Virus record (IMG/VR): IMGVR_UViG_3300023198_001252
Coordinates: 6,320 to 70,319 of that record
Source: a virus
DNA: 64,000 bases
Reading direction: 5' to 3' (one strand)
The notes under the pieces were generated by a model. The model made no database searches. It was not told the origin of the DNA and saw only the letters and a list, made by a program, of their open reading frames with translations. The position numbers were made by a program, and so were the translations under genes. Below, piece by piece: positions 1 through 64,000 of the stretch (positions are counted from its first letter, which is position 1; every line of letters starts with the position of its first letter).

Positions 1-320
1 TCCTTATCTGATAATTCATTTTTTTTATTTATTATTTTTAATTGTAATTGCCAATACTTTAACCCTACTAACCCATACATATACATACAAAACGCATGTA
101 TACCTACACAAACAGTAAACCAGGATAGAAAAAAAACAATAATATTAAGTACTTTATAATTTATTATAAAATCAGTATTAGCAATAATATCCTTTAAAAA
201 ACCTTCTTTAGCTTTTGCACTGATATAAAACCACCATATATTATACAACAGCAATGCTAATATCCCACCAATAGTATAAAATAGAATGATATAATTAGCT
301 ATAACAATTAAATTAGACAT
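1..320 (-). CDS. hypothetical membrane protein, runs off the left edge
   Basis: ATG at 320; my translation (MSNLIVIANYIILFYTIGGILALLLYNIWW...) stays open to position 1 and is hydrophobic; not in the supplied track. Confidence 0.5.
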   Translation of the reverse strand, partial: MSNLIVIANYIILFYTIGGILALLLYNIWWFYISAKAKEGFLKDIIANTDFIINYKVLNIIVFFLSWFTVCVGIHAFCMYMYGLVGLKYWQLQLKIINKKNELSDK

Positions 321-355
321 ATTAATACCCCCCTTAAATATTTGTAAAAGCATAT

Positions 356-655
356 TCAATTTTTAAATCTATTATCTACTTTTATATTCTTAATAAATGT
401 TTCAATATCATTAACAGTATCACTGTCTTTATCCATAATACTGTCATAAACTGTAAAACCTGTAGAAAAATGCCGTTCTTTTATTTCTTCTAATATTTCT
501 ATTTTTTCTGATAACAATTTAATAAATTCATCCCTTTTCTGTATTTCTTCTTTTTGCCCTACTCCTATTTTAAATACATCAATAATTTTAACAATAATTT
601 TAACGGTATCAATTATAATAGATAAACAGAGCAAAACAATAATCATATAAAGCAT
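356..655 (-). CDS. hypothetical protein with N-terminal membrane anchor
   Basis: Hydrophobic N-terminus then charged helix; EIQKRDEFIKLL resembles EVEKRNGIINQL of the neighbour. Confidence 0.7.
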   Translation of the reverse strand: MLYMIIVLLCLSIIIDTVKIIVKIIDVFKIGVGQKEEIQKRDEFIKLLSEKIEILEEIKERHFSTGFTVYDSIMDKDSDTVNDIETFIKNIKVDNRFKN

Positions 656-667
656 ATTAATACCTCC

Positions 668-1084
668 TTAAATACATATAATATCTATAGAATCCTCTTC
701 TACTTCTTTCACATAATCAAATTTTGTATCTCTTTGTGATTCAGGAATATAAGTAGACATATCACATCTTAATACATCATTAACTTTTTTCATATCTATT
801 TCATCTATTTTTATACCTGAATCTTTAAAAATTAGCTCATGGTATTTTATTAAATCTTTAGCTTTTATACCATGATTTTGAAAAGATATATTACCAGCAT
901 CTATTTCATCCTTAAATTCCATATCTATTCCATAATCAACACCTTCATCTTTTAACCTTTTTAATAATTGATTAATTATCCCATTTCTTTTTTCTACTTC
1001 TTTCATTAGCTTATTCCAACTAATTTTATTAGTATTAAAAATATAAACTAAAACAACTAAAAATATAATATTTATAATAAGCAT
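668..1084 (-). CDS. hypothetical protein with N-terminal membrane anchor, probable paralog of 356..655
   Basis: Same architecture; GGTGG RBS-like motif upstream. Confidence 0.7.
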   Translation of the reverse strand: MLIINIIFLVVLVYIFNTNKISWNKLMKEVEKRNGIINQLLKRLKDEGVDYGIDMEFKDEIDAGNISFQNHGIKAKDLIKYHELIFKDSGIKIDEIDMKKVNDVLRCDMSTYIPESQRDTKFDYVKEVEEDSIDIICI

Positions 1085-1204
1085 AAATAACCACCCTCTT
1101 TACATTTTATATTTAAATTGATACGCTATATCAATTTATTATATTTGTTTAACTTTGCCCTGTTTTTAAGCGTCTAAGAACAAGTCTATATTCTATTGTT
1201 ATTT

Positions 1205-3169
1205 CTAAAAACCTAACTCTGTCATAAATGATTCAATATCACCAGAACCAGTTGGTACAAAATCAGAATCATCTTCTATTTCATAATTAGCTAAAATATA
1301 TGTTTTAAGTTCTTCACATACTTGTAATTCTTTAATATCTGTTGTTTTCATTTTTCCAGCCTCTACCTCTTTTATCAATATAGACTTTTGAGATTCTACT
1401 GATAAATTTTTAATTAATCTGTAGCCTAAATATTCACCAGCTAGAGCTTTACCTCCAGCAACCAATCTAATCTTTTCACTTTTCATAATAGATATTTGTA
1501 ATTTTCGTGAACAATCTAAAACCAATTTATACTCATTCCGTACATATTTCTTAAACTTTTCCCATATCATACCATCATTATTAAGAAAGCCATGATTTAA
1601 GTTCTTTATAGTGCTATATTTATCTTTTATAAATCTTATATGTGTATTACAAAACTTTTCATACGTAGATAAGTAATCTCTATACTTATCATTTTTTTGA
1701 TACATTGTACAAGTTTTTTTCTGTGAGTATAGATAAAATTTATGCAAAGCATCTAATTTATAATAGATTGATTCTTTATTTATTTTCCATACTTCCGGCT
1801 CAAATAAACTTTTATATTTTTTTATAATTTTCTCAGGTATATCAATTGATTCTTTTAATTGAGCATTAATTAAAGTCACTTTATTTTTTTGTATAGTTGC
1901 ATAATATGACGAATTACACCTGTAATTATATAAAAACATTTGCATACTAGACATAAGCAATGTTTTTTTAATGTCAAATTTGTGATAAGAATATCCCGAT
2001 ATATATAATTTAGAATAATCATTTATTACTCTTTTTATTTCAATATCAGTTTGTATAGGTATAGAAGTATGTTTTTTTACTTCTCTTTGATTACAAAAAG
2101 AACCATCCTGTAAATCAACTAACATCTCACATACATTTTTAACTGTCTTTGAAACTCCTTTTGTAATATCATTAGGTAATTTATGTATAGACATTTTAAT
2201 TTTATACTTTTTTTCTCTTTGCTCTTCTGCTAAAGAATTCCAATAGGTAATATATTTTAATTGATTTTGCTCTTTTTTATTTAGTGTATATAGTTTTCTT
2301 TTTTTAATTTTATTATAAAGAGGCGGTGTGTTAAGTGGGTGAGGCGGTGAGGGGGCGGTGGTCGGCGTAAGCGCAACGTCGGTTATTAATTTCTTACTCT
2401 CTTCGAGAGGTGGTATAGGGAATTTATCTTTTATATTAGAAAAAGTATTAGATTTATCTTTCATGTTAAAATTATTTTGTAATTTTAGTTTAATTATATT
2501 TATATAATTAATTAATATATTATTATTATATATATTATTATTAAGTATATTAATACTTAGATCGACTTTTTCGATATTGGGGGTATGTTGTAAAAGTGTA
2601 GGGGTAAGGCTAGAAAAGTATAGGGTAGAACAAAAAATAGAATGTACAGGGTCTATAAAATTAACTATCCCATTCGCTAAGTAGTTATGCAATTTTATTA
2701 TATTTTCTGCTACTTCATTTTTATTATTGTTATTATAATAAATCATTAAATCTATTATTGTTGTATTAAGTCTATAATAATTAACATATTTATTCTCATC
2801 ATACCAACAATCAATTATTTTAAAATCTCTAAGTTTTTTTAATTTTTTCTTTATGTTGGCTTTAGTTTGCTTAAGAAAAAACAATTGTTCTCTAATATAT
2901 TCATGATCAATACGTATATATTCCTTATCCCCTACCTGCCTTTTTCTACTTTCAGAAGCATTACCACATGTATTATATATCCAATTCAATAAAATAGCAT
3001 CATTACTATCCAAGCTATGTATTTTTCCTTTTCCTTTTTCTATTGTTGTCTTTTGAAAACAAGAAAATAATGTTTGATTCCATTTTGTAATATTATGCTG
3101 ATAATGAAAATCCGGGTCATTTTCAGATTTTACATATTCTTCCATTTTTGCATTTAATTGTTTGTTCAT
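1205..3169 (-). CDS. putative phage replication initiator (N-terminal winged helix)
   Basis: N-terminus LDSNDAILLNWIY...YIRIDHEYIREQL...IKKKLKKLRDFKII is typical of wHTH initiators; central Asn/Ile-rich low-complexity linker with iteron-like DNA repeats. Confidence 0.55.
   Translation of the reverse strand: MNKQLNAKMEEYVKSENDPDFHYQHNITKWNQTLFSCFQKTTIEKGKGKIHSLDSNDAILLNWIYNTCGNASESRKRQVGDKEYIRIDHEYIREQLFFLKQTKANIKKKLKKLRDFKIIDCWYDENKYVNYYRLNTTIIDLMIYYNNNNKNEVAENIIKLHNYLANGIVNFIDPVHSIFCSTLYFSSLTPTLLQHTPNIEKVDLSINILNNNIYNNNILINYINIIKLKLQNNFNMKDKSNTFSNIKDKFPIPPLEESKKLITDVALTPTTAPSPPHPLNTPPLYNKIKKRKLYTLNKKEQNQLKYITYWNSLAEEQREKKYKIKMSIHKLPNDITKGVSKTVKNVCEMLVDLQDGSFCNQREVKKHTSIPIQTDIEIKRVINDYSKLYISGYSYHKFDIKKTLLMSSMQMFLYNYRCNSSYYATIQKNKVTLINAQLKESIDIPEKIIKKYKSLFEPEVWKINKESIYYKLDALHKFYLYSQKKTCTMYQKNDKYRDYLSTYEKFCNTHIRFIKDKYSTIKNLNHGFLNNDGMIWEKFKKYVRNEYKLVLDCSRKLQISIMKSEKIRLVAGGKALAGEYLGYRLIKNLSVESQKSILIKEVEAGKMKTTDIKELQVCEELKTYILANYEIEDDSDFVPTGSGDIESFMTELGF
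2320..2625. repeat. putative replication origin inside the initiator gene
   Basis: G(A/G)GGCGGTG at 2320, 2341, 2352; very AT-rich tract ~2460-2560; AAAAGTRTAGGG at 2592 and 2614. Confidence 0.45.
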
Positions 3170-3174
3170 TTTAT

Positions 3175-3447
3175 TTATCCTTTTTTATTTATTGTCCAGT
3201 TAAAATAGATTATATTATTGTTAGATTCTTTCTTAGGTATTACATTTATACCTTTTATTTTAAAAAATCTAACAATAATATTTAAATCAAATACTGATAG
3301 ATTACTATTTTTTTTAATATAAAAATTTAATCCGGTGTAACCTTGTTTAGATGCTTTTGTTATACTTTTATAACAATCTCTTACCATTTTTTTCATATTG
3401 GCTTTTCTTGCTTTTTTGTAGTTCATATTTAAAGTTTCTAATATCAT
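3175..3447 (-). CDS. hypothetical protein, tandem paralog of 3488..3772
   Basis: Shared NYxKARK...ASKxGYxGxxF...IIxRFFxxKGINVI pattern. Confidence 0.75.
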   Translation of the reverse strand: MILETLNMNYKKARKANMKKMVRDCYKSITKASKQGYTGLNFYIKKNSNLSVFDLNIIVRFFKIKGINVIPKKESNNNIIYFNWTINKKG

Positions 3448-3487
3448 TTTATTTATACCTCCTATATAATTAGCTTACTTATATTTT

Positions 3488-3772
3488 TTATATTATATTT
3501 TTTATACGATCTTCTAAATATATTTTTCTATCTCTTTTTGTTAACCATGTAAAAATATACATATTATTTTCTTTAATTACATTAATACCTTTATATTGAA
3601 AGAATCTAATAATAATAGGCAAGAAGGTATCGGCACTAGTTAAAAAAAACTGTATTCCTATATAACCACTTTTAGATGCTACATTTAACTCTTTATAAAG
3701 CTTTTTTATTCTTTCTTTTGTGTTGTTTTTTCTTGCTTTTATATAGTTTTGTTTAAAATTTTTTATTTTCAT
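3488..3772 (-). CDS. hypothetical protein, tandem paralog of 3175..3447
   Basis: Same shared pattern. Confidence 0.75.
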   Translation of the reverse strand: MKIKNFKQNYIKARKNNTKERIKKLYKELNVASKSGYIGIQFFLTSADTFLPIIIRFFQYKGINVIKENNMYIFTWLTKRDRKIYLEDRIKNII

Positions 3773-4003
3773 TTAATTATTTCCTATTAATACAAAAAAG
3801 AGAATTCATTACTATTGGTTGGTAGAACCATATTAAGATTATAAGACAAAAACCTTAAATGATATCCCAATAGTAAAAAATTCTCTTTATGTTTGTTAAA
3901 ATTATTGTCTTATTTTGCAATCACTGCCACCAACAGCTTGAGCTTATACTAACATAGGTTTACAAACAAAGCAAGCAAAATTTTAATTATTATTTTAATT
4001 AAT

Positions 4004-4031
4004 AAAAAAAGACCGCCCATGATGAGCAGCC
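4004..4031 (-). terminator. intrinsic terminator
   Basis: GGCTGCTCA-tca-TGGGCGGTC followed by T7 on the minus strand. Confidence 0.75.
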
Positions 4032-4133
4032 ATTAAGGAGTAGTGAATTTTTTTAAATTCACATAAAAAAATAAAAAATTCAAATAAAAACATGTAATAC
4101 AAATATAATGCTTATTGTATTAAATGTCAAGAT

Positions 4134-4559
4134 TTATTTTATAATTCCATTATTTCTTAATAATCTTTCTACTTCTTCCCAATCTACAAAAGGGCGAGCA
4201 CTTAATTCAATATCATATTTTAGTGGACAGCCCAAAGAGGCATCATCAATGTATAAATGGCCATACGCTTTAGGACTTTCAGTCCATTTATACTGCGTAG
4301 GGTTAGTTTGTATTCCATATAAAGGGATATCATTTTTTTTAAACCACTCAACAGCATGATCTAAAAAATCGCCATCAATATTTTGAATATCAGGATCACT
4401 ACTTTTATTGTCTTTTTTATTAGATCTCATAGTAAACAAAATTAATCTATGCCCATTTTCTACTAATAATTTCAATACTTTTTCCGCTCTAATGGATTTA
4501 CCTATTTTTGGAAATTCGTCCGTAACACAAGTCGCATCAAAATCAATACAAATATCCAT
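4134..4559 (-). CDS. HAD-superfamily phosphatase-like protein
   Basis: Motif I ICIDFDAT, motif II LILFTMR, C-terminal YIDD. Confidence 0.75.
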   Translation of the reverse strand: MDICIDFDATCVTDEFPKIGKSIRAEKVLKLLVENGHRLILFTMRSNKKDNKSSDPDIQNIDGDFLDHAVEWFKKNDIPLYGIQTNPTQYKWTESPKAYGHLYIDDASLGCPLKYDIELSARPFVDWEEVERLLRNNGIIK

Positions 4560-4573
4560 TTTTTACTCCTGTT

Positions 4574-5083
4574 TTATTGTTCTGATTTTGCTAAAGTTGT
4601 AAAATACTTTATTACTTTATTATGTGGTTTTAAATTCTCTAAAATATATTCTAATGAATCAATCTTATTACCTAGAATTTTGTGCAGTGTTAAAATGTTT
4701 TCTATAATACTTTCTTCCATAAAACTATATTCTGAAAATAGTAAACAACCAATCTCAGCATTATAGGTATAATATCCTGTACTTCTTGATCGGTCTGGTG
4801 CTTCTTTACATTCACTAAGTATTTCAAAATATACTAACTTTTTTATACTTGCTTTAATTTCTTTAATATTTGGATCACCTAATACAATCGCTTGCATAAT
4901 TTTTTTATATTCGAGTTTTTTATACTCTCTATCATTATAACGAAACTTTTCTGCTCCCCTATTTAGATTTTCATAATAATTATTTAATATTGATATATCC
5001 AATAGATTTAAATGTTTTTCTTCTTTTCTACACATATACAACATTATAGAATTAAAACTTCCAATACTCATTAAATATTCCAT
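4574..5083 (-). CDS. winged-helix protein resembling the initiator N-terminal domain
   Basis: LNLLDISILNNYY...EYKKLEYKKIM...IKASIKKLVYFEIL aligns by eye with the N-terminus of 1205..3169. Confidence 0.6.
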   Translation of the reverse strand: MEYLMSIGSFNSIMLYMCRKEEKHLNLLDISILNNYYENLNRGAEKFRYNDREYKKLEYKKIMQAIVLGDPNIKEIKASIKKLVYFEILSECKEAPDRSRSTGYYTYNAEIGCLLFSEYSFMEESIIENILTLHKILGNKIDSLEYILENLKPHNKVIKYFTTLAKSEQ

Positions 5084-5107
5084 TTATTTATCCTTTATAT
5101 ATAAATT

Positions 5108-5135
5108 AAAAAAGCCCTGCAATAATACAGAGCTT
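5108..5135 (-). terminator. intrinsic terminator
   Basis: AAGCTCTG-tattattg-CAGGGCTT then T-run on the minus strand. Confidence 0.7.
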
Positions 5136-5158
5136 GATTTTTAAAAAAACTAATCTCT

Positions 5159-5218
5159 TATATAAAATCAGACTCGAACTAATATAGCCAGCCATCTAAC
5201 CAATTAAGTTACTTATTT
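5159..5218 (-). ncRNA. tRNA-like element lacking an anticodon arm
   Basis: TA-ACTT-AATTGGTTAGA D-loop motif; ATTAG-TTCGAGT-CTGAT T-arm; 6/7 bp acceptor stem; only ~11 nt between D and T arms; no CCA. Confidence 0.55.
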
Positions 5219-5313
5219 CCGAGATTAGTAATTAACAATTTTTTTACAATGCTATGAACTAGATACTGTAAAAAAATGGGAATATTACTTTTCATCTTCC
5301 CCTTTTTATATAC

Positions 5314-5457
5314 TTACGTTTTTTCTTTTTTAATTGCTATCCCTGATTCTTTAATTGCTTTCAATGCTGTAGGAATACTACAATTGCAGTATTTAGCAAC
5401 TAATTTTGTACCACCAGAGTAATACAATTCTTTAATCTTATCTTTTGTTATATTCAT
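5314..5457 (-). CDS. small HTH protein (47 aa)
   Basis: My translation MNITKDKIKELYYSGGTKLVAKYCNCSIPTALKAIKESGIAIKKRKT has an HTH pattern; below the track length cutoff. Confidence 0.55.
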   Translation of the reverse strand: MNITKDKIKELYYSGGTKLVAKYCNCSIPTALKAIKESGIAIKKEKT

Positions 5458-5483
5458 ATATACAATCCTTTCCACACATTTTA

Positions 5484-5512
5484 ATAATAATTAAATATAA
5501 TGAAAAAGTCAA
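5484..5512 (-). promoter_or_regulatory. sigma70-type promoter, leftward
   Basis: TTGACT-17 bp-TATTAT. Confidence 0.75.
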
Positions 5513-5581
5513 GTATTATTTAAGAAACAAAGGACTTTTATACTAATATTTAAATTATTTTAATTTATTTTAAAAAAACAC

Positions 5582-5669
5582 TCGACTTTTTAATTTTAAT
5601 TTAGTATTATATTATTAATAAGAGCTTGTAAGGGGTTACAAGCAAAAACAAACTTAAAGGAGTTACACG
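5582..5669 (+). promoter_or_regulatory. early promoter + conserved leader palindrome + RBS
   Basis: TCGACT-17-TATTAT, then GCTTGTAA-GGGG-TTACAAGC (5624-5643), then AAACTTAAAGGAGTTAC. Confidence 0.75.
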
Positions 5670-5999
5670 ATGACTATAAAAGAAGCAAAAGAAAAACTTA
5701 TAAATGATAACACAATAGTAGCTATAACGGCTACAGATAAGAATGGTACTGATTTTGTTTTACAATATGAATCTGATGGTTTTTTGTTAATGAGAGATAC
5801 AGGTAAACAATCTAATTTGTACTGGACTTCTCTTACACTAGAAAATACTCTTAAAAAAGAAAATATTGATTTACTTCCTGAAAATGTAAACTGGTTAGAA
5901 GAGTCCGAAGAGTTATTTGATATACGATTTAAAATATGGTGTACTTATAGTATTAAAGACGCTGATTGGAAATATAAACTTAAAGGAGTTACATTATGA
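5670..5999 (+). CDS. hypothetical early protein
   Basis: Strong RBS and promoter upstream. Confidence 0.75.
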   Translation: MTIKEAKEKLINDNTIVAITATDKNGTDFVLQYESDGFLLMRDTGKQSNLYWTSLTLENTLKKENIDLLPENVNWLEESEELFDIRFKIWCTYSIKDADWKYKLKGVTL

Positions 6000-6223
6000 A
6001 AGCTTTATTTATCAATAATGATGGAAAAAGAATCGAATTAGATGTAGAAAAAAGATCTTCAGATTATTATAGAGACTACTCCACAAATTTATATGATTTT
6101 AATGTTTTAAATAATAAAGTATGGGAATATATACAATATATAAGAAAAAGCGAAGATCAAGAAGCTCTTTCACAAATACATCTAAGTAGAAATAGTAAAA
6201 GCAAAGATTTTTATATTAACTAG
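5996..6223 (+). CDS. hypothetical early protein
   Basis: Preceded by a second copy of AAACTTAAAGGAGTTAC; ATGA overlap. Confidence 0.7.
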   Translation: MKALFINNDGKRIELDVEKRSSDYYRDYSTNLYDFNVLNNKVWEYIQYIRKSEDQEALSQIHLSRNSKSKDFYIN

Positions 6224-6307
6224 TTTGAAAATAATAGGAATAATGTTATTATTGGGAATTGCCTGTTTTTTATATTGGGTTTTTAAAAAATAAAATACTA
6301 AATTAAT

Positions 6308-7393
6308 ATGGAGATACCAATGAAGATTATAGAATTTATAAAAGCAAATGATAATTGGAAAGAGCTGTTAAAAAAAGATCCTTATAATTTAATGATCAAA
6401 GAAGAAAATGGCTTTACTCTTTTAAAATACAATCAATTTAGCTCTGATTTCAACTTGCAAATAGTGCAGGAAGCTAGAGGGATTATTTTAGATAGGGATT
6501 TAAATATTGTAGCTCATCCTTTTCAAAAATTTTTTAATTATAGTGAGGATAATGCTGCAAAAATAGATTTTAAAACTGCAAAAGTTCAAGAAAAAATAGA
6601 TGGATCATTAATAAAATTATGGTATTATAAATACCAATGGTATTTATCAACTAATGGCTCTATAAATGCCTATACTACACCCACTAGTTTTTATAACACC
6701 CCTAAAACATTTGGTCATTTATTTACTATAGCTACAGAAAAACATAATATTAAATACTCGAAATTAGATAAAAAATATACATATATTTTTGAATTAGTAT
6801 CACTTTACAATAAAGTAGTTATTCCCTATTTAGAAACTAAAATATATCATATCGGCACAAGACATAATAAAACAGGTCAAGAAATTAATACAGATATCGG
6901 AATTGCTAAACCTAAAGAATATAAATTTGATTCTTTATATGATGTTTTTAAAACTGCTAAAAAATTACCTTATAATAAAGAGGGTTATGTCGTCGTAGAT
7001 GGTAATTGGAATAGGGTAAAAGTAAAATCTCCTGCTTATGTTGCAGTGCATTATCTGAAATCAACTTATTCAGAAGATAAATTATTAACATTAATTAGAA
7101 ATGGGGAAAGTGAAGAATTTTTAAATTATTTCCCTGAATATAAAAAAGATCATGATATCCTTAAAAAGGATTATGAGTTACTAATAAAAAAACTTAAGGA
7201 TGAATTCTTTTCGATGCAAAGAAATTCATTTACAGATAAAAAAGATTTTGCATTAAATTTTGCAAAACATACCACTATTCCAGATATCTTTTTTAGACTA
7301 TATGATAAAAAAATAAATAATATTTTAGAAGGGTTAGAAAAAGTAAGTAATGAGAATATATTTAAACAAATAACAAAATTAAAAGGAGAATAG
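6308..7393 (+). CDS. RNA ligase, T4 Rnl1-like nucleotidyltransferase
   Basis: Motif I QEKIDGSLI, EARGIILD, FELVS, EGYVVVD, RVKVKS. Confidence 0.85.
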   Translation: MEIPMKIIEFIKANDNWKELLKKDPYNLMIKEENGFTLLKYNQFSSDFNLQIVQEARGIILDRDLNIVAHPFQKFFNYSEDNAAKIDFKTAKVQEKIDGSLIKLWYYKYQWYLSTNGSINAYTTPTSFYNTPKTFGHLFTIATEKHNIKYSKLDKKYTYIFELVSLYNKVVIPYLETKIYHIGTRHNKTGQEINTDIGIAKPKEYKFDSLYDVFKTAKKLPYNKEGYVVVDGNWNRVKVKSPAYVAVHYLKSTYSEDKLLTLIRNGESEEFLNYFPEYKKDHDILKKDYELLIKKLKDEFFSMQRNSFTDKKDFALNFAKHTTIPDIFFRLYDKKINNILEGLEKVSNENIFKQITKLKGE

Positions 7394-7395
7394 TA

Positions 7396-7674
7396 ATGAC
7401 TATAACAAAACTAAAAGATTATAAAATTACAGGGTATATAGAACACCCAGGAAAGAACATAATAGAGATTGCTGTAATAGCAAGTATTTGGAGTGATAGT
7501 TTTATTATTCTATCAAGCAATTATTATATATGTGAATCTATAAGAACAATCAGATCCATAGATTCACATATAGCTTTAATCGATTATGCATGGAAATATG
7601 AACACAAAAAAGTTATATTACATAATCCTGAAATACTAGAAGAAATCAAAGAGTATATAAAAAGTATGAAGTAG
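7396..7674 (+). CDS. hypothetical protein; its stop codon is the first 3 nt of the inserted mini-element
   Basis: Ends ...KSMK-TAG, with TAG at 7672-7674. Confidence 0.65.
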   Translation: MTITKLKDYKITGYIEHPGKNIIEIAVIASIWSDSFIILSSNYYICESIRTIRSIDSHIALIDYAWKYEHKKVILHNPEILEEIKEYIKSMK

Positions 7675-7978
7675 ATTGAACAAAAGTATTGACTTTTATA
7701 AAAAAGTTAGGAATATCGTATATAAATATGAGAAAGAAAATATCAACTTATGCAAAAGAAAACAATTTATCTTATATTTTTGTGACTGTGGGTTAGAAAT
7801 TGATAGAGATTTAAATGCGTCTATAAATATTTGTAATGAATATTTTAAAAATAATTCGGTGGAGTACATCGAATACAATCATGGAGAAACAATAAATCCT
7901 TGTAAAATTATTTATAATTTTTCAGGTAGTTTTAGTGAAGTGATTACCGAAAGTATTAACATTTGTTAAAACTTTTAG
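7672..7978 (+). mobile_element. 307-bp internally deleted IS607-type element (left end + tnpA start joined to tnpB end + right end)
   Basis: ATG 7728 encodes MRKKISTYAKENNLSY (IS607 TnpA-like HTH start), joined at TAT to the TnpB tail FCDCGLEIDRDLNASINI; near-identical to 12999..13303; boundaries inferred. Confidence 0.75.
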
Positions 7979-8452
7979 ATACTATATGATGGGAGATATG
8001 AAATAACTAGTGATGGAAGGGTTTTTAGTTATTGCAGTGGTGATAGAAGAGAAAGAAAGTTGGGTCTTAGAAGTAGAACGGGAAGAAATGTATATTTATT
8101 TGTTAGTTTATGGGTGGATAAAAGCCATCACTGTAACAAGTATGTACATAGATTAGTAGCTGAGGCTTTCATACCAAATCCTAATAATTACCCTCAAGTG
8201 AATCATTTGGATGGGAATAAACTTAATAATAATATAGATAATTTAGAATGGTGTACTAATAGTCAAAATCAAATACATGCAAGGAATATAGGTTTAAAAC
8301 ATAATATATGTAGAATAAATATGGAAATTGCTAACAGAATTAGAGAGTTATACAAGACAGGTAGATACTATCAAAGGGAATTAGGTATTATGTTTGGAAT
8401 TACACAAATGCAGATTAGTGTTATTATAAATAATAGAATGTGGAAAATATAG
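7979..8452 (+). pseudogene. NUMOD4-HNH homing endonuclease, start separated by the mini-element
   Basis: ILYDGRYEITSDGRVFS...YVHRLVAEAFIPNPNNYPQVNHLDGNKLNNNIDNLEWCT. Confidence 0.8.
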
Positions 8453-8453
8453 T

Positions 8454-9368
8454 ATGAGAATTGATGTTATACAAATATTTCAAGATAACGGAATTGAATA
8501 TTTTGAAAGTGGTAAGAATGTACAAACAGGTTGGATTAACATTCAATGCCCATTATGTGATGATCAATCAAATCACGGGGGATTTAACCTAGAATCTCAT
8601 GATACTTATTTTAATTGTTGGCTTCACGGATGGTCATCTTTATACTCTGTTTTTAAAAAACTGATCCCTCATGCTAATTTCAAAGAATTACAACATGATT
8701 ATAGAAATAGGAATACTGATGCCATAATTGAAGAAGGTACAGTTAAAGAAGTTTTTCAAAAAAATAAAAAAGTAATAATCCCTGGAAATAATATACCTGG
8801 ATTACTACATAAAAGATATTTTAAAAAGAGGGATTTTAATGATCTAGAATATTTAATCATAAAATATAATTTGCATTTTACAGATCATTTAGAAAGTACT
8901 GACTATAAATTTAGAATTATATTCCCGATAAATTGGAAAGGTAAAACAATTAGTTATCAGGGAAGAGATGTTACTAATGAACAAGTTATACGCTATAAAG
9001 CTTGTTCAAAACATAATGAGTTAATGAATCATAAATCTATATTATATAATATAGATAATTGTAATAAGTCTTATATTGGAGTTGTTGAAGGTATTTTTGA
9101 TTGTATTAGATTTGGTGATAATTTCGCTGCTACATTTGGAGTAGCTTATACGAATATGCAATTACAATTATTGAAAAAATATAAAATGGTTTTTATTATT
9201 TTTGATCCAGATAAAGCAGGGCAAACAAGAGCCGAAAAACTGTCTATAGCCTTATCTAGTTTTGGGGTACATAATAGTATTATAGTGTTAGATGACAAAA
9301 ATAAAGATCCTGCTAAGTTATCAGATAGAGAAGTTATACAAATTAAAAAAGAATTACAAATATTTTAA
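8454..9368 (+). CDS. DNA primase (zinc finger + TOPRIM)
   Basis: CPLCDD...H...CWLHG zinc-binding domain; VVEGIFD and IFDPDKAG TOPRIM motifs. Confidence 0.85.
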   Translation: MRIDVIQIFQDNGIEYFESGKNVQTGWINIQCPLCDDQSNHGGFNLESHDTYFNCWLHGWSSLYSVFKKLIPHANFKELQHDYRNRNTDAIIEEGTVKEVFQKNKKVIIPGNNIPGLLHKRYFKKRDFNDLEYLIIKYNLHFTDHLESTDYKFRIIFPINWKGKTISYQGRDVTNEQVIRYKACSKHNELMNHKSILYNIDNCNKSYIGVVEGIFDCIRFGDNFAATFGVAYTNMQLQLLKKYKMVFIIFDPDKAGQTRAEKLSIALSSFGVHNSIIVLDDKNKDPAKLSDREVIQIKKELQIF

Positions 9369-9385
9369 TCTTTTTTAAAAAACAC

Positions 9386-9443
9386 TTGACTTTTTCATAT
9401 AGTTTATATATATTTATAATAAGAGCTGGTAAGGGGTTACATT
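9386..9443 (+). promoter_or_regulatory. early promoter with variant leader
   Basis: TTGACT-17-TATATT; AAGAGCTGGTAAGGGGTTAC. Confidence 0.75.
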
Positions 9444-9971
9444 ATGAAAGCACTTAATATACATATACAAAAACTATGCAATGCTATACATAGTGAAAAA
9501 GAAAGAATTATAAAAAAATATAATATGCAAAATGTTAGATTATATGATTCTGAAATTAAAACAGTATTAAAAGATGATTATTCAAATAACCTTGTAAAAA
9601 CAGATAAAGAAAATAAATTAGTTTTTGGACTGGCAAGACAGATTGTAAAAACTTATAAAGATAGAAAAACAAAAAAGTTCACAAGAAAAACAATTAATTA
9701 CTCTATAAAGATTAATATAGTTTTGCATACTAAAATAAAGAAAATAGAAGGGTATACAAAAAAACAAACAGTTATTTATAGATTAGCTCAAACATTATTA
9801 CATGAATTGGTACATGTTAAATTATTCCAAGAAGGAAATACTACACATACACACGGTGTAGATTTTGAAAAAGCTATGAAGAATTTAGTAAGTAATGAAG
9901 CTGCTATAGTGTATAAAAAATTATACAGCGCTTATAAAATGTATAAATTAAATACATCTTTTATAGTTTAA
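9444..9971 (+). CDS. SprT-like zinc metalloprotease domain protein
   Basis: LLHELVHV...HTHGVDFEKAM (HExxH plus downstream HG..F). Confidence 0.75.
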   Translation: MKALNIHIQKLCNAIHSEKERIIKKYNMQNVRLYDSEIKTVLKDDYSNNLVKTDKENKLVFGLARQIVKTYKDRKTKKFTRKTINYSIKINIVLHTKIKKIEGYTKKQTVIYRLAQTLLHELVHVKLFQEGNTTHTHGVDFEKAMKNLVSNEAAIVYKKLYSAYKMYKLNTSFIV

Positions 9972-10003
9972 TAAAAACTATTTAATCTTTTTTAAAATAA
10001 TAC

Positions 10004-10055
10004 TTGACTTTTTAATTTATAAGTATTATCTTATTAATAAGAACTTGTAATTCTA
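10004..10055 (+). promoter_or_regulatory. early promoter with partial leader
   Basis: TTGACT-17-TATCTT; AATAAGAACTTGTAA. Confidence 0.6.
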
Positions 10056-10122
10056 TGTATGGATTAGATGATACTAGTTATTTTGTAGATTTACACAGAA
10101 ATGAAAAAGGAGATAGGTTATA

Positions 10123-10593
10123 ATGATGGATTTAAACGCAACAGATAATAAAAATATTTTAAAATTACAAAAATATAAAGCAATGGATCATCTTATTTTT
10201 GATGGTCGTTCTTTTAAATCATTAGAGAGATTAAAAGAGCATAAATTAGTAAAAATAGAAACAGCATATAATTGTAGTACTAAAAAGAATATACCTACTT
10301 TTTTTGTCACTTTAACAGAGAAAGGACTACAATATAAAAAGTTTCATAAAAATAAAACTATAATAAAATTAAATAAGCTTACAGCAGAAGCTGCTGTAAA
10401 TTGGAGATACTACAAAAGATTTAAAAAGTACGGTCTATATAAAATTATAAACATACTTACAAAAGAAGAGATAAAAGAAATAGGTATATATTTTGAATCG
10501 AGCAAAAAACTATTTAATCATATAAAATATATTTGGTATAAGAACAGAAAAGGCCTTACTAGTGATAGAAAAGAAAATAAAGAAATATTCTAA
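10123..10593 (+). CDS. hypothetical basic protein
   Basis: AAGGAG RBS; the 3' end overlaps the truncated tnpB. Confidence 0.65.
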   Translation: MMDLNATDNKNILKLQKYKAMDHLIFDGRSFKSLERLKEHKLVKIETAYNCSTKKNIPTFFVTLTEKGLQYKKFHKNKTIIKLNKLTAEAAVNWRYYKRFKKYGLYKIINILTKEEIKEIGIYFESSKKLFNHIKYIWYKNRKGLTSDRKENKEIF

Positions 10594-11158
10594 AATATTT
10601 GCAAGAAAACAAAAAGACAGTAAAAGGAGAGAAAAGTTTAGGGTAAAACTAGCAAGACTTTATGAGTATAAGAATAATTTTTTAAATCATTTTCATTGGA
10701 ATTTAGTACACAAACTGACTAGTGAGAACAAAGCTATATCAATTGAAAATTTAAATATTTCAGGGATGATTAAAAATAAAAGGCTATCACACTCTATTCA
10801 TTATTCTAATTTTGGAGGTTTTATTGATAAATTAGAACAAAAAGCGAATGACTATGATACAATTATTTATAAAGTTGGTAGATTTTATCCAAGCTCAAAA
10901 TTATGTTCAAAATGCGGAAATAAAAAAGATGATTTAAAATTATCGGATAGAATATATTTTTGTGACTGTGGGTTAGAAATTGATAGAGATTTAAATGCGT
11001 CTATAAATATTTGTAATGAATATTTTAAAAATAATTCGGTGGAGTACATCGAATACAATCATGGAGAAACAATAAATCCTTGTAAAATTATTTATAATTT
11101 TTCAGGTAGTTTTAGTGAAGTGATTACCGAAAGTTTTAACATTTGTTAAAACTTTTAG
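10562..11158 (+). pseudogene. tnpB: 5'-truncated tnpB (bridge helix, RuvC-II, Zn ribbon, RuvC-III) with right end
   Basis: ISIENLNISGM, YPSSKLCSKCG, DRDLNASINI; no RuvC-I DxG upstream (in-frame stop at 10520); 3' ~210 nt near-identical to both mini-elements. Confidence 0.85.
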
Positions 11159-11176
11159 ATACTATGAGGAAATATA

Positions 11177-11458
11177 ATGACTATAAAAGAGTTTATAAAT
11201 AAAGATAAAACAACTAAAAAAGATATTAGCAGTTTAAGAAATCATTTAAACTCAGTGCATCCTATTGATAATGTACAAAATAAAACACATAGTAAATGGA
11301 ATAGAGATACATATTCCTTTACTGTTAATAACAAAGATTTTAGTTTTTGTGAATATATAAAAAAAGATAATTACGCTACATTCATTCATTGTACTATGTT
11401 TTGTAAATATACGGCTTACATTTTTGATGTAAGTAAAAAAATAAAATTAAAAAAGTAA
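11177..11458 (+). CDS. hypothetical protein
   Basis: GAGGA RBS; open frame. Confidence 0.65.
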   Translation: MTIKEFINKDKTTKKDISSLRNHLNSVHPIDNVQNKTHSKWNRDTYSFTVNNKDFSFCEYIKKDNYATFIHCTMFCKYTAYIFDVSKKIKLKK

Positions 11459-11472
11459 ATATATAACTCCTT

Positions 11473-11520
11473 GAGTTTGGTATAAACCCCATAATTTTAT
11501 ATATGCCAAACTCTTTTTTT
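11473..11520 (+). terminator. large-loop intrinsic terminator
   Basis: GAGTTTGG...CCAAACTC then T7. Confidence 0.65.
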
Positions 11521-11558
11521 ATTTTTATGGAAATTGAAAAGTATTAAGGGTGGATATT

Positions 11559-12030
11559 ATGCAATTGAAGATTATACATGATGGAAAATATGAAATAAGT
11601 AATACAGGTAGAATATTTAGTATTATAGGAAATAGAAAAGAATTAAAGCAACGTATTAGAAGTACAAAAAATCACTATAAATGCGTTTCTGTATACATTA
11701 AAAAAAATGTATACAATCTATATACATAGATTAGTTGCTATGGCTTTTATACCTAATCCAAATAATTATCCTCAAGTAAACCATAAGGATGGAGATAAAA
11801 GTAATAATAATGTAAGTAACCTTGAATGGTGTAATAATCAACAAAATAGTATATATGCAAGAGATAATGGATTAAAACCTAAAGTATGTAAAATAAATAT
11901 GGAAATAGCCAATAAGATTAGAGAGTTATATAAAACAGGTGAATATTCTCAAAAAGAATTAGGGAAAAGATACCGTATAAAACAAAATACTATTAGTTTA
12001 ATTGTACGCAATAAAAGATGGAAAATATAA
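11559..12030 (+). pseudogene. NUMOD4-HNH homing endonuclease split by a frameshift in an A8 run
   Basis: MQLKIIHDGKYEISNTGRIFS from 11559; HRLVAMAF...NHKDGDKSNNNVSNLEWC is in another frame after A8 at 11700-11707. Confidence 0.75.
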
Positions 12031-12067
12031 ATAGATATTACATAAACACATATAAAGGAGTAATAAA

Positions 12068-12892
12068 ATGAAATTAAAACCAATAATCAAATGTCCCGGA
12101 GGAAAAACCAAGCTACTAGATACTCTACTCTCTATGATTCCTGAACATACAAGATATGTTGAACCATTTATAGGGGGCGGTGCTCTATTTTTTGCACTAC
12201 AACCCGAAGAAGCTTTAATCGCTGATGTTAGTCAGCAATTAATAAATGTGTATGAACAAATTAAGCACAATGTTGAATCCCTTATTATACTATTAAGAAA
12301 TCATAGGGAATCACACTCTAAGGAACACTATTACACAGTAAGAAAAGAGGATAAATCACCAATGTTTCAAAGATTACCCTATGGAGTAGATAAGGCTGCC
12401 CGTTATATATACTTGAATAAAACTTGTTTTAATGGTTTAATTCGGGTAAACAAATCAAATCAGTTTAACGTTCCAATGGGTGCTTATACACACCCTAGAA
12501 TATTAGATAAAGAAATGTTATTGGCTATTTCAGAATATTTAAATAACAATAATATTAAAATTAAAGCTACTGGTTTTACAAATATTTTTAATAATTTAGG
12601 AAAGGGGGATTTTTGTTATCTAGATCCCCCTTACCATTCAATATCGGAGACTAGTAATTTTACTGCATATACAGTGAAAGGTTTTACACTTACAGATCAT
12701 ATCCGATTGAAACTAGAATGTGATAAATTAACTAAAAAAAATGTCAAATGGGTACTTAGTAATTCCTATTGTAAAACTACATTAGACTTATGGAAAGATT
12801 ATGAAATTATTGAAGTTTTTGAAAAAAGAAATATAGCTGCAAATGTGAAGAGCAGAAAAAACATAAAAGAAATATTAGTAAAGAATTTTTAA
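12068..12892 (+). CDS. dam: Dam-family (D12 class) N6-adenine methyltransferase
   Basis: GGKTKLL, YVEPFIGGGALFF, YLNKTCFNGL, YLDPPY. Confidence 0.9.
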   Translation: MKLKPIIKCPGGKTKLLDTLLSMIPEHTRYVEPFIGGGALFFALQPEEALIADVSQQLINVYEQIKHNVESLIILLRNHRESHSKEHYYTVRKEDKSPMFQRLPYGVDKAARYIYLNKTCFNGLIRVNKSNQFNVPMGAYTHPRILDKEMLLAISEYLNNNNIKIKATGFTNIFNNLGKGDFCYLDPPYHSISETSNFTAYTVKGFTLTDHIRLKLECDKLTKKNVKWVLSNSYCKTTLDLWKDYEIIEVFEKRNIAANVKSRKNIKEILVKNF

Positions 12893-12998
12893 AATTAAAG
12901 GAAGATGATTATGGTACAAAAAGAAAAAGATTTAATAATTAGAAAATTAAAAGTAATAGATCTTTTTATAACTAAAAGTTATAACTTTTAGTATGAAG

Positions 12999-13303
12999 TA
13001 GATTGAACAAAAGTATTGCCTTTTACTACAAATAGGAATATCATATATAAATATGAGAAAGAAAATATCAACTTATGCAAAAGAAAACAATTTATCTTAT
13101 ATTTTTGTGACTGTGGGTTAGAAATTGATAGAGATTTAAATGCGTCTATAAATATTTGTAATGAATATTTTAAAAATAATTCGGTGGAGTACATCGAATA
13201 CAATCATGGAGAAACAATAAATCCTTGTAAAATTATTTATAATTTTTCAGGTAGTTTTAGTGAAGTGATTACCGAAAGTATTAACATTTGTTAAAACTTT
13301 TAG
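12999..13303 (+). mobile_element. 305-bp internally deleted IS607-type element, second copy
   Basis: Same tnpA-start/tnpB-end junction as 7672..7978; differs only near the left end. Confidence 0.75.
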
Positions 13304-13358
13304 ATACTATGATCTGATTTTAATAAAAAATTAAAAGTGACTAAAGGAGTAAAAGAGA

Positions 13359-14090
13359 ATGTCTGGATTTAACAAAGGAAAAGAAAATAATTACCATGAT
13401 AATAGAAAAGAAAATAGAATATTTACACCGGAAATAGTAGCAAAAAGAATACATACTATTATAGCTGATATTTATCCTGAAATATTAATAAATAGAAAAA
13501 ACATATTAGATATGTGTTGTGGTAATTGGAACTTATCCAAATGGTTTATTTATAATAGTATTTTTGGTATAGATATTGTGCAGCCATATAAAAAGATAAG
13601 AAATAGTAAATTTATATTATCTGACTATTTAAAAGATGATAGAAAAGATAAAAGGGATTACACTTTAATTATGTGTAATCCACCATTTAATAATAAAGAA
13701 AAAGGTAGTAAGTTATTACTACCTTTTGAATTTCTAAAAAAAATATTAAATGATTTCCCTGATAAACCTTTAGTACTTTTTGCACCACATGGACTTTTAA
13801 ACAATAATGAGATATTTGGAAAAAAGTATAAACAAAAAGTAGAAGACGCAAAAAATGATAATGAGCTACCACGCTATAAATGGATGCAAAAAAATATACA
13901 TAAATTAAACAGTATGTTAATTTTACCTAAAGATGCATTTGTAGAAAATAGATATATGGGAACGGTTGTAAAAAAAGATAAAGAAACAGGTGCTATAATT
14001 AGTGAAAAAGAAGTTGAAAAAGGAATACTTGTACATAGTTTTGTTACTTTCTGGAATATGCCAAAATTAGAGTCTTTTTACACTCTTTGA
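13359..14090 (+). CDS. putative amino-methyltransferase (gamma-type motif order)
   Basis: FTP, ILDMCCG, GIDI, IMCNPPF. Confidence 0.75.
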   Translation: MSGFNKGKENNYHDNRKENRIFTPEIVAKRIHTIIADIYPEILINRKNILDMCCGNWNLSKWFIYNSIFGIDIVQPYKKIRNSKFILSDYLKDDRKDKRDYTLIMCNPPFNNKEKGSKLLLPFEFLKKILNDFPDKPLVLFAPHGLLNNNEIFGKKYKQKVEDAKNDNELPRYKWMQKNIHKLNSMLILPKDAFVENRYMGTVVKKDKETGAIISEKEVEKGILVHSFVTFWNMPKLESFYTL

Positions 14091-14358
14091 TTATGGGTAT
14101 GTTTTTTATATGTGTATTGCAGGAAGATGCTATTTTAAACGTCTGAAAGGTAATTGAAAAGGATAAAGAATGTTAGAAAATATTATATCTATAATAAAAA
14201 GAAATCCTGAAAAAATAATCCCTACAATATACATTATTATGAGTATTGCTAGTGCTTTTATATATTTTAGAAAAAAAGATTATAAACATGGCATATATTG
14301 GATAGCAGCAGCAGTTATCACATGGAGTGTTACCTACTGATACTATTTTAAATAATAC

Positions 14359-14387
14359 TTGACTTTTTAAGTTATCTTTATTATATT
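14359..14387 (+). promoter_or_regulatory. sigma70-type promoter
   Basis: TTGACT-17-TATATT. Confidence 0.75.
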
Positions 14388-14419
14388 TTAAATATAAGAT
14401 TGTTAAAAAGGAGAGTATT

Positions 14420-14743
14420 ATGATAGAATTAATAACACCTTATAAAAATATTCCTTTAACAGAATTAGAGCATAAAATTAATGATATTATTACAGGACTT
14501 AATAGTAATAAGTATACTGTAACACATGATGAGGATGATATAATTATTTTTATCACAAAAACAATAGATTTTGAAGATATGTTAGAATTTATTAAATATG
14601 CTAGTATAGTACAAAACTATTTAGAAAATATAGTAGATGATAAAATTGAAGCATTCACTGTAGTAATAGAAGATTCTACATATAAAATAACAGGATCATT
14701 TTATGAAAACAAAGATGCTACATTTTATGTACAAGGGGAATAA
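14420..14743 (+). CDS. hypothetical protein
   Basis: AAGGAG RBS, directly behind a promoter. Confidence 0.7.
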   Translation: MIELITPYKNIPLTELEHKINDIITGLNSNKYTVTHDEDDIIIFITKTIDFEDMLEFIKYASIVQNYLENIVDDKIEAFTVVIEDSTYKITGSFYENKDATFYVQGE

Positions 14744-16453
14744 ATGAAAACAGATACAAAGAATATTTTAGCAGAATTAAAAGAAAAAGGGGAGGATCAT
14801 GAGTTTTACCCATCGACTGATGCAATTATAAAAACTTTATTTGAATCCATTTTAAAAATAGAAAATAAATGGGGTAATCATAAAAGTATAGATTCAATAT
14901 TAGATATTGGAGCCGGCGATGGTCGTGTTTTAAATAGACTTTCAGAAATTAGAAATATAGAAAAAGAAAGACTAATAGAATTAGAGAAAGATACGGAAAA
15001 TAAAGATACATTTAGATTAAGAGAAATCGAAGATTTTAAATTTACAAAATATGCCATTGAAAAATCAAAAGTACTTATTGATTCTATGAGTAATGATATT
15101 TATATCATTGGTACAGATTTTATGAAACAAACTCTTATCGATAAAGATGTTTCAATTACTTTTTCTAATCCTCCATATTCTCAATATGTTGAATGGACTG
15201 AAAAAATATTAAAAGAAACTAATTCCGAATTTGTATATCTTGTTATTCCTCAAAGATGGAAAGATAACAAAATAATAAAATACATTTTAGAAAAGAGAGA
15301 GATAGAATTTGAAATATTAGGTGATTTTGATTTTCTTAATTCTGTAGATAGAAAAGCTCGTGCAAAGGTAAATCTTATAAAATTCACAATTGAAAAAGGT
15401 TATAAGAATGGTACATCTTTTGATATATGGTTTAATGAGCATTTTGCAATAAAGGAAAATGATTCTACTTATGAACGGCAAGATATCAAAAAAGAAAGAA
15501 TAAAAAACAGTCTATTATCTAAAAAAAATGTAATAAATGAATTAGTTATTATGTATGATGAAGAATTAAATAATTTATTGAGTAATTATAAAAAATTACA
15601 GGAATTAGATCCTGTATTATTTGAAGAATTAGGATTAGATATAAATAAAATAAAAAAAGGATTGAAAGTAAAAATAGAAGGACTTAAAAAGTTTTATTGG
15701 TCAATGTCTTTTGATTTATTAGAGCCTATTACAAATAGACTAACAAGAAAATGTAGAAGGTATCTTATAGATGATTTATTTAAGCGTACCAATATAGATT
15801 TTACTGAAAGTAATATTTATGCTGTTATTATTTGGGTTATTAAAAATGCAAATACATATTTTGATGACCAGATATTAGAAATCTATGATAGTTTTGTAGA
15901 TAAAAAAAATATTATTGCATACAAATCAAATCAAAGATTTATAGCTGATGAATGGCGGTATATTGACCAAAATTTTAGTCGATGGCAAAATGATAAAATA
16001 ACACATTATAAATTAGACTACAGATTAATCACAACTCTTTATAATAATTTTCCTTATAATGATTATGATAAAATAAATAATTTAAATAAAAATACTTATG
16101 GGTTTATAAAGGATATTTTAGCAGTCGCTAAAAATCTAGGGGTTAATATTAATAAAAATACATTAGATAATACTATTTGGGGACATAGAAAAAGTGTTGA
16201 TATAAAAGACAATAAAGGAGATATTTTTGTAAATATAAGAGTTTATTCAGCAACAGTACATTTTAAATTTTCTCAAGAGTTCATGATGAAATTAAATATA
16301 GAAGCTGCACGACTTAAAGGCTGGGTAAAATCCCCTAAAGAAGCATCAGAGGAAATTGAAATACCTTTAGAAAAAGTTGAAAAGATATATAAAAAGAATT
16401 TACAATTACCATTAAATAATAAAATATTATTAGAATATAAGGAAAATGAATGA
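14744..16453 (+). CDS. large class I SAM-dependent methyltransferase with DUF4942-like C-terminus
   Basis: HEFYPS, ILDIGAGDG, FSNPPYS, LVIPQRW. Confidence 0.7.
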   Translation: MKTDTKNILAELKEKGEDHEFYPSTDAIIKTLFESILKIENKWGNHKSIDSILDIGAGDGRVLNRLSEIRNIEKERLIELEKDTENKDTFRLREIEDFKFTKYAIEKSKVLIDSMSNDIYIIGTDFMKQTLIDKDVSITFSNPPYSQYVEWTEKILKETNSEFVYLVIPQRWKDNKIIKYILEKREIEFEILGDFDFLNSVDRKARAKVNLIKFTIEKGYKNGTSFDIWFNEHFAIKENDSTYERQDIKKERIKNSLLSKKNVINELVIMYDEELNNLLSNYKKLQELDPVLFEELGLDINKIKKGLKVKIEGLKKFYWSMSFDLLEPITNRLTRKCRRYLIDDLFKRTNIDFTESNIYAVIIWVIKNANTYFDDQILEIYDSFVDKKNIIAYKSNQRFIADEWRYIDQNFSRWQNDKITHYKLDYRLITTLYNNFPYNDYDKINNLNKNTYGFIKDILAVAKNLGVNINKNTLDNTIWGHRKSVDIKDNKGDIFVNIRVYSATVHFKFSQEFMMKLNIEAARLKGWVKSPKEASEEIEIPLEKVEKIYKKNLQLPLNNKILLEYKENE

Positions 16454-16683
16454 AAGAATATAAAAATGCAAAATTAAAATTTTATGTTACAATGGGAACT
16501 ATTGATTTTATTAAAGAGCTTAGGGAATTTATAAGAGAAAACAATATTGGGAAAATTTCTAATGATAGTGAGTGGATAGAAATAATAGCAAATTCCAGGA
16601 AGCATCGAGAATTGATACAAAATATAATAGATAAAATGTATAGAGATACAGAGGCAAGCAAAAAAAAGAATAAGTATAAATAA
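16450..16683 (+). CDS. hypothetical protein
   Basis: ATGA overlap with the upstream gene. Confidence 0.6.
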   Translation: MKEYKNAKLKFYVTMGTIDFIKELREFIRENNIGKISNDSEWIEIIANSRKHRELIQNIIDKMYRDTEASKKKNKYK

Positions 16684-16736
16684 AAAATACTATTTTATTA
16701 TAATTAAAATATTTTTAATTTATTTTTAAAAAACAC

Positions 16737-16820
16737 TTGACTTTTTAATTTTAATGTATTATATTATTAATAAGAGCTTGTAAGGGGTTACAAGCAATAA
16801 AAACTTAAAGGAGTTACAAT
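16737..16820 (+). promoter_or_regulatory. early promoter + leader palindrome + RBS
   Basis: TTGACT-17-TATATT; GCTTGTAA-GGGG-TTACAAGC at 16776-16795; AAACTTAAAGGAGTTAC. Confidence 0.8.
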
Positions 16821-17087
16821 ATGACTAAAGAATTATTTTTAGAGAGACTTAATGTAGTACAGGAAAGTACAGGCCATGCTAAAAAAGAAATATTTGCTAC
16901 GATAACTAATCAGGGCACAATTACTGTATACCATTTAACAAATAGTACAATTTCAAATTCTCCAATAATTGAAGAATGGAAATTAGAAAAAAATCATAAT
17001 TTAGATTTTGAGAAAGTGAATTCTTGGAATAAAGAATGGAGAAATATAAAAGTGCCCACCTATTATTCAACTGTTTTTGGTTTCTAA
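16821..17087 (+). CDS. hypothetical early protein
   Basis: Promoter and RBS upstream. Confidence 0.75.
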   Translation: MTKELFLERLNVVQESTGHAKKEIFATITNQGTITVYHLTNSTISNSPIIEEWKLEKNHNLDFEKVNSWNKEWRNIKVPTYYSTVFGF

Positions 17088-17161
17088 GAAATAAAACTTA
17101 AAAGGAGTTAAGATATGAAAACAACAATATTTAAATAATTATTTAAATATTGTAATACATA

Positions 17162-17189
17162 AAAAGGAAGGTATAAAAGCCTTCCTTTT
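17162..17189. terminator. bidirectional terminator between early and late units
   Basis: AAAAGGAAGG-tataaaag-CCTTCCTTTT, perfect 10-bp stem. Confidence 0.8.
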
Positions 17190-17204
17190 CTTATATCAAC
17201 TGTC

Positions 17205-17242
17205 GTTTTAAAACCCCCAGATTCATCCGTGGGGAGTGTCAA
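17205..17242 (+). mobile_element. solo IS200/IS605-type right-end remnant
   Basis: AAACCCCCAGATTCATCCGTGGGGAGTGTCAA: C-run/G-run hairpin ending GAGTGTCAA, the usual right-end pattern with a TCAA cleavage tetranucleotide. Confidence 0.5.
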
Positions 17243-17559
17243 TTAATCTCAGTATTCTTAAAATAATATTGTAAGATCTTATGTGCTAAACCACTAAAAC
17301 TCCAATTTATCAATACTTGTTTAATGTAATTCAATATAGAACAGTCTTTTTCTATCAATAAAAAAACAATAGAAACTAAAAAAGAAATAGATAATGGTAT
17401 TACTATTATAATTAATAATTTTTTAAACTTTTCTTTTAGTCTTTCTAAAGGTAGAGCATTTTTTAACATTGCTGTACTAAAATATACTATTAGTATTGTA
17501 ACAACATTTACACCTCCAAATTCTTTTAAAAAAATAAATAAATTCTTAATCCATTCCAT
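17239..17559 (-). CDS. putative holin
   Basis: 106 aa, 2-3 hydrophobic segments, last gene of the late unit. Confidence 0.5.
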   Translation of the reverse strand: MEWIKNLFIFLKEFGGVNVVTILIVYFSTAMLKNALPLERLKEKFKKLLIIIVIPLSISFLVSIVFLLIEKDCSILNYIKQVLINWSFSGLAHKILQYYFKNTEIN

Positions 17560-17905
17560 TTAGAACCTCCTGTATAGTTGCAAGTAGTATGCTTTTTTGT
17601 ATTGGCTTTAATAACATTTTATTAAAGTAGTTTTTATGCTTGTTTGAATTAAATTCAAACATATCACTATATCCAGTAATCAGTATTATTTTTTGATTTT
17701 CCTTTTGTTTTTTAATAATTTTTGCAATGTCTAAACCATTTACTTTTTCTAGTTTCATATCCAAAATAATCAAATCAAAATTATTATTTATAATGTTATT
17801 TTTGAACTCTGTAAATACATAGCAATCATATATTTTTTTTAGTTGTTGTTCTATTACTTTTAGTATTTTTTTATTATTATCAATGATCGCAATTTTATTT
17901 TTCAT
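17546..17905 (-). CDS. single-domain response regulator receiver (CheY-like)
   Basis: IAIIDNN, DLIILDMKLEKVNGLD (phospho-acceptor D), ILITG, LLKPI. Confidence 0.85.
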   Translation of the reverse strand: MKNKIAIIDNNKKILKVIEQQLKKIYDCYVFTEFKNNIINNNFDLIILDMKLEKVNGLDIAKIIKKQKENQKIILITGYSDMFEFNSNKHKNYFNKMLLKPIQKSILLATIQEVLNGMD

Positions 17906-18665
17906 TACTAGTTTCCTCCTTATAGAAATTTTTTATAATTTCTATATTATTATTATTGTTACTTATTTTACAATCTGTCTCATCTGTTATATTTTTTAAT
18001 ACTTCTATGAAACAAAAAAAATCATCTTTTAATTTTATCTGGTGCTGATTAAAAAAATCTTTATCAAAAGTTTCCCAATCAAAACTAAATTTATTTTTAT
18101 TAAATCCTTTTTTTATAGTATTTTTTACCTCCCTCATTAATCGCTTAACTATTTTACTTTTTTTCATTTTCCATTCATTACCATTGAGATTAAGATGGTT
18201 ATTATATATTATATCTATAATTTCATTAGCTAATACAAACTTTAATTCATTTATGATACTATCAAATTCTTGTCCAGGATCATCAGAAGTTTCTAATTTA
18301 AAAGTTTCTAAAAAGGTATATTCTAAATCACTACATACAGTTTTAATCTCTTCAAAGGCCTCTCTTGATTGATCAAACACTTTTCTAACTTTTTTATCTC
18401 CATTATCTTCTTTTAATGTTTCTACTCCCCCAAAATGCACCTCTAATTCGGCAACACTTATATGTATCATTTCAATACCATCTGCTCTTTTTTGCTTTCC
18501 TATATCCACTGTTTTCTTATCCTTATTCCATGTTAATCTAATACCTCTTATTAATAAGAAACCTATCAGTAGCAACACACCTAATAATAATAAGAAAACT
18601 AGAAAAAATATTATAAAACTATAAAAAGAAGGATTTTTAATAAATGTTTCAATTATTCTTAACAT
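17895..18665 (-). CDS. membrane-anchored helical protein
   Basis: N-terminal TM segment, charged helical remainder; no H-box or ATPase motif seen. Confidence 0.65.
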   Translation of the reverse strand: MLRIIETFIKNPSFYSFIIFFLVFLLLLGVLLLIGFLLIRGIRLTWNKDKKTVDIGKQKRADGIEMIHISVAELEVHFGGVETLKEDNGDKKVRKVFDQSREAFEEIKTVCSDLEYTFLETFKLETSDDPGQEFDSIINELKFVLANEIIDIIYNNHLNLNGNEWKMKKSKIVKRLMREVKNTIKKGFNKNKFSFDWETFDKDFFNQHQIKLKDDFFCFIEVLKNITDETDCKISNNNNNIEIIKNFYKEETSNEK

Positions 18666-18676
18666 GCTATTACCTT

Positions 18677-19201
18677 TTAATACCCATTTAATTTTGGGTC
18701 AATAGAAAGTGGAGGAAAAATAGAAGTGTTTTCTGGATAAATATCTGAAATGCTTATAGTTGAAAGATCTATTGTTCTATGTTTTGTACCTATATCCTGT
18801 ATCCACTGAAGTAAAACATTATCCTCAGCTATATTTAGAGTAGTTGCAGTAATTAAACCTCTAGCAACACCTTTTGTTTCCCCAAAATCTCGTATCTGTA
18901 ATGGAATTGCATAATCCGATATTTTTTGAGAAGCTATTTTATATATTAATTTCTTTTTTTCATAGTCTTCTTTTTCTGTTGTGCTTGCCCATTTTACGAT
19001 AAAGTATTTTCCGCTTACAGGGATTTTTGCATAATAAACATCTTCTATTGTAGCTTTAATACTATCGAATATAGGCCAATCAGTTAAATCTACTTCCTCA
19101 TATATAGCTGTATTTGCATTTTCATAACATCGAGATCCCATACTGATTACTTTATGTTTATTGGTTTCATACTCATCTTTTTCTATTAATGCTTTTCTCA
19201 A
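18677..19201 (-). CDS. hypothetical protein (possible tail accessory)
   Basis: Position after the tail fibre gene. Confidence 0.55.
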   Translation of the reverse strand: MRKALIEKDEYETNKHKVISMGSRCYENANTAIYEEVDLTDWPIFDSIKATIEDVYYAKIPVSGKYFIVKWASTTEKEDYEKKKLIYKIASQKISDYAIPLQIRDFGETKGVARGLITATTLNIAEDNVLLQWIQDIGTKHRTIDLSTISISDIYPENTSIFPPLSIDPKLNGY

Positions 19202-19215
19202 AATAAACTCCTTAA

Positions 19216-20811
19216 TTATACGTGAAATATTAATCTAATTTTGTAATAAAAATCTTCACTATCTAATTGTCTAATATTGTTAGACTGTGAATCATCTACA
19301 ATACCTATACCACCTGTACCTGTTTCTGTTTTCACTTCATTAATACTAATACTATGGAAACTCATTCCTAACGAACCTGCATATACTGTTGGTGCAAATA
19401 ATGAAACTACTGTCCTTAGTGTATTATCAGTACCATCCTCACTAATATAGAATTTATATGTTAAATAAGCTAATGAAATTCCCATATTATGTAAAATATT
19501 GGAGTCAAGATTTTTTGTAGACCCAGAAGGCTCATTAACATCACTAGTCGCACCACTTATATCTCCTTCAAGATATAAATTATTAGTAAACACACCACCA
19601 CCTTGTACTTCTCGTAATTTCAAAGTCGTACCGTCATCACTAATTATCACACCATATTTTCCAGTAGCTATAGTTCGTGGTACATCAGAATATTCCCTTA
19701 CTATTTCACCTGTTGTATATGTTCCTGTAAGGTTATCATAATCAATTTCTACATGCCCTAAATCCTTATTAGTGTAAGCACTCCTATTAATATAACCATA
19801 ATCATTTGAAAGTGTACATCCTAGTATTTTCCATTCCGTACCATTAAAATATATTTCCAATATATCATTATTTGCAAATAATGATAAGTTTGTATAACCA
19901 TCAATAGTACCAGTTATTTCTACTTTACCGCTAGCTGTTATTTTTTTAAATTTTAATTTCTTACCTTTTACAACTGCACCACCTGTTGGAAGTGTTACTG
20001 AATAATCACCGTTAGTACCATCTAATTCTATAACATTATAATCCTCATAATTATTAAGTGAATAAGTACCAGTTAAAGTTAAAATATTTAATTGTGGTTC
20101 CATATAGCCTAGACTTTCAACAAAATAAATTTGACTACTGCCATTAGTAATAAATTTTGCTATTGCTTTACTATCATTATTATAATAACCTAATCTAGTA
20201 GAATCAAAGGCTGGTGTAGTAGTAGAGGTGGAGTAAATACCTTCATAACTATTAGTTCCATTAAAGTCATCACAGTATAAATAATATGTAGTTGATGCTG
20301 ATAGCGAAGGTGTTTCTACTACTTGATTATCTTCTATCATAATTTTTTCACGGAAATAGAAATAGCTGCGTGCTTCTATAAAAATTTGTGTTGTGTTATT
20401 TGATAATTTAATACCATCACTTTTAACAACTTCTCTAAGTACATCATGATATACCACTTTTTCTTTATCCTGACTTTCAGCATATTTCCAATAACTGACT
20501 TGATAAGAATTTCCAGCTTGTGCAGAATTAAATTCCAACATGTGCGGTGAGGGGTGTGTTAGATTTAAAGCCTGTTCTACAATTCTAAATTCACCTGTTG
20601 CTGGGGAAACCCCCTCTACCTTTGTCAATCCTGAAATTGTAGGTAGTTTTGCAGGATCTCCCAAAAAAGGAATATATTTTAAACGGTAAACATATCTACT
20701 CCCTTTAAAATTTGTAACTGTTGATACTATAATATCTTCATTAATTACTTGTGTAGTATCAATACTATTATCAAAATCTACATCTATATTAATATGTTCT
20801 GGCATTATCAA
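19216..20811 (-). CDS. tail fibre / receptor-binding protein
   Basis: G/T/S-rich beta composition; VTLPTGGAVVKGKKLKFKK fibre-type motif; position. Confidence 0.65.
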   Translation of the reverse strand: MIMPEHINIDVDFDNSIDTTQVINEDIIVSTVTNFKGSRYVYRLKYIPFLGDPAKLPTISGLTKVEGVSPATGEFRIVEQALNLTHPSPHMLEFNSAQAGNSYQVSYWKYAESQDKEKVVYHDVLREVVKSDGIKLSNNTTQIFIEARSYFYFREKIMIEDNQVVETPSLSASTTYYLYCDDFNGTNSYEGIYSTSTTTPAFDSTRLGYYNNDSKAIAKFITNGSSQIYFVESLGYMEPQLNILTLTGTYSLNNYEDYNVIELDGTNGDYSVTLPTGGAVVKGKKLKFKKITASGKVEITGTIDGYTNLSLFANNDILEIYFNGTEWKILGCTLSNDYGYINRSAYTNKDLGHVEIDYDNLTGTYTTGEIVREYSDVPRTIATGKYGVIISDDGTTLKLREVQGGGVFTNNLYLEGDISGATSDVNEPSGSTKNLDSNILHNMGISLAYLTYKFYISEDGTDNTLRTVVSLFAPTVYAGSLGMSFHSISINEVKTETGTGGIGIVDDSQSNNIRQLDSEDFYYKIRLIFHV

Positions 20812-20817
20812 ACTCCT

Positions 20818-22512
20818 TTATATTCTATCTATATTTTCTAATATTCTTATTTTTCTATCTCTTTCAAACATTTCAAAACTTTCTTCATCTATAAGATCTC
20901 CCATTTTAACATCAGCTTTAATTTTATCTGGTTGAAATTGCACCATAATACTACTAACTTGATCTGTATGTTTAGATCTGTTATAGCATAAAATATTTAT
21001 TTCATCTAATATGATGTCAGTACCAACAACATTAAATACAATATATCTAAATTCTTGTACTGCTGTTAAATTTAATTTATAAAAATCAAAAACTCCTGTA
21101 CTACGTAAAGATATTGTTTGAAATTCACTAGTTAAAGGTGTAGGATTATCAGACAAAGCTACTTGTATTTGTTGATCTATAGCACCACTAATAAAAAATC
21201 CTATCTGTTCTTGTTTATACCATTTTGTACAATCTTTTAAATCATAGTAACCATCATTAGTAGAATTTAAAACTATTGCATCATTTTGATACCTTCCAGT
21301 ACCTATTGTAGCATTTGTCCAACTTGTTAGATTGCTAGTAATATCTAAATCTAATAATGTTAATTTATCTTTATCTTCTACTGTTATTGTTTCTCCCACA
21401 CTCAAAGTATAATTAATAATATCGTAATCTCTTAAAGTTATTGTTTTTCTAACTTTAGCTTCTTTTTCAGTTAGTCGACCATAAGCCCAATCTAATACTG
21501 CTGTGTCTGTAGGTAATACTTCCGGTGCTGTTAACTTGCCTTGTATTTTACGGAATTTTTTCCTTAATTCTAAAACAGGGTAACTTCCCCCGGTTCCTAC
21601 ATTAGCGATAAATTCTGTTTGGGTAACATCCTCACCACTAATAATTACTGTTCTTTTTGCATAAACTGCTGCTTCTGTCATTTTAATTTTTCTATAAGTT
21701 TCTTTAACTTTTATATCCCCATATCTAGGATTTTCACCTAAATATAATATTTGTGAAGGTGTTGTTGTTTGAGATTCTTCAATAAAAAAGTCATTATCAG
21801 TATCAACACCCCAATATTTATTAAATCCCCGATTCACCATTTCATTTACGATTGCATATACAGATTCTGCTTGATAATCTACAGTAACAGGATCAAGAAC
21901 ATCCTCAAAATCTACTTTTGTATTGTCCCAATTCACACCAGTTTCACTTGCTGTTGCTGTAATAACTGTTTCCATTATATCACGTGGATCTTCTAATGTG
22001 AAAGAACCTGTATATAATATTTCTTTTGTTCTTTTTGAGTAAGGTGCAATTATTCCTATAGGTGCACTGATATCTACAACATTTTCAAAAAATCCTCTAT
22101 AGAACATAGAACCACCTATAAATACTCTTATTTCATCCTCAACCTCTATAGGGAAATTAAGAAAAGCAAGTTTTAAAGTTCCTGCACCACTGCCATTTTT
22201 TGTAACCTCTATTTTTAAATTCATTGCTGCTGTAATAGAGTCTTGATTATAGTACCATGTTTCTTTTAGGCCTCCATCCCTTCCATATATTTGGAAAAAT
22301 GTTTGTAAAAATGGAGTTATAATAGTAGACTCTAATACAATCCCTGTTCTATAATTGTGAGCACCAATAAATGATCCACCAACAAATTGTGGGCGTAAAT
22401 CAGGATAGAAAAAGGTAGTTGCATTAACACTAACATAATTCCTAAATTGATGGGAACCTATAAAACTGCCACCTACATATTGATTACGAAAGGTGTTATT
22501 AATAAAAGACAT
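20818..22512 (-). CDS. baseplate hub / tail tip protein
   Basis: Between distal tail protein and fibre; duplicated N-terminal motif QYVGGSFIGSH / QFVGGSFIGAH. Confidence 0.55.
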   Translation of the reverse strand: MSFINNTFRNQYVGGSFIGSHQFRNYVSVNATTFFYPDLRPQFVGGSFIGAHNYRTGIVLESTIITPFLQTFFQIYGRDGGLKETWYYNQDSITAAMNLKIEVTKNGSGAGTLKLAFLNFPIEVEDEIRVFIGGSMFYRGFFENVVDISAPIGIIAPYSKRTKEILYTGSFTLEDPRDIMETVITATASETGVNWDNTKVDFEDVLDPVTVDYQAESVYAIVNEMVNRGFNKYWGVDTDNDFFIEESQTTTPSQILYLGENPRYGDIKVKETYRKIKMTEAAVYAKRTVIISGEDVTQTEFIANVGTGGSYPVLELRKKFRKIQGKLTAPEVLPTDTAVLDWAYGRLTEKEAKVRKTITLRDYDIINYTLSVGETITVEDKDKLTLLDLDITSNLTSWTNATIGTGRYQNDAIVLNSTNDGYYDLKDCTKWYKQEQIGFFISGAIDQQIQVALSDNPTPLTSEFQTISLRSTGVFDFYKLNLTAVQEFRYIVFNVVGTDIILDEINILCYNRSKHTDQVSSIMVQFQPDKIKADVKMGDLIDEESFEMFERDRKIRILENIDRI

Positions 22513-23306
22513 TATGTATACCTTTCATTATAAGTAATATTTCCTGTTCCTGGTGCAGCACTTATAATTTTAACTATATTATCACCAGGAGATAAATTAA
22601 AAGGACTACCTACTACATCAAGATTGGTTCTTAATACACCATTAATATATATTGTTAGATCTGCTAAATCCACTTGTAAAATCATAGTATTTGCAAATGT
22701 GTAATTAATTTTTACTGCCCTATTCTCAAAAGTTTTTATTATGAATTGACTTGCACCACTTCCAAAAGTAAAATCAACAACAAAAGGAATAAACTCACCA
22801 TTATTTGTAATAGCTACTTCCTCTGTAGTACTAACTTTTGCATAAGCTTCAATTACTTCTGTAGTATTTACAAAGAAAGGTTTTTCACTTAGAATTATAA
22901 AACTAACATCACTACTTATTTGATAATAATCATATTTTTCATTACCATCTATATCTAGTATAACTTCTCTTTTAGTCAATCTATCATCCTCTTTTCTATA
23001 AAGAAATAATTGATCTTCTGTATATATCCAATCTTGAAAAAATGCACGTCTTTGTGTATCAAAAGTATTATCTGTACTACTAATAAATTTAATTGTCCCT
23101 TTTATATCTTGCTCTTCTCTGAAAGTTGATTGTATAATTTTTTGACCATTTCCAATTAATTTTTTAAATTCATGTTTTCTACGTGCTTTTCCTAATCCTA
23201 TTTGACGGAATTTAGCATCTATAAGTAATGAATTTGTAGAATTATATAGTTCATTACCATCAGTATCTATATCTTTTTGTTTTTTTAAATAGAATGTTTC
23301 TGCCAT
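22512..23306 (-). CDS. distal tail protein (Dit-like)
   Basis: Directly after the tape measure; C-terminal FNLSPGDNIVKI...ITYNERY. Confidence 0.7.
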   Translation of the reverse strand: MAETFYLKKQKDIDTDGNELYNSTNSLLIDAKFRQIGLGKARRKHEFKKLIGNGQKIIQSTFREEQDIKGTIKFISSTDNTFDTQRRAFFQDWIYTEDQLFLYRKEDDRLTKREVILDIDGNEKYDYYQISSDVSFIILSEKPFFVNTTEVIEAYAKVSTTEEVAITNNGEFIPFVVDFTFGSGASQFIIKTFENRAVKINYTFANTMILQVDLADLTIYINGVLRTNLDVVGSPFNLSPGDNIVKIISAAPGTGNITYNERYT

Positions 23307-26300
23307 TACTGTACTCCTATTCTATTTTCTGAAAATCTTCTATTTGTAATAGTTCTTTGTTCTACCAATTCGCCATCAAGATATATATTAGCAACAGTTA
23401 TAAAATCCCTATTATCAACATCATCAGCTACACCACTATTAATGCCTTTTAATATTTTATTAGTGTTTTCATTTGTAACAACATTTGCACCCCTACCTAA
23501 TGTTACAAGTTCCGGTCCTTCCTCACCGACTACTGCCATACCCCCACCGAAATCAGATACACCACCAGCAAATCCTGGAGCTTGAGAAGCAACTATTGCG
23601 GTTTGTGCAATAGCCATACCTAGAATTGTAGCACTCATAACAGCAGCTACAATTGCCCCTGCCGGCATACCTAATGCCATTGATCCTGCCCATGCACCCA
23701 TTGTAGCAATCCCTGCTGCGATCCAAATTTGTGCTATTGCAAGAGCCTTTTCTTCATTAAATTGTTTAATTTGTAATGCTCTTTTTTCTGCTGCTGCTTT
23801 ATCCTCTATAGCTCTAATTTGTGATTCTTTTGCTTTTAGTTGCGCTTCCTCTTTTTGTGCTGCTGCTAAATCTATTTTAGCTTTTTCAATTGCTTCTTTT
23901 GATTGTGTTTTTTTACTTTCATCAGCAGACATTAATTCTAATTCTTTTTTTGCTAAAGCTCTTTCAATATCAGCATCAGTTAATCCTACCAAATGACTTG
24001 CATATTCTTCTAATGCTAATAAACGCTCTTCATCTATTATTGTCTGTGCCTCTGTCATATTTTCTTGAGCATCTACTAATGCTTGTTGTGCTATTTGTAC
24101 TTTTGTGTTTTCTGTTTCTTTTAATTTTTCTATTTCTTCTACTCTTCTTTCTTCTATTGCGGAAATATTATTATCATTTTCTTTTTGTACTGCTGAAAAT
24201 ACTGTATTTATTAATGTCCCAGCAGCTTGTAGTCCGGCTGTTATCCCACCCATTATTTTTTCACCTGTTGTAGAAGCTTTATTAGCTAAAACATCAAAAA
24301 CATTTGACATAACATCAAATGTTTGTTTTGCTGCATCTCCCATTATTCCAGGTATTTTTCCAAAAGCCTCATCAAATTCAGTTACAAAAGAGTTAGCTGC
24401 AATTCTCGCCATTGTACTAAGTGTATTAAAATTATCTTGAATAGTTGCAAGAGCATCACTTTGTTTCCCTACAATATCATCAAATTGTGCTTGAGTAATT
24501 TCCCCAATTGCTAATTGATATTCAAGATAAGATTGTAATCCGTTATCTTGAAATTGTTTATCTGCATCTTGTTTCAATTGTGAAAATTCTGCAAATGTTT
24601 CAAAATCCTTTTTATCTAATTGTTCTTTTATTATTAGAAATTCCTGTAATGCTTTTTGCATTTCATTATTAGTAGCAACTCCAAATTTAACTTTTTCACT
24701 CATTATTTTATCTTCTATAATAGAAGTTGCTTTTGTTTTATTTGCCCCATTTCTTAATAGGATATTTAGTTCTTCCTGTCCTGCTTTTTCTATTTCAATT
24801 GCTGTTTTTCCAAATTCTTTATTTATTTCATCATTTGTTTTTTGAATAATAGCAAGTTTCTCGCCTTCAAAAAAAGAAGTAACTTGATTTTTACGCATTT
24901 CAAAATCTTTATGGTTTTTAAATAATTTAGTAACTGTTTCTAATTCCTCTTTCTCTCTTATATTTAATAATTCCAATTCTGTTTTATTTTGTTCTTGCAA
25001 TCGCTTTGTAATATCATCTATAAAAGAAGCTCTGTCTTCTAATAATTTTTTATAAGCTTTTTGATTTTCATTTTGTTGGAATGCCAATTTAATTTGTTTT
25101 TCATTTTCTTTTGTTAGTTTAGATTCTTGTTTTTTTTGTTCTTCTGCTGCTTTTAATAGTGCGTTTCTTTGTTCCATTATAATAGCATATAAACCTTCTT
25201 GTTTTGTAGCTATTAATAATAAATCTTTTTCAGCTATAGATCCATCAATTAATGCTTGAGCTATTTCACGTGCACTTTTTAGAACTCCACCAGTAGATTC
25301 ATCTATTTTATCTTGTATATTTTTTCTTTTAGTTTCTAATTTATGTATTTTATCAGAGGTTTGTTGAATATTAAAAACTTCATTTGCTATTCCATTGTTT
25401 ACAATAAGACCACGATTCCCATTTTCATTTATTTTAATTAAAATAGCATTCCATTTTACTAATTCATTTTCTATATCTGCTACTTTACTTTTCTGCTTGA
25501 CTAATAAAGAATTTCCGAATATGTTTGTATCATTGATTTTTCCATAAGCCTTAGATATTTCCTGTATACTTTCTTTTATTTTTAATGATAACTGTCTTTG
25601 CCTTATAATTAATAATGATTTCTCAGTAGCTTCTAATGATTCTGCCTCAGTATTTAATTGTGCTGTAACTTTCTTATATTCACTAGAAGCCTTTGTTAAT
25701 TGTTCAGTACTTTTTGCTAAATCTTTATTTATTTTATTTAAGTCATTGGTACTAATTATATAAGCTGCTGTTAAAGTTATCAATGCAGTTATTGCAATTA
25801 TAATTAATAAAAATGGATTAGCTGCCATAGTTACTGTTAAACTTATAACTGCTGCTTGTATAGATGCAAATGCTGCTGTAGCTGCTGCTCCTGCTGCTGC
25901 AAGTCCACCCATAGCAAAAATTGCAATCCCTATAGCTACTGCAATTCCACCTATTAATAATATTAATTTTGCCCCACTATCATCCTCAATAAATCCTCTA
26001 AAAGATTCGCTTAATGATTCAATAACCTTTGCAGCATCTTCCAATATTGGGATAAATACATTACCAAAAGCTATAGCTGTTTTATTTAATGAATTCTGCA
26101 TAGCTGCAAAAGTTAATTTTTGTTTTTCAAATGCTTCATCAGTTGATCCTGCTGTATTTGTAATACTATCAAGTATATTTTCAAAGTCTTTAGCACCCTC
26201 ACCTGTTAATGTTAATGCACCTTGCAATGCTCTTACATTAGGAAATAATTCTGCAATGGCATCTTTTGAGGCACCTGTACTTTCTTTTAGTCTTTCAAAA

Positions 26301-27343
26301 GCCTCTTCCATTAATAAAGTTTCTTCCTGACTATTTTTTGCTTCTTTTTGTATTTGTATCATCTCATTTTGAAAACCTTCTAATTCTTTTTTAGATAATC
26401 CGGTTACTTGTATAATAGCATCAACGGCATTTTTCAATCCACCTAATTGTTTTACCGCTTGTGATCCAGATTCAAATCCTAATTTTTTTAATGCTGCAAT
26501 CATTGATTGAGAAGGTTTTAAAAATGCTGTCATTGTAGCATTTATTCTGGTTGCTGCATTTGCTGCGTTTATTCCCTGTTTAGTAAATACAGCCATTGCT
26601 GCGCCTAATTCTTCAATAGAAACATCTAAGTTTGCAGCTAAAGGAATTACAGTACCTAATGTGGAAGCTAATTGTTCACCAGTTATTTTACCTAATTTTA
26701 TTGTTTGAAAAAATACATCACTTACATGTGTAACCTCAGAGGTAGCAAAACCATAAGCATTTAAAGTTGTTGTTAATACATCTACGGCTGTTTCAGTATC
26801 GGTTAAAGCAGCCTTAGCAAATTTAGCTGCTTCCCCTACAAACTTAACCGCCTCAGCAGGGGCAATACTAGCAGACAAAGCTTGATATAAGCCTTTTGTT
26901 AATTCTGTAGCACTACCTAATCTATTATCTAATTGTAATAATTCTTTTTGCATTTTATCTGTATTTACAATTGCGGTATCTACTAATGTAGTAACATTAG
27001 CAAAAACAGAATTAAATTCTGCTGCTGATTTGATAGAATCTACAAATGCTGCTTTTAAAGCTCTTAAGGCTAAATTAAAAGCTTGCATAGTTATATTAGC
27101 TTTTAGAAAAGAAGTAAACATACTTTCATTAGCAGATTTTAATTTTTTACTTGATGCAGCGGTTTTATCTTCTTCTTTTCCAACAGCCTCTAATGATTTG
27201 TCTAAATTTTTTAATGAGCTACTTACTTTAGCAATTTCAGGAGGTAGAGAAGCAAGAGCTATTTTAATACTATTTAAACTTTTTGTAATTGCATCAACAT
27301 CTTTAGATCCTTGTACTCCAAGTGTTAAAACTTGTTCAGCCAT
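23306..27343 (-). CDS. tape measure protein
   Basis: 1345 aa, Ala-rich helical repeats, TP901-type core, TM segment, C-terminal FAGG...VGEEGPELV. Confidence 0.9.
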   Translation of the reverse strand: MAEQVLTLGVQGSKDVDAITKSLNSIKIALASLPPEIAKVSSSLKNLDKSLEAVGKEEDKTAASSKKLKSANESMFTSFLKANITMQAFNLALRALKAAFVDSIKSAAEFNSVFANVTTLVDTAIVNTDKMQKELLQLDNRLGSATELTKGLYQALSASIAPAEAVKFVGEAAKFAKAALTDTETAVDVLTTTLNAYGFATSEVTHVSDVFFQTIKLGKITGEQLASTLGTVIPLAANLDVSIEELGAAMAVFTKQGINAANAATRINATMTAFLKPSQSMIAALKKLGFESGSQAVKQLGGLKNAVDAIIQVTGLSKKELEGFQNEMIQIQKEAKNSQEETLLMEEAFERLKESTGASKDAIAELFPNVRALQGALTLTGEGAKDFENILDSITNTAGSTDEAFEKQKLTFAAMQNSLNKTAIAFGNVFIPILEDAAKVIESLSESFRGFIEDDSGAKLILLIGGIAVAIGIAIFAMGGLAAAGAAATAAFASIQAAVISLTVTMAANPFLLIIIAITALITLTAAYIISTNDLNKINKDLAKSTEQLTKASSEYKKVTAQLNTEAESLEATEKSLLIIRQRQLSLKIKESIQEISKAYGKINDTNIFGNSLLVKQKSKVADIENELVKWNAILIKINENGNRGLIVNNGIANEVFNIQQTSDKIHKLETKRKNIQDKIDESTGGVLKSAREIAQALIDGSIAEKDLLLIATKQEGLYAIIMEQRNALLKAAEEQKKQESKLTKENEKQIKLAFQQNENQKAYKKLLEDRASFIDDITKRLQEQNKTELELLNIREKEELETVTKLFKNHKDFEMRKNQVTSFFEGEKLAIIQKTNDEINKEFGKTAIEIEKAGQEELNILLRNGANKTKATSIIEDKIMSEKVKFGVATNNEMQKALQEFLIIKEQLDKKDFETFAEFSQLKQDADKQFQDNGLQSYLEYQLAIGEITQAQFDDIVGKQSDALATIQDNFNTLSTMARIAANSFVTEFDEAFGKIPGIMGDAAKQTFDVMSNVFDVLANKASTTGEKIMGGITAGLQAAGTLINTVFSAVQKENDNNISAIEERRVEEIEKLKETENTKVQIAQQALVDAQENMTEAQTIIDEERLLALEEYASHLVGLTDADIERALAKKELELMSADESKKTQSKEAIEKAKIDLAAAQKEEAQLKAKESQIRAIEDKAAAEKRALQIKQFNEEKALAIAQIWIAAGIATMGAWAGSMALGMPAGAIVAAVMSATILGMAIAQTAIVASQAPGFAGGVSDFGGGMAVVGEEGPELVTLGRGANVVTNENTNKILKGINSGVADDVDNRDFITVANIYLDGELVEQRTITNRRFSENRIGVQ

Positions 27344-27359
27344 TACCTACCTCCTTTTT

Positions 27360-27720
27360 TTATTTCTTGTTATTTTTACGTTCTATTTCTCTATTTAATT
27401 TTGCAGTTGCTTTATTTTCTTTATCTGTTAAGTAATGAGCGTATAGATTATCAAACATTTCTATAATTCTTATAGTTTTTTTGTTGTGCTCATACCAGCC
27501 TTTACTATAAGGCAATAAACCTTTATCATGATAAAACCACCAGACTTGTTTCCATTTGTGAAAATAATCAATATTAAAAACAGGTATATACTTTTTTTTA
27601 AAACTGTTTGCAAATATTCCTTTTACACCTACAATATAGATATTATTTTTAGAAAATTGATTTATTTCAATACCGAACGCTCCCTCCAACCATAAAAGGA
27701 GTGCGGTTTTTAGTTTTTTT
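27360..27720 (-). CDS. tail assembly chaperone -1 frameshift extension (lambda T-like)
   Basis: The -1 frame after A-AAA-AAC reads KLKTALLLWLEGAFGIE into the 27360 ORF. Confidence 0.7.
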
Positions 27721-28180
27721 CTTCTTCCTCACTGACCTCATCTTGTGAGTTCATAAGTGCTTGTATCTCTGTAACAATAGTTGAAGCTTTTTTATCTTTT
27801 AATGTCCATAATTCTAAAGGATCTGTTATTTCTTTAGTAACACCTTCTTTATCCCTAAAATAAATATTTTCAATTGTTTTTATTTTTTTAGCAAAATTGA
27901 TCCTGGTAAAGTGTGTTGAGTATTTACCTGTCCATTCTTCTTCGCTCATTTTATTTCTTTGACCGGTTGCAGCATAAGCCTCTTTTGTAATTTCATTAGA
28001 TTCTTTAGCAGATAAAGGCTCAATAGATACACGCATTTGTTTTTCTACTGGTCTTTTTTTGTTATCATAACATTCTAAAGTGTAAATTGTAGGCTCATCA
28101 TTAATATCAAAAATGTAACTGTTTAATCCTTCAATATCCACATCTTTATTTTGCGGTTTGTTCTCTTTGTTTTCTTTCAT
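27710..28180 (-). CDS. tail assembly chaperone (lambda G-like)
   Basis: Position; ends GAA AAA AAC TAA (slippery heptamer). Confidence 0.75.
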   Translation of the reverse strand: MKENKENKPQNKDVDIEGLNSYIFDINDEPTIYTLECYDNKKRPVEKQMRVSIEPLSAKESNEITKEAYAATGQRNKMSEEEWTGKYSTHFTRINFAKKIKTIENIYFRDKEGVTKEITDPLELWTLKDKKASTIVTEIQALMNSQDEVSEEEEKN

Positions 28181-28583
28181 TTAGGCCTCTTGAAATATTT
28201 AATTGAAGTCCTTGCATACGCATGACTATTTTATTTAATTCTTTTGTAAACTTACTTATAGGAAGTAGATCTTTTATGTTATATTGTTCTATTAAAGTAT
28301 TGTCTAATTTATTTTTCTTTGTAATGATTCTTAAGTTTCTATAATTACTACAAAGTAATTGATTCTCTTTAACGCTTAAATTATATAATGATATTGGGAT
28401 TATATGATCAACAACAAAATTACATGAATTATAATCCCACCATATAAAGTCTTTAGGTGCGGTTAACATTAGATGGGATTGGAGTTTGTCCCTTGTACAC
28501 CCTACCCATTTTAAAGTCTTATAACTTTTTCTTATACCTCTATACCTTGTTAGTTTATATATCCTTGCTCTAAGGTTATTCAT
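28146..28583 (-). CDS. degenerate HNH-type endonuclease
   Basis: VVDHIIPIS...YRNLRII motif. Confidence 0.55.
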   Translation of the reverse strand: MNNLRARIYKLTRYRGIRKSYKTLKWVGCTRDKLQSHLMLTAPKDFIWWDYNSCNFVVDHIIPISLYNLSVKENQLLCSNYRNLRIITKKNKLDNTLIEQYNIKDLLPISKFTKELNKIVMRMQGLQLNISRGLNERKQREQTAK

Positions 28584-28656
28584 TATTTTAAATAGTGGAT
28601 CTGTTTCTCTTTTATTCTTAGCCCATTTGTTTATAATAGGCCTTCTTTTTGTTTTC

Positions 28657-29094
28657 CTAATTTGCTAAGGGAAGGTTACGCCTTTTCCTATATATATAAA
28701 CATGCCTACACTCTGTACAAAATTTTGTAGTTTTTAGTTTTCCTTGTACTACTTTACCACACACAACACATTTTATCTGTAAAGAGTTATAAAATTCTTC
28801 GTTAGATATAGGGCGTTTTTGTTTACGTCTATAATTTTCTTTTGTTTTGCATGTACTAGAACAAACATCACGTAACACTACCTTATTTCTTGATACAAAT
28901 TCTTTATTACAAACTATACAAAGTCTAATCTTTCTAGGCTCTTTGCATTGTTGTTTAAGTTTATGTGCATTCTTTAATTTGTATGCTTTTTGTGTTCTTT
29001 TCCTTAGCTTTTTAGTACAATCGTCACTACAAACCTTAGTTCTACTCTGCTTAGTGCTGAATATTTCTCCACAAATGGTGCATTCCTTAGTCAT
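28657..29094 (-). CDS. protein with three CxxC...C zinc-finger repeats
   Basis: CTICG..CSDDC, CIVCN..CSSTC, CVVCG..CTEC. Confidence 0.7.
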   Translation of the reverse strand: MTKECTICGEIFSTKQSRTKVCSDDCTKKLRKRTQKAYKLKNAHKLKQQCKEPRKIRLCIVCNKEFVSRNKVVLRDVCSSTCKTKENYRRKQKRPISNEEFYNSLQIKCVVCGKVVQGKLKTTKFCTECRHVYIYRKRRNLPLAN

Positions 29095-29186
29095 CTATTC
29101 TCCTTAAAATAATTAGTATAAGTAGCCATACAGCTACCTATACTTTATACCATATTTTAAGCTTATACAATTAATATTAGTTGTTT

Positions 29187-29897
29187 TTAAACCATATTTA
29201 CGACAACTTTTTGCATAGTGCTGGAGGCAGAAGGCGAAAATCCGCTTGTGAATTCCTGAGCACTCCCATCCACTGCACCATAACTAAAACCCTCTAATTC
29301 TACACGACCAACAATGGCTATAACCTTATTGCCCACACTTTCATCTTTTTGAAGCACCCCAATAAAGTACATTGGGTCACTAGTCGCCCTTGTAAGTGAA
29401 GTAGAAGTTCCGTCCGGTTCCCCTTCTACTCTAGTTAAAAACCTATCAGAAAATATATTCTCATCTGCCTCTGTAATGCCAGTAAGGGAGCCAGATGCGT
29501 CAGACCGGCCGGCCCTAAAAGTCTTTAAATCATCTGTTAAAGTAGTTACATCAATCTTATCTTTACTTAGTGTAATTTCAAAACTTTTAATACTAGTGTT
29601 TTTTTCAGCTTCGAATAATCCCGGCAAAGCTTTTACAGTGTCAGTTACTAGTGTACCAGCACTTAGAACTAATGACCCATCATTATAAAAATAATCCCCT
29701 GCTCTAAATGCAGCATTTAGAGCAGTTAGAGCACTTGTACTATCAGCTACTGTGATTATCTCATAAAATCTTGCACCACTGCCTACACCACCAGCATACA
29801 AATCATCAAGATCACCAAGACCGTCACCGACTAAATCAGCACCTACTTCCTGAGCGGATAAAAATCCGTCATTTCCTATTAATTTATTTATTGCCAT
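29187..29897 (-). CDS. major tail tube protein
   Basis: SFEITLSKDKIDVTTLTDDLKTFRAG..SGS tube motif; position. Confidence 0.8.
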   Translation of the reverse strand: MAINKLIGNDGFLSAQEVGADLVGDGLGDLDDLYAGGVGSGARFYEIITVADSTSALTALNAAFRAGDYFYNDGSLVLSAGTLVTDTVKALPGLFEAEKNTSIKSFEITLSKDKIDVTTLTDDLKTFRAGRSDASGSLTGITEADENIFSDRFLTRVEGEPDGTSTSLTRATSDPMYFIGVLQKDESVGNKVIAIVGRVELEGFSYGAVDGSAQEFTSGFSPSASSTMQKVVVNMV

Positions 29898-29909
29898 TTT
29901 ATTTCTCCA

Positions 29910-30122
29910 TTATTTAATAATTTTATAGCCTTGTTTCTCTAAAAGCTTGCACAATATTTTTTTATTGTAAAAAGGCTCTTTCGGTTTTTCTGTTAGTTTT
30001 ATAATCTGACTTGAAGTCATTTCATTATATTTAATAACAGGTTTATCTTTTTTAGTTTCTTCATATTTACCACCCTCATTTTTTTTAATTTTTTTGTCTT
30101 GATTTTCCATTAATCCCTCCAT
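29910..30122 (-). CDS. hypothetical protein
   Basis: Short basic ORF in the operon. Confidence 0.5.
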   Translation of the reverse strand: MEGLMENQDKKIKKNEGGKYEETKKDKPVIKYNEMTSSQIIKLTEKPKEPFYNKKILCKLLEKQGYKIIK

Positions 30123-30517
30123 GCTTGAAACTGTAATTCTACAATTTTTTTATATTTATTATCTGTGTTTATACCATCCTTAGTAATCATATTATCTGTA
30201 TATACTTTATAATTTAATATTTGATTATTAAAATTTTTATCATTAAAATAGTTTTTTATTAAAGTAGATATTTGCCATGCTCTACCATCCCCTTGATTAA
30301 GTGGGGTATAGATATTAAGCTGCATTACTCCAATAATACGATCACCACTAACTAAAAATCCATTATCGGGATTACTAAACATAATATAAAATTCTAAATA
30401 CTCATCTACTGTATCTGGTTCAAAGGGTATATTTTCCCATGCTATAGATAAATTATTAGTAGTTGCAAAAGTGTTTACTTCTGTAGCTAATACTTTTTTA
30501 ACAAGTTCTTGACTCAT
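30110..30517 (-). CDS. tail terminator protein
   Basis: IAWENIPFEP...GVMQLNIYTPLNQG pattern. Confidence 0.75.
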   Translation of the reverse strand: MSQELVKKVLATEVNTFATTNNLSIAWENIPFEPDTVDEYLEFYIMFSNPDNGFLVSGDRIIGVMQLNIYTPLNQGDGRAWQISTLIKNYFNDKNFNNQILNYKVYTDNMITKDGINTDNKYKKIVELQFQAWRD

Positions 30518-30518
30518 A

Positions 30519-30911
30519 CTACAACCCTATATTACAAAAATTAGCAACTTCTTTTAATGATGCTAAAATAATTCCACCATTATTTTTTACCATATTTGCT
30601 ACTGCTTTTAAACTTCTTAATTGTCCTTTTGTAAAAGTAACATTCTTATCATTTTCTAATATACAAAAAATAGTAGTTTTTGGTCTTTTATTTGAATCAT
30701 CTACTACTTCCGCTATAGAATATACACCTGTCATTTTTGGTGTGATTGTATATAATACATAATCACAAAGTTCTCTTTGTTCTAATTCTTCAATTTGACA
30801 TTCTGGTTTCCAATCTTCAACAACCGGATTAAAATAATCACATAATAATGTAGGAATTAATTTATCTCTCCACACACTTTCATTACAAGTACCACCTAAA
30901 AATACTTTCAT
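30519..30911 (-). CDS. nucleoside 2-deoxyribosyltransferase-like protein
   Basis: VFLGGTCNESVWRDKLIP...FNPVVEDW...GVYSIAEVVD. Confidence 0.75.
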   Translation of the reverse strand: MKVFLGGTCNESVWRDKLIPTLLCDYFNPVVEDWKPECQIEELEQRELCDYVLYTITPKMTGVYSIAEVVDDSNKRPKTTIFCILENDKNVTFTKGQLRSLKAVANMVKNNGGIILASLKEVANFCNIGL

Positions 30912-30914
30912 ATA

Positions 30915-31322
30915 TTAATCTACCTCTCTTACAATACTTCCAAATTCAGCAACAGTGGTTTTGACCATTCCTGAAGGTGCTTGATCACTGCTACCATTTT
31001 CTAATACGTCTATATAAGGTAAATTATTTGAAATATAAACAATCTGCTTATCTGTAAACTTAGTTTCTAATACTTTAGCTACCATATCTTTTATAGCTTT
31101 TTGTCCACTTTTATCTATTTCCTCAGTCATATCTGTAGAAGGGGTATTAATTGTAGTAAACCAATTATTTCTTGCTTGTCCAGTATCTACAGGAGTTTTT
31201 AAAATAATTCTTCTAAATATTTCAATTGCTACTTTTTTCATTTTTGTATTTATTTGTTGTTCTTTATCTCCTAAAGCTTGTAAGAATTGATCAGTTCCTA
31301 TTAATTTAATAGTTAAAGCCAT
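30915..31322 (-). CDS. HK97 gp10-like tail completion protein
   Basis: TPVDTGQARNNW, ISNNLPYIDVLENGSSDQAPSGMV. Confidence 0.85.
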   Translation of the reverse strand: MALTIKLIGTDQFLQALGDKEQQINTKMKKVAIEIFRRIILKTPVDTGQARNNWFTTINTPSTDMTEEIDKSGQKAIKDMVAKVLETKFTDKQIVYISNNLPYIDVLENGSSDQAPSGMVKTTVAEFGSIVREVD

Positions 31323-31690
31323 TAGCCTTTCCTTATTTGTAACTTATACAAAACTCTCACATCAGCCGGTTTTACTTCATCAATACTCATAATATTCCAT
31401 GTAATACTTTCCATTATTATTCTATCATTTACTGCAATTTCATTATTGTTATTAGTTAACATTATTAATTTTTTATCACCTTGTATTATAGTTTTTCCAT
31501 CCACCTCACTATTTTTATAATTAGTCTGCACCGCTATTCCATTATCTAATTTTTCATAAGTACTAGTTGAATATGTACCACTAACAGGATCAAAAACACC
31601 TGCACTTTTTTGTTGTATTTCAACAGGTTTACCAAATTTATTTAAAAGGGGAATTACTGTGTTATCTCTTAAATCTTCATAAAAAGCCAT
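31322..31690 (-). CDS. head closure / head-tail joining protein
   Basis: LLNKFGKPV...FDPVSG...VDGKTIIQGDKKL. Confidence 0.8.
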   Translation of the reverse strand: MAFYEDLRDNTVIPLLNKFGKPVEIQQKSAGVFDPVSGTYSTSTYEKLDNGIAVQTNYKNSEVDGKTIIQGDKKLIMLTNNNNEIAVNDRIIMESITWNIMSIDEVKPADVRVLYKLQIRKG

Positions 31691-31693
31691 AAC

Positions 31694-32209
31694 TTACACC
31701 CTTATATTTTTTAAAGTCCCTCTTATACTTCCTGTATTTCCTATTGCTAGTCCAGCACCAAAAAGTAATTGATCTATTATTGTATACGGATTAGTCGAAG
31801 TAGTCCCTTCAAAATACTCAACTTCAATTACATCAACTTTAGTTAATTTTGTAGCTCCGTTTGTATCTGTGTCTGTGTATAGAGTAGAATCAAATGCCCT
31901 TAAAGCAGCCTCACAGGTAGCTTGTTTAATATTTTTTGGTACTCCTGTTACTTCATACCCATTATTGTCTATAGCGTCTTCACGTGGCCACTGTAGACCT
32001 TGTGTTTCACTTGCTTTAGTTCCTATATAGGAATATTGATTATCAATAAATTGAGTACCGTTCATTAGTACTCTTTCTCTTTGTTGCGTATTTTTTGTAA
32101 ACCAAATTTCTTGAGGATTTATATCTGTAAAATAATTATCTGCTTCTTCTACACTTATATATGAATTTGCATCTGTAATACCTGTTCCTGTTTCAACTAA
32201 AAACGCCAT
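31694..32209 (-). CDS. head-tail adaptor (DnaT-like family)
   Basis: LVETGTGITDANSYISVEEAD...QGLQWPR...VPKNIKQATCEAA. Confidence 0.8.
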   Translation of the reverse strand: MAFLVETGTGITDANSYISVEEADNYFTDINPQEIWFTKNTQQRERVLMNGTQFIDNQYSYIGTKASETQGLQWPREDAIDNNGYEVTGVPKNIKQATCEAALRAFDSTLYTDTDTNGATKLTKVDVIEVEYFEGTTSTNPYTIIDQLLFGAGLAIGNTGSIRGTLKNIRV

Positions 32210-32573
32210 TATGTTTTAACCTTATTTTATTAGAGTAAATAAATTATCTAAAAAGCTATTTAATTCTTTTGCATTTATATCTTTATTCATTGTTATAGTA
32301 TTATCTAGTTCTATTGTTTGTTCTTTTGTTCTATCTCCAACAGTTTCTTTTATTGTTAATTTTATCATATTTTTATTGCCCCTTTATATTTTCTAAAATA
32401 ATAATAATAGCTAATTTTAAAGTAATATAAACATCTTTTGAGATATTTAACTCATCAATTATTTTATCAATACTAATATATTCATCTTTTTCTTTACTTA
32501 TTTCTTTAATTCTTTGTATTGCTATATCTACTTGTTTTTCATCTAACATTAATTATCCTTTTAAAATTATAAA

Positions 32574-32894
32574 TTACACCACTGTTAAATCGTTAAAATT
32601 ATTAGTCCCGGTTAAAAAATTAGTAATAATAGTATCGCTATTAAACAGCCATTTCAATTCAACTGGTTCAACATCTTCATATATTAAATCTACAGTCCAT
32701 GTACCATCAATATTGTTATAGACTGCTGCAATAGCTGTTTCTGTTATATTCGTAGTAGTACCTATTACACTTTCAGATACTTGAACTGTAATAGTAAATG
32801 AGGTGGGGGGATTTCCATCTAGATCTAGAATTGTACCGTTAACTGTTGCTGTTGCCAAAATTATTCCCCTTGTGTGTACTGCCCATAAACACAT
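32574..32894 (-). CDS. putative virion protein
   Basis: Thr/Val-rich; true start probably a few codons downstream. Confidence 0.45.
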   Translation of the reverse strand: MCLWAVHTRGIILATATVNGTILDLDGNPPTSFTITVQVSESVIGTTTNITETAIAAVYNNIDGTWTVDLIYEDVEPVELKWLFNSDTIITNFLTGTNNFNDLTVV

Positions 32895-33661
32895 ACTCTA
32901 TGTCTATTTAATCCTCTAAGATCCCCTCTAACAGTAACACACATACTATCATTTGTTCTAGGGTTTATTCTTTTAGCCACCCCATATTTTTGCTTAATAT
33001 CCATAGTACAGGTAGTTGCAAAATTACCGCCACCAGCCTTATCATCAAAAGCGACATCCCAACCAAATTCTTCAAAATCTTGATTGTTTTGATAAGAACC
33101 TAAGTTTACAGTTACTCCATTAATATGTCTAAAATATGTACTTTTTCCATCCAATAAACCTGCTAAATTTCCATATTTACTTCTATCACTAGCAGATCCA
33201 TGTAACATAGATACTTGTACCCCAATTATATCTATAGGTATTTCTGCATCTGGGCCATAAAATCTAAAATAGGCATTAATAGGAGTACCAGATCCATCTA
33301 GATCTAAATCTATTTTCCCTCTTATTAAAACAGCATTAATTGAAAAAGCTACAGGGGAAGGTACATCTATAGTAATTTGATTAGCTGTAACATTTATTAT
33401 TTTTACTTGCTCATATATTCCATTTTCCCATATAACAAGATAGTCAAGAGGTATAGCAGGATATGTAAAACCGTGCCCTGCTGTTAAATTTAAAACAGTA
33501 TCATCTTTTAACACTGGTGCAGTTAATCCAATATCTATTTTATCTTCTCGCATAATATAAAAATGAAAAGGTGGGGTAGTTTGATCCTGTAAATATACAT
33601 CTACACCATCACCAGCAGTAGTTATATTTTCTAATATCTGTGTCATTCTAGCATCTGGCAT
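32861..33661 (-). CDS. putative virion accessory protein
   Basis: Beta-rich composition; position in the head module. Confidence 0.55.
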   Translation of the reverse strand: MPDARMTQILENITTAGDGVDVYLQDQTTPPFHFYIMREDKIDIGLTAPVLKDDTVLNLTAGHGFTYPAIPLDYLVIWENGIYEQVKIINVTANQITIDVPSPVAFSINAVLIRGKIDLDLDGSGTPINAYFRFYGPDAEIPIDIIGVQVSMLHGSASDRSKYGNLAGLLDGKSTYFRHINGVTVNLGSYQNNQDFEEFGWDVAFDDKAGGGNFATTCTMDIKQKYGVAKRINPRTNDSMCVTVRGDLRGLNRHRVCVYGQYTQGE

Positions 33662-33713
33662 GTCTCAGTCCCCAGTCCTTAGTAAAGCTTTTTTATATCA
33701 AGCAAAGCTTTTT

Positions 33714-34466
33714 TTATTCCTGTATGATCATATCAAATTCAGCACTAATAGCGGATACTGCACTTGCAAAAGTTTTTTCTAACCATATATCCGTTTTAGG
33801 TGGTAATATAATAGAACCTACGTATAAATATTGATATGAATTATCCGATGTGAAAGAGAATGTTTTTTTAGTTTTAATAGCTTGTTCAAATTCTCTTATA
33901 CGTATTTGCATAGATCCTCTCACTACATTAGTAGTTCTTACTATTGATGCATCTACTTTTTTTAGGTATGCTATTTGATTAGCAGAAGTAGAAAATATTG
34001 CCATTAGTGTTTGACCTATTGTTGGTTCAATAATAGCTAAAATAGTACCACCCCCTTGTACTTGAATATTTATTGTACCCACATTGGAATTTGTAGCACC
34101 CACATTAATTATTTCCGCTCTAAATATTCTAATATATGTATTATCTAAATCCACTTCAACAATACCTGTTAGTGTTTTAGTTTCATTAATAGGAAGCCAA
34201 TTTTCATCGAGTCCAAACACTTGAATAGTTTGTGCACCTGTTCCACCTCCAGTATCAAGACCGGAACTTGAAACAATTTCTATAGATTGCGCGGAAGTTT
34301 GAAATGGGTAAGTAGCCCCCCCACTCCAAATAATTTCTGGATTTGAGTTTGCAGCAATATTTAAATTTCTTCCAAATTTATTAATTGTATTTTCTGCTCT
34401 TGTTTGAGTACCATATACATAATCAAGATTTTCTTCTAATAGTTGTGTAACCCTATGACTTAACAT
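33714..34466 (-). CDS. putative virion accessory protein
   Basis: KFGRNLNI...EIIWSGG...IEIVSSSGLDTGGGTGAQTIQVFGLD beta-rich pattern. Confidence 0.55.
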   Translation of the reverse strand: MLSHRVTQLLEENLDYVYGTQTRAENTINKFGRNLNIAANSNPEIIWSGGATYPFQTSAQSIEIVSSSGLDTGGGTGAQTIQVFGLDENWLPINETKTLTGIVEVDLDNTYIRIFRAEIINVGATNSNVGTINIQVQGGGTILAIIEPTIGQTLMAIFSTSANQIAYLKKVDASIVRTTNVVRGSMQIRIREFEQAIKTKKTFSFTSDNSYQYLYVGSIILPPKTDIWLEKTFASAVSAISAEFDMIIQE

Positions 34467-34489
34467 ATTGCAACCTTTTATACTTTTAT

Positions 34490-34885
34490 TTATTTTGCTT
34501 CATCTAATAGTTTCTGTAAGTTTTCTAATTTCATATTTTTCTTGTATTTAATTTCTTTGTCATCTAAAAGTTTAAATAATGATTCTCTTGATAATGCTTC
34601 TGGTATAGGTAATATTACATTATCTATTTTTTCTTTTTTATCTTCATCAATAACAACAACAGGATTATCTAATACAACTTTTTTTTCAATTTTGACATTT
34701 TCCTGTTCTTCCACATCTATAACAACTTTATTAAATACATAACCATTTTTTTGCATATAAGATATATCATCAGGATTAGACGTTTCAAAAATACCATGAT
34801 TTAAAGTAAAATCATAAAATACCTTACCTCTTCTACTATCCCATATAATCCCACTGCCATTACATCTATGTACTATTTTTTCCAT
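34490..34885 (-). CDS. hypothetical protein with C-terminal HeH/Rho-N-like motif
   Basis: SRESLFKLLDDKEIKYKKNMKLENLQKLL. Confidence 0.6.
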   Translation of the reverse strand: MEKIVHRCNGSGIIWDSRRGKVFYDFTLNHGIFETSNPDDISYMQKNGYVFNKVVIDVEEQENVKIEKKVVLDNPVVVIDEDKKEKIDNVILPIPEALSRESLFKLLDDKEIKYKKNMKLENLQKLLDEAK

Positions 34886-34935
34886 TATAACCTCTTCTAT
34901 GTTTTTAAAAATTAAAAGGGTAATACATACCCTTA

Positions 34936-35349
34936 TTATACTATTGTTACCGTAAAAACTGCTGGTGTTACTGTATAACCTAATATGGTTAAAGACATTG
35001 TTACATCAGCATCTTCCGCAGCAACCCAGGCAGCAGCAGATCCAATTAAATCTACAGTACCTACCCCATTAACTAAAGCCGGGGTTCCGTCACTTACTGT
35101 TGCAGTTCCTAATGTAGAAGAATCCGAAGGAGTAGCTACACAATCAGTATTAATCCAATTATGAATATTCCCATTACTATCAACTACTTCAAATTTAATT
35201 GTATATGTCCAACCAGCAGCCCCAGCAGCTTCATTAACATCTGCTGTTAATATATTAAATGCCAAATCACCACTAAGGGCATTATCTCTAATTTCAAATT
35301 GTTCCCGGCATTGTGGCTTAATGCCTTGTTTATTATTTATTCCGCTCAT
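34936..35349 (-). CDS. putative head decoration protein
   Basis: Ala/Thr/Val-rich; follows the capsid gene. Confidence 0.55.
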   Translation of the reverse strand: MSGINNKQGIKPQCREQFEIRDNALSGDLAFNILTADVNEAAGAAGWTYTIKFEVVDSNGNIHNWINTDCVATPSDSSTLGTATVSDGTPALVNGVGTVDLIGSAAAWVAAEDADVTMSLTILGYTVTPAVFTVTIV

Positions 35350-35398
35350 TTTAATAACCTCTTGTATATCTAATTAAAATAAAATTTAAAACAATGTT

Positions 35399-35427
35399 TT
35401 GACTTTTTAATTTTAATTTAGTATTAT
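35399..35427 (+). promoter_or_regulatory. phage-type promoter driving an ncRNA
   Basis: TTGACT-17-TATTAT; spacer TTTTAATTTTAATTTAG identical to that of the 5582 promoter. Confidence 0.75.
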
Positions 35428-35431
35428 ATTA

Positions 35432-35564
35432 CCATACGTATTTTAAAATACGTATGGGTTGGTTCTACAACCTTAAGGTGAGATGGATTACTTTTTAAAA
35501 GTAATTATACTCACTAATCTGTACAATAAGTACAGAAATAGAACAGGCCTATAATACTATTAGA
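35432..35564 (+). ncRNA. orphan Cas12f/TnpB-type fused guide RNA (scaffold 35432-35544, guide from 35545)
   Basis: Shares CCTTAAGGTGAGATGG and TACTCACTAATCT with the tracr-like RNA near 49.1 kb; compensatory stem and pseudoknot changes. Confidence 0.75.
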
Positions 35565-35603
35565 CCTTATTCTTAAAGGGTTTTCTAGTGTTTTTACATT
35601 TTA

Positions 35604-36614
35604 TTAACTTATAGCTAGATTTGTTATACTAGAATGTAATTTTTCGTTCGCCCAATCAATGCCAATTTGGCCATATACCTGTCTTTTTTCAGAAGCACCG
35701 GATTTATCCATTGGTTCATCAAATAATCTACCTTTTCCCGGTACAGTACAAAATACAGGTTTAACAAGATTTAAAGCTGCAAGTAATATAGTACTAGTTG
35801 GAACCATTGATTCATATACCACTCCAACCTCACCAAAATCAGTAAGAATAGTTCTTACATCTACACCACCAACATTCCATGATTCAGGCTGGTAGCCATA
35901 AATACTTGATATTGCTTGTTTTTGAAATGAGTTCATAAATAAAATAGGTGTATTTTGATAAGTTTGACCACCGGAAGTATCTACTGCAAGTTTAAACATT
36001 GCTTGTAAAATACCCCTGTCTAAAGCTGCACCACCGGCAGCAATTGTAGAAGTTGTAATACCTGGAATAATTCCACCGGTTTGTGCTGCTACTGTGTTAG
36101 AAGTAGATTCAACAAATGTACCATTAAGGAAAGTATAATTCATATCTCTTGCAATTTTTTTTAAAGTATATGCTAAATTTTTAGCTTCTAATGCTGCTTG
36201 GTTATTCACATTTTCTTGAGCCCAATAACCTACACCTGTATGTACAACATCCGTGGCTCTACGTTCAGTAGTAGATAATTTCTTATATGAAATATCAATA
36301 GCCTCCTGAACAATTTGACAAGTGTTTCTAATTTGTGTGTATATTGGGGAGGTTGCTGCTGGTGCTGTGTTAGCAGCACTTTCTGAAATTGAAGGTTGTG
36401 CTGCTGCTGGAAAATCATATTCTGCTGTCATTGCAAAATCAAAATCTGCAACTTCTCTTGCATTACCCCCATTTAGCCCACCTAGCATTGTTAAAAAAGG
36501 TGTACCTGTTCCCTGTCCGGGTGTCACGTCTGCTGTCCAAAGATCCCCATCATAATTAGGAGAATTCCAATAATCTGCTTGTCCTGATACTTGTGCCATA
36601 AAAATAGCCTCCAT
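35604..36614 (-). CDS. major capsid protein
   Basis: TPFLTMLGG...NTCQIVQEAIDIS...KIARDMNYTFLNG...QVYGQIG; 336 aa, after the scaffold gene. Confidence 0.85.
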   Translation of the reverse strand: MEAIFMAQVSGQADYWNSPNYDGDLWTADVTPGQGTGTPFLTMLGGLNGGNAREVADFDFAMTAEYDFPAAAQPSISESAANTAPAATSPIYTQIRNTCQIVQEAIDISYKKLSTTERRATDVVHTGVGYWAQENVNNQAALEAKNLAYTLKKIARDMNYTFLNGTFVESTSNTVAAQTGGIIPGITTSTIAAGGAALDRGILQAMFKLAVDTSGGQTYQNTPILFMNSFQKQAISSIYGYQPESWNVGGVDVRTILTDFGEVGVVYESMVPTSTILLAALNLVKPVFCTVPGKGRLFDEPMDKSGASEKRQVYGQIGIDWANEKLHSSITNLAIS

Positions 36615-36662
36615 TAGTTTAATCTTATTTTTCTTAATGGAGGCATCTACTATATTCTTATA

Positions 36663-37550
36663 TTAGGTTGGTCTTCCATTAAGGCGTTTTTGTAATTCAT
36701 GTTTTTGTTTTTTTAGTAGTATAGCTTTTACAGTATCATTCTCTTTTTGAGCTTCATTAATTTGATTTTGAAGCTCATCAATACTAACACCGCCAAAAGC
36801 ATTATTATTTGTTCCACTTCCACCACCTGAATGATCGGGCGCTTTGATAAAACGTTTATTTGCATCGTCATTAGTCCACGCTGTGAAGAAATCTGCGATA
36901 GGAAGTTTTACACTTTGGCGATCTTTCATTACGACATGTTTTTCGCCTAGTTCATCAACTTCTATTGAGGCTCTGCCCCGGAAAGCATCAAATACCATTG
37001 GACGAGCTTCCTCATCAATCATGGCTTGATCCATTTGTGTAGTGATACTTTGTGTAATTGTGTAATCATCAATAGTATTAGTAAGTGTATTGATACTTAC
37101 ATCTTTTTCTGCAATTACTTTTTCAAAGTTTTCTGTTTTTTTTCTGTATATTGTTTCATTATTGTTTATCTTAGCTTGCAGTGCATCAAGTTCTGCTGAT
37201 CCATCACTCTTGCCTTTATGGTTTTCTAACCATGCTTTTTCTGCTGCCACAAGTCTATTATACTCTGCTTCATCTACTGTGTCAAGTTTTTTTTCCACCT
37301 CTTTTTTTTCAGCTTCTAGTGCCTCATTCTTAGATACTTGCTCTTTATACTTTTCCTGTAATGTTTTTTTCTCTTCAAGAATTTTATCTCTATTTACGGT
37401 AAGTCCATTAATGTGAGATTTTTCAATATACTTTACTGAAACAAGATCTAAAAAAAGTTTTTGTCCACTCTCATCATTTGTTAAAAAGTCTTTAACTTGC
37501 TCTAAGTTTTCAAATTGTAAAACTTTTCCATTGTTAATTTGTCCTGGCAT
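36663..37550 (-). CDS. capsid scaffolding protein
   Basis: Coiled coil; C-terminal FIKAPDHSGGGSG. Confidence 0.75.
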   Translation of the reverse strand: MPGQINNGKVLQFENLEQVKDFLTNDESGQKLFLDLVSVKYIEKSHINGLTVNRDKILEEKKTLQEKYKEQVSKNEALEAEKKEVEKKLDTVDEAEYNRLVAAEKAWLENHKGKSDGSAELDALQAKINNNETIYRKKTENFEKVIAEKDVSINTLTNTIDDYTITQSITTQMDQAMIDEEARPMVFDAFRGRASIEVDELGEKHVVMKDRQSVKLPIADFFTAWTNDDANKRFIKAPDHSGGGSGTNNNAFGGVSIDELQNQINEAQKENDTVKAILLKKQKHELQKRLNGRPT

Positions 37551-37582
37551 ATCCTATGCCTCCTTTTATAATTTAATTTATT

Positions 37583-38230
37583 TTATTCTACGTCTGTAGA
37601 TTTATTTATGGCCTCTATAATTTCTTTATTGTTTTTTAATAAGAGTAATTTTACTAATTCTTTATTATTTTTAATAAAATGTAATAGTATCGATGCAGTT
37701 AGATTTATATATTTTTCATTATTATATAATTTCATGTCACCTAAAACAAAATAAATAGCATGTAAACATTCATGAGTTAATATAAATACTTTCTCTGCTT
37801 GAGTAATTGTATCATTATTTATATATATTAAATATTCAGCAGGATTACATAACCCATCTGTTTTTCTTCCTATTTTTCTAGAGTACTCTTCACTGTTTAA
37901 ATAAGTAATATTAAAAAAAAGATTGTTAATATTAAAATGTTTGGGCACATTAAATTGATTATCTATATAATCAATAAAATAATCTTTATTATTTAATAAA
38001 AATTGAAATAGTATAAAAGCATATTTATCTTTAATTTGAAATTCAGCACAATATAATATATAAATAGCATTAAATATATTATATTTCATATAATCAATAT
38101 TTTTATTTATTGATATAATTTCTTTATGTTTATCTGCTGGATATCTATGAAAAGTACCCCCTTTTTCTATATCTATTTCTTCTTCAAATAATTCTAATTC
38201 CCATTCATAATTAATCGTTTGTATTGTCAA
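37583..38230 (-). CDS. HExxH metallopeptidase-like protein (ImmA/IrrE-like), paralog of 41292..41930
   Basis: GLCNPAEYLIYIN...ILTHECLHAIY. Confidence 0.6.
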   Translation of the reverse strand: MTIQTINYEWELELFEEEIDIEKGGTFHRYPADKHKEIISINKNIDYMKYNIFNAIYILYCAEFQIKDKYAFILFQFLLNNKDYFIDYIDNQFNVPKHFNINNLFFNITYLNSEEYSRKIGRKTDGLCNPAEYLIYINNDTITQAEKVFILTHECLHAIYFVLGDMKLYNNEKYINLTASILLHFIKNNKELVKLLLLKNNKEIIEAINKSTDVE

Positions 38231-39284
38231 ATAATTTCTCCTGTTTTATTATTTTTTTTAATAATGGTTTATTTAATTTTAATCTATTCTCATTAATTCT
38301 ATTAAAACTTATATCACAATAAGTTTTATCATTTTCAATCATTATCCAATTTCTATTTAAATTATCTGCTGCTACTCCTGTAGTTCCTGAACCTGAAAAA
38401 CAATCTAGCACTATATCATTTTCATTAGAAGAGCATTTTATAATTTTTTCTATTAGCTTAATAGGTTTTTCGCAAACATGTCTTTTTCCTAAATTAGTAC
38501 TTTTAATGTTCCACATATTATTATGTTCTTTTTTCAAATTATGTGTATATCTTAACTCTTCATATTCTTCTCTTAACTCTTCATATTTTTTAAACTCTTT
38601 ATATTCATTAATATTGAATACATCTATCAATTCTGTATATGTTTCTTTTGTTGGTATATCCCATTGGCTAGAGTCATACCTAAAACAATGATCTGTTTTT
38701 TGACCTATAATATTTATTACTTGTTTTTTAGGTAAAACATAAAAACAATGTTCAGCCTTTCTATGTTTTAATCTTTTTGCTATACTTTTATTATTTTCTC
38801 CCATGAAGCATAAAAGATTATAAAAATATTTACGTAAAGTTGCAAAATTATTACAATCATGCTTAACTTTTTTTAATCCCGTAGAATCTTGAAAAGTATA
38901 AAATAAAATAAATTCACATACATTAAACCAACTTCGTAAATTACTTTTTTCTGTTGGGTTTTTCCATGACAAAGACCTAAAATCACCTTTATTCCATATA
39001 ATAAAAGAATTAAAAATAAATTCTGTATTATCTTCTAACCATCTCATAATATCTTTTATTTGTAGCATATCATTATGAAACCAATAAAAAGAGCCATTAT
39101 TTTTTAAAACTCTCTGACATTCAATAAAAACACTACCCATCCATTCTATATAATTATCTATTTTATCCCATTTTGTTTTTTTGATATTATATGGAGGATC
39201 TATACAAATAAGATTAATAGACTTATCTTTAATCTCTTTTAAGACATTCAAGCAATCACCCTTATATATATTATTTAATTCCAT
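38211..39284 (-). CDS. beta-class N4/N6 DNA methyltransferase
   Basis: IYKGDCL, ICIDPPYN, HVCEKPIKL, VLDCFSGSGTTG. Confidence 0.9.
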   Translation of the reverse strand: MELNNIYKGDCLNVLKEIKDKSINLICIDPPYNIKKTKWDKIDNYIEWMGSVFIECQRVLKNNGSFYWFHNDMLQIKDIMRWLEDNTEFIFNSFIIWNKGDFRSLSWKNPTEKSNLRSWFNVCEFILFYTFQDSTGLKKVKHDCNNFATLRKYFYNLLCFMGENNKSIAKRLKHRKAEHCFYVLPKKQVINIIGQKTDHCFRYDSSQWDIPTKETYTELIDVFNINEYKEFKKYEELREEYEELRYTHNLKKEHNNMWNIKSTNLGKRHVCEKPIKLIEKIIKCSSNENDIVLDCFSGSGTTGVAADNLNRNWIMIENDKTYCDISFNRINENRLKLNKPLLKKIIKQEKLFDNTND

Positions 39285-39286
39285 TT

Positions 39287-39736
39287 TTATAACTTCCCTA
39301 TATCATATTTAATTTTTTTAATATCATTAGCTGAGTATTCCCAAAATACAAAAACATCTCTAATATTTATTAACATATCCGGTTTTTCTATATTGCACAT
39401 TTTAATATAATCTTTTCTAGTTAATGCTCTATGTTTATTATAGATTGTTTGTATTGTGCACATTTCATTATTGTTTAATGTGTTTCTAACAATATGATAT
39501 GTTTTCTTAATTGAAAATTCAAATGTGTAAAATAAATGATAGAGTGTTTGCTTTAGGATAGTCCCTTCATTTGTTTTAATATATGTATCATTTGTAAATG
39601 ATGTTTTGAAATTTTTATAAAAGTAAACATCAATTAAAAATAAATATTGCAATATTTCTCTGTAGCTTAGGGCATGATCAATACTCAATAGGTATTGTAT
39701 AGCTTGTTTAACCTTTTCTTTATTATATTGTATCAT
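39287..39736 (-). CDS. divergent Panacea/SocA (DUF4065)-like antitoxin domain protein
   Basis: KVKQAIQYLL...ILQYLFLIDVYFYKNFKTSFTNDTYIKTNEGTIL resembles the KLLYxxD...ITGDxY.AxxxGPV pattern. Confidence 0.5.
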   Translation of the reverse strand: MIQYNKEKVKQAIQYLLSIDHALSYREILQYLFLIDVYFYKNFKTSFTNDTYIKTNEGTILKQTLYHLFYTFEFSIKKTYHIVRNTLNNNEMCTIQTIYNKHRALTRKDYIKMCNIEKPDMLINIRDVFVFWEYSANDIKKIKYDIGKL

Positions 39737-39739
39737 TTA

Positions 39740-40231
39740 TTATTTCTTAGCTCCATTTAATTGTTGGGGAAAATAGATGCCATTACGATCTTTAATTTTC
39801 GGGTGTAATTGATTTATATAATTTAAAGCTAACATTTTTATTCTATATTGTGGGCTTACTATAATGTATGGAATAGTCTTATTATGGCCACAACAACAAC
39901 CTATTGTAGGAATACCCTGAGCCCAAAGGTATTTTATTTCTGTTATAAGACATTTATCTACATCAATATAGTACCTCCGCTCATCTCCTAACCAATTAGT
40001 GATTTCGATATTAGGGGGTACTTTTAATCTGCTAGTATGTTCATTATTTCCAGGATACCTATTTTTAGTGCATATACATCTTTTGTTATTTCTTAATACC
40101 GTATTTATAATTTTATCTATCTTGCCTATATCTTTTGTATTTTTTAATTCGCAAAGTAAGGCAAAAACAAAATTATCTATTTTTATATTTTTATATTGTC
40201 CAATTATTAAATTATTTATATTATTTTCCAT
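39740..40231 (-). CDS. conserved phage hypothetical protein (CCCGH motif)
   Basis: IDVDKCLITEIKYLWAQGIPTIGCCCGH. Confidence 0.6.
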   Translation of the reverse strand: MENNINNLIIGQYKNIKIDNFVFALLCELKNTKDIGKIDKIINTVLRNNKRCICTKNRYPGNNEHTSRLKVPPNIEITNWLGDERRYYIDVDKCLITEIKYLWAQGIPTIGCCCGHNKTIPYIIVSPQYRIKMLALNYINQLHPKIKDRNGIYFPQQLNGAKK

Positions 40232-41291
40232 TTATTTCTAATCCTTTACTCTTTAATTGATCTATAGTTAGTATGTTATTTTTATTGTCTGTAAATTGAT
40301 TTATTTTAATATCCCCATTTTTCCATGCTTTATATCTTGTCGGTCCCAGTACACTTTTTTGGAATTTAGCAGATTGTTTATTTAACCATTCAGGATAATT
40401 TATAGTCTCAGCTACTTGTCCGTTCATACTTGCCCTGGTAGATTCTGACAATTCATCTTTATCAAATCCTAATTCCTTCCAGCTTTTTAATATTGGTGTT
40501 GTTGTTGAGCGACATCCAAAATGACTCGGAGGGACTTCACCATTTAATTCTGTAACACTTCCATCATAAAGATCTTTTTTACCATCAAGATTAATACAAA
40601 TTAAAGTTGTTCTACTATCTAAAGTTGACACCCACTGATAACCTTTTACAATATCCTCATTCTCTTGATAAAAAGATTCTTTAGTTGTATTTAATATATG
40701 GCTGTTTGTAGTTCTTACAATAGTTTGTATTTGACTTCTACTTCTTTGTAGTTTTCCATCTTTATAATTATTAGCTCTTGTACCAAATAATTCACGTGTC
40801 ATTTGTTGTAAGGTCTGCCCTTTAATTACTCCTGCCTTTACTGTATTTTCTACTATTTGTTTATTCTCAGTAGACCAACTATCAAACCATTGACTCATTT
40901 TCTTAGCTTCATAAGGCCTAGCATTTGCAGTTTTCCATACAGAGTCAATAGTTGGAATAGTCGTTTCAATATTTATATCAGAAGGTAAAGACGATTGTAT
41001 AGTGTCATTTTGAAATTCTAATTCATTACTTATAAGATTTTTAAAATCTTCTTCTGTAGTTGCAGTTACTAATTGTTTTAATATTTTATTAGATTTTGCA
41101 GCCCATTTTAATATTTTTTTACTTCTTTTTTTTGTTAATGTTTCTCCATCAATAGACAATACTTTCAGTCTTAAATCTTGTTCTATTTTTTGCATTACTT
41201 CCAATACATTTTTAACAGATTTATTTCTGAATTGGAAATTAAATATTTGTTCTTGAGTATTCTTATTTCTTAATTCATCGTTTATAGACAT
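40221..41291 (-). CDS. minor head morphogenesis protein (SPP1 gp7 / Mu F family)
   Basis: YQWVSTLDSRTTLIC..LDG, PPSHFGCRST, WLNKQS. Confidence 0.9.
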   Translation of the reverse strand: MSINDELRNKNTQEQIFNFQFRNKSVKNVLEVMQKIEQDLRLKVLSIDGETLTKKRSKKILKWAAKSNKILKQLVTATTEEDFKNLISNELEFQNDTIQSSLPSDINIETTIPTIDSVWKTANARPYEAKKMSQWFDSWSTENKQIVENTVKAGVIKGQTLQQMTRELFGTRANNYKDGKLQRSRSQIQTIVRTTNSHILNTTKESFYQENEDIVKGYQWVSTLDSRTTLICINLDGKKDLYDGSVTELNGEVPPSHFGCRSTTTPILKSWKELGFDKDELSESTRASMNGQVAETINYPEWLNKQSAKFQKSVLGPTRYKAWKNGDIKINQFTDNKNNILTIDQLKSKGLEINGK

Positions 41292-41930
41292 TTATTTGGC
41301 CTTTTCTATATAATTAATAATATCTTTATCTTCTTTTGTTAATAAAATAGACATTAGTTCTTTATTACTTCTTAATACATGTGATATAATAGATGCTACT
41401 ATACCTACATATTTTTCATTCTCAAATAATTCTATATCCTGTAAATAATAAAATAAGGCATGTACCATTTCATGTACAATTACACCATGGGTTTTTTGTA
41501 TATCTAATTCTTCCTTTACTATATAAATAATATGCTGGGCAGGGAAACAATAGCCAATAATATTATCATTTAGAAAAGAAGCTACGTGCTTTCTTGTTTT
41601 ATAAGCTATATCAAAATGTATATTTTCTATACTAATATAATTAGGAAAATCTTCTTTATTCTTTATAAAATTACTAAAATATTTTTTATTCCTTAATAAT
41701 AAACCAAAAATATTATAAGCATATTTCTCTTCAATATTAAATTCATTACAATAAGTATTATAAATAAGTTCAAATATATTATAATTTATATACTTAATAT
41801 TTTTATTAACTGACATTTTAGATTTATTACCTAACCGCTTATTATAAAATAATAAATCTTGTTCTTTTATATTCACTATAGAATCTATTATATCTAATTC
41901 CCATATAGTATTTATTGTATTAATATTCAT
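41292..41930 (-). CDS. HExxH metallopeptidase-like protein, paralog of 37583..38230
   Basis: GYCFPAQHIIYI...VIVHEMVHALF. Confidence 0.6.
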   Translation of the reverse strand: MNINTINTIWELDIIDSIVNIKEQDLLFYNKRLGNKSKMSVNKNIKYINYNIFELIYNTYCNEFNIEEKYAYNIFGLLLRNKKYFSNFIKNKEDFPNYISIENIHFDIAYKTRKHVASFLNDNIIGYCFPAQHIIYIVKEELDIQKTHGVIVHEMVHALFYYLQDIELFENEKYVGIVASIISHVLRSNKELMSILLTKEDKDIINYIEKAK

Positions 41931-42121
41931 CTATCTAATCCTTTACTTTTTTAAAACTATCCATATTAAAAATAGTATTGTCAACCAACTACAAACAGTT
42001 GCTAATATTCCTATGGATATAACAATAATAATTAAATATGAATTTTTAATATATTCAGATTGCTATTAGTATAAAAAGACATAAAGCCATAACAGAACCA
42101 AAAACATAAAAAAATAATAAA

Positions 42122-42643
42122 CTATTTAACATCTATATTTTCCTCTATGTTTTCTTTTTGTTGTTTATGAAAATTTTTAAAATATTTTAAAGTATTTAAA
42201 AAAATTAATTCTAATTCCGGTGATAGGTTATAGCGTTCTTTATTTATTTTAATACTTTCTATAATATCACCATTATCATGTCTTAATACTGCTGCATTCC
42301 AATCACAAAACATTTCAACTATTGATACTAAATCCATGTCTTTAATTCCATTTTCATGGTGCTCAATATGATGATCATTGTTTTTATAGTGGTGATCTAG
42401 TGCCGGTTTTAATTTTCTTAAGTTTCTTTTATACTCTTCACTGCCATAAGTTAATTTTTTAAGTAGTGGTGTATATTCATGGAATACACTAATCTCAGGA
42501 TCAAATAATTTACTACGATCATGGGTAGAGGCTCTAATAAATAATTGGTCAATAAAAGTAAAAATTAAAGATCGTACTGTGTCTATATGAGTAATTATAC
42601 TTTTTTGTGTTTCTTCATATTTATTTTTCTTTGGTGTTTTCAT
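42122..42643 (-). CDS. HD-like phosphohydrolase (DUF5662-like)
   Basis: THIDTVR...THDRSKL...HHYKNNDHHIEH...VEMFCDW. Confidence 0.7.
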   Translation of the reverse strand: MKTPKKNKYEETQKSIITHIDTVRSLIFTFIDQLFIRASTHDRSKLFDPEISVFHEYTPLLKKLTYGSEEYKRNLRKLKPALDHHYKNNDHHIEHHENGIKDMDLVSIVEMFCDWNAAVLRHDNGDIIESIKINKERYNLSPELELIFLNTLKYFKNFHKQQKENIEENIDVK

Positions 42644-42977
42644 TTGTTAAATCCTTTAGTAATTCTTCTGTTTTTTCTTCTGTTGCTTTATATTTTTCTA
42701 TAGTAATATTTGCAGATAGCATATTTTCAAGTGCTTTCTTCTGTTTCATTTGTTCTTGCAAATAACTTTTTTTTAAAACTTCACACATTTTGTCTATATT
42801 TTCCTCTAAACAAAATACAGAAAATTGAGTATCATATAAAAACCCACTACCTTTTCCTATGCAATTTAAAATAATAAAATCTAAATAAACTTTTTTAATA
42901 TCATGCTCTCTTATTCTTATACAGATCTCATCTTCTAATATAAGTTTACTTATCCATAATTTATATATTTTAATCAT
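42621..42977 (-). CDS. hypothetical protein
   Basis: Open frame in the operon. Confidence 0.55.
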   Translation of the reverse strand: MIKIYKLWISKLILEDEICIRIREHDIKKVYLDFIILNCIGKGSGFLYDTQFSVFCLEENIDKMCEVLKKSYLQEQMKQKKALENMLSANITIEKYKATEEKTEELLKDLTNENTKEK

Positions 42978-43019
42978 TTATTATATCCTTTATGTTTTAT
43001 TTTTCTATAAATATTTTAA

Positions 43020-43232
43020 TCACCAAATAAGATTAGTAAATTTTATAAATAGTTTTTTATACCACAATACTTTTCTACAATCGTTTAATTCTTCCTTATG
43101 TGCATCCCAATCACCACCACTACACATATTAGTTGTTTGATAATAATTATATTTGTCTTTTGCTTCTATTCTATAATAAGCTTCTCCAAAATAAGGTTTT
43201 TTGGATCTTATCTTATCCCCTATTTTAAACAT
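43020..43232 (-). CDS. hypothetical SH3-like small protein
   Basis: MFKIGDKIR start typical of small beta-barrel phage proteins. Confidence 0.55.
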   Translation of the reverse strand: MFKIGDKIRSKKPYFGEAYYRIEAKDKYNYYQTTNMCSGGDWDAHKEELNDCRKVLWYKKLFIKFTNLIW

Positions 43233-43476
43233 TATCTACCCCTCCTTCTGTTCCATGTAATTTCGGTCCTTTATTCTCACTAGGATAACATGCAAAAATC
43301 TCAGAGTTTTTATTAATATACTCTTCATTTACTGTAAAAAACTGCATACTATCTTTAGATAATTTAACAGTTCCTTCATATTCATTATTTTGCCATTCAA
43401 CCACTTCCCCTTCTGTGCTTTTAAAAATTGTACCTGATGGAATAATAATATCTTTTTTTGTAACATATTCTTTCAT
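43225..43476 (-). CDS. hypothetical protein, tandem paralog of 43536..43742
   Basis: TKKDIIIP(S/A)G(T/S)IF...LSKD..Q.F...YINxN. Confidence 0.7.
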   Translation of the reverse strand: MKEYVTKKDIIIPSGTIFKSTEGEVVEWQNNEYEGTVKLSKDSMQFFTVNEEYINKNSEIFACYPSENKGPKLHGTEGGVDNV

Positions 43477-43535
43477 ATACGCTATACCTCTTTTTATAAT
43501 CTAGGGGATATAATTATATCCCCTTCAATCACTAA

Positions 43536-43742
43536 TTAAACTGTTTTTACTATTTCAAACATTTCCGGGTTTTCATTAATGTAGTCGTCATTTAATTTGA
43601 ATGTTTGAGCTGTGTCTTTTGACAATCCTATTTCTGTTTCATAATTACCTTCTACATACTTTCTACTTTCATTATCCACATTAGTGAATATAGAACCTGC
43701 TGGAATAATAATGTCTTTTTTTGTTTTAAATTTGTTAATCAT
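43536..43742 (-). CDS. hypothetical protein, tandem paralog of 43225..43476
   Basis: Same shared pattern. Confidence 0.7.
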   Translation of the reverse strand: MINKFKTKKDIIIPAGSIFTNVDNESRKYVEGNYETEIGLSKDTAQTFKLNDDYINENPEMFEIVKTV

Positions 43743-43760
43743 TCATACCTCTTTTATAAT

Positions 43761-43967
43761 TTATATTTTTAAAAATTCTTTAGTGTATTTATTTTCATTA
43801 TAGTATTCAAAAGTTACAGGCACATCATCATGTAAAAAAACTAATTCACAATATAAACAAGCTAGTAAACCCCTATACTTTTTATTTCTATTTATCTTTT
43901 TACCACATACTAAACATTTTTGTTTTTTACCCATAGATAATACCTTTATTTTCATGATACTTTTCAT
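43761..43967 (-). CDS. small zinc-finger protein
   Basis: CLVCG...CLYC. Confidence 0.55.
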   Translation of the reverse strand: MKSIMKIKVLSMGKKQKCLVCGKKINRNKKYRGLLACLYCELVFLHDDVPVTFEYYNENKYTKEFLKI

Positions 43968-44535
43968 ATCTTTTGTTTATATTTTGAAACTCTTTAAGAG
44001 TTAAATTTTTAAAAAATCGTTCAGATATTTTACAGGTTCTTATTTGAGAGCATCCACCACGATACACACATTCCGGGACACAAGTATAATATAGTTCAGG
44101 ATAATCTACTTTTATAGAATTAAGAAATTCAATCCATGATAGTATTGTTTCAGCATGTGCTTTTTGGCATAATCGTTTTCTACTGATATTAATTATTGCT
44201 TGTGCATTGGCTACACATCTATGGGGTATTAATACAGTGCGTGTATTTTTTAATGTAGAATCTTTTAGTATATCTTCTCTTTGAGTACCAACAAAATGCT
44301 CAATCCCTATTTTATGTCTTACAAAATGTACAGAAACAAAAGATTTTATTTTTTGCCATATCCAATTTATTTTTAATAATCTAATAGGGGAATGTTCTGC
44401 TATTAATATAGATTTTTTCCATTTTGTATCTGGATTGTTTATTGGCTTTAAATATATAGTAGTTAGTGCAGCTTCTTTTATATCTTTCCATATCCCATTT
44501 ATATCTTGTCTTTTGACTTTACAGTTATTTGTCAA
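43927..44535 (-). CDS. thyX: ThyX-like (flavin-dependent thymidylate synthase fold) protein
   Basis: EHSPIR, HFVRHK...TQRED, NAQAIINISRKRLC, VPECVYRGGC. Confidence 0.7.
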   Translation of the reverse strand: MTNNCKVKRQDINGIWKDIKEAALTTIYLKPINNPDTKWKKSILIAEHSPIRLLKINWIWQKIKSFVSVHFVRHKIGIEHFVGTQREDILKDSTLKNTRTVLIPHRCVANAQAIINISRKRLCQKAHAETILSWIEFLNSIKVDYPELYYTCVPECVYRGGCSQIRTCKISERFFKNLTLKEFQNINKRYEKYHENKGIIYG

Positions 44536-44664
44536 TAACTTCTCCTATATTTATTGTTTTAGTTCCTTTGCTCATTTATAAACAGAGATATACCTATCTT
44601 TATGGTTTTTTTATTTATAGAATTTTAATGGTAGTTTCTCAATATTTTAGTTTTATTACTCAAT

Positions 44665-46200
44665 CTATTCAGCCCTAGCATCCTCTTCTTCTACTTCTGC
44701 TTCATTAATATTTATATTAGTTGTCATGGAAGATGCCTCTAGTTCATCAGTATGTTCATCAAAGGTTTTATCTGCTCTTATCAATTCACCTTTTTTTAAT
44801 AACATAAAAATATCGGGATCGGTTAATACTCCTGATTGCCAACTTTGTAATAAAGCTTGTAACATTTGAAAATTCATTGTATTGGGTAAATAATCAGTAT
44901 TCAATTTATATAAAATATCTTCTATTTCATTATCCGGTACATTAACCCATTTACCAGCTATTTGCAATCCTTTTGTTATTGCCCCACTAATACTATTGGC
45001 AATACTAGCTAATACACCCTGCTCACCTTGTCTATGTATAGTTGCTGCCTCAGCCGTTTCTGTTTGCTTTTTTTCAGGGGCAATTATACGAGCACCGAGT
45101 AAAGCCATAAGTCCTTCTTTTTGCTGCATAGCTACTCTTAATTCTTCTAATCCACTACCATCAAGGCTAAGAAATCCCCATTTACCTTTTTCATCAAAAA
45201 GTAATGTTCTACTACTACCTAATGTAATTGTGTCCTTTCCTTCCGGTTGTATATATCCAGCTAAACAAGGTGTAGGATTTCCGGTTAAAATTAATCCATT
45301 TTCATAGTTAGCACTATTTCTATAATGAGCTATATTAACATCTGATAAATCATTAATAGCAGAAAATTCAATATCCCAACTTATACCACGTTCTGTAATT
45401 GCGTAGAAAGGGATATAATTTAATCTTTGATTATCTATTTTCGGTTCTGCTTTAGACACCAATTCCCAATCAAAATTGGTTGCAGTAGTTCCGCTTTGTC
45501 CTGTTTGTACTACTTTTTCATATACTCTTTGCCTATAGTAACCATCAGTATCTAAATCAAGTACTCTTATTCTTTGTATACACACATTTTCAAATTCATT
45601 TGTGGCTTTTTTTGTTTCAGTTTCAAACAATGTAACAAAAGAAGTTTGATACTCATTATTTATTTTACTTTGTCTCCAATTATATACACATTCAGCACGA
45701 TATTGAACAAAGTAAGGTTTTAAATTTTTACTTTCAAATTCTGCCTTAGTCATTCTACTTGTATTTACTGCTGGAAAATCCACAAGTAAACCTACTCTAT
45801 TTTTTAATAATACTTGCTCAAATAGTTCTTTCGTAAAATCATCTAAAGTTTGATTCATAGCATTACAATTAGTTTGCATATACCTTAACTCTTCAGGCAA
45901 TTCTATCAAAGGATCTTTTCTAAAAACTAATCCGGTTAATCCGTCGACTGTTCTACCTGTAGCATTGAACCAAAGAGCATATTGTTGATAGACAGCATAA
46001 AGATTTGGACCATCTTGTTCTGTTGTATGTCCAGATAACATAGGTAAATAGGCTTTGCTTTGCAAAGAAAGTTTTATGGCTTCTTGCCCATCATTAGCAT
46101 CTTGATTTTTTAACCAATTAGAAGTATATAAAATATAATTAGGATGTTTATTATCTATTCCTGTTAATGTTAAATCTGTAGTTGTATTAATAGCAGCCAT
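44665..46200 (-). CDS. portal protein (DUF4055-like)
   Basis: 511 aa after the terminase; YLP..., N.TGRTVDGLTGLVFRKDP, NIAHYRNSA. Confidence 0.85.
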   Translation of the reverse strand: MAAINTTTDLTLTGIDNKHPNYILYTSNWLKNQDANDGQEAIKLSLQSKAYLPMLSGHTTEQDGPNLYAVYQQYALWFNATGRTVDGLTGLVFRKDPLIELPEELRYMQTNCNAMNQTLDDFTKELFEQVLLKNRVGLLVDFPAVNTSRMTKAEFESKNLKPYFVQYRAECVYNWRQSKINNEYQTSFVTLFETETKKATNEFENVCIQRIRVLDLDTDGYYRQRVYEKVVQTGQSGTTATNFDWELVSKAEPKIDNQRLNYIPFYAITERGISWDIEFSAINDLSDVNIAHYRNSANYENGLILTGNPTPCLAGYIQPEGKDTITLGSSRTLLFDEKGKWGFLSLDGSGLEELRVAMQQKEGLMALLGARIIAPEKKQTETAEAATIHRQGEQGVLASIANSISGAITKGLQIAGKWVNVPDNEIEDILYKLNTDYLPNTMNFQMLQALLQSWQSGVLTDPDIFMLLKKGELIRADKTFDEHTDELEASSMTTNININEAEVEEEDARAE

Positions 46201-46293
46201 TTAATATCCTCTTTAATAGTAAACAAATGTTCATTATTGTTAATATAACATAGTATTAAATAAAAAGCAAATATTATTTTTACCTTATTACTG

Positions 46294-48864
46294 TTATCCT
46301 ACACTATGCTTTATACTTTTTTGTATCATTGGTCTATGCAGTAATCTATAGCCCGATTCATCCGCACAATTAGATACTACTATTCCGTGTTCTATACAAA
46401 ATCTTTCATGTGTAGGAACTGTTAAACAATATACATCCTCATTAGATATGCTTTCTCTTTTTATCAAATGTACTAAATTTTGTTTATTTTTTTTTAATTT
46501 AACTAAGAAGAATTTATCTTCTTTTATTCTAATTGCATCGGCTCTTATCCATTTCTGACCTGTATAAAATAAATGGTCTGGTGTACATTTAATTCTCATA
46601 CCATCAGAAAAATATAATTTTATAACTTTTTTATTTTCCCCTACTAGTCTACAATTTCTATATTTTTGATAACCGCTATCTGTTAATACTTTACCCTTTG
46701 TATTTACTAAATCTTTTATAGCAATTTTACCTTTAGTAGTAATTACTTTAGTGTCCCCTGTAAAGCAGTGGTCTTCTTCATCTGTGTTTGAAACTAAAAT
46801 ATTATTTGCGTAATACAATCCTGCTTTTTCGGTTACAAGATTGTAAACCGTTTTTTTATCTTTTATATTTTCAATACTAGTTATACTTATATTTTTAATA
46901 CTCACATTATAACATTTATCAGAATATAGTTTAAAAAAATCATCAGTGATATTATCTTTATATTCTTTAGATATATTCACAATTCTTATCTTCTCTATAA
47001 TCTCTATTATTTCATTACGTGCTACTTTTTTATTTTTTTTATTTAATAGAATATCTTTGTCTAAATAAGATGAAAATAAAATAAAAGGAATTGTAGCAAA
47101 AACACTTAAATAATTAATATTCAACTTATAAGCCAACATACTTTTTGATTTATTCCATTGTACTTTTTCTAGTGTACTATTTATTTTTAAATCCTTTAAC
47201 GCTATTAACCCTTTTCCCGGAACATGTATCTTATGATTTGGTGTACCTTCTAAACTTTCACCATTTGAAAAAGTTACTTTTATTGTTTTACTCATTCCAC
47301 TGCAAATCGATTTTTTAACTTTACATAATCCTATTGGAGTATAAACTAAATCCTTTTTTGTAACATCTTCAATATTTTTAAGTTCTTTTTCAGTTTGAAC
47401 TTTGGTACCGGCAATAAAACAATTAATATCATCAGGATCTTTGTCATCTCTTCCCAATATTGGAACAGTTCTAATAAAAGCTTTACAATCTTCTGTAACA
47501 AATAATCCAGGATCCTCCATTGGGAATTTTAAAGCATCTTTAAACATTGTCCGCATTTTTTCCCATCTTCTCTTCCTACTACCAGGAGATTTATCAGCTT
47601 TTACAAAAATATGATTAGTTCTAGTATTTCCATAACCTTCATTAAGTAATTCAGCTATACTATCATTTTTATGATCTGCGTCAAATATAGAAGAGTCTCC
47701 AGGGCCAGGATTTATTTTAATAATATTAAATGCTTTTTTAATGTGTTGCTCTATTTTTTGAATACCTCTACCTATTTCTTTAGATGTTAATCTCAATCCT
47801 TTATTTTCTAGATTTGGTTGACAGCCATACCATTCCCAAAATCTAATTAATGTACCTTTTGGAAATGTTTTTTGTGCTAATTTTTCTATATAAGATCCAT
47901 CTAATTGTTTAATTTTATATATAATCGAAATAGGAGATCCATCTGTCATAGCCCAATAGCCTACAGAAAAAGGCTTCGATTGTCCATAGTCGAAAGACCT
48001 ATCTATGTACCAGGTATTAGGTATATTTATTCTAGGTAAAATGTGTACTTCTTTATCCCATACATCATCAAACATGCCACCAGCTACAATATCCCATGAA
48101 CCTTCAATCCATGCTTTCCTTATATTTGGATTTTTATTTTGTTCTAAATTTATCTCATACTCAGGATCATTATCTATAAATATTTTATTCTCAGATCTAC
48201 TACTATGTATGTAACAACGTTCACGAATCATTTCTTTTTTTGTGTTAGGGTTTTCTAACTTTTCTTCTATTACTTCACATGATTGATTTTCCGTTATTTT
48301 AAATCTTTTTTTAACCCAAAAATGCCCTTTTCCCCATGGATTACAAGTAGATCTAATCATTTTAGGTATCTCAGGATGTGAGGATCTGCAAATAGAAAAC
48401 ATCATGAGATATAACTCGTCTGTTCTCCAATTAGTTAATTCTTCCCAGCCGATAAAAGGATATGCATGTCCATGATAATTCCAATAATCATCAAGCCTGT
48501 TTGCATATCTAAAATAAAGTACCTCACCTTTTGGAAAAGTCCATTTATAATCAGAAGAATTAAATATCGCTTTTGGAAAAATTTGTTTAAACCACTTTAA
48601 ACTTTTTATCTTTATATCTTCTAAATTTTTATACGTTTCTCGAAAAATTATACCACGCCATTCAGCGCCATAACCTTTCCCAACATGCTGTAAGAAATTC
48701 ATTAAAAGTGCATCGGATTTTCCACCTGACCTATTCCCTTCTACTAGTACTTCAAATATAGGGCATTGTAGTAATAGGTCTTGAGCACCGGGATTAGGTT
48801 GCCAAATAACATTAATTTCTTTATTTAGTGTAGTATTATTATTCATTGATTTGTAATATAACAC
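46294..48864 (-). CDS. terL: terminase large subunit containing two inteins
   Basis: Walker A-like GNRSGGKS, Walker B-like IGWEEL, RSTCNP, RNase H DRSFDYG; two Hint insertions near the C-terminus. Confidence 0.9.
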   Translation of the reverse strand: MLYYKSMNNNTTLNKEINVIWQPNPGAQDLLLQCPIFEVLVEGNRSGGKSDALLMNFLQHVGKGYGAEWRGIIFRETYKNLEDIKIKSLKWFKQIFPKAIFNSSDYKWTFPKGEVLYFRYANRLDDYWNYHGHAYPFIGWEELTNWRTDELYLMMFSICRSSHPEIPKMIRSTCNPWGKGHFWVKKRFKITENQSCEVIEEKLENPNTKKEMIRERCYIHSSRSENKIFIDNDPEYEINLEQNKNPNIRKAWIEGSWDIVAGGMFDDVWDKEVHILPRINIPNTWYIDRSFDYGQSKPFSVGYWAMTDGSPISIIYKIKQLDGSYIEKLAQKTFPKGTLIRFWEWYGCQPNLENKGLRLTSKEIGRGIQKIEQHIKKAFNIIKINPGPGDSSIFDADHKNDSIAELLNEGYGNTRTNHIFVKADKSPGSRKRRWEKMRTMFKDALKFPMEDPGLFVTEDCKAFIRTVPILGRDDKDPDDINCFIAGTKVQTEKELKNIEDVTKKDLVYTPIGLCKVKKSICSGMSKTIKVTFSNGESLEGTPNHKIHVPGKGLIALKDLKINSTLEKVQWNKSKSMLAYKLNINYLSVFATIPFILFSSYLDKDILLNKKNKKVARNEIIEIIEKIRIVNISKEYKDNITDDFFKLYSDKCYNVSIKNISITSIENIKDKKTVYNLVTEKAGLYYANNILVSNTDEEDHCFTGDTKVITTKGKIAIKDLVNTKGKVLTDSGYQKYRNCRLVGENKKVIKLYFSDGMRIKCTPDHLFYTGQKWIRADAIRIKEDKFFLVKLKKNKQNLVHLIKRESISNEDVYCLTVPTHERFCIEHGIVVSNCADESGYRLLHRPMIQKSIKHSVG
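46369..46767 (-). other. mini-intein 2 in TerL (133 aa)
   Basis: CFTGDTKV...IKCTPDHLF...VYCLTVPTHERFCIEHGIVVSN / +1 Cys. Confidence 0.85.
46786..47421 (-). other. intein 1 in TerL (212 aa)
   Basis: CFIAGTKV...LEGTPNHKI...VYNLVTEKAGLYYANNILVSN / +1 Thr. Confidence 0.85.
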
Positions 48865-48895
48865 AATATTTTATTAATTGCAAGTATGAGATTTT

Positions 48896-48932
48896 GTTTC
48901 AATCCTTATTTTATCGTATTAGCTACTTCACC
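48896..48932 (-). CRISPR. single 37-nt CRISPR-type repeat with leader-like upstream sequence
   Basis: GGTGAAGTAGCTAATACGATAAAATAAGGATTGAAAC; its 3' half pairs with AATCTTATTTTAT in the nearby tracr-like RNA. Confidence 0.65.
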
Positions 48933-49071
48933 CCTTTTTGACACTTTTCCGCACACTTTTGATATGTAAAAACATGAGAAAAACGCTAAATAATTACAAA
49001 TACGGCTTGATATAACATTTCGGTTTTTACCGAACTCAAAAATCACCTATAGCAATATTTCGGTTTTTACT

Positions 49072-49160
49072 AAACATAAAATAAGATTAGTGAGTACAAT
49101 TCTTTCGATACCATCTCACCTTAAGGACGTAAAACCGCCCCACATGTATACAACATGTTT
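49072..49160 (-). ncRNA. tracrRNA-like scaffold of the Cas12f-like locus
   Basis: Stem GGGCG/CGTCC with GTTTTA loop, GTGAG/CTCAC stem, anti-repeat at 49088-49076. Confidence 0.7.
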
Positions 49161-49199
49161 ATTACGTGAAAATTCTTTTACACCCCCTTTGACAATAAT

Positions 49200-49275
49200 G
49201 ATTATTCACTTGTTACGTTTCAATCATTATTTTCTATGTATAGTACTTGTTTGTTTCAATCTTTACTCTCTACAA
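49200..49275 (-). CRISPR. two degenerate repeat handles ending GATTGAAAC, 36 nt apart
   Basis: GTTTCAATC on the + strand at 49217 and 49253. Confidence 0.5.
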
Positions 49276-49280
49276 TAATA

Positions 49281-49309
49281 ATTGTAGCAAAATCAGTATA
49301 ATAAGTCAA
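49281..49309 (-). promoter_or_regulatory. promoter for the ncRNA region
   Basis: TTGACT-17-TACAAT immediately after the Cas12f-like stop. Confidence 0.7.
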
Positions 49310-49324
49310 GTATTATTTTAATTA

Positions 49325-50516
49325 TTATACAACCTTCACCGACTGAGCAATATTAACAGCAGCGTTATAATCTCGATCAAGTTCCTCATTACATTCAGGG
49401 CATATATATTTCCTGTCACTTATTTTAATTTCCTTATTGATAAATCCACACTTATTACATGTTTTTGTAGTATTTTTAGGATTAACATATACAGTAGCTA
49501 TCCCATTCATTTTAGCTTTATACTCAATGTAACTTTGTAATTCATAATAAGTCCAATTCCTTCTAACCCATTCATTCTTTTTATCCGGCATTTTTTCAAT
49601 TAAACTCAATTTTTCAAGTTTAATAATCCTGGCTTTATGCCTTAATGCAAATTTTATAATTTCACAACTTACTCGATGGTTTACTGTTTTTACAAAATTA
49701 CGTTCTTTGTTTTTAAATTTTTCAATTACTTTTGTTTTCTTTTTTCGGCCTTTGCCTCCATGTGCAATTTTTATGTTTCTTTGCATTTGCTTTAACTGTT
49801 TTTGTAGACGTTGTCTAGTAATATAATAACTTTCATTATTATTCTTATGTCCTCCAATAAATGCACGTTGTAGCCCCTTAGATAATGCACAAACTGCTAA
49901 TGTAGAGATTCCAATATCTACACCTACGCTTAATGTAGAATCTAGTTTATTAGGTGTAACTGGAATATCTACACAAAGATTAAGGAACCATTTATTTTTA
50001 GTTTTATGATGTTGGATAGAAGAGCCACACGCTTTATAGTTACCTTCTATGATTTGTTCTATAATGTACTGGTTATTTGATTTATCCCTTCCAAACTTTA
50101 AATTAAATTTAATCTTTTCTTGCCATTTTAAATGTATTTCTTTATCTATTTGTATAAAAGGTTTACCTTCTTTTGTAAATGGAAAATAAATAGGAAATCC
50201 AAGCCTTCTATAATTTCTTAAACTTCTATCACCTCTTAAAATTTCTTTTATGTCTGCTTTAAATTGCCCTTGAATATTTTGAGCAATACAAGCTCTTATA
50301 GCTGTTTGATATTTTATAGGAAATATTCTGTGCTGAACCTGAATTATATAAAGACTTTACATAATCATTTATAATTTTTTTATCTTCTTCAACATTTTCT
50401 TTTATTTTATTTGTTAATTTTAAATTCATATATAAATCAGACATAATCCCATTCGCTAATGTATATGAATTATAAGATAAATCATGTAATCTTTTATGGT
50501 AACTATATATATTCAT
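49325..50516 (-). pseudogene. Cas12f-like / TnpB nuclease in three reading-frame pieces
   Basis: Joined translation: FKADIKEILRGDRSLRNYR, FGRDKSNN, KNKWFLNL, RuvC-I VGVDIG, RuvC-II IKLEKL, WTYYELQSYIEYKA, TTKTCNKCG, RuvC-III DRDYNAAVNIA; frameshifts near 50312 and 49823. Confidence 0.85.
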
Positions 50517-50540
50517 GTACTAAATAATAAAACAGAAACA

Positions 50541-50573
50541 AAAGAGCACTATAATTTATATATAGTGCTCTTT
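50541..50573. terminator. 13-bp stem terminator after KilA-N
   Basis: AAAGAGCACTATA-7 nt-TATAGTGCTCTTT. Confidence 0.75.
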
Positions 50574-50579
50574 GTCATT

Positions 50580-51524
50580 TTAATCAATAATTGTTTTAGT
50601 GGTGCCTTTTGGAAGCTCTGCTATAACTTTTTTTAGATATGGTAATATGCTTTTATCTTTTTTAGAGAAATAATCGAGTCCTTTTTGCTGTAGCCAAATT
50701 TGATTGAAATATAATCGAAATTCCGTTATTATTTCATTTGGGTATAACCTTGCATATACGGGAGCTCTTTTTCCGTCATCAAATTCATGCCGATATGAAG
50801 GGAAATTATCAGGTTCATATCCATTATCTCTACACCATTTTGAGAACATTCTTCCCATAGAAATATCAGGCATTAAGTTGGTCGGCAAAATATAGCCGTG
50901 TTGTTCTAACGGCGCGACAAGTCGAAGAGTCATTTCGTCTAACATTGAAAAGTGCGTATGTGGAATTCTAGATCTATTTATTAAGTAACGTCTAATGTGA
51001 TAAGGAATTTTATACTGTGTTTTTTGAGTTCCTTCCATCCATTCAAATACCCATTTAGAAACTAAATTTGCAAATTTTGCAGAAGCCCATTGCCCTAAAT
51101 TTACAGCAACTCGAGGATGTACCCATGTACCCTGTTCTTTTTTGCGGTTTCCACCTTTAACCTTTTGAACTAATTCCGATATGGGAATTCCCATATCGGA
51201 AGACACCTCTTCTAAAAACTCATTAGTATTCTTAAGTCTATCATAGTCTGCATATTTTTTACCACATGCTGTACACAATTCTGTAGCATTAATGTACCCG
51301 TCATACGCTCTTTGGTTTATTCTTACTGTGTCTACTTCATGTTCAATAAATGGTAATAATCCCTGTCCTGTCTCATCAAATTTAATTTCGCTAATAATGT
51401 ACCTCCTAGTACTTTTATTGTTTTGTGTATTTATTATACCAATAGCAAATACAAAAGTCAAATTTATTATGTTTATTTTCTTAAAATTATTTTTATAGTT
51501 TTTAAACTTTTTATAAAGTGACAC
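50580..51524 (-). CDS. KilA-N domain protein (true start probably downstream of 51524)
   Basis: DGYINATELC, QGTWVHPRVAVNLGQWAS. Confidence 0.9.
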   Translation of the reverse strand: MSLYKKFKNYKNNFKKINIINLTFVFAIGIINTQNNKSTRRYIISEIKFDETGQGLLPFIEHEVDTVRINQRAYDGYINATELCTACGKKYADYDRLKNTNEFLEEVSSDMGIPISELVQKVKGGNRKKEQGTWVHPRVAVNLGQWASAKFANLVSKWVFEWMEGTQKTQYKIPYHIRRYLINRSRIPHTHFSMLDEMTLRLVAPLEQHGYILPTNLMPDISMGRMFSKWCRDNGYEPDNFPSYRHEFDDGKRAPVYARLYPNEIITEFRLYFNQIWLQQKGLDYFSKKDKSILPYLKKVIAELPKGTTKTIID

Positions 51525-51570
51525 TATATGTCACCACTCCGGTATTATATTATATATAAGGAGTTGTTAA

Positions 51571-52476
51571 ATGTTTGATTTGTTAAAATTTGAGAGTATA
51601 TTACAGTTAATAGAAGCTTTCCCAACTGAATTAAGTTGTTATATCTACTTAGAATCTCTTTTATGGTATGATGGGATTGTATGTCCTCATTGTGGATCTA
51701 CTCATAAGTTTTGGAGACTCAAAGATCAAAGAATGCTTAAATGTTCAGTATGTAAAATGAGGTTTACAGTTAAAACCGGTACTGTATTTGAAGAAACTCG
51801 TTTATCACTTCGTAAATGGTTTGTAGCTATCTTTTTAATCAGTGTACATTCTAAAGGCATTTCAAGCGTTCAATTATCAAAGGATTTAAGAATTACACAA
51901 AAAACAGCATGGTTTTTAAATCATAGAATTCGTTTCATAATGAACTCATTTAATGAAGGTGAAAAATTAACCGGTATTATCGAAGTTGATGAACATTATG
52001 CCGGTGGAGTTGAAAAGAATAAACACACAGACAAAAAGACACCCAATAATCAAGGCCGTTCTACAAAGACTAAAACTGCCGTATTTGGTATGGTTGAAAG
52101 AGCGGAAAAAGACGAAAGTGGTAATAAAATAAAAAATGCAAAAGTAATTGCTTATAAAGTTGATAATGTAAAGACTAAAACCTTAACCAATGAAATTGAA
52201 AACAATGTAGAAGCTGGCGCAAAAGTAATGAGTGACGAATATCAAAGTTACCGAAAATTAGGCTATACTTTTAAACACCAATATATAAGACATAACAGTG
52301 CTGAATACGTAAGAGGAAATGTACACACAAACACAATAGAGGGATTTTGGGGACTGTTTAAGAGGATGTTTATAGGTATCTATCATTTAATGAGTAATAA
52401 GCATATAAACCGCTATTTATCAGCTTTAGCCTTTAGGTATAATATTATCATCCTTATTTTCTTATACCTTACCTAG
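51571..52476 (+). mobile_element. IS1595-family transposase, probably 3'-clipped
   Basis: Zn ribbon CPHCG...CSVC, IIEVDEHY, VMSDEY, HTNTIEGFW, RYL...FRYN then unrelated sequence. Confidence 0.85.
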
Positions 52477-52628
52477 CTAATTCATATACTTGATCTAATT
52501 TTATAATCTCAGCTTTTGTATAGTATTTTTCATCACTATTTACATCGACTATATAATTATTTGCTTCGACTATATCATTAAATATTTTTAATTCTGCATA
52601 ATTCACATCTTCACGCTTTCCACTTATT

Positions 52629-53015
52629 TTAAAAAATATAAAAATCTCTATCCTTATTTTTCCAATCTACTGTAATCAAGTAATAACCAGTTTTTATATT
52701 GAAATAACACCTTTTATCATTAACAAAAAATCCATAACTTTTTAATTTACTTATATCATTATCATAACAAAACTGTAAACTTTTAGGTTTTACTTGTTTT
52801 TCCTCAACATCAAATCTAAAACATAACATTTGTTTATGCCTATTAACAATCATAGTACTATAAAAAAAATCTTCATCTTCTTTTAAGCTAAAATAACACT
52901 GTTGAAAATGTGTTTTTAATTTTTCTTTACTTAACCTTTTAATAATTACTATAAATCCTGTTAATGTTATTACGTTAAATAATAGACTAATAATTATTCT
53001 AAATAGAATAAACAT
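52629..53015 (-). CDS. hypothetical membrane-anchored protein
   Basis: N-terminal TM segment. Confidence 0.6.
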   Translation of the reverse strand: MFILFRIIISLLFNVITLTGFIVIIKRLSKEKLKTHFQQCYFSLKEDEDFFYSTMIVNRHKQMLCFRFDVEEKQVKPKSLQFCYDNDISKLKSYGFFVNDKRCYFNIKTGYYLITVDWKNKDRDFYIF

Positions 53016-53211
53016 ATTTATACCATCCTTATATTCTTATACCTTGTTTTTAAAATCTGAAAATATTCAATTGTCATTAGTATAAAAACCAAAACTTTTC
53101 AATATACTTATATCATCAGCATAACAAACCTCTTCAATAAGAAGAACACATCTAGCTAATTCATATACTTGATCTAATTCTATATTTTCAAATTTTGTAT
53201 AATATTTTTTA

Positions 53212-53619
53212 TTATTGTTTACAGTCTTCTTTTAGTTCCGCTATCTCTTTTTCTAACTCTTTAATAGTTGCAGTTAATCCAGCTTCTGACAAACTTAATG
53301 TTACATTTTCTGATTTAAGATCCTCAATTTCTTCTTCCAATTCACTATTACTTTCTTCTATTTTATCTATTTTATTTTCAAAATCACCATTACTTTCTTC
53401 TAACTCTTCAATCCTATCTTCCATATCATCCACATCTATATTTAATGTTCTATTATATGCAACTATAAACCCATTAATCATATTACTTACTGCTTTTATA
53501 TTATTTTCAGTAGGCCCTAATTTTCTTAACATTGTACACAAAATATCAGGGATTTCAGACATAGTAAAATCACAGTCTAATTGTTCTAATATTTTTATTT
53601 TTAATTGATCTTTTGTCAT
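53212..53619 (-). CDS. acidic coiled-coil protein
   Basis: Heptad repeats IEELEE...IEESNSELEEEIEDLK. Confidence 0.7.
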   Translation of the reverse strand: MTKDQLKIKILEQLDCDFTMSEIPDILCTMLRKLGPTENNIKAVSNMINGFIVAYNRTLNIDVDDMEDRIEELEESNGDFENKIDKIEESNSELEEEIEDLKSENVTLSLSEAGLTATIKELEKEIAELKEDCKQ

Positions 53620-54357
53620 TATTTATTTACTCCTTTTCTTTGTATATCCACATATTTTACGTCTTTTCTGTATACAGTTTATACAATATTTACAAACTAC
53701 TTTTAGGCTACACCGAATACATACACACTTTCTACACATCCTCTTTATTATCCTGCTCTATGCATTCCTTACATCTATATGGTGTAATTGATAAGTATTT
53801 ACTTTCAACCAACACTTTTTTAAATGCTTTACATTTTATTCTGGATCTATCTGCTGTAAAATAATCACAATCTACATCACATATCCTATTAGTTTTTATT
53901 CTTATTCTAAACATATTTTTTACCCTCTCATAATATCTAAAAAATTATTTTTGTCCTCAAATAAAATCACTCGCCTAATATTAAATATATGTATTTTAAC
54001 TAAATAAGTCAAGTATTATTTTATGATATTTTTCCAAAAGATACAATTTATACAAAAACAATTTTAGTCCATATTAAACATTTTATTTATAGCATAGGTA
54101 CTTTTTATATCTCTTTCCAATTTAAGATTTTTTATTTTATTACTTTTTGCTTTTATTAATGCTTTATATTGCTTAAAAATGTTTACTTCTTTTTTATTTG
54201 TTTTATTAGTCATTTAACCCTCCGAATTTATAAATACATTTTGAGGATCTTTTAATAATAGGATCTTTTAATAAGGAACATTCATATAATCTACAATATG
54301 GTGTATTATCTCCTGTTAATGCTGTGCACCACTCATTACAAAACCATGAATTAAATC

Positions 54358-55095
54358 TTATGTAATACTGATTATATTTTTTTTCTGTTGCCATTTTTTA
54401 ATCTCCCCATTTCTTTTAAAATAATAAAAATCATGTATACTTCTAATTTTTCTATCTTTTAGCAAACGTAAATATTCTACATAATCTATAGAATACATCC
54501 ACCTATATCCCCCGGCTGTTCTAGTCCCTGTAGAAACTACTAAACTGACCGCTTGCCTTGTTAAACCTATAGCTTTTGCTGCTTCTACCTGACTAGAATA
54601 TTTTGCTATATATGTCATATCCTTAGTTAGTTGTATAAGTTCATATTTCTTTTTGTATTCTTTTTGTCTAAACTCTTTTTCTTCTTTTATTTTATTTTTC
54701 TGTAAAACTGAACAATTAACATATCCAAAATAAGGACCAAGTAATCTATGATAGTGTAACAAACTTGCATAATCCTTATTTAATTTTTGAGCAACAATTT
54801 TTATCTTGCACCTATCAAAATAAGAATACACAATAAATTTAAAAAGCTTCAAATAAGATATCTGTTTTTGGTGTAAAATAGTGCGTGTTTTTGGTGAAAA
54901 ATTTGTTACACAATTACTACAGTAAAAACTCTGTTTGTATATAGAAGAAGGACGTATTTTGTCCTTCTTTCCACAACTACTACAGGTAACACCATCCGGC
55001 CATCTTAATTTACAAAAAAAAGTATAAGCATCTTCTTCATTGTCTATTTCTCTAATTTTATCAATATTAAACTTTAAAGAGCTTATTAAGTTCAT
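54358..55095 (-). CDS. fusion of an IS1595-type Zn-ribbon/HTH to a NUMOD1 domain
   Basis: EEDAYTFFCKLRWPDGVTCSSCG...CSNC...KTRT, then YSSQVEAAKAIG...TAGGYRWMY. Confidence 0.7.
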   Translation of the reverse strand: MNLISSLKFNIDKIREIDNEEDAYTFFCKLRWPDGVTCSSCGKKDKIRPSSIYKQSFYCSNCVTNFSPKTRTILHQKQISYLKLFKFIVYSYFDRCKIKIVAQKLNKDYASLLHYHRLLGPYFGYVNCSVLQKNKIKEEKEFRQKEYKKKYELIQLTKDMTYIAKYSSQVEAAKAIGLTRQAVSLVVSTGTRTAGGYRWMYSIDYVEYLRLLKDRKIRSIHDFYYFKRNGEIKKWQQKKNIISIT

Positions 55096-55825
55096 GCACT
55101 AACTCCTTTTCATTATCTATCATATTTAATTTATGTATATGATCATAGTATTTATCTTTGTTGATAAAAGTATTAGTTTGTTCTAGGCAGGTATACAAAG
55201 CCGAAAGCATATACACATTACTATGAATTCTTTTTTTATGTAGTTCAGCTACTAGACATAAAATATCTATAATCATATCCTCTTTCTTTTCAACATATTT
55301 AAAAAATCCTTGTTCAAAACTTGTTATAGTATTTTGAATGTATGCATATTTAAATAAGTCTAATAACATTTTTATATTTCCATATTTAGCAAATAATATA
55401 TTTAATTTAATATAATCATTATATTGTAAACTGCAATATAATTTTAAATAATCTAATTTTCCCCATGTCTTTTTCTGTGTATTGTACTCAATAATTCTTT
55501 TCCCTATTTGAGTATCTGTCATATCTGTAAGATCCTCAACTACACAAGTATAACTAATATTAACACCACCTTTTAATAATGTTTGCTGTGCTGTATATCT
55601 ATGTTGACCATCTATGATAATCCATACACCTTCTTTTTGATACCAACCGATAATTATTGGTTCTGTCTGTCGCCAACCTTCTTTTTCCATAGATTTAATT
55701 AAAGGGGTTAATGTACGTTCTTGTATATCCCTATTATGTTTAAATAAGACTAACGCCTCCTTTTTTATATACATTTTTGTTGCTGATTCTGTAAAGTCTT
55801 GTAAGCTAATATTGTTGTTTTCCAT
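55067..55825 (-). CDS. ParB/Srx-like N-terminal domain protein
   Basis: HNRDI...EPIIIG...IIDGQHRY. Confidence 0.75.
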   Translation of the reverse strand: MENNNISLQDFTESATKMYIKKEALVLFKHNRDIQERTLTPLIKSMEKEGWRQTEPIIIGWYQKEGVWIIIDGQHRYTAQQTLLKGGVNISYTCVVEDLTDMTDTQIGKRIIEYNTQKKTWGKLDYLKLYCSLQYNDYIKLNILFAKYGNIKMLLDLFKYAYIQNTITSFEQGFFKYVEKKEDMIIDILCLVAELHKKRIHSNVYMLSALYTCLEQTNTFINKDKYYDHIHKLNMIDNEKELVHELNKLFKV

Positions 55826-56225
55826 AGATAAATTCCCCTTTGTGGTTTAATTAATTTTATTATTATTATAGTGTTGTATAATCTCTTATATCACACCCCT
55901 TCATTATTTAATTTTTCATTAATTGCAGCAGTAATAAAATCTTCAATTGTAATATTATTTTTTGCTACAAAAGATTTAATTAATTCAATAATGCTTTTAT
56001 TCAATAAGCTTTTTATTCTGTTCTATACCCCCCATTTACAATTATTTTTATAAATAAAAAAAGACCCTCATTATTACCATCAGTTTTGACCAGTATATAA
56101 CAACCACACAATTGGTATATACAAACTAATGATATTAAAAAGAGTCTTTGTTGTGTGTATTTTTATTCCTCGGTCAAAAGGATAATTGATAATAACATAG
56201 CCTAAATAATTAGTCTAGTATTATT

Positions 56226-56582
56226 TTATTTAGTTTTTAACAATCCTAGTTTTTTTAGTTTCTCTTCTACATTTTTTCTAACGGTTTCAGGATCTTTAAA
56301 TTTCCTCCTTTGAGGATTTAATATTTTCGCTCCACAACCACCACAATATTTAGATTTTTCAACATTGCCGGTATACTCACAAATATCACATTTAAAAAAT
56401 CCTATAGTATTTTCATATCCATAAAAAGAAATTATACTATCTTTATGCTTATTAAATAAAAATTCATATAATACTCTTAATATTCCAGGTTTATATTCTT
56501 TTTTTCTAATTAAAGCCTTTTTTAATCTTTTTTGTACCTTAAGTAGTTTCTTTTTATTCTTACCCCTTACTATTATTTTCAT
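56226..56582 (-). CDS. zinc-ribbon protein
   Basis: FKCDIC...YCGGCGAK. Confidence 0.6.
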   Translation of the reverse strand: MKIIVRGKNKKKLLKVQKRLKKALIRKKEYKPGILRVLYEFLFNKHKDSIISFYGYENTIGFFKCDICEYTGNVEKSKYCGGCGAKILNPQRRKFKDPETVRKNVEEKLKKLGLLKTK

Positions 56583-56817
56583 ACTTCTATTCCTTTATAT
56601 ATTTTAAATATATCCTCTAAAACCTTATTACTATCTACATTTGCATTACTTTTTGTATTATTAGACCAGTCATTATAATTCATATATTAATCCCTTTTGT
56701 ATTCCCTTCAAACACTCAAAACAGTATCACTATTAAATATATACTTTATTTTTGAATACAACTATGTTATTATAGAAAATGTACTTAGTGATACTGTTTT
56801 GAGTGTTTTATTATTTA

Positions 56818-57354
56818 CTAATCTATTTCTAGTTGTTCCCACCTATTTGTAGTAGTTAAAATAAAAGGAGGATCACAAATAAAAATATCTACACTCTTTA
56901 TTTCATCCTTACCTTTTACATCTTCTAAAACCCCTGTTAATAATTCATAAATAAAATACCCTGATTTAGTTACTGCGTGTATCATAAGTTTTTCAGAATA
57001 TACATTAGAAGGAAGTTGTTTTTGTATGACATATCCATTAACATTACGATACATATAACACACTTTACCTATGTTTGATTTAACGTAATCCGGATTAATT
57101 ATAATATCTAAATTATAAACTGCTCTAAATGGATCTTCTTTAGCTTCTTCAATTAATAAACTTTCAGGATCTTCTATAGTTATCCATTCATTATTAATTA
57201 ATTTATCAAATTGACATTTTTCATTTTTAGGATTAGGTATATTATATAAATCCATTGCTTTTTTTAATTGTGTCTTTTCAAAATAATCTACTTTTGACCA
57301 TATTGACCAATGAACATAATAAAAAACTCTATATAATGCTTTATCTTCTGACAT
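56818..57354 (-). CDS. hypothetical protein
   Basis: GGGG RBS; open frame. Confidence 0.65.
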   Translation of the reverse strand: MSEDKALYRVFYYVHWSIWSKVDYFEKTQLKKAMDLYNIPNPKNEKCQFDKLINNEWITIEDPESLLIEEAKEDPFRAVYNLDIIINPDYVKSNIGKVCYMYRNVNGYVIQKQLPSNVYSEKLMIHAVTKSGYFIYELLTGVLEDVKGKDEIKSVDIFICDPPFILTTTNRWEQLEID

Positions 57355-57377
57355 AATTTAACCCCTTTATATAATTA

Positions 57378-57725
57378 TCAACCAGCTAATTTAATATATT
57401 CCTGAGCAAGAGCATAAAAACATCTTTCATCATTATACATAGTAATAACATCAATTTTAGATATTTTACCTTTTTGCTCTTCAACAATCTTAAAAACATC
57501 ATGTCCAGATACATTAGAATAAATTGTATAAAGGTTGTTAAAAGCTGCTCTGTAATCTTTCTTTTCAGTCAGAGAAACATAATTTTGTATTAGATTAACG
57601 GCAGCTTTTCTAAACATTTCATTTTTAACATCATACCATGCTGCTTTAAGCGCATTACTTTTATCATAACCAGCTCTTCTATAACTTCCGGCAATTGTCA
57701 TTATTCTTACCATATCATATTTCAT
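57378..57725 (-). CDS. hypothetical early protein
   Basis: Behind the conserved promoter/leader; SNALKAAW motif. Confidence 0.75.
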   Translation of the reverse strand: MKYDMVRIMTIAGSYRRAGYDKSNALKAAWYDVKNEMFRKAAVNLIQNYVSLTEKKDYRAAFNNLYTIYSNVSGHDVFKIVEEQKGKISKIDVITMYNDERCFYALAQEYIKLAG

Positions 57726-57806
57726 ATTAACTCCTTAAGTTTATATTGCTTGTAACCCCTTACAAGCTCTTATTAATAATATAATACATTAAAAGTAAAA
57801 AGTCAA
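57726..57806 (-). promoter_or_regulatory. early promoter + leader palindrome + RBS
   Basis: TTGACT-17-TATATT; palindrome at 57748-57767; AAACTTAAGGAGTTAA. Confidence 0.8.
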
Positions 57807-58175
57807 GTATTATTTTAATTAAAAAAAAGTTTTATTTAGTAATAAAAGACATTTCAAAATTATCTCCACACATTGGAGAATCATTTGCATAAGCTGATAA
57901 TATTTGTCCATATCCTTCTACAATTGGAACATAAAAAAGAAAACATCCACCATCTCCCCACTTATCAAAATGTTTACATTGTTTACATTTTATATCTTGT
58001 GTATATGCTTTTTGTAAATCCGTCATAATACTTCCCCCAACTCACCAATCATTAGTAAAAGATTCATATTTAATTGAAGTGTATTCGTTTACAAATTCTA
58101 TAAATTTTTCTTTTAAATCTGTAGGAATCTCTTTCATGCTTTTTATTTCTTGTTTATACTCATTATTATCTTCCA

Positions 58176-58763
58176 TTACTGTATGTATTCAATTATATAA
58201 TTTATTATATTCCCAATTCCTTTTTCCTCCTCACCCTGTTTTACAATTATAACAGTACAATTCAATTCTTTTTTTAAAAATGTAATTCGTTTTTTGTCTT
58301 TCATTTTTTGTTTTTTTGAATCATGATAATATTCATAATATTCAATTATAAGGTTTACGCTATACATATAACAATCAACTGAATACTTACCTACAGGATA
58401 CTGATAGATAGTAAACTCTCTAAACGTAAAAAAAGATTTTATTTGCTTTAGCGTCTTCTCTAAAGCCTCAAAAAAAATTATCTCTTTTCTATTTTGTCGT
58501 CCTATAGTACATTTTAATGTCTCTCTTTGTTTTAAAAGTAAAGCCACTTCTTTTGTTATCCAATATTCTACAGGCCTTCTTCCACCTGTAGATTTTCCAT
58601 AGCACTTCCAATAATCATAAGTATCATGAAGATTAAAATCATTTATACGATTAATAATCCAATCACGAAATCTATGTTTTATCCCTAATCCAGAATAAAT
58701 TTTCTCAGCATTAATCAGTCCTATTTTTTCATTATCTGTTAATTCATATTCCACTTTACACAT
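58176..58763 (-). CDS. AntA/AntB antirepressor domain fused to a DUF559/Vsr-like nuclease domain
   Basis: INAEKIY...FRDWI..RI...GGRRPVEYWIT; QYPVGKYSVDCY...IIEY. Confidence 0.7.
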   Translation of the reverse strand: MCKVEYELTDNEKIGLINAEKIYSGLGIKHRFRDWIINRINDFNLHDTYDYWKCYGKSTGGRRPVEYWITKEVALLLKQRETLKCTIGRQNRKEIIFFEALEKTLKQIKSFFTFREFTIYQYPVGKYSVDCYMYSVNLIIEYYEYYHDSKKQKMKDKKRITFLKKELNCTVIIVKQGEEEKGIGNIINYIIEYIQ

Positions 58764-59097
58764 CCTATTAACTTACACTAAACTGTAACATTAGTCTTAG
58801 CAATTGTCAAGTATTAAATATTGGGCTTTTTTAATTTATACTATATTTGTTACTTATATAATAACTTCTCTACTACCTTCTCTCAGTTGCTTAAAATGTA
58901 CCCTTCCTGCAATGTTTTCATTGTTTTCAACTACGTATATGTTTTTACTATTATATTGCTTAAAATGCCTATTTTTTATTTACACATTACTTTATTTCTT
59001 ACATATTTATTAACAATAACTACCCACCTCTATTATCTATTTTTATATTAAGAATTATTATACTACTTTTTTATGGATTATATGTGTTATTTCTCAG

Positions 59098-60708
59098 CTA
59101 AGTACTAAAATTAATCTTTTTATAAAAAGTAAATCTTTCACTAGAATTATTAGTAAGGTCTGCTATTAGCTTATATATAAATATATTATTATATAGTTTA
59201 GTTTCTATACATTTATAGACTTTATTTTTTAATAAAATAATTAATGGCTGATATTTTAAAAATTTAGTATTATTTTTTATAATATTAACAATATGATTGT
59301 TTTTAGTCTTTAATTTAGTTTTATATTGAGAAATAGTCTTTTTTAAAAAGTATTCTTTTAATTTATTAAATTTATTAGCTAAATGTATAGGAACAGCAAT
59401 AGCATCATGTACAGAAAAAATTGAGCCATTTTTTTTTGCTGCTATAAATAATTTTCTAATTACTTCTGATTCAATAAACTGTGTCCATTCTGAATTAATT
59501 TTAAATAAATAAGTAGAAATTTCAGGAAACGCTTTTTTTGCGCCCTCAATGATATCATTAGCATCAAATTTAAAAATAGGAACATCATTTGGAATACTAT
59601 GTTTTTCTCTAATTAAGATATCTGAAATTTGAGTCTTTTTATGCAGCTTTAATTTATGTAGTTCTTTATTAATAGAATAGATAACAGCTTCTTTACCATG
59701 CCCATTAAATAATAAAATACAAAGTGGTTTCATAATATTTCTATACTGTCTGACATAATAATCATTCTTATCTAATAATGGATCTAAATAACGTAATAAT
59801 CTTTTATAAACATCTTCTTTACATTTCTTACCGGTTTCTATCATATAAAAACAGTTAATAATAAATTGATTAAAATCTAATTCAATATATTTATCATGCT
59901 CCTGGATAATCTTTCTTATATGCTTTGGTATACGGCTGTAAATCCCATAGTACCTACCATATAGTTCTGTCATTGTACCGAAGTGTCGATCACATCTAAA
60001 AATTGAGTGAGCACCCTTGTATAACTCGTTATGGCTATCTAGTTTTAATTGTTCCGGATGATTCTTATCTAATATAGTAGTTTTATAATAATTTCTACTT
60101 TGGCCTTTTGTATTTGTAGGTAATCCTGCTGCTGTCAATGACTTATCTATTAGTGTCGCTTTATTTTTAGTATTATCTTTTGCTGATATATTAAATATTT
60201 GAGCATACACTAAACCAGCATTATCTTTTTTATTTAGTTTAATTCCCCATTCAGTATTAGGTAGAAGATAAATGGTTGTCATTTTACCTGGGCCATCTTG
60301 TTCATATTTTCCATCTACTTTTCTACTTAATGTGCAATAACCTTTTTCTACTTTTATTATATTAGCTTTTTGTAATACATTTATTATTTTAAGCATTCTA
60401 TCATAAGTTATGTAAGGATGATTTTTTAATAGTAAACACCAACCATCATTAGAGTCTGGGAATAACTCATGTAGATTTTTTTTAACATAAAATTGGGGAG
60501 ATAGATAAAAAGAAATTTGTTTTATTTTTTCCTTATCTTCTTTCCGTGTCCATAAATAACATAGAATAGTAGTAAATGCTTTTTTTAATTCATTTTTTTT
60601 ATAATGTGGAGCACCATGAAATAGACATTTAAATGTATTGGATAAGTCATTATATTTTGAATAATCTAGTACTAATGATTGTTTTGTTTTTTTATCTATT
60701 CGTTTCAT
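59098..60708 (-). CDS. divergent PolA-superfamily (TV-Pol-like) polymerase
   Basis: YGRYY, motif A YIELDF, motif B RNIMK..ILLFNG, QFIESEV, motif C SVHDA. Confidence 0.55.
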   Translation of the reverse strand: MKRIDKKTKQSLVLDYSKYNDLSNTFKCLFHGAPHYKKNELKKAFTTILCYLWTRKEDKEKIKQISFYLSPQFYVKKNLHELFPDSNDGWCLLLKNHPYITYDRMLKIINVLQKANIIKVEKGYCTLSRKVDGKYEQDGPGKMTTIYLLPNTEWGIKLNKKDNAGLVYAQIFNISAKDNTKNKATLIDKSLTAAGLPTNTKGQSRNYYKTTILDKNHPEQLKLDSHNELYKGAHSIFRCDRHFGTMTELYGRYYGIYSRIPKHIRKIIQEHDKYIELDFNQFIINCFYMIETGKKCKEDVYKRLLRYLDPLLDKNDYYVRQYRNIMKPLCILLFNGHGKEAVIYSINKELHKLKLHKKTQISDILIREKHSIPNDVPIFKFDANDIIEGAKKAFPEISTYLFKINSEWTQFIESEVIRKLFIAAKKNGSIFSVHDAIAVPIHLANKFNKLKEYFLKKTISQYKTKLKTKNNHIVNIIKNNTKFLKYQPLIILLKNKVYKCIETKLYNNIFIYKLIADLTNNSSERFTFYKKINFST

Positions 60709-60859
60709 TTGTTCTTATTTCACCTAATAAATGATATATATATATTTATCTGTGCAGTGTATTGTCCAACTGTCATATAATTTGCATCACTATAATCAAT
60801 TTTGTCTAATGAATCTATATTTTTATCCACTGTTTACCCTTTATATATTAGTAAGTACC

Positions 60860-61483
60860 TCATTTGCCCTGTTTAAATGTTTTATTAATGAATAAAAGAA
60901 AATCTTGATGAAATTCACAATTTTCGTAATCTTCATAATTATCATATTCTTCAGGTCTATATTCCGTATAAAAATCAATATACTTTTGTACTGCCTCTTC
61001 TTTTCCAGAGCATCCAGAACCACAATGTTCAAGACAATAACTTAAGCATTCTATTCTACCATTAACACAATTAGCTACACTATCTATAAACAAGTCATCA
61101 TAATTTATTATCATTGGAAGAGCATTTATTTGCTGTAAAGCTTTTACTATATTTGTTCTTACTTTTTCATTTGCGTTTTTTATACACGTAGAAAGTCGTA
61201 TTAAATTATATCTATCAAATGTTAATTCTAAAATATTTAGGTGGTAAGCTTTTGTACTACCTGGATAAATCCAATTATCTTTCTTTTTAATTTTATATTT
61301 ATACTCAGTGCTTAAAGCAGATGCAATATTACTAGCTCCTATTTTATCCTGAAGTGTTAGCAAATGATATATATTTAGATGAGCTATATATTTCCCAATT
61401 GTCATATAATTTGTATCGAGTTCATTTAATAATGCTATGCTATTATCCATTTTTATATCCCCCTTATTTATGCATACATACAA
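60860..61483 (-). CDS. hypothetical protein
   Basis: Likely start at MDN (AGGGGA RBS). Confidence 0.6.
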   Translation of the reverse strand: MYVCINKGDIKMDNSIALLNELDTNYMTIGKYIAHLNIYHLLTLQDKIGASNIASALSTEYKYKIKKKDNWIYPGSTKAYHLNILELTFDRYNLIRLSTCIKNANEKVRTNIVKALQQINALPMIINYDDLFIDSVANCVNGRIECLSYCLEHCGSGCSGKEEAVQKYIDFYTEYRPEEYDNYEDYENCEFHQDFLLFINKTFKQGK

Positions 61484-61489
61484 TTAAAT

Positions 61490-61604
61490 TGCAAGCTTTA
61501 TTTTGAAAATTTTGCTAAAAATTCTACCTGTATTAGTTACTTCATACCTTTCATATATTTTTTTAATTCTCATATAATCTATCCTTATTTATCTTTACTT
61601 TTTT
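61490..61604. repeat. ~115-bp direct repeat, copy 1
   Basis: Near-identical to 62646..62760. Confidence 0.85.
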
Positions 61605-61609
61605 ATTTA

Positions 61610-61771
<162 letters not shown>

Positions 61772-61819
61772 TTATATTTTTCATTATAAGTCCTTATATA
61801 CCCTTATTTTCTCTTACTT

Positions 61820-62410
61820 TTATATATAAAAATTATTCTTAACGAAATTAATCTCTTCCCTTAAGCCTTCTGGAATATCCCCTTCTTTAATTATATTACA
61901 TATATTATCTTCTTCAAATGCAATTGCTTGAAATACATTATATTTGTGTGTGTATGTACATATAATTTCATTTAGTTCTACTTCTTCATCCTTTGTTTTT
62001 TCAGATTCACGTAATTCCATATTCATTTCTATATTGTAAGTAATTAAGCGTAAAGCATTTGATTTTATTATTAAATGGGTGTTATTATTAATTTCTATAA
62101 CCGTACCTTTTTTTAATAAATTAGTTCTAAAAATAGACTCATCATACTCTAATGCTGTGAGAGAAAAATCTTGTTTGGCATACATGATAAAATTATTACA
62201 TTTAGCTTGTATATGTTCCGGCAATATTGTATATGTGGTTTTCATATTATTTTTACTATCCACACTCATAGCTGTTATACTATGTTTTCCATTAATAGCT
62301 GTGATTATTCCTTTAATGTGTTTTCCTGCAATAAGCATACTAAAAATATCACCAGAAGATAATTTTGTAATATCTATACTTACTCTTGTTGTTGTATATT
62401 TTAAGTTCAT
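61820..62410 (-). CDS. hypothetical protein
   Basis: Open frame with AAGGA RBS. Confidence 0.65.
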   Translation of the reverse strand: MNLKYTTTRVSIDITKLSSGDIFSMLIAGKHIKGIITAINGKHSITAMSVDSKNNMKTTYTILPEHIQAKCNNFIMYAKQDFSLTALEYDESIFRTNLLKKGTVIEINNNTHLIIKSNALRLITYNIEMNMELRESEKTKDEEVELNEIICTYTHKYNVFQAIAFEEDNICNIIKEGDIPEGLREEINFVKNNFYI

Positions 62411-62645
62411 TAATTATTTCCTTATAAAAAAGTTTTTGTTAAAGCATTAGGCTCATTAGTCGGTGTAACATTTTTAGATTTTATTCGTTTTGTTATTCCA
62501 TTTCTAGTTTTAATAAAACAGTACTCTTTGTCATCAGGACAAACTTTTATATATTTTCCTTTTTTAGAACTTATCTTAAATCCTTTACCGTTAATTTATT
62601 CTTCCTATTGTTTTAATATGCATTAAAACATAAACATGATTAAAG

Positions 62646-62760
62646 TGCAAGTTTTATTTTGAAAATTTTGCTAAAAATTCTACCTGTATTAGTTACTTCA
62701 TACCTTTCATATATTTTTTTAATTCTCATATAATCTATCCTTATTTATTTTTACTTTTTT
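62646..62760. repeat. ~115-bp direct repeat, copy 2
   Basis: Near-identical to 61490..61604. Confidence 0.85.
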
Positions 62761-62862
62761 ACCATATACAGAATGATGCCCACTATTATATTTTGAAGAT
62801 GTTTTTAATACATACTCTCTTTGTTTTCTTCGTGCCTCATTATTTTCAAATAATTGCTATTT

Positions 62863-63090
62863 TCATTTTGTACCTTGCATTATAAGTATAGTAAACATAA
62901 AAATAATACAAGCCATTTGCTCAATAATTATTATTAAACTATGAATCCTTATTGCCAATTCATTTATTTTATTATTTTTATAAATTTGTAGTATTTTTAA
63001 ATACAATAGCGAATGCCCTAAGAAAAAAGGAATATGAAATAGTAAGACTAAAAATGTAAACGTCCATATTTCTTGAATTATTGAAAGCAT
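62863..63090 (-). CDS. small membrane protein
   Basis: Two hydrophobic segments. Confidence 0.55.
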   Translation of the reverse strand: MLSIIQEIWTFTFLVLLFHIPFFLGHSLLYLKILQIYKNNKINELAIRIHSLIIIIEQMACIIFMFTILIMQGTK

Positions 63091-63570
63091 AGTTTAACCT
63101 CTTTCCATAATTTTATTATTTGCTTTTTCTATTATAACATAGGTAACATAATGTATTTTTGGCTTATGCCCATTCATGATTTTTTTATTTGCTTTAGTTA
63201 CTATTTTACTTGTAACATATTTTTTCATAATTTACCTTTTTTTAACATTTTAATTATTTCATGAGCATTTTTCCCATACATACAAGAACCATCCTTATAT
63301 TGAATACAACAATTCTCAATAATACCATGCCCACAACAAGTATTCATCAATCCTGGTAATGTACCTAGACAAGCATCATGGCCTTCTTTTGTAAGAAATA
63401 TCACATTCTCTATCAGGGTTTAAAGATACCTTTTCTCCTGTATCAATATATATCTATTTACCATTTTTTACTTCTCGTATTTTATGCCTTCTATGAGTAC
63501 TAAAAAAATTTTCACTCATAATTACCTTTTAGCATTGTGTATTTATTAGATATGTTATTTGACTTCACTA

Positions 63571-63855
63571 TCATTTATGTTCTCCTTTTATTTTTTTAAT
63601 ATTTATAAAATCTTGTATTTGATATACCCATTTAAAAAATTCAGCATATCCTTCTTTAATAAAATTATCATGTGTGTCATCAGTTACTACAATATAACTG
63701 CCCTGCCATCCATCATGTATAATTTCTTGATTATTAACTATTGCTTGTTTTAAGTCACCTTTCCATAAACGAGCCTCCCCAATATCTACTTCCCCTCCCT
63801 CATACCATTTACCAGAAGATCTAAAAAAATCTACTCTTATTTTCATTATAACCAC
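63571..63855 (-). CDS. conserved phage hypothetical protein
   Basis: IRVDFFRSSGKWYEGGEV motif. Confidence 0.65.
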   Translation of the reverse strand: MVIMKIRVDFFRSSGKWYEGGEVDIGEARLWKGDLKQAIVNNQEIIHDGWQGSYIVVTDDTHDNFIKEGYAEFFKWVYQIQDFINIKKIKGEHK

Positions 63856-64000
63856 CTTTTAAAAATTATATCTTGTTTATCTTCTCTACTAAATCTACTG
63901 CATTCACCAACAACATTCTTTATTTTACTATTTCTACATTCAGGAGAATATTCAAAATAACAATCTTTACATCTTTCTTTAGGAGAAGGAAAACAAGCTT

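Follow-up and report, generated by a model that had tools for sequence, protein, structure and literature searches.

We show here that a 75-kb phage record of IMG/VR, of which the 64,000 nucleotides analysed (the window) are a part, carries four worn-down copies, A to D, of one IS607/TnpB-type element (Table 1). The copies are probably relics of a single IS607-family element, composed of a serine-recombinase gene, tnpA, and the gene for an RNA-guided nuclease, tnpB, that colonised the phage genome. Two of them, A and C, would be non-autonomous, MITE-like derivatives, in which an internal deletion has joined the first 16 tnpA codons to the final 62 of tnpB, with the left end and a right end carrying the putative ωRNA scaffold both kept; B and D would be the right ends that remained after 5' deletions. 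The joint is identical in A and C, which lie at two loci, and this identity indicates that the deleted form was itself copied, probably by mobilisation in trans. The transposase and an intact TnpB of this family are absent from the available 75 kb: the record encodes neither a full tnpB of the family nor a serine recombinase, and no Resolvase match was found anywhere in it.

Table 1. Features of the element copies and of their surroundings. Positions are those of the window, except for copy D.
Feature	Position	Strand	Description
Mini-element A	7668-7985	+	318 bp; internally deleted; left part 7668-7772, right part 7773-7985
Right part of mini-element A	7773-7985	+	last 62 tnpB codons, stop codon and 16 nt
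Mini-element C	12995-13310	+	316 bp; internally deleted; deletion joint identical to that of A
Copy B	about 10499-11165	+	5'-truncated dead tnpB; right end intact, common to A and C
Copy D	G000:70608-70770	-	163-nt right-end stub, 99% identical
AGTAT	7663-7667	+	proposed TAM/target motif at left end of A; last 2-3 nt (TAT) common to right-end tip, presumed crossover there
AGTAT	12990-12994	+	flanks copy C
16 codons, MRKKISTYAKENNLSY	7728-7775	+	read as start of serine-recombinase tnpA; last codon, TAT, is the joint
Left subterminal motif, AAAGTATTGACTTTT...	7683-7704	+	small palindrome in itself
Putative ωRNA scaffold region	7821-7985	+	conserved in all four copies; hairpin 7950-7975, then TAGATACTAT
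HNH_3 endonuclease gene	7986-8452	+	immediately 3' of copy A
HNH paralogue	11559-12030		starts MQLKIIHDGKYEIS
Hairpin CTAAAAGTTATAACTTTTAG	12969-12989	+	directly left of copy C

The repeats are far beyond chance. Including the flanking AGTAT, A (7663-7985) and C (12990-13310) can be aligned over their full length, and their last 278 nt are 100% identical. The differences are confined to the left 60 nt, as a cluster at 7692-7707 that includes a 2-nt indel, plus position 7717 (about 7 differing positions in the 105-nt left part, 0/213 in the right part). Copy B has the last 213 nt in common with A and C, with 1 mismatch, starting at TATATTTTTGTGAC, and this start places the internal deletion joint of A and C at 7772/7773. 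In the short ORF MRKKISTYAKENNLSY the joint coincides with codon 16 (TAT), in line with the TAT junction given in a preliminary description of this DNA. Copy D lies about 290 nt past the end of the window and differs from A at 1 position. Every right end reads ...AACTTTTAGATACTAT, after which the copies differ, with ATGATGGG in A, GAGGAAAT in B and GATCTGAT in C; in D, too, ATACTAT is followed by new sequence, ATACACAT. Both left ends (A and C) stand directly after AGTATGAAG, further upstream of which there is no similarity. The repeated elements and the ATACTAT behind three right ends, as first described, are thus real, and the third right end reported near 11158 belongs to copy B.

Copy B is the C-terminal half of a TnpB (Pfam OrfB_IS605, 9e-12; Cas12f1-like_TNB, 2e-18). 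It aligns at 62% identity with residues 171-388 of P0003, a relative of 389 aa, and shows the combination of RuvC-like nuclease and zinc-ribbon TNB domain that identifies TnpB. The RuvC-I region is absent and a TAA stands in frame; truncated and interrupted in this way, copy B is not functional. The closest full-length TnpBs are 56-67% identical. Relatives of the TnpB were collected by DNA locus, with fragment and full-alignment searches of IMG/VR, GTDB genomes and JGI metagenomes. Among the matches listed from these sources L015 was the only close relative, and four further loci (L274-L277) were found by an alignment restricted to the TnpB C-terminus. The nearest DNA relative of the TnpB clade that has a transposase gene is L274, where a tnpA with HTH_17 and Resolvase domains lies upstream of tnpB and overlaps it; L275 holds a tnpA remnant and tnpB. 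L015 and L276, two diverged relatives in other phages, consist of tnpB alone and may be immobile. An RNA ligase gene (40% identical) lies upstream of both the window element and the L276 element, but the small ORFs adjoining the latter have no homology to their window counterparts, so that orthology of the two insertion sites is unproven. A scan for AAACTTTTNNATACTAT gave 116 loci, with tnpB only on the two L276/L277 contigs. Exact-word scans of IMG/VR with the right-end and left-end tips returned nothing related, no close TnpB was found in 400 Clostridia genomes, and the records of the relatives themselves yielded no additional element copies. The TnpB of Fusobacterium phage phiKSUM is followed by a right end unlike that of the window element.

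Assignment of the elements to IS607 is supported at the sequence level by the HTH-resolvase tnpA overlapping tnpB in L274 and by the 16 codons, whose best matches are TnpA N-termini. The initial description as IS607-type mini-elements, with a tnpA start joined to the 3' end of tnpB, is borne out: the fragment is TnpB, its clade adjoins tnpA in L274 and L275, and the 16 codons match TnpA_S N-termini. In short-BLAST searches the best matches of these codons were residues 1-14 of TnpA_S ORFs abutting tnpB (L195, L107 and L111), with non-significant E-values; the N-terminal pattern of TnpA_S is present, and BLASTP gave no alignment with the TnpA of L274. A match over 16 codons is too short for significance on its own. 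In the mini-elements both gene parts lie on one strand, and the intact arrangement is seen in L274 and L275. Terminal inverted repeats are lacking, and apart from the 2-3 nt common to the junctions the target is not duplicated. The left subterminal motif is a direct repeat of right-end positions 7950-7971 (82% identical); short direct subterminal repeats occur in IS607 ends (PMC6188088). The junctions lack the dinucleotide GG, in which most, not all, IS607 members end (PMC6188088); in the register that we infer, the two junctions would have AT (or TA) in common, both in the window and in L276. A tnpA promoter in the left end is not claimed, given that no consensus match was found there and the -35-like TTGACT is altered in copy C.

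We favour element edges at AGTAT on the left and ACTAT on the right as the likelier placement. All boundaries are deduced, since neither an empty allele nor a circle junction nor a full-length parent of the exact element was found; no related phage giving an empty allele was obtained via the RNA ligase in IMG/VR or by DNA and protein queries in INPHARED. The element proper would run GAAGTAGATTG ... TTTTAGATACTAT. AGTAT at the left would be a 5-nt TAM and target motif, strand exchange would occur within the TAT common to AGTAT and ACTAT, and ACTAT would be the tip of the element itself and the end of the ωRNA scaffold. Being one base off the TAM, this tip is proposed to spare the donor from self-cleavage. 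The "target" then most probably consists of AGTAT, a recognition motif of 5 bases, and the conserved tip of the element (…GATACTAT), and the empty allele would be AGTAT joined directly to the variable flank, not AGTATGAAGATACTAT or AGTATACTAT. Six right-end flanks (A, B, C, D, L015 and L276), from elements whose TnpBs are 52-62% identical, diverge right after ATACTAT, and the 2 nt before this motif vary as well (AG in the window, TG in L015, CT in L276). AGTAT adjoins the left end in the window (AGTAT|GAAG) and also precedes the L276 element (...AACAGTAT|GAAACG), with nothing conserved upstream of it; the left junction of L015 is a guess only. With 361 occurrences in the genome, AGTAT is readily available as a target.

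Five related right ends fold into a consensus structure of 21 pairs, with compensatory changes at 8 of these, and the 163-nt stub D spans all 21. Rfam gave no match for the right-end region, RAGATH-18 included, and its single-sequence fold is not better than shuffles (z = -1.05). As an ωRNA, each right end would specify a different guide (ATGATGGG..., GAGGAAAT..., GATCTGAT... and ATACACAT...). It is improbable that the four right ends are near-identical as functional guide-RNA-only satellites, or else that the transposase truly recognises an 8-10-bp palindrome, AGTATACT(AT). Satellites would borrow TnpB (and TnpA) from a co-infecting phage or the host and, by cutting rival genomes that lack the insertion, drive their own copying; recognition of AGTATACT(AT) would make this the first site-specific IS607. 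A pseudoknot between the GAGUA loop and the ACUAU tip was dropped, because the loop is also conserved in L274/L275 without that tip and encodes an invariant Glu-Tyr.

A crossover at the AT of TTTTAG-AT-ACTAT would move the right boundary inwards, to ...TTTTAGAT, and turn ACTAT into host flank. The empty site would then be AGT-AT-ACTAT, in which the exchanged AT forms the centre of a perfect palindrome of 8 bp, AGTATACT, and the IS607 transposase would possess real site specificity. This register, too, has AT at both junctions in the window, L015 and L276; a dyad centred on the crossover is classical serine recombinase usage, and ATACTAT after every right end is accounted for. We nevertheless consider this arrangement unlikely. 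AGTATACTAT is expected just 0.8 times per genome and no unoccupied copy was found, yet 2-4 such sites would have been used (Poisson estimates, about 0.01 for at least four and about 0.2 for at least two). Characterised IS607 transposases have preferences at or upstream of the core, none downstream (10.1101/2023.11.20.567912; PMC6188088). Left unexplained is also why, across TnpBs of 52-62% identity, the flank is invariant and the bases before it are not; the corresponding last 8 nt of L274/L275 (ATTATTAT) are likewise conserved after a variable 3 nt.

With AGTAT and ACTAT kept as edges, the engine might have been another one, either a Y1 transposase of the IS200/IS605 type or spread by phage recombination or gene conversion. 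Each end has a subterminal hairpin, at a distance of 14 nt from the boundary on the left and of 10 nt on the right, in an IS608-like geometry, and right ends that are 99-100% identical next to differing left parts are expected under concerted evolution. However, in the only relatives of the clade that have a transposase gene, this gene encodes a serine recombinase, the 16 codons resemble an HTH start and not the start of an HUH Y1 protein, and recombination would not explain identical junction motifs at unrelated loci, which renders a different engine quite improbable.

The boundaries of the preliminary description, an AG core with an element TAGATTG...CTTTTAG in a 14-16-nt interrupted palindrome, AGTATGA-AG-ATACTAT (AGTATGAAG^ATACT), have one attraction, the HNH gene next to copy A. 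Its open frame extends upstream to the TAG at 7976-7978, within the right end, with no start codon upstream of the NUMOD-like N-terminus. Under the AGTAT/ACTAT model the empty site, as reconstructed (..TAA AAA GTA TAT GAT GGG), offers the gene no start codon, whereas the AG joint restores a plausible start and N-terminus, ATG AAG ATA CTA TAT GAT GGG (MKILYDGRYEI), which resembles the paralogue (MQLKIIHDGKYEI) and has TGAAGAT in common with it. Coincidence of this likeness is estimated at roughly 2-5%. Against this joint, ORF 7396-7674 would be fused in frame to the HNH gene, and no HNH gene starts at site B, C or D. Because the ORF upstream of copy A is an orphan, the models cannot be told apart by its natural C-terminus. 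The AG core fails in L276, where the junction bases would be AA and CT (left flank ..AGTATGAAA, right end ..TTTTCT), and the right one of L015 would be TG; ATACTAT ends the right ends of both relatives with varying preceding nucleotides. Base composition predicts ~3e-4 copies of the 16-mer in 75 kb, whereas the model requires its right half at four right ends and all of it at two; unoccupied sites number 0 at <=2 mismatches and 6 at <=3, vs 2.6 expected. The premise of little IS607 target specificity is dated as well, as 4-5-nt TAM-matching motifs are known (TGGG, AGGAG). On these grounds the unusually long palindromic target is unsupported, and an AG core seems very unlikely. The accompanying caveat that the boundaries were uncertain was apt. 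A crossover within the TAGAT repeated at both ends of A and C (GAAG-TAGAT-TGAAC, CTTT-TAGAT-ACTAT; empty site AGTATGAAGTAGATACTAT) is hardly credible: L276 and L015 have no common pentamer at that place, the supposed free copy at 5253 (TATGAACTAGATACT), although matching 14/15, is within chance (1 found at <=2 mismatches vs 0.54 expected), and meeting a 19-nt target four times is less likely still.

Non-autonomous, PATE/MITE-like derivatives of IS200/IS605 elements have kept their ends and lost their genes, are mobilised in trans and possibly still encode a guide RNA, as may be the case here. They come from Y1-transposase elements with single-strand hairpin ends, whereas the parent here would be of the serine-recombinase type. 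The C. botulinum IS607-family CboIStron (Zedaveinyte et al., 10.1101/2023.11.20.567912) combines tnpA_S and tnpB with an ωRNA at the right end, as the parent here would have done, lacks, like the window element, terminal inverted repeats and target duplication, and has natural copies without tnpA. There, the TnpA_S target equals the TnpB TAM (TGGG), the scaffold ends in UCGG and no downstream preference exists (10.1101/2023.11.20.567912). As proposed here, a short motif on the left flank serves as both target and TAM, with a one-base variant at the right end (TGGG/TCGG there, AGTAT/ACTAT here). Unlike CboIStron, the window element has no group I intron (no intron family in an Rfam scan of 7000-14000; left part only 105 nt), its core would be AT/TA instead of GG and its motif 5 nt long, its host is a phage, all copies are defective, and they are known from sequence alone. 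With IS607 (H. pylori), IS1535 and ISC1926 (Chen et al. 2018, PMC6188088) it shares gene order and subterminal direct repeats and would share exchange at an identical dinucleotide at termini and target; those elements, however, end in GG and insert at GG without other evident specificity, and the window element has no G at the junction. Strict 5-nt TAMs adjoining the left end are known from other IS607 TnpBs (PMC11061315), such as the ISFba1 type (AGGAG), whose RAGATH-18-derived guide RNA (reRNA) stems from the 3' end and downstream flank, as it would here; the proposed TAM sequence differs and neither RAGATH-18 nor another Rfam family was found.

The copies would thus be a natural example of MITE-like, guide-RNA-bearing IS607/TnpB derivatives inside a phage. 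Their probable non-GG junction (TAM AGTAT, right-end tip ACTAT) mirrors the TGGG/TCGG logic shown experimentally for CboIStron and supports the rule of a joint evolution of transposase target, nuclease TAM and right-end tip. For this compact TnpB clade (about 390-430 aa), which appears to be associated with phages, AGTAT is a candidate AT-rich TAM of 5 nt, and what is known of IS607 target choice is not overturned. An older insertion may have left a trace beside copy C. Alignment of the whole flank at its left gave no significant similarity, but the last 14 nt of the adjacent hairpin match at 13/14 positions the 14 nt before ATACTAT in every right end, and this hairpin may represent the tip of an earlier right end.

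The repeats noticed in the preliminary description were confirmed by repeat finding and alignment, which showed the two internally deleted mini-elements, copies A and C, to be collinear. Two further copies are B, a 5'-truncated tnpB, and D, a right-end stub outside the window. The source record, an IMG/VR virus entry of which the window covers bases 6320-70319, comprises 75,033 bp at a GC content of ~26% and is 74% complete (CheckV). A and C have the same internal deletion joint, hence the deleted form itself has been copied; the TAT at this joint belongs both to a short ORF (MRKKISTYAKENNLSY), as its codon 16, and to tnpB. One diagnostic base separates A/C from B/D (AAAGTATT vs AAAGTTTT). Between A and C we count ~7 differences in the 105-nt left part and none in the 213 nt of the right part, indicating that the right end is constrained or homogenised. 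Copy B encodes the C-terminal half of a TnpB protein (Pfam OrfB_IS605 and Cas12f1-like_TNB). It has an in-frame stop and is 62% identical to a 389-aa relative over residues 171-388 of the latter. Neither a full-length TnpB of the same family nor a resolvase-type gene was found in the 75,033-bp record, and all four copies are therefore defective.

Features of the phage record and of a related locus (window coordinates unless stated otherwise)
Feature	Position	Strand	Description
Copy A	7663-7985		mini-element
Subterminal direct repeat	7683-7704 and 7950-7971		at both element ends
Deletion joint of A and C	7772/7773		on TAT
Copy B	ends 11165		last 213 nt common to A and C
Copy C	12990-13310		mini-element
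Copy D	~290 nt past window end	minus	fourth right end; 163 nt, 99% identical
HNH gene	7986-8452		start-less
HNH_3 paralogue	11550-12030		74% DNA identity to 8141-8440; two overlapping frames, 11550-11729 and 11707-12030
Methyltransferase gene	12068-12892		D12-class N6-adenine methyltransferase, 3e-60
Methyltransferase-like gene	13359-14090		weakly similar
856-aa ORF	46294-48864	minus	Intein_splicing matches in two stretches, weak Hint_2
Second TnpB/Cas12f-like gene	49325-50516	minus	unrelated, in pieces
Promoter-like repeats, ~58 nt	5569, 9373, 9991, 14346, 16724, 35384		preceding genes
L276 locus	580-3640 of IMGVR_UViG_3300028862_000012		224-kb phage; compared with window 6308-7985

Full-length relatives of the TnpB fragment have ~390-430 aa and are 56-67% identical to it. 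An IMG/VR search seeded with the clade-specific C-terminus alone gave four loci: L274, with an HTH_17+Resolvase tnpA overlapping a frameshifted tnpB; L275, with an intact tnpB and a tnpA C-terminal remnant; and L276/L277 (samples 3300028862 and 3300031918), where a tnpB with 52% identity to the fragment stands alone. With L015, another solo tnpB (62% identical), they make up the DNA relatives among the matches listed. The best short-BLAST matches of the first 16 codons are residues 1-14 of serine-recombinase ORFs abutting tnpB elsewhere (MKLSDYAKLNSISY, MKLSTWAKKQGISYKTAWRLW), at non-significant E-values, and the codons gave no alignment with the L274 TnpA. The elements carry a direct subterminal repeat at both ends, as has been described for IS607 (PMC6188088). 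Based on the tnpA and tnpB genes of the relatives, the 16-codon matches and these repeats, the copies probably belong to the IS607 type. The IS607/TnpB nature proposed initially is supported. A and C, with copies B and D, would represent a decayed element of an already known type, as a previously unrecorded member.

The preliminary description had further proposed a long, interrupted palindromic target with an AG core, since AGTATGAAG precedes both left ends and ATACTAT follows all right ends. This target was not borne out. ATACTAT, followed by divergence, also ends the elements of L015 (...AAATTTGATACTAT|ATTTAT) and L276 (...AAAACTTTTCTATACTAT|CAGTTT), so that six flanks in all start directly after it, and the bases directly 5' of it vary (AG in the window copies, TG in L015, CT in L276). 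The left junction of L276 (...GGAAACAGTAT|GAAACGAAAAG) agrees with that of the window in AGTAT|GAA, and the similarity stops there on the upstream side. The AG core has no consistent placement in L276 or L015; AT (or TA) within the TAT common to both ends fits all junctions compared. Genome statistics agree: ~3e-4 copies of the proposed 16-mer are expected from base composition, and the genome has no free copy at <=2 mismatches. L274 and L275 end in a different octamer, ATTATTAT, again conserved behind a variable trinucleotide. The most economical reading of these alignments, and in our view a probable one, is an element GAAGTAGATTG...TTTTAGATACTAT with AGTAT as flanking TAM/target motif and ACTAT as its own tip. 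In the empty site, AGTAT would be joined straight to the flank (ATGATGGG or GATCTGAT); the genome contains 361 copies of AGTAT, against 355 expected. The junction of the element is probably non-GG. The long palindrome is most likely an artefact of taking the TAM, together with the tips of the element itself, for host DNA. At copy C, the 14 nt left of TAT|GAAG match the 14 nt preceding ATACTAT in the right end (13/14). Hence an older right-end tip, in which loss of ATAC made AGTAT, seems to precede copy C; such a history would fit insertion at AGTAT. Against these boundaries, the HNH_3 gene downstream of A lacks a start codon in the reconstructed empty site.

Other boundaries would leave empty sites of the form AGTATACTAT... 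or AGTATGAAGATACTAT..., the former with 0.8 copies expected and no free copy in the genome. Exchange of AT in TTTTAG-AT-ACTAT, with an empty site AGT-AT-ACTAT containing the perfect palindrome AGTATACT, is compatible with the core rule and with the relatives; however, such sites are scarce and downstream specificity is without any precedent, and we consider it unlikely. A similarly small share falls to other engines or other histories together. The AG core with the 16-mer target is more doubtful still. Its joint at site A reads ATG AAG ATA CTA TAT GAT GGG (MKILYDGRYEI), resembling MQLKIIHDGKYEI of the HNH paralogue, with which it shares TGAAGAT (coincidence estimated at 2-5%). This evidence is real, yet much weaker than that opposing it, and the same joint also fuses ORF 7396-7674 to the HNH gene. 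A crossover within TAGAT, repeated at both element ends, is hardly credible.

The AGTAT/ACTAT boundaries would resemble those of CboIStron, an IS607-family element for which experiments showed that TGGG serves both as target of the transposase and as TAM of TnpB. Its scaffold ends in UCGG, no preference extends downstream of the core, and the single base by which tip and TAM differ guards the donor against self-cleavage (10.1101/2023.11.20.567912). Other IS607 TnpBs have a strict 5-nt TAM adjoining the left end, AGGAG (PMC11061315), hence conservation of 5 nt in the left flank is to be expected rather than unusual.

In the consensus fold of five related right ends, long-range pairing forms two helices in addition to a hairpin; 8 of the 21 pairs show compensatory changes, and all pairs lie within the 163 nt kept even by stub D. 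This predicted fold fits a putative ωRNA scaffold, to which each right end would add a different guide from its own flank. No Rfam family matches the region, and the single-sequence fold is unremarkable. As the record holds no cognate TnpB or TnpA, movement of A and C and any RNA action require proteins in trans, which the host or another phage infecting the same cell would have to supply; the sole hint of continuing trans activity is that the right ends are nearly identical.

Within the second TnpB/Cas12f-like gene, the C-terminal 153-aa ORF has a Cas12f1-like_TNB match (1e-23) and shares ~25% identity with the TnpB of L276. At least two RNA-guided nuclease systems have thus left relics in this phage. 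The 856-aa ORF contains inteins, as its domain matches indicate. Selfish or accessory genes (HNH, methyltransferases, SprT-like, TnpB relics) form a mosaic throughout the region from 7 to 16 kb, in which mini-element C lies between the two methyltransferase-type genes. The HNH_3 paralogue appears frameshifted, and both homing-endonuclease genes of the module look damaged. The solo tnpB of L276 has the same right-end type; two small ORFs separate it from an upstream RNA ligase 40% identical to that of the window, and copy A has the same neighbourhood. Insertion near the ligase may be old and common to both phages, or the site may be a recurrent landing site. The promoter-like repeats (TTGACTTTTTAATTT...TATTAT...AAGAGCTTGTAAGGGGTTAC; repeat families D3, D6 and D8) probably represent promoters of the phage itself that have a 5' leader in common.

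Follow-up and report, generated by a model that had tools for sequence, protein, structure and literature searches.

Natural chimeric and stand-alone guide RNAs, tracr-fused arrays and orphan chimeric gRNAs have already been described. Stand-alone omegaRNAs, known from OMEGA (TnpB/IscB) systems (Altae-Tran et al. 2021, summarised in PMC10691335), are reported to act in trans, and both omegaRNA arrays and tracr sequences re-fused with a half repeat are known (PMC10691335). dCas12f systems use single chimeric gRNAs and include an orphan gRNA (PMC12259090). In the dCas12f-sigmaE systems of that study, which are named 'Sigma-TnpB' in PMC10691335, orphan copies act in trans, and the effectors are nuclease-dead transcription activators found on Bacteroidetes chromosomes. 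A pseudoknot between the tracrRNA and the repeat 3′ end is general for Cas12 (bioRxiv 10.1101/2025.01.20.633832), and TranC systems are transposon-CRISPR intermediates (PMC13565253).

Here we analyze a stretch of 64,000 nucleotides (the window) that corresponds to bases 6320-70319 of a 75,033-bp IMG/VR virus record, the completeness of which is estimated by CheckV at 74%. As judged from sequence comparison, a 254-bp gap between two minus-strand late genes (35350-35603) probably holds a gene that stands alone and encodes a guide RNA, naturally fused (chimeric), for a Cas12f-clade nuclease carried by phages. This RNA, which we call the orphan, stands out because it occurs in a phage, has a resident promoter of its own, has been trimmed naturally to an extreme degree and lies far from the nuclease gene.

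Like the stand-alone omegaRNAs of OMEGA systems, the orphan consists of a scaffold and a guide without an adjacent effector, an effector-type locus is present elsewhere in the genome, and the guide is flanking DNA. Unlike them, it resides in a phage, begins at position +1 of a resident phage promoter and has neither transposon ends nor an accompanying transposase in the record, and its effector relative belongs to the Cas12f clade and is decayed. As in the dCas12f-sigmaE gRNAs, tracr and half repeat are collapsed into one Cas12f-lineage RNA that keeps the repeat 3′ end, although the present nuclease gene keeps the RuvC D/E/D residues, and the orphan lies among phage late genes and has no evident regulatory target. 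With Cas12f (type V-F) the locus shares a protein family match (E 1e-124 to 1e-81 for Al3Cas12f, RhCas12f, OsCas12f and AsCas12f; PMC13186708), and with Cas12f RNAs it shares the pseudoknot of a 5′ loop with the last repeat bases. The orphan differs from Cas12f loci in being remote from the nuclease and in having no array at the site. A truncated repeat:anti-repeat duplex under a short loop is also a feature of engineered Cas12f sgRNAs, but in the orphan fusion and trimming are natural and the scaffold is about 112 nt. The resemblance to TranC is that fused guides and repeat-spacer units occur together in one lineage; LaTranC (PDB 9jfo) is a distant match to the profile of the nuclease homologs (E 1e-10). 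For Cas9, tracr-L, reportedly presented by Workman et al. in 2021, is said to be a natural single guide that is autoregulatory and matches a promoter in part. The orphan is likewise a natural single-guide form of a dual-RNA system, but it goes with another effector family, and no promoter-type target was found for it.

Organization of the putative orphan guide RNA gene

The upstream neighbor of the orphan is the major capsid gene (35604-36614, minus strand; SU10_MCP, E 2e-47), with a scaffolding-like gene before it, and a 137-aa ORF lies downstream of the gap. The stop codon of the nuclease gene (49325) is 13.8 kb away, on the opposite strand. BLAST against GenBank phages with the gap, or with 5 kb around it, gave no match, IMG/VR yielded no relatives of the capsid protein, and a cassette-free capsid junction in a related phage was found neither by the GenBank phage BLAST nor by the IMG/VR capsid search.

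Table 1. Features of the orphan, the 49-kb RNA locus and the nuclease gene, in window coordinates
Feature	Position	Strand	Comment
Predicted sigma-70-type promoter TTGACT-17-TATTAT	35399-35427	+	10/12 consensus positions; repeated phage promoter family
Stem 0, 5′ hairpin, perfect palindrome CCATACGTATTTT/AAAATACGTATGG abutting stem 1	35432-35457	+	
Stem 1 GGTTG/CAACC with 6-nt loop GTTCTA (35462-35467)	35457-35472	+	Alignment A3, covariation test
Stem 2, family-invariant GGTGAG...CTCACT helix around hairpin ATTACTTTT/AAAAGTAAT	35477-35515	+	
Collapsed anti-repeat:repeat hairpin TCTGTAC-AATAA-GTACAGA, 7 bp, 5-nt loop	35518-35536	+	
Pseudoknot partner TAGAAC, 6/6 complementary to stem-1 loop GTTCTA	35539-35544	+	
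Predicted guide segment AGGCCTATAATACTATTAGA...	35545-35579	+	Position from family architecture; length probably 16-35 nt
Second scaffold copy, downstream of nuclease gene	49083-49162	-	39.8 bits, E 1.9e-9
Parts of 49-kb copy: stem 0 ACATGT/ACATGT, stem 1 GGGCG/CGTCC, loop GTTTTA, GTGAG stem			
37-nt repeat homolog	48896-48932	-	ATAAAATAAGG pairs with anti-repeat TCTTATTTTAT (49076-49086)
Predicted guide of 49-kb RNA AAAATCTCATACTTGCAATT	48876-48895	-	Flanking DNA; overlaps -35 box of terminase promoter
Predicted promoter TTGACT-17-TACAAT, TG extension	49281-49309	-	Between nuclease stop codon and RNA locus
R1 and R2, two 20-nt repeat 3′ ends, each ending GATTGAAAC	49217-49272	-	Upstream of scaffold
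Decayed Cas12f-clade nuclease gene	49325-50516	-	5′-truncated, split over two frames, RuvC D/E/D retained

A sequence-only reading of this DNA had described a promoter and a fused guide RNA at 35399-35564 on the plus strand, and each feature that it listed is found there (Table 1). The shared blocks, the stem-1 covariation, the loop pairing and the CTGTAC-AATAA-GTACAG junction (35519-35535) are all present. So is the identity with an early promoter, which extends over a stretch of 31 nt (GACTTTTTAATTTTAATTTAGTATTATATTA). The same stretch at 5584-5614 heads a plus-strand operon that encodes RNA ligase, primase and Dam methylase, and promoters of this type occur in at least six other places in the genome. 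Two blocks are common to the orphan and the 49-kb locus: CCTTAAGGTGAGATGG, at 35471-35486 (plus strand) and 49111-49126 (minus strand), for which 0.02 chance matches are expected, and TACTCACTAATCT, at 35508-35520 (plus strand) and 49084-49096 (minus strand).

Folding of the RNA from 35431 to 35564 gives -42 kcal/mol (z = -6.1). The helix that lies between the core and the pseudoknot partner is present in the orphan as TCTGTAC/GTACAGA, and the resulting closing hairpin is the shortest in the family, in which loops range from 5 to 271 nt. Its 3′ arm aligns with the 3′ half of the CRISPR repeats beside the closest nuclease homolog (locus L011, below) and with the window repeat R3. Only the 3′ end of a repeat is found at the 35-kb site, with no array.

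A search of the window and of seven related loci against Rfam gave no match at the gathering score of any family, and relaxing the threshold to E 10 gave only chance-level matches; this search excludes RAGATH-18 and other curated Rfam families as the identity of the scaffold. The exact 16-mer block had one match in IMG/VR, which was unrelated and of high GC.

A conserved and covarying architecture

Homologs of the nuclease, 400-490 aa in length, are abundant, and we gathered 160 further nuclease loci. The closest homolog, a 433-aa protein at L011, is 55% identical and is followed by a promoter-like TTGACA box (identified by eye), five 37-nt CRISPR repeats and a scaffold like that of the orphan (GGGGTG-GTTCTA-CATCC ... 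GGTGAG ... CTCACTAA, the next bases of which pair with the repeat). In L011 the loop GTTCTA pairs with the repeat end TAGAAC, and this loop/repeat-end pair is the same as in the orphan. Locus L013 is organized much like L011. A simple pattern detected the core in about 45 of the 160 loci, on the nuclease strand every time, and a covariance model detected 158 copies, distributed over 80 viral loci, and these too all lie on the nuclease strand.

For recognition independent of the window, a covariance model (model R2) was built from RNAs beside homologous nucleases in other phages, with the window sequences left out. When run on the 75-kb record, this model found exactly two copies, the orphan (37.9 bits, E 7.2e-9, at 35435-35521 on the plus strand) and the 49-kb copy, and the next best match had an E of 0.04. 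The core that it recognized in the orphan comprises stem 1, the GTGAG/CTCAC stem and the CTAA linker.

The conserved plan starts with a 5′ hairpin and stem 1, continues with the GTGAG/CTCAC stem and a closing hairpin, and ends in six loop-complementary bases and the guide. All 59 non-identical copies that were parsed follow one plan: stem 1 with a loop X, the GTGAG stem, TAA, a hairpin with a loop of 5-271 nt, a spacer of one to three bases, the reverse complement of X and then variable sequence. In a 21-sequence core alignment, 98% of the stem-1 cells are paired and 5/6 pairs show compensatory changes. The observed covariation score was matched in 0/500 shuffles, and slid controls gave 26-46% pairing. 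The GTGAG/CTCAC stem is invariant, and a stem 0 hairpin, the sequence of which differs between members, lies 0-2 nt before stem 1 in 19/21 of them.

The stem-1 loop covaries with the six bases that precede the guide over 15 loop sequences, among them ATCCTA/TAGGAC, ATTCGA/TCGAAC, ATTCAG/CTGAAC, ATTTGG/CCAAAC, ACTTTG/CAAAGC, GGCTTA/TAAGAC and GTTTTG/CAAAAC. When tails were reassigned among elements, 0/5000 permutations matched the observed pairing, and the outcome was the same with one representative per distinct loop. Homologs thus do not lose the pairing of loop and 3′ end, a loss that the sequence-only reading had named as evidence against its proposal. Within the window, the orphan and the 49-kb copy likewise show compensatory changes, both in stem 1 and in the pseudoknot (C-G versus T-A), and in each copy the 5′ part fits its own 3′ part. 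The conserved architecture and the covariation of stem 1 and pseudoknot together support the proposed fused guide RNA with a guide that starts at 35545.

In a genome of only 24-30% GC short matches are common, and AT-rich intergenic hairpins could in principle resemble the 49-kb locus by chance. We regard this explanation as refuted: an independently built model recognizes the orphan (E 7e-9), the exact 16-mer has an expectation of 0.02, order, spacing and pairings are all conserved, and the covariation tests on stem 1 and the pseudoknot point the same way.

It is also conceivable that the element is an exapted part of the capsid operon, acting without any nuclease as a terminator, attenuator or mRNA stabilizer on one strand or the other, or from the plus strand as an antisense regulator. 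Its position is immediately 3′ of a late gene that is highly expressed, the minus strand folds well too (z = -5.0), and a plus-strand RNA would be antisense to the capsid 3′ end. Nevertheless, no T run follows the minus-strand hairpins, the conserved features are strand-specific (158/158 model matches fall on the nuclease strand), and covariation between loop and 3′ end would serve nothing in a terminator. We therefore consider a nuclease-independent role very improbable.

The 49-kb RNA locus

The second scaffold copy forms an equivalent pseudoknot, in which TGAAAC (48896-48901) pairs with the loop GTTTTA. The 37-nt repeat homolog in which this hexamer lies aligns over its whole length with the L011 CRISPR repeat. 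The TCTTATTTTAT/ATAAAATAAGG helix, of 11 bp, closes a loop of 161 nt and is followed by ATTGAAAC and then by DNA upstream of the terminase gene. Between promoter and scaffold, where relatives such as L011 have a CRISPR array, lie the two repeat ends R1 and R2, 36 nt apart, each of which can pair at 8/10 positions with the anti-repeat. The locus thus contains one full 37-nt repeat homolog and two 20-nt ends, and an array of at least two full repeats is absent.

With its 161-nt loop, pseudoknot partner and guide, the 49-kb RNA can be read as one fused RNA, like those of relatives with loops of 120-270 nt. Because a full-length CRISPR-repeat homolog is present and two repeat ends lie upstream of the scaffold, the locus may also operate in a dual-RNA mode. 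The earlier suggestion that a single genome carries both a fused and a split form of the scaffold is therefore unnecessary, as the 49-kb RNA can itself close as a fused RNA. Nor would such a combination be special. In the gut-phage relatives L119, L126, L120 and L134 (about 1600-2500 in each locus), two scaffold-array units lie upstream of the nuclease, and the closing helix and pseudoknot partner of the scaffold are supplied by the first 36-nt repeat of the array. With the tracr fused in this way to the first array repeat, fused and split forms together are the family norm. The spacers of these arrays are ~30 nt long and vary from phage to phage. These relatives also have a third scaffold downstream of the nuclease, and a trailer spacer is common to 13 phages; a search with this spacer returned 13 matches, all of them arrays, and no protospacer.

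Two further observations concern this region. A small hairpin unit, GGTAAAAACCGAAAT, occurs twice, 40 nt apart, at 49014-49081 (minus strand) within the 161-nt loop, and one of the two scores as terminator-like. The large terminase gene (46294-48864, minus strand) has intein (Hint) domain matches, and its promoter (48883-48855) shares bases with the guide of the 49-kb RNA.

The nuclease gene is decayed

The nuclease gene encodes OrfB_IS605 and Cas12f1-like TNB domains and is placed by NCBIfam in the general RNA-guided TnpB family. Comparison with solved structures, which included PDB 9nzo, 9nzp, 8j12 and 7wju, showed that the label 'Cas12f-like' given to it earlier is right. A profile of its homologs matches Al3Cas12f (9nzo, E 1.5e-124), 8hr5 (E 6e-122), RhCas12f (9nzp, E 1e-98), and OsCas12f and AsCas12f (about E 1e-81 to 1e-83), and the match to ISDra2 TnpB is far weaker (E 6e-14).

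Despite this match to Cas12f structures, the window does not encode an intact Cas12f effector. Judged against P0001 and other close homologs, the gene has no counterpart of residues 1-21, which include a conserved M-I-x-T-R-K-I strand. The ATG at 50516 comes after a stop codon and directly adjoins the terminator of the KilA-N gene; no obvious Shine-Dalgarno sequence was seen upstream of it by eye, and there is no room for a promoter upstream of the gene. Between '..NISYKI' and 'IRA..' in the next frame there are 10 nt where homologs have 9-11 codons; this out-of-frame deletion has removed a conserved (L/I)PS segment, and no start codon occurs in the downstream frame over 190 codons. With ~21 first codons missing in addition to the out-of-frame deletion, the nuclease is not one frameshift away from function, as had been assumed. 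Recent decay is suggested by the open frame of 343 codons that remains, with its RuvC D/E/D residues intact.

No second nuclease copy was found in the record, which is 74% complete, and the record had no match to Cas1, the adaptation module; V-F systems frequently lack Cas1 (PMC10691335). Since the only cognate nuclease gene is decayed, the orphan RNA must rely on a nuclease that is encoded elsewhere or else be a relic that was orphaned recently, alternatives to which we give roughly even odds. The chance that the RNA is still used is, in our estimate, roughly one half.

A third cassette and remote guide genes in a related phage

A third, degraded cassette lies 1.7 kb before the start of the window (G000:C1:4573-4646, minus strand, equivalent to L002:1482-1555, minus strand). 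Its promoter and stem 0, which are like those of the orphan, are joined directly to TAAGTACAGAAATAGAAC, followed by the ribosome-binding site and ATG of a 346-aa ORF that has no Pfam match. From its sequence, this cassette looks like a guide RNA gene cut down by deletion to a promoter and 5′UTR. The short form is read as the deletion derivative because the missing hairpin arm and loop pair with bases that the short copy retains. The converse, insertion of a 73-nt scaffold into a pre-existing promoter/5′UTR like that at G000:4573-4646, was rejected because the hairpin arm and loop pair with the shared flank. The homology between third cassette and orphan stops within one base of the predicted border between scaffold and guide, which provides independent support for a functional boundary at 35544/35545.

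The same boundary, together with the identity of the guide to flanking DNA and the presence in the genome of mini-elements of another TnpB family, would also fit the right-end fragment of an IS200/IS605- or IS607-type element, that is, a miniature non-autonomous transposon with the 'guide' as its insertion flank. No empty site was identified. We consider this origin improbable. The 74%-complete record contains no match to Y1 transposase (PF01797) or serine resolvase (PF00239), the orphan has no recognizable left end, the cassette begins at +1 of a resident phage promoter, and the closest relatives are not transposons but Cas12f-type loci associated with CRISPR.

As a rule, scaffolds of this family lie beside the nuclease gene and on its strand, and the orphan does neither. 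The same exception occurs in G003, the whole record of locus L165, a related phage of 174,896 bp and 99% completeness. It has a single nuclease gene, intact with an open frame of 560 aa, and two extra compact scaffold copies that lie 55 kb from the nuclease on the other strand (L192:2000-2870, equivalent to G003:C1:125500-126370, plus strand). These have closing hairpins of 6-9 bp, the partner TGGAA for the loop ATTCCA and a guide of about 20 nt, which in the first gene is followed by a hairpin and T run that resemble an intrinsic terminator by eye. Both genes follow duplicated 3′ ends of genes and have a homing-endonuclease-like ORF nearby, and neither guide has a second site within the G003 genome. 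In five other large records, copies occur only near nucleases or in ambiguous places. Taken with the G003 case, this indicates that remote guide genes are uncommon but recurrent.

These comparisons bear on whether the cassette, the 49-kb RNA and the nuclease are the inert remains of a decaying selfish system of Cas12f/TnpB type, with the orphan having no present function. The nuclease is truncated and frame-broken, the third cassette is already down to a promoter and the scaffold 3′ end, a second, unrelated TnpB remnant with mini-elements is present in the genome, and the guide found no target in the window, the genome or IMG/VR. On the other hand, the helices and pseudoknot of the orphan are all perfect, and its promoter fits the family consensus. 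The two copies have diverged yet kept their pairings, which indicates long selection on each. In addition, the record is only 74% complete, and G003 has remote guide genes alongside an intact nuclease. An inert relic is, in our view, less likely than not.

Guide sequence and candidate targets

The guide of the orphan consists of DNA that flanks the capsid gene 3′ end. Allowing up to 3 mismatches, it matched only itself in the window, and the genome contained no second match. A search of viruses and species genomes gave no convincing match: in IMG/VR and 185,579 species genomes, an 18-mer of the guide had one viral and four MAG matches, in unrelated taxa, which we judged to be at chance level. 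A single one of these, located in a SusC-like gene from a Flavobacteriaceae MAG, extends to 21 nt.

Ten bases of the guide (35550-35559, TATAATACTA) match, in reverse complement, the -10 region of its own promoter family (35419-35428). A self-regulatory role for this complementarity was considered and rejected, since such a match is at chance level in AT-rich DNA and lies outside the PAM-proximal seed.

Discussion

How might a stand-alone guide RNA gene of this kind work? From the comparisons above we infer that the phage promoter, of the type that heads the replication-gene operon, would start transcription near 35434, although the RNA would then be made against the direction of the late operon, a point against this reading. 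The predicted fold of the RNA begins with stem 0 and stem 1, continues with the GTGAG/CTCAC stem and ends in what is left of the anti-repeat:repeat duplex, a helix of 7 bp. TAGAAC, the last six bases of the scaffold, would pair with the stem-1 loop to form the pseudoknot, and the guide would begin at 35545. A Cas12f-type nuclease would then bind the RNA in trans and cut DNA that contains the guide sequence beside a PAM. As the guide is cassette-flanking DNA, cutting of cassette-free alleles is the most likely use. The targets may be such alleles in related co-infecting phages, resulting in homing or marker exclusion, and the phage's own copy would presumably be spared, since the repeat end occupies the PAM position. 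Homing would fit both TnpB homing and the free-standing homing endonucleases of phages (PMC13565253).

A broader possibility, which we put forward as speculative and rather unlikely, is that this lineage places promoter-driven, minimized single-guide genes beside essential late genes (capsid, terminase), remote from one nuclease, as RNA-guided counterparts of free-standing homing endonucleases. Cassette-free co-infecting relatives would be cut and converted, and neighboring genes would be dragged along. In a bolder variant, a phage without a nuclease might keep guides to exploit the nuclease of a co-infecting phage or of the host. The orphan, the remote guides of G003 and the tracr-fused arrays of the gut-phage relatives point to dispersed guide genes served by one small nuclease, possibly in homing or in phage-phage competition.

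If the orphan RNA is active, it would represent a naturally trimmed single guide of ~112 nt for a Cas12f-clade nuclease of ~400 residues. Its duplex would have been pared by evolution to 7 bp and a pentaloop, providing comparative data for the design of miniature editors. If it is a relic, the locus records an order of decay in which the nuclease went first and the scaffold next, with the promoter left.

Several other features of this DNA were observed. A tRNA/tmRNA scan called none; a T-arm-like sequence, GTTCGAGTC, is present in a tRNA-like context at 5150-5230 (minus strand), where ARAGORN calls no tRNA. An IS1595-family transposase gene (51571-52476, plus strand), with DDE_Tnp_IS1595 and zinc ribbon domains, adjoins a KilA-N gene and the nuclease remnant and adds a further mobile element to this region. 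The second, unrelated TnpB family is represented at 7672-7978, 12999-13303 and 10562-11158 (plus strand) and comprises a C-terminal TnpB remnant of 195 aa, which NCBIfam classes as IS200/IS605-like, and two mini-elements of ~306 bp that share the last ~210 nt of the remnant. ATACTAT follows all three right ends.

Follow-up and report, generated by a model that had tools for sequence, protein, structure and literature searches.

The DNA analysed here, which we refer to as the window, is a 64,000-nt stretch of a linear IMG/VR virus record (75 kb, 27% G+C, estimated to be ~74% complete). It contains a cas12f gene followed by a promoter, two truncated repeat ends, a tracrRNA, a linker and a solitary CRISPR repeat, all on the minus strand, and further downstream by the large terminase gene terL (Table 1). 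The neighbour upstream of cas12f is KilA-N / BstA-like, and may point to a context of phage competition or a defence island. Immediately past terL lies an IS1595 transposase. The cas12f gene occurs as a single copy in the record, and searches of the 75-kb record for Cas1 and for a Y1 transposase (Y1_Tnp) found neither, in agreement with a preliminary description of the locus as a phage-borne Cas12f with its cognate tracrRNA and one repeat, devoid of an adaptation module. The best relatives found with the N-terminus of the terminase share at most 50% amino-acid identity, and the collections yielded no relative of the phage that is free of the cassette.

Table 1 Position of the cas12f gene, the RNA elements and their neighbours in the window.
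Feature	Coordinates	Strand	Remarks
KilA-N / BstA-like gene	50580..51524	-	Upstream of cas12f; Pfam KilA-N 2.3e-22, PHROG 6287 'BstA abortive infection' 3.8e-57, PADLOC BstA 2.4e-18
cas12f N-terminal piece	50262..50516	-	Frame A, 85 codons, ATG start; aligns to N-termini of relatives; PADLOC PDLC01699 positions 18-88
Zone of the single +1 frame break	50300..50325	-	A4 run inside; frames overlap 50356-50262; homology changes frame here
cas12f main piece	49325..50356 (codons 50356..49328)	-	Frame B, 343 codons + stop; RuvC D-E-D triad and CxxC..CxxC zinc ribbon
Sigma-70-type promoter	49281..49309	-	TTGACT-17-TACAAT, extended -10 (TG); score 10/12; homologous to the post-gene promoter in L006
Two truncated repeat 3' ends	49217..49271	-	3' termini at 49253 and 49217, a distance of 36 nt; second closed by a local 10-bp hairpin
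tracrRNA scaffold core	49076..49143	-	Two conserved helices, ends in anti-repeat; covariance model 79.5 bits, E = 5e-17
Anti-repeat	49088..49076	-	3' end of tracrRNA
Linker, 143 nt (presumed former leader)	48933..49075	-	Two copies of a 14-nt direct repeat, one of them within a small hairpin
Solitary terminal CRISPR repeat	48896..48932	-	3' ~20 nt firm, full 37 nt tentative; 3' end 48914..48896
Implied 20-nt guide (phage flank)	48876..48895	-	Shares bases with the terL promoter (48883..48855) at its -35 box
Large terminase gene (terL)	48864..46294	-	With intein domains; downstream of the solitary repeat
Orphan guide RNA gene	35399..35564	+	Promoter and same scaffold; covariance model 68.6 bits

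As read from the sequence, cas12f is one type V-F gene of ~396 codons with one +1 break. Its two pieces cover consecutive parts of the PADLOC Cas12f profile PDLC01699, the second matching positions 85-394 of 399. The open reading frame is not intact owing to the break near 50300-50325, so the record shows either a recent inactivation of the system or an assembly error of a single base. The preliminary description had joined three frame pieces into a protein of ~397 codons with a complete RuvC triad. The length and the triad stand, whereas the number of pieces falls to two: the second break, placed near 49823, does not exist, as no stop interrupts the frame between 50356 and 49328 and the 343-aa piece runs from stop to stop in a three-frame translation of the minus strand. 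The impression of a break arose because the long frame holds no ATG, GTG or TTG before 49786. Programmed +1 frameshifting at the A4 run was also considered. Re-pairing of tRNA-Lys would be possible there, but a stimulatory signal is absent and the relatives use one continuous frame, which makes it unlikely.

In the numbering of the 343-aa piece, the catalytic residues D147, E248 and D329 and the zinc ligands C300, C303, C319 and C322 are invariant in a 12-sequence alignment, and both sets align to PDB chain 8hr5_A. This chain (497 aa), which we take to be CnCas12f1, is also the best PDB match of the piece (1.4e-59), followed by the Cas12f structures 9nzo, 9nzr, 9nzp and 9nzq. Al3, Os and Rh Cas12f structures 9nzo-9nzt come from PMC13186708. 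Profile searches with the same piece returned Pfam Cas12f1-like_TNB (PF07282, E = 1.9e-23) and OrfB_IS605 (1.2e-10), PADLOC Cas12f/Cas12u3 (6e-85 to about 1e-84) and NCBIfam guided_TnpB (168 bits, cut-off 100). Identity with Cas12f2 was rejected, since the NCBIfam model gave 115 bits against a cut-off of 450. No protein of the GenBank phages exceeds 31% identity to the phage Cas12f. By sequence its family is unambiguous, a compact, V-U3-like type V-F Cas12f of ~400 aa.

The closest protein (55% identity, 433 aa) is encoded on L006, a 2.3-kb metagenome contig. Behind the gene this contig has a promoter in the same context, then a leader, an array of four 37-nt repeats and a degenerate fifth, and finally a clearly homologous tracr. 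Scans with the family alignment added 160 further loci, and for most near relatives a k-mer scan located CRISPR arrays no more than ~2 kb away from the gene. Phylogeny had been proposed as a check on the initial assignment. A maximum-likelihood tree of 96 rows was computed with quick IQ-TREE under LG+G4, midpoint rooting serving solely to draw it. The window protein and the array-bearing L006 come out as sisters (support 98) in a clade of 4 rows (support 99), which is nested in a clade of 62 rows (support 97); nearly all of these 62 carry a tracr, an array or both. The window protein does not cluster with the array-less TnpBs, mostly haloarchaeal, which form a separate group, and the refuting outcomes named in the preliminary description thus did not appear. 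The nesting of the protein among tracr- and array-bearing loci suggests secondary reduction toward an omega-like state rather than an ancestral stage, and we hold it very probable that the locus is of type V-F and descends from array-bearing loci by collapse of the array.

Reduced layouts were also found among the relatives. In L249, L250 and L008 the gene is followed by tracr, linker and repeat, and it is in the repeat that each contig stops. The genes of L019/L031 and L028 (433 and 482 aa) are intact, and each is succeeded by a tracr, one repeat and unique DNA that leads into the next gene; in L028 this unique DNA opens with a promoter-like -35 box. The layout with a tracr, one repeat and a unique flank is therefore not peculiar to the window. 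Searches with the flank-derived guides of L019 and L028 returned their own contigs only.

The tracr scaffold was aligned from seven homologous cores, two each from the window and L006 and one each from L249, L250 and L008. They share two helices in which 95% of the cells are paired; 6 of the 12 pairs display compensatory change, and none of 500 shuffles reached the observed values. A covariance model built from these cores gave 80 matches in 86 sources of near relatives and 3 in 78 distant TnpB loci. All 80 lie on the gene strand, most of them directly after the gene and before the array, and the whole phage record contains exactly two copies. An exact-pattern scan for the tracr core gave 0 matches in viral and metagenome contigs, and Rfam detected no known RNA family between 48000 and 51000. 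Among the relatives, the model ends on its 3' side in a sequence complementary to downstream repeats of ~66-nt period, and this anti-repeat varies from locus to locus in step with the repeat. On these comparative grounds the scaffold is real, a predicted tracrRNA with an anti-repeat complementary to the repeat. The same covariation links the window to its relatives and indicates that the repeat was inherited with the locus. The earlier idea of a repeat captured from a host array is not supported for this reason, and because the order gene, tracr, linker and repeat is the norm of the family.

Promoter, tracr with anti-repeat and linker were all found on the gene strand, as the preliminary description had it. 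The tracrRNA scaffold begins ~185 nt past the cas12f stop codon, behind its own promoter. We read the two truncated repeat ends between promoter and tracr as the probable remains of a collapsed array, because the array of L006 sits between promoter and tracr too. Taken as at least two repeats with spacers, a CRISPR array is absent from the locus, which holds one full repeat and the two truncated ends. The 14-bp direct repeat reported for the linker lies exactly at 49017 and 49057; none is expected by chance. The sequence GATTGAAAC is present three times in the locus, and the window holds four copies against 0.65 expected. In the relatives the first repeat follows ~10-200 nt past the end of the tracr model, compared with 165 nt here.

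For the solitary repeat, first described as 37 nt long, the 3' ~20 nt proved firm and the full length remains tentative. Its 3' 17-20 nt are nearly identical to the repeat of L065, a viral contig with three copies of a 37-nt repeat beside a 537-aa Cas12f-like gene, while the 5' half is unlike it. The full 37-mer agrees with the L065 repeat at 24/37 positions and with the 37-nt repeat of L006 at 22/37 in register, a score that recurs at about 2e-4 per position against all 37-mers of the window. Repeats ending in GGATTGAAAC are indeed found beside Cas12f-like genes, as seen in L065 and in L092, whose repeat ends GGATTGAGAC. A degenerate closing repeat downstream of the solitary repeat was sought and rejected, the best match (17/37) being within background.

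Scanning for promoters and terminators between tracr and repeat gave no good candidate. Minimum-energy and centroid folds both show cis pairing between the anti-repeat and the 3' part of the solitary repeat, a helix of ~17 bp that closes the 143-nt linker, and the last 9 nt of the repeat are predicted to be single-stranded before the flank. Co-transcription of tracr and repeat, as originally suggested, is plausible on these models. The fold of the long RNA has a z-score of only -2.3 to -2.5. The implied guide next to the repeat has no second match in the window and none in the viral collection.

The second scaffold copy belongs to an orphan guide RNA gene at 35.4 kb, whose promoter also scores 10/12. 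Here the anti-repeat is fused to a half repeat through a 5-nt loop, followed by a free tail of 8-9 nt and, as the guide, by the DNA directly after the major head gene. This 113-nt RNA folds into four clean hairpins (z = -7.45). The main-locus RNA is predicted to fold with the same succession of four helices, its last loop enlarged by the linker. A search with the orphan guide gave no second match in the window and none in the viral collection. The two RNA copies of the phage have diverged from each other: the orphan scaffold carries compensatory changes in helix 1, and its inner hairpin is different yet perfect. That both helices are kept by compensatory changes in two diverged copies argues that the RNAs have been under selection. 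In L006 a half-repeat-like piece lies ~10 nt past each of its two tracr copies.

Taken as a whole, the data are best explained by a phage type V-F locus that has been reduced to a minimum and carries a hard-wired guide, a reading to which we give a probability of roughly 0.6. A single transcript from the promoter at 49309 would carry both tracr and repeat, and pairing of anti-repeat and repeat in cis would produce a fold like that of a natural single guide. The RNA of the main locus would in effect be the orphan 35.4-kb RNA with a 140-nt insertion in the last loop. We consider such a cis-folded single-guide RNA probable, as far as fold prediction can tell. The 9-nt free tail and ~20 nt of flanking phage DNA would then act as the sole, hard-wired guide. 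The phage's own copy would be spared since the repeat occupies the position of the PAM, and the same site would be cut in related phages that lack the cassette, with exclusion or homing as the outcome, comparable to the service of TnpB to its transposon. Homing by flank-derived guides is established for TnpB. A guide derived from the flank has one constant target, and homing or exclusion between phages would be the most economical function. By analogy we propose this role tentatively, the target being wholly inferred. The BstA-like neighbour, the position of both RNA genes beside essential late genes and the two scaffold copies kept by selection are in keeping with it. In the most far-reaching version, a nuclease-competent phage Cas12f would have returned to a TnpB-like life as a homing or exclusion device between competing phages, array-less and with split and fused RNAs coexisting; each RNA gene would be hard-wired to the DNA beside its own insertion site at an essential late gene, at the terL promoter in one case and 3' of the head gene in the other. 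This may apply, but we regard it as doubtful.

The main rival explanation is a decaying remnant, in which the array was lost by recombination between repeats, the nuclease was then frameshifted, and the repeat and its 'guide' are now idle. Decay would account for the one real-looking frame break and for the truncated ends between promoter and tracr that resemble a collapsed array, and it agrees with the fact that neither guide has found a target. It fits less well with a gene that has only one lesion in ~1190 nt and an N-terminal piece still well conserved relative to its relatives, with two diverged scaffold copies that retain their helices by compensatory change, and with single-repeat layouts beside intact genes in relatives. 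We judge decay to be rather unlikely.

Alternatively, repeat and leader could be an empty array that serves as a landing pad for host Cas1-Cas2 in trans, or the tracr could pair with host crRNAs that have the same repeat end. The 3' end of the repeat is indeed common to the real arrays of L065 and L092, and the Cas12f branch generally lacks adaptation genes of its own (PMC10691335). However, spacers cannot be added at all to the fused orphan guide at 35.4 kb, the repeat departs from that of L065 in its 5' half, and no host array was seen. Both forms of this alternative are improbable.

Two further readings are weaker still. The preliminary description had seen an ancestral stage between TnpB/omegaRNA and Cas12f in which leader and first repeat were captured from a host array, and the flank used as guide, as in TnpB, and the single repeat would suit this; yet it is very improbable given a protein placed by the tree deep inside the array-bearing, tracr-bearing Cas12f, a layout and anti-repeat/repeat pair inherited with the gene, an RNA that, unlike omegaRNA, starts 185 nt past the stop codon from its own promoter, and the absence of a Y1 transposase. 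A solitary-repeat RNA anti-CRISPR (Racr-like), a use of phage solitary repeats described in PMC10651486, or self-regulation of the terL promoter, whose -35 box the guide overlaps, is equally hard to credit, as the repeat is accompanied by a cognate nuclease gene and a tracr that matches it, the intact RuvC triad sets the protein apart from known RNA-guided regulators, and binding to the phage's own site would require a PAM at the place taken by the repeat.

If the reduced, hard-wired locus is active, the collapse from CRISPR to an omega-like single guide would not be limited to nuclease-dead lineages and would occur in a cutting phage Cas12f as well. Split and fused RNAs side by side would then form a natural series for the fusion of tracr and repeat, and the system would be a phage RNA-guided analogue of homing endonucleases beside terminase and capsid genes. 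If it is merely decayed, the locus would be an ordinary case of CRISPR loss in a phage. With ~396 aa and a natural single guide of 113 nt, the phage Cas12f is a candidate for a compact editing scaffold. A literature search, which was not exhaustive, turned up no earlier account of a phage Cas12f that keeps its triad and is combined with a solitary repeat and an orphan fused guide.

Compared with known systems, the locus is closest in its parts to compact V-F CRISPR-Cas12f, with which it shares the RuvC triad, the TNB zinc ribbon, the size of ~400 aa, and a long tracrRNA with anti-repeat on the gene strand downstream of the gene, as well as the lack of cas1, cas2 and cas4. Arrays downstream of the gene without cas1/2/4 are known from the Cas12f branch (PMC10691335). 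It differs in having one repeat without spacers, with tracr and repeat in one presumed transcript, and in its frameshifted, phage-borne gene next to terL. With IS200/IS605 TnpB-omegaRNA it has in common one implied, hard-wired guide that equals the DNA adjoining the RNA gene on its 3' side, and plausibly homing. Unlike those elements, the locus lacks TnpA and transposon ends, the gene is single-copy and the RNA copies have diverged, the predicted RNA has its own promoter and does not overlap the 3' end of the gene, the scaffold consists of tracr and repeat, and the protein belongs to a CRISPR-associated clade. The Cas12 hacker (bioRxiv 2025.01.20.633832) and Racrs (PMC10651486) are likewise carried by phages without adaptation genes and are thought to act against rival elements. 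The Cas12 hacker belongs to another family of 500-700 aa and has arrays, whereas Racrs are repeats without a cognate nuclease or tracr (PMC10651486); here a cognate cas12f and a matching tracr are present.

For nuclease-dead, sigma-E-linked Cas12f it has been proposed that the array was minimised to a half repeat and then fused to the tracr (PMC10691335; PMC13472631). The resulting omega-like RNA, an array minimised to a half repeat joined to tracr, is the likeness to our phage: the orphan 35.4-kb RNA has exactly the sigma-E-type fusion, and the main locus represents the unfused step. The proteins of those systems no longer have RuvC and act together with rpoE on Bacteroidetes chromosomes, whereas the locus described here has an intact triad and no sigma factor, and resides in a phage.

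Multiple guide modules per nuclease seem to be common in the phage-associated Cas12f clade, since several viral relatives of the window locus (L017, L018, L020, L021, L026, L028 and L035) contain two or three copies of the tracr scaffold per cas12f gene, each with a short array or a single repeat to itself. We found two diverged module copies in L006, the metagenome contig encoding the closest Cas12f relative, where each consists of a degenerate repeat, about 80 nt of intervening sequence, a tracr and a piece resembling a half repeat. One copy immediately precedes the cas12f start codon, and the other is located upstream of the start of the next gene, so that each implied guide would cover a ribosome-binding region.

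The window itself harbors an orphan guide RNA gene. Across the 75-kb record the Cas12f tracr scaffold occurs in only two copies, of which this gene contains the second. Its 11-bp hairpin is perfect, a 5-nt loop fuses the anti-repeat to the half repeat, and the RNA fold scores z = -7.45. The guide, read directly after the repeat end, is the DNA immediately beyond the major head gene.

Features of the window and of related loci (window positions; L-numbers denote other loci with Cas12f-like or TnpB relatives)
Feature	Location	Strand	Details
Orphan natural single-guide RNA gene	window 35399-35564	+	promoter, 11-bp hairpin, Cas12f tracr scaffold
Two truncated repeat ends (GATTGAAAC), 36 nt apart	window 49217-49289	-	directly 3' of promoter
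KilA-N protein adjoining cassette, BstA abortive-infection family match	window 50580-51524	-	PHROG 6287 3.8e-57; PADLOC BstA 2.4e-18
IS1595 transposase	window 51571-52476
Large terminase ORF, 856 aa, intein splicing and Hint domains	window 46294-48864	-	Pfam Intein_splicing, two stretches
Second, unrelated TnpB-type C-terminal fragment, inside 195-aa ORF	window 10544-11017	+
Guide modules, two diverged copies	L006 117-330 and 2062-2260
Tracr-scaffold copies	L017 3577, 5069, 6063
Cas12f-like locus with array of 29-30-nt repeats	L012 2987-3330

The second of the truncated repeat ends at the main locus is closed by pairing with a 10-bp complementary stretch close by. In L006 a piece resembling a repeat end occupies the equivalent place, immediately 3' of its homologous promoter. 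These ends could be the remains of an array that collapsed; alternatively, they could form a pseudo-repeat embedded in the leader and acting in its own right.

Next to the cassette, the KilA-N/BstA-like gene and the transposase together resemble a small island for competition or defence before the late operon. The TnpB-type fragment is 29% identical to residues 184-338 in the 343-aa main frame of the window cas12f gene and is probably part of IS607-type mini-elements.

In the prophage-like loci L010, L012, L013, L014, L015, L016 and L097, the last being a Clostridioides difficile chromosome, arrays of 29-30-nt repeats flank a Cas12f-like gene of 403-464 aa. A match to the tracr covariance model lies just upstream of the array in these loci, and the anti-repeat of the L012 match shows complementarity to the central part of the repeat. 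Presumably, these repeats resemble the type I-B repeats of C. difficile; Cas12f reading I-B-type arrays, if true, merits separate study.

Follow-up and report, generated by a model that had tools for sequence, protein, structure and literature searches.

In the gap between a Cas12f-like nuclease gene and a tracrRNA gene, a phage genome carries two short copies of a CRISPR repeat end, spaced at 36 nt and placed just behind a promoter. A preliminary description of the sequence read these 'handles' either as a pre-trimmed cassette of several guides or as a decayed array. Which of the two accounts for the locus, or whether the handles serve some other end, is the question addressed here.

A phage-borne Cas12f locus

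The window, that is, the whole stretch of 64,000 nucleotides analysed, is part of a 75-kb IMG/VR virus record. All features of the module of handles, tracrRNA and repeat lie on the minus strand, in a gap of 460 nt bounded by a TnpB/Cas12-like gene (49325-50519) on one side and the large terminase gene (46294-48864) on the other. From 5' to 3' on that strand, the gap contains the promoter, a first handle (psiR1), a 19-nt segment (S1), a second handle (psiR2), about 59 nt, the hairpin and core of the tracrRNA, a linker of ~140 nt, a full-length repeat (R3) and the terminase promoter. The features are given below, where L012 is the locus of the closest relative, P0001 its Cas12f protein and CM R1 the covariance model of the tracr core.

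49325..50519, minus strand: cas12f gene, broken (Cas12f/Cas12u3 HMMs, BLASTP against P0001, reading frames)
49281..49309, minus strand: predicted sigma-70 promoter of phage type (TTGACT-17-TACAAT with TG extension, 10 of 12 matches)
49253..49269, minus strand: psiR1, AGAGTAAAGATTGAAAC, truncated repeat 3' end (GATTGAAAC copy, 20-nt repeat family)
49234..49252, minus strand: S1, AAACAAGTACTATACATAG, 19-nt segment between the handles, not a credible spacer
49217..49233, minus strand: psiR2, AAAATAATGATTGAAAC, truncated repeat 3' end (GATTGAAAC copy, 20-nt repeat family)
49191..49234, minus strand: predicted hairpin sequestering psiR2 (arms 49234-49222 and 49203-49191; loop GAAAC plus GTAACAAGTGAAT)
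49076..49160, minus strand: tracrRNA (hairpin 49160-49141, core 49140-49081, anti-repeat AATCTTATTTTAT at 49088-49076)
49014..49081, minus strand: linker (28-nt direct duplicate and small hairpin TTCGGTAAAAACCGAA)
48896..48932, minus strand: R3, full-length repeat of 37 nt with the end AAGGATTGAAAC (5' half resembles the L012 repeat)
48876..48895, minus strand: S3, flanking DNA behind R3, which runs into the terminase promoter, the closing repeat being absent
35432..35545, plus strand: second tracr-type RNA gene, fused and guide-like (own promoter at 35399-35427; 54.1 bits with CM R1)

The locus is a phage-borne type V-F (Cas12f, V-U3 clade) system. BLASTN of the locus against INPHARED phages returned zero matches, and the best phage relative sought via the terminase was 57% identical. 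Rfam recognised no family in the window at threshold; its only CRISPR-DR matches were sub-threshold and fell on R3.

The nuclease gene is broken

The product of the TnpB/Cas12-like gene is matched by the PADLOC profiles for Cas12f (PDLC01699, E=6.1e-85, residues 18-342 on profile positions 85-394 of 399) and Cas12u3 (E=1.1e-84), and by the NCBIfam model guided_TnpB for the RNA-guided TnpB family (168 bits); its scores with the IS200/IS605 and IS607 TnpB models are far below the cut-offs. Homologues are 405-460 aa long, and three of them (P0001, P0005 and P0010) match Cas12f profiles over their full length. The longest ATG ORF in the phage gene is of 153 aa. By BLASTP, the piece at 50262-50519 corresponds to residues 23-97 of P0001, and the piece at 49325-50356, in another frame, to residues 109-429, while residues 1-22 and 98-108 of P0001 find no in-frame counterpart. 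At the site of the frame change 10 nt are found versus 33 in the homologue, an out-of-frame deletion, and the first ~22 codons are missing or garbled, their place being taken by the terminator region of the KilA-N gene upstream. The RuvC columns are kept (D in VGVDIG, E in IKLEKL and D in DRDYNAAVNIA), so that the decay could be recent, or an assembly error could be behind part of the breakage. The only other TnpB-like gene in the record (10123-11149) is of an unrelated type and is also split. Because no intact nuclease is present in the record, the handle units would be expected to guide nothing in cis.

Some neighbouring genes deserve mention in their own right. The second TnpB-like gene, on the plus strand, consists of ORFs of 156 and 195 aa and is 29% identical to Cas12f; two ~278-nt copies of its 3' end (7676-7969 and 13016-13294, plus strand), mutually 100% identical, carry the remnant of a Cas12f1-like TNB domain. 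The C-terminal half of the large terminase subunit (minus strand, 856 aa) contains Hint/intein splicing domains. Next to the broken cas12f gene, on its upstream side, lie a KilA-N protein gene (50580-51524, minus strand) and an IS1595-family transposase gene (51571-52476, plus strand), a region that looks like a mobile or accessory gene patch beside the packaging module.

The handles are related to CRISPR repeats

The 9-mer GATTGAAAC is found on the minus strand at 49261-49253, 49225-49217 and 48904-48896, that is, three times within 366 nt; a fourth copy, at 12705 on the plus strand, is unrelated. Shuffled sequences are expected to hold 0.65 copies per window, and none of 100 shuffles reached the observed four. 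These positions bear out the exact spacing of 36 nt just after the promoter that had been reported for the first two handles. Together with the end of R3, the handles form a 20-nt direct-repeat family (D1) with 85% identity, of which psiR1 and psiR2 retain 17-20 nt.

Could such similarity arise by chance in A/T-rich intergenic DNA, the handles being unrelated to any repeat? The region is indeed A/T-rich, TRF called no tandem repeat at the handles, and the duplex energies detailed below are only marginally better than those of random 22-mers (p about 0.02-0.06). We nevertheless give this explanation almost no credence, given the excess of exact 9-mers on one strand, the identity within the 20-nt family, the same arrangement in L012, and an excess of internal repeats: the gap contains 29 pairs of duplicated 14-mers, versus 3.3 +/- 4.1 in simulations (p about 0.003), which fits a history of rearrangement. 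Moreover, the same repeat end is found in real arrays of relatives. The R3 end AAGGATTGAAAC is also present in L457, an array of a Brocadia MAG whose Cas12f is only 29% identical, near-identical ends are found in L386, L388 and L427, and AAGGATTGAAAC or AGGATTGAGAC recurs in the true arrays of distant relatives. Since these ends recur there, and since the repeat:anti-repeat duplexes of L012 and L388 likewise have a single bulged base behind their first 3-4 pairs, the handles are, judging by sequence, genuine CRISPR repeat 3' ends, oriented as a repeat-guide crRNA requires.

The resemblance stops at the 3' end. The preliminary description had also likened the 36-mer to a degenerate full repeat, a suggestion that we rejected: the 5' parts of psiR1 and psiR2 bear no resemblance to the 5' half of R3 (p about 0.2 to 0.76), nor do the segments upstream of them resemble the 5' half of the L012 repeat (p 0.49-0.74), and TRF was silent. 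Among the three handles, only R3 has a 5' half resembling that of the L012 repeat (p=0.035). A CRISPR array is recognised by at least two full repeats with unique spacers of family length between them; here R3 is the one full repeat, and psiR1 and psiR2 are 36 nt apart versus 65-75 nt between repeats in the arrays of relatives. A scan of IMG/VR for AATAANGATTGAAAC gave at least 116 single chance matches, none of them with a tracr core or an array.

Two further repeats were noted within the gap. The linker contains a 28-nt direct duplicate (D2; 49014-49041 and 49054-49081, 82%, spacing 40); extension of the TGTCAAAGGGGGTG duplicate into a further copy of the repeat was tried and is unsupported (p=0.64). 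A 24-nt inverted repeat (79%; 49271-49294 versus 48890-48913) pairs the -10 region of the promoter with the R3 handle, and brackets the whole RNA module.

Pairing with the tracrRNA, and a hairpin that competes

The tracrRNA scores 60.6 bits with CM R1, which was built from an alignment of 22 tracr cores (A4) in which compensatory changes support 9 of the 14 pairs of the core fold. This model has 111 matches in 169 viral or metagenomic loci of relatives and 36 in 80 bacterial ones, in total 147 matches in 249 loci, 100% of them on the strand of the gene. In many of these Cas12f relatives (L021-L184, L383-L462), which are mostly on viral contigs, the core is present in duplicate or triplicate, usually with a copy ~1 kb before the gene and another shortly after it, and invariably in the orientation of the gene. 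The present phage has exactly two, at 49140-49081 and 35457-35523, the second 13.6 kb from the cas12f locus and 75% identical to the first. As the stems of both are kept through compensatory changes, the RNA side of the system appears to have been under recent constraint.

Each handle is complementary to the anti-repeat, with one bulged base after GATT. The base pairing proposed in the preliminary description is therefore correct, but the energies are weak: RNAduplex gives -7.0, -6.7 and -8.4 kcal/mol for psiR1, psiR2 and R3 (p = 0.046, 0.056 and 0.016 versus random 22-mers of the window), and the best duplex of psiR1 falls outside the proposed register. These modelled duplexes are thus marginal in energy. 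In the minimum free energy (MFE) fold of 405 nt, it is R3 that pairs with the anti-repeat.

The alternative fold-back of the second handle, also noticed earlier, is borne out. psiR2 pairs with AATCATTATT through 13-nt arms that are 92% complementary (I5), and this hairpin is present in both MFE folds as well as in the centroid fold; at -10.4 kcal/mol it is predicted to be more stable than the psiR2:anti-repeat duplex (-6.7). psiR2 would then be mostly locked in its own hairpin, and psiR1 could be a weak competitor of R3 for the anti-repeat. When terminal repeats were tested across the family for trapping in hairpins, there was no signal, or if anything the reverse, in a comparison confounded by the fact that internal windows include the next repeat.

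Promoter and predicted transcription

From the promoter at 49309-49281 transcription is predicted to start at ~49273-49276, which places psiR1 at the 5' end of the predicted RNA. The -35 context, ATAATACTTGAC, is common to the L012 promoter and to the phage's promoter repeat families D13 and D20. Since the promoter belongs to the phage's own family, and no good promoter is found directly before the tracrRNA (49160-49076), the handles are probably the 5' leader of the tracr transcript. The earlier proposal that they are tracr-pairing repeat 3' ends preceding the tracrRNA on one predicted transcript is upheld.

The near-identical members of this promoter family, with the consensus ~AATA(A/C)TTGACTTTTTAATTT...TATTAT, drive numerous genes on either strand, the two tracr-type RNA genes among them (sites at 5573-5613, 9991-10048, 14346-14403, 16724-16781, 35390-35430, 49298-49333, 56206-56241 and 57795-57830). 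At the other end of the module, the terminase promoter is TTGCAA-17-TATATT (48883-48855, minus strand). The would-be guide of R3 (48876-48895, minus strand) is DNA adjoining the locus, and overlaps the -35 box of this promoter (48855-48883, minus strand).

The 19-nt segments are not credible guides

When the stretch is read as 17-nt handles each followed by a 19-nt segment, it yields AGAGTAAAGATTGAAAC + AAACAAGTACTATACATAG, then AAAATAATGATTGAAAC + GTAACAAGTGAATAATC..., and AACAAGT is present in both S1 and the second segment (S2), at offsets 2 and 3 from psiR1 and psiR2, as had been described. The window contains 17 copies of this 7-mer versus 14.4 expected, hence no enrichment; because its frequency is so close to expectation, its occurrence at both post-handle slots is not attributable to chance (the probability of the second slot holding the same 7-mer, by arithmetic from the window count, is ~4e-4). 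Furthermore, S1 and S2 are similar (p=0.026); the two segments are not independent of each other. The 3' half of S2 is an inverted copy of its own handle, psiR2. S1 is in addition identical at 16 of 20 positions to the tracr 5' hairpin situated 92 nt downstream (D3, p=0.0004 per comparison). As the partner was chosen post hoc, and the window has many matches at up to 5 mismatches (24 of them), this is only suggestive of S1 being a paralogue of that hairpin.

A functional cassette would consist of two crRNAs of mature size, each with a 17-nt handle and a 19-nt guide, directing cleavage by Cas12f. The 36-nt unit is the size of a mature Cas12f-type crRNA, both handles have the GATT, the bulge and an A/T-rich stretch complementary to the anti-repeat, and the strong promoter would provide psiR1 with a ready-made 5' end. 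However, the nuclease gene is broken and psiR2 is predicted to be sequestered. The guides themselves are at odds with such a role, since 7 nt are common to the two and 6-8 nt recur in the leader and trailer of L012, half of S2 derives from its own handle in inverted form, and 19 nt is about half the length of spacers in the family (30-38 nt). Nor was a target found by the spacer search against phage sequence that had been proposed earlier: within the window, S1, S2 and S3 matched, at up to 5 mismatches, only themselves or scattered sites with at least 4 mismatches, none with an intact seed, and S1 and S2 had 0 exact matches each in the 2.9 million viral contigs of IMG/VR. That the locus is a pre-trimmed multi-guide cassette is thus unsupported, and we hold it to be very unlikely.

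Had the segments been guides, they might be expected to vary among homologues while the handles do not, as the preliminary description pointed out. The start of the putative spacers is in fact conserved in L012 (AACAAG, or AACAAGTG), so that the outcome named there as refuting the guide reading is observed in part.

Comparison with relatives suggests a collapsed array

L012 has an intact Cas12f (P0001) with 55% protein identity. Its order is gene, promoter, an orphan handle at the start of the transcript, leader, an array of five repeats, a degenerate last repeat, ~74 nt, and tracr. The repeat is 38 nt long and ends in GAGATTAGAAC, and the anti-repeat of the tracr pairs with the repeat end. 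The leader behind the orphan handle contains AACAAGTG, and AACAAG directly follows the last, degenerate repeat; the four regular spacers of L012 start otherwise. A second copy of the module (terminal repeat, ~77 nt, tracr) lies at the opposite flank of the gene.

The order in the window is that of L012 minus the array body. psiR1 has its counterpart in the promoter-proximal orphan handle of L012, which retains 19% identity to the repeat in its 5' half, and psiR2 in the terminal degenerate repeat upstream of the tracr; in L012 (L012:1-335 included) such terminal repeats lie 74-80 nt upstream of each tracr, and psiR2 lies 59 nt upstream of the tracr hairpin. As L012 is the sole reasonably close relative, this homology to end repeats is that of one comparison. 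L012, again as the sole relative close enough, keeps the promoter-proximal handle with AACAAG(TG), without the 36-nt handle pair. An alignment of the trailers of the window and of L012 was unconvincing beyond the last ~10 nt.

Orphan handles, defined as copies that keep the last 14 nt of the repeat with a 5' half of less than 60% identity, were found in 19 of 128 arrays adjoining Cas12f relatives, mostly one period beyond the full repeat at either end of the array. When relatives were scanned for handle arrays of short period (28-44 nt), the hits were mostly chance 9-mers, plus a collapsed array in L034, a phage Cas12f locus (3468-3535), where one full 37-nt repeat is followed 8 nt later by a partial one (1.6 repeats), directly before the next gene. 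Gene, tracr and array occur in varied orders in L015, L017, L018, L019, L181, L183, L184, L386, L388 and L427. L433, from Sulfoacidibacillus thermotolerans Y002, has the order gene-tracr-array and the same tracr build. We take this strain to be the source of AsCas12f1.

As psiR1 and psiR2 match the promoter-proximal and terminal repeats of L012, we consider it somewhat probable that the handles are the remnant of an array, collapsed to its two end repeats, between cas12f and tracr. The decayed array of the preliminary description is in this sense the favoured reading, and the broken nuclease gene and the orphan handles of the family speak for it as well. An array would once have separated cas12f from the tracrRNA gene, an arrangement that L012 still has, with psiR1 as the truncated repeat directly behind the array promoter and psiR2 as the terminal degenerate repeat before the tracr. 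The array body would then have been lost, most simply via recombination between repeats, and S1 and S2 would be remnants of leader or trailer rather than captured spacers. The stretch would now, most likely, be transcribed from the phage promoter as a 5' leader of the tracrRNA.

A regulatory role is a less likely alternative

Several points run against the collapse of an array, among them the apparent recent constraint on the tracr cores and the intact RuvC residues. The promoter, which is of the type used by the phage itself, is strong, and the conserved AACAAG(T) sits at a seed-like position, as in regulatory crRNA-like RNAs (bioRxiv 10.1101/2023.03.03.530964). A promoter leading straight into a handle of ~17-23 nt is kept in the active locus L012, a hint of use as opposed to decay alone.

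The handles might accordingly be regulatory or decoy crRNA-like RNAs. Short guides with an AACAAGT seed would steer a Cas12f, of the host or of a co-infecting phage, to a site of partial match without cutting, or the units would act as mimics or anti-tracrs that titrate tracrRNA or Cas12f, and the psiR2 hairpin would be an on/off element. Several precedents can be cited. Phages carry solitary repeat units, positioned directly after a promoter, that function as RNA anti-CRISPRs (Racrs; Camara-Wilpert et al. 2023, PMC10651486), and psiR1 is likewise a repeat-like unit directly behind a predicted phage promoter. In regulatory or viral mini-arrays (Shmakov et al. 2023, bioRxiv 10.1101/2023.03.03.530964), two repeat-like sequences enclose a spacer-like segment within a viral CRISPR-cas locus, as psiR1-S1-psiR2 do, and conservation is limited to the seed-like start, just as AACAAG is conserved here and sequences diverge beyond it. 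Hairpins that block repeat-tracr pairing in II-A, and trapping hairpins in II-C, have been described (PMC13187072), and the psiR2 hairpin is predicted to outcompete the duplex of psiR2 with the tracr.

The differences are substantial, however. Partly complementary promoter targets characterise the mini-arrays, whereas the window has no partly matching target with an intact seed, the best candidates having 4-5 scattered mismatches; AACAAGT, besides not being enriched, is absent near the cas12f 5' region and near the second tracr of the window, and the leader guide of L012 likewise has no convincing target in L012. The repeats are truncated to handles with a 36-nt period. Mini-arrays are mostly of type I and V-A, V-F being unmentioned (bioRxiv 10.1101/2023.03.03.530964), and no Racr of V-F is described; Racrs typically do not adjoin cas genes and mimic the repeat of a host (PMC10651486), whereas the present units lie inside a decayed Cas12f locus of the phage itself, and there is no known cognate host system. 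The handle:anti-repeat duplexes are, moreover, weak. We therefore regard a regulatory or decoy function as rather unlikely.

A more specific proposal is that the trimmed handle, its 5' end set by the promoter, is a designed feature of the Cas12f lineage, namely a processing-independent crRNA-like RNA with an AACAAG seed that regulates the system, or that gates the anti-repeat by means of the psiR2 hairpin. This we think quite unlikely; if true, type V-F would gain its first described cr-like regulatory RNA or anti-tracr switch, here kept by the phage after loss of the nuclease. More generally, were the promoter-to-handle design functional, cr-like regulatory RNAs would extend to type V-F.

Relation to known systems

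In its Cas12f/Cas12u3 profile matches and its repeat-guide crRNA layout, as in the build of its tracr (hairpin, (A/T)TAA, GNNGAG...CTCNNC stem, anti-repeat), the locus resembles V-F Cas12f loci (V-U3, or AsCas12f1-like). It differs from them in being phage-borne with a broken nuclease gene, in having no array body but one full repeat and two truncated ends upstream of the tracr, and in the presence of a second, fused tracr-type RNA gene elsewhere in the phage.

If the handles are what is left of a collapsed array, the nearest parallel is found in degenerate terminal repeats and the 'extraneous crRNA' (Liao et al. 2019/2022; Migur et al. 2026, PMC13187072), where end repeats decay or are masked by a hairpin, which prevents a guide from being made of flanking sequence. 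psiR2 is similarly an end repeat, predicted to be masked by a hairpin with its own trailer. Such repeats have been described for V-A, II-A, II-C and VI, and not for V-F (same references). The window is unlike them in that the 3' handle is kept and the 5' half lost, and the family-wide hairpin signal is absent. The finding is thus one of degenerate end repeats, or the remnant of a mini-array, in a Cas12f locus, and no new class. It exemplifies how arrays wear, the tracr-pairing part that is retained on the mature guide outliving the rest of the repeat, as with the orphan handles in 15% of arrays next to related Cas12f genes. It also calls for caution, as repeat ends at a guide-length spacing can mimic a designed cassette.

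The locus may also be compared with TnpB omegaRNAs and with transposon-CRISPR intermediates. RNA genes are located 3' of a TnpB-like nuclease gene, the guides behind R3 and behind the second tracr are flanking DNA, and fused and split forms coexist. R3 with its flank and the RNA at 35432-35545 fit the omegaRNA layout, whereas psiR1 and psiR2, upstream of the scaffold, do not. Unlike these systems, the protein belongs with the Cas12f models rather than with IS200/IS605 or IS607 TnpB, and the relatives carry true arrays with varied spacers. A relation to the Cas12 'hacker' (Cas12p) was set aside, that protein being of 500-700 aa and of a different family. A phage Cas12f locus that combines a split guide (tracr and repeat) and a fused one with guides made of flanking DNA bears on how the single RNA of TnpB was split into tracrRNA and crRNA.

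The second tracr-type RNA (35399-35545 with its promoter, plus strand) is of the fused, omegaRNA-like form and runs antisense to the late genes around it; at its 3' end it has a short hairpin, CTGTAC-aataa-GTACAG, behind which come GAAAT and flanking DNA. In L012, each tracr copy is followed by a T-run, a repeat-like handle (AGGAGATTAGGAA at L012:283-335 and TAAGATTAGAA at L012:2222-2265) and an A-rich stretch that continues into the RBS and ATG of the following gene; both have the look of fused guide forms accompanying a true array within one locus. At L012:124-165, two degenerate handles, ATGATAGAAAGGCTAGAAC and then TGGCAGAAAGAATAGAATCC, stand in tandem without any spacer between them.
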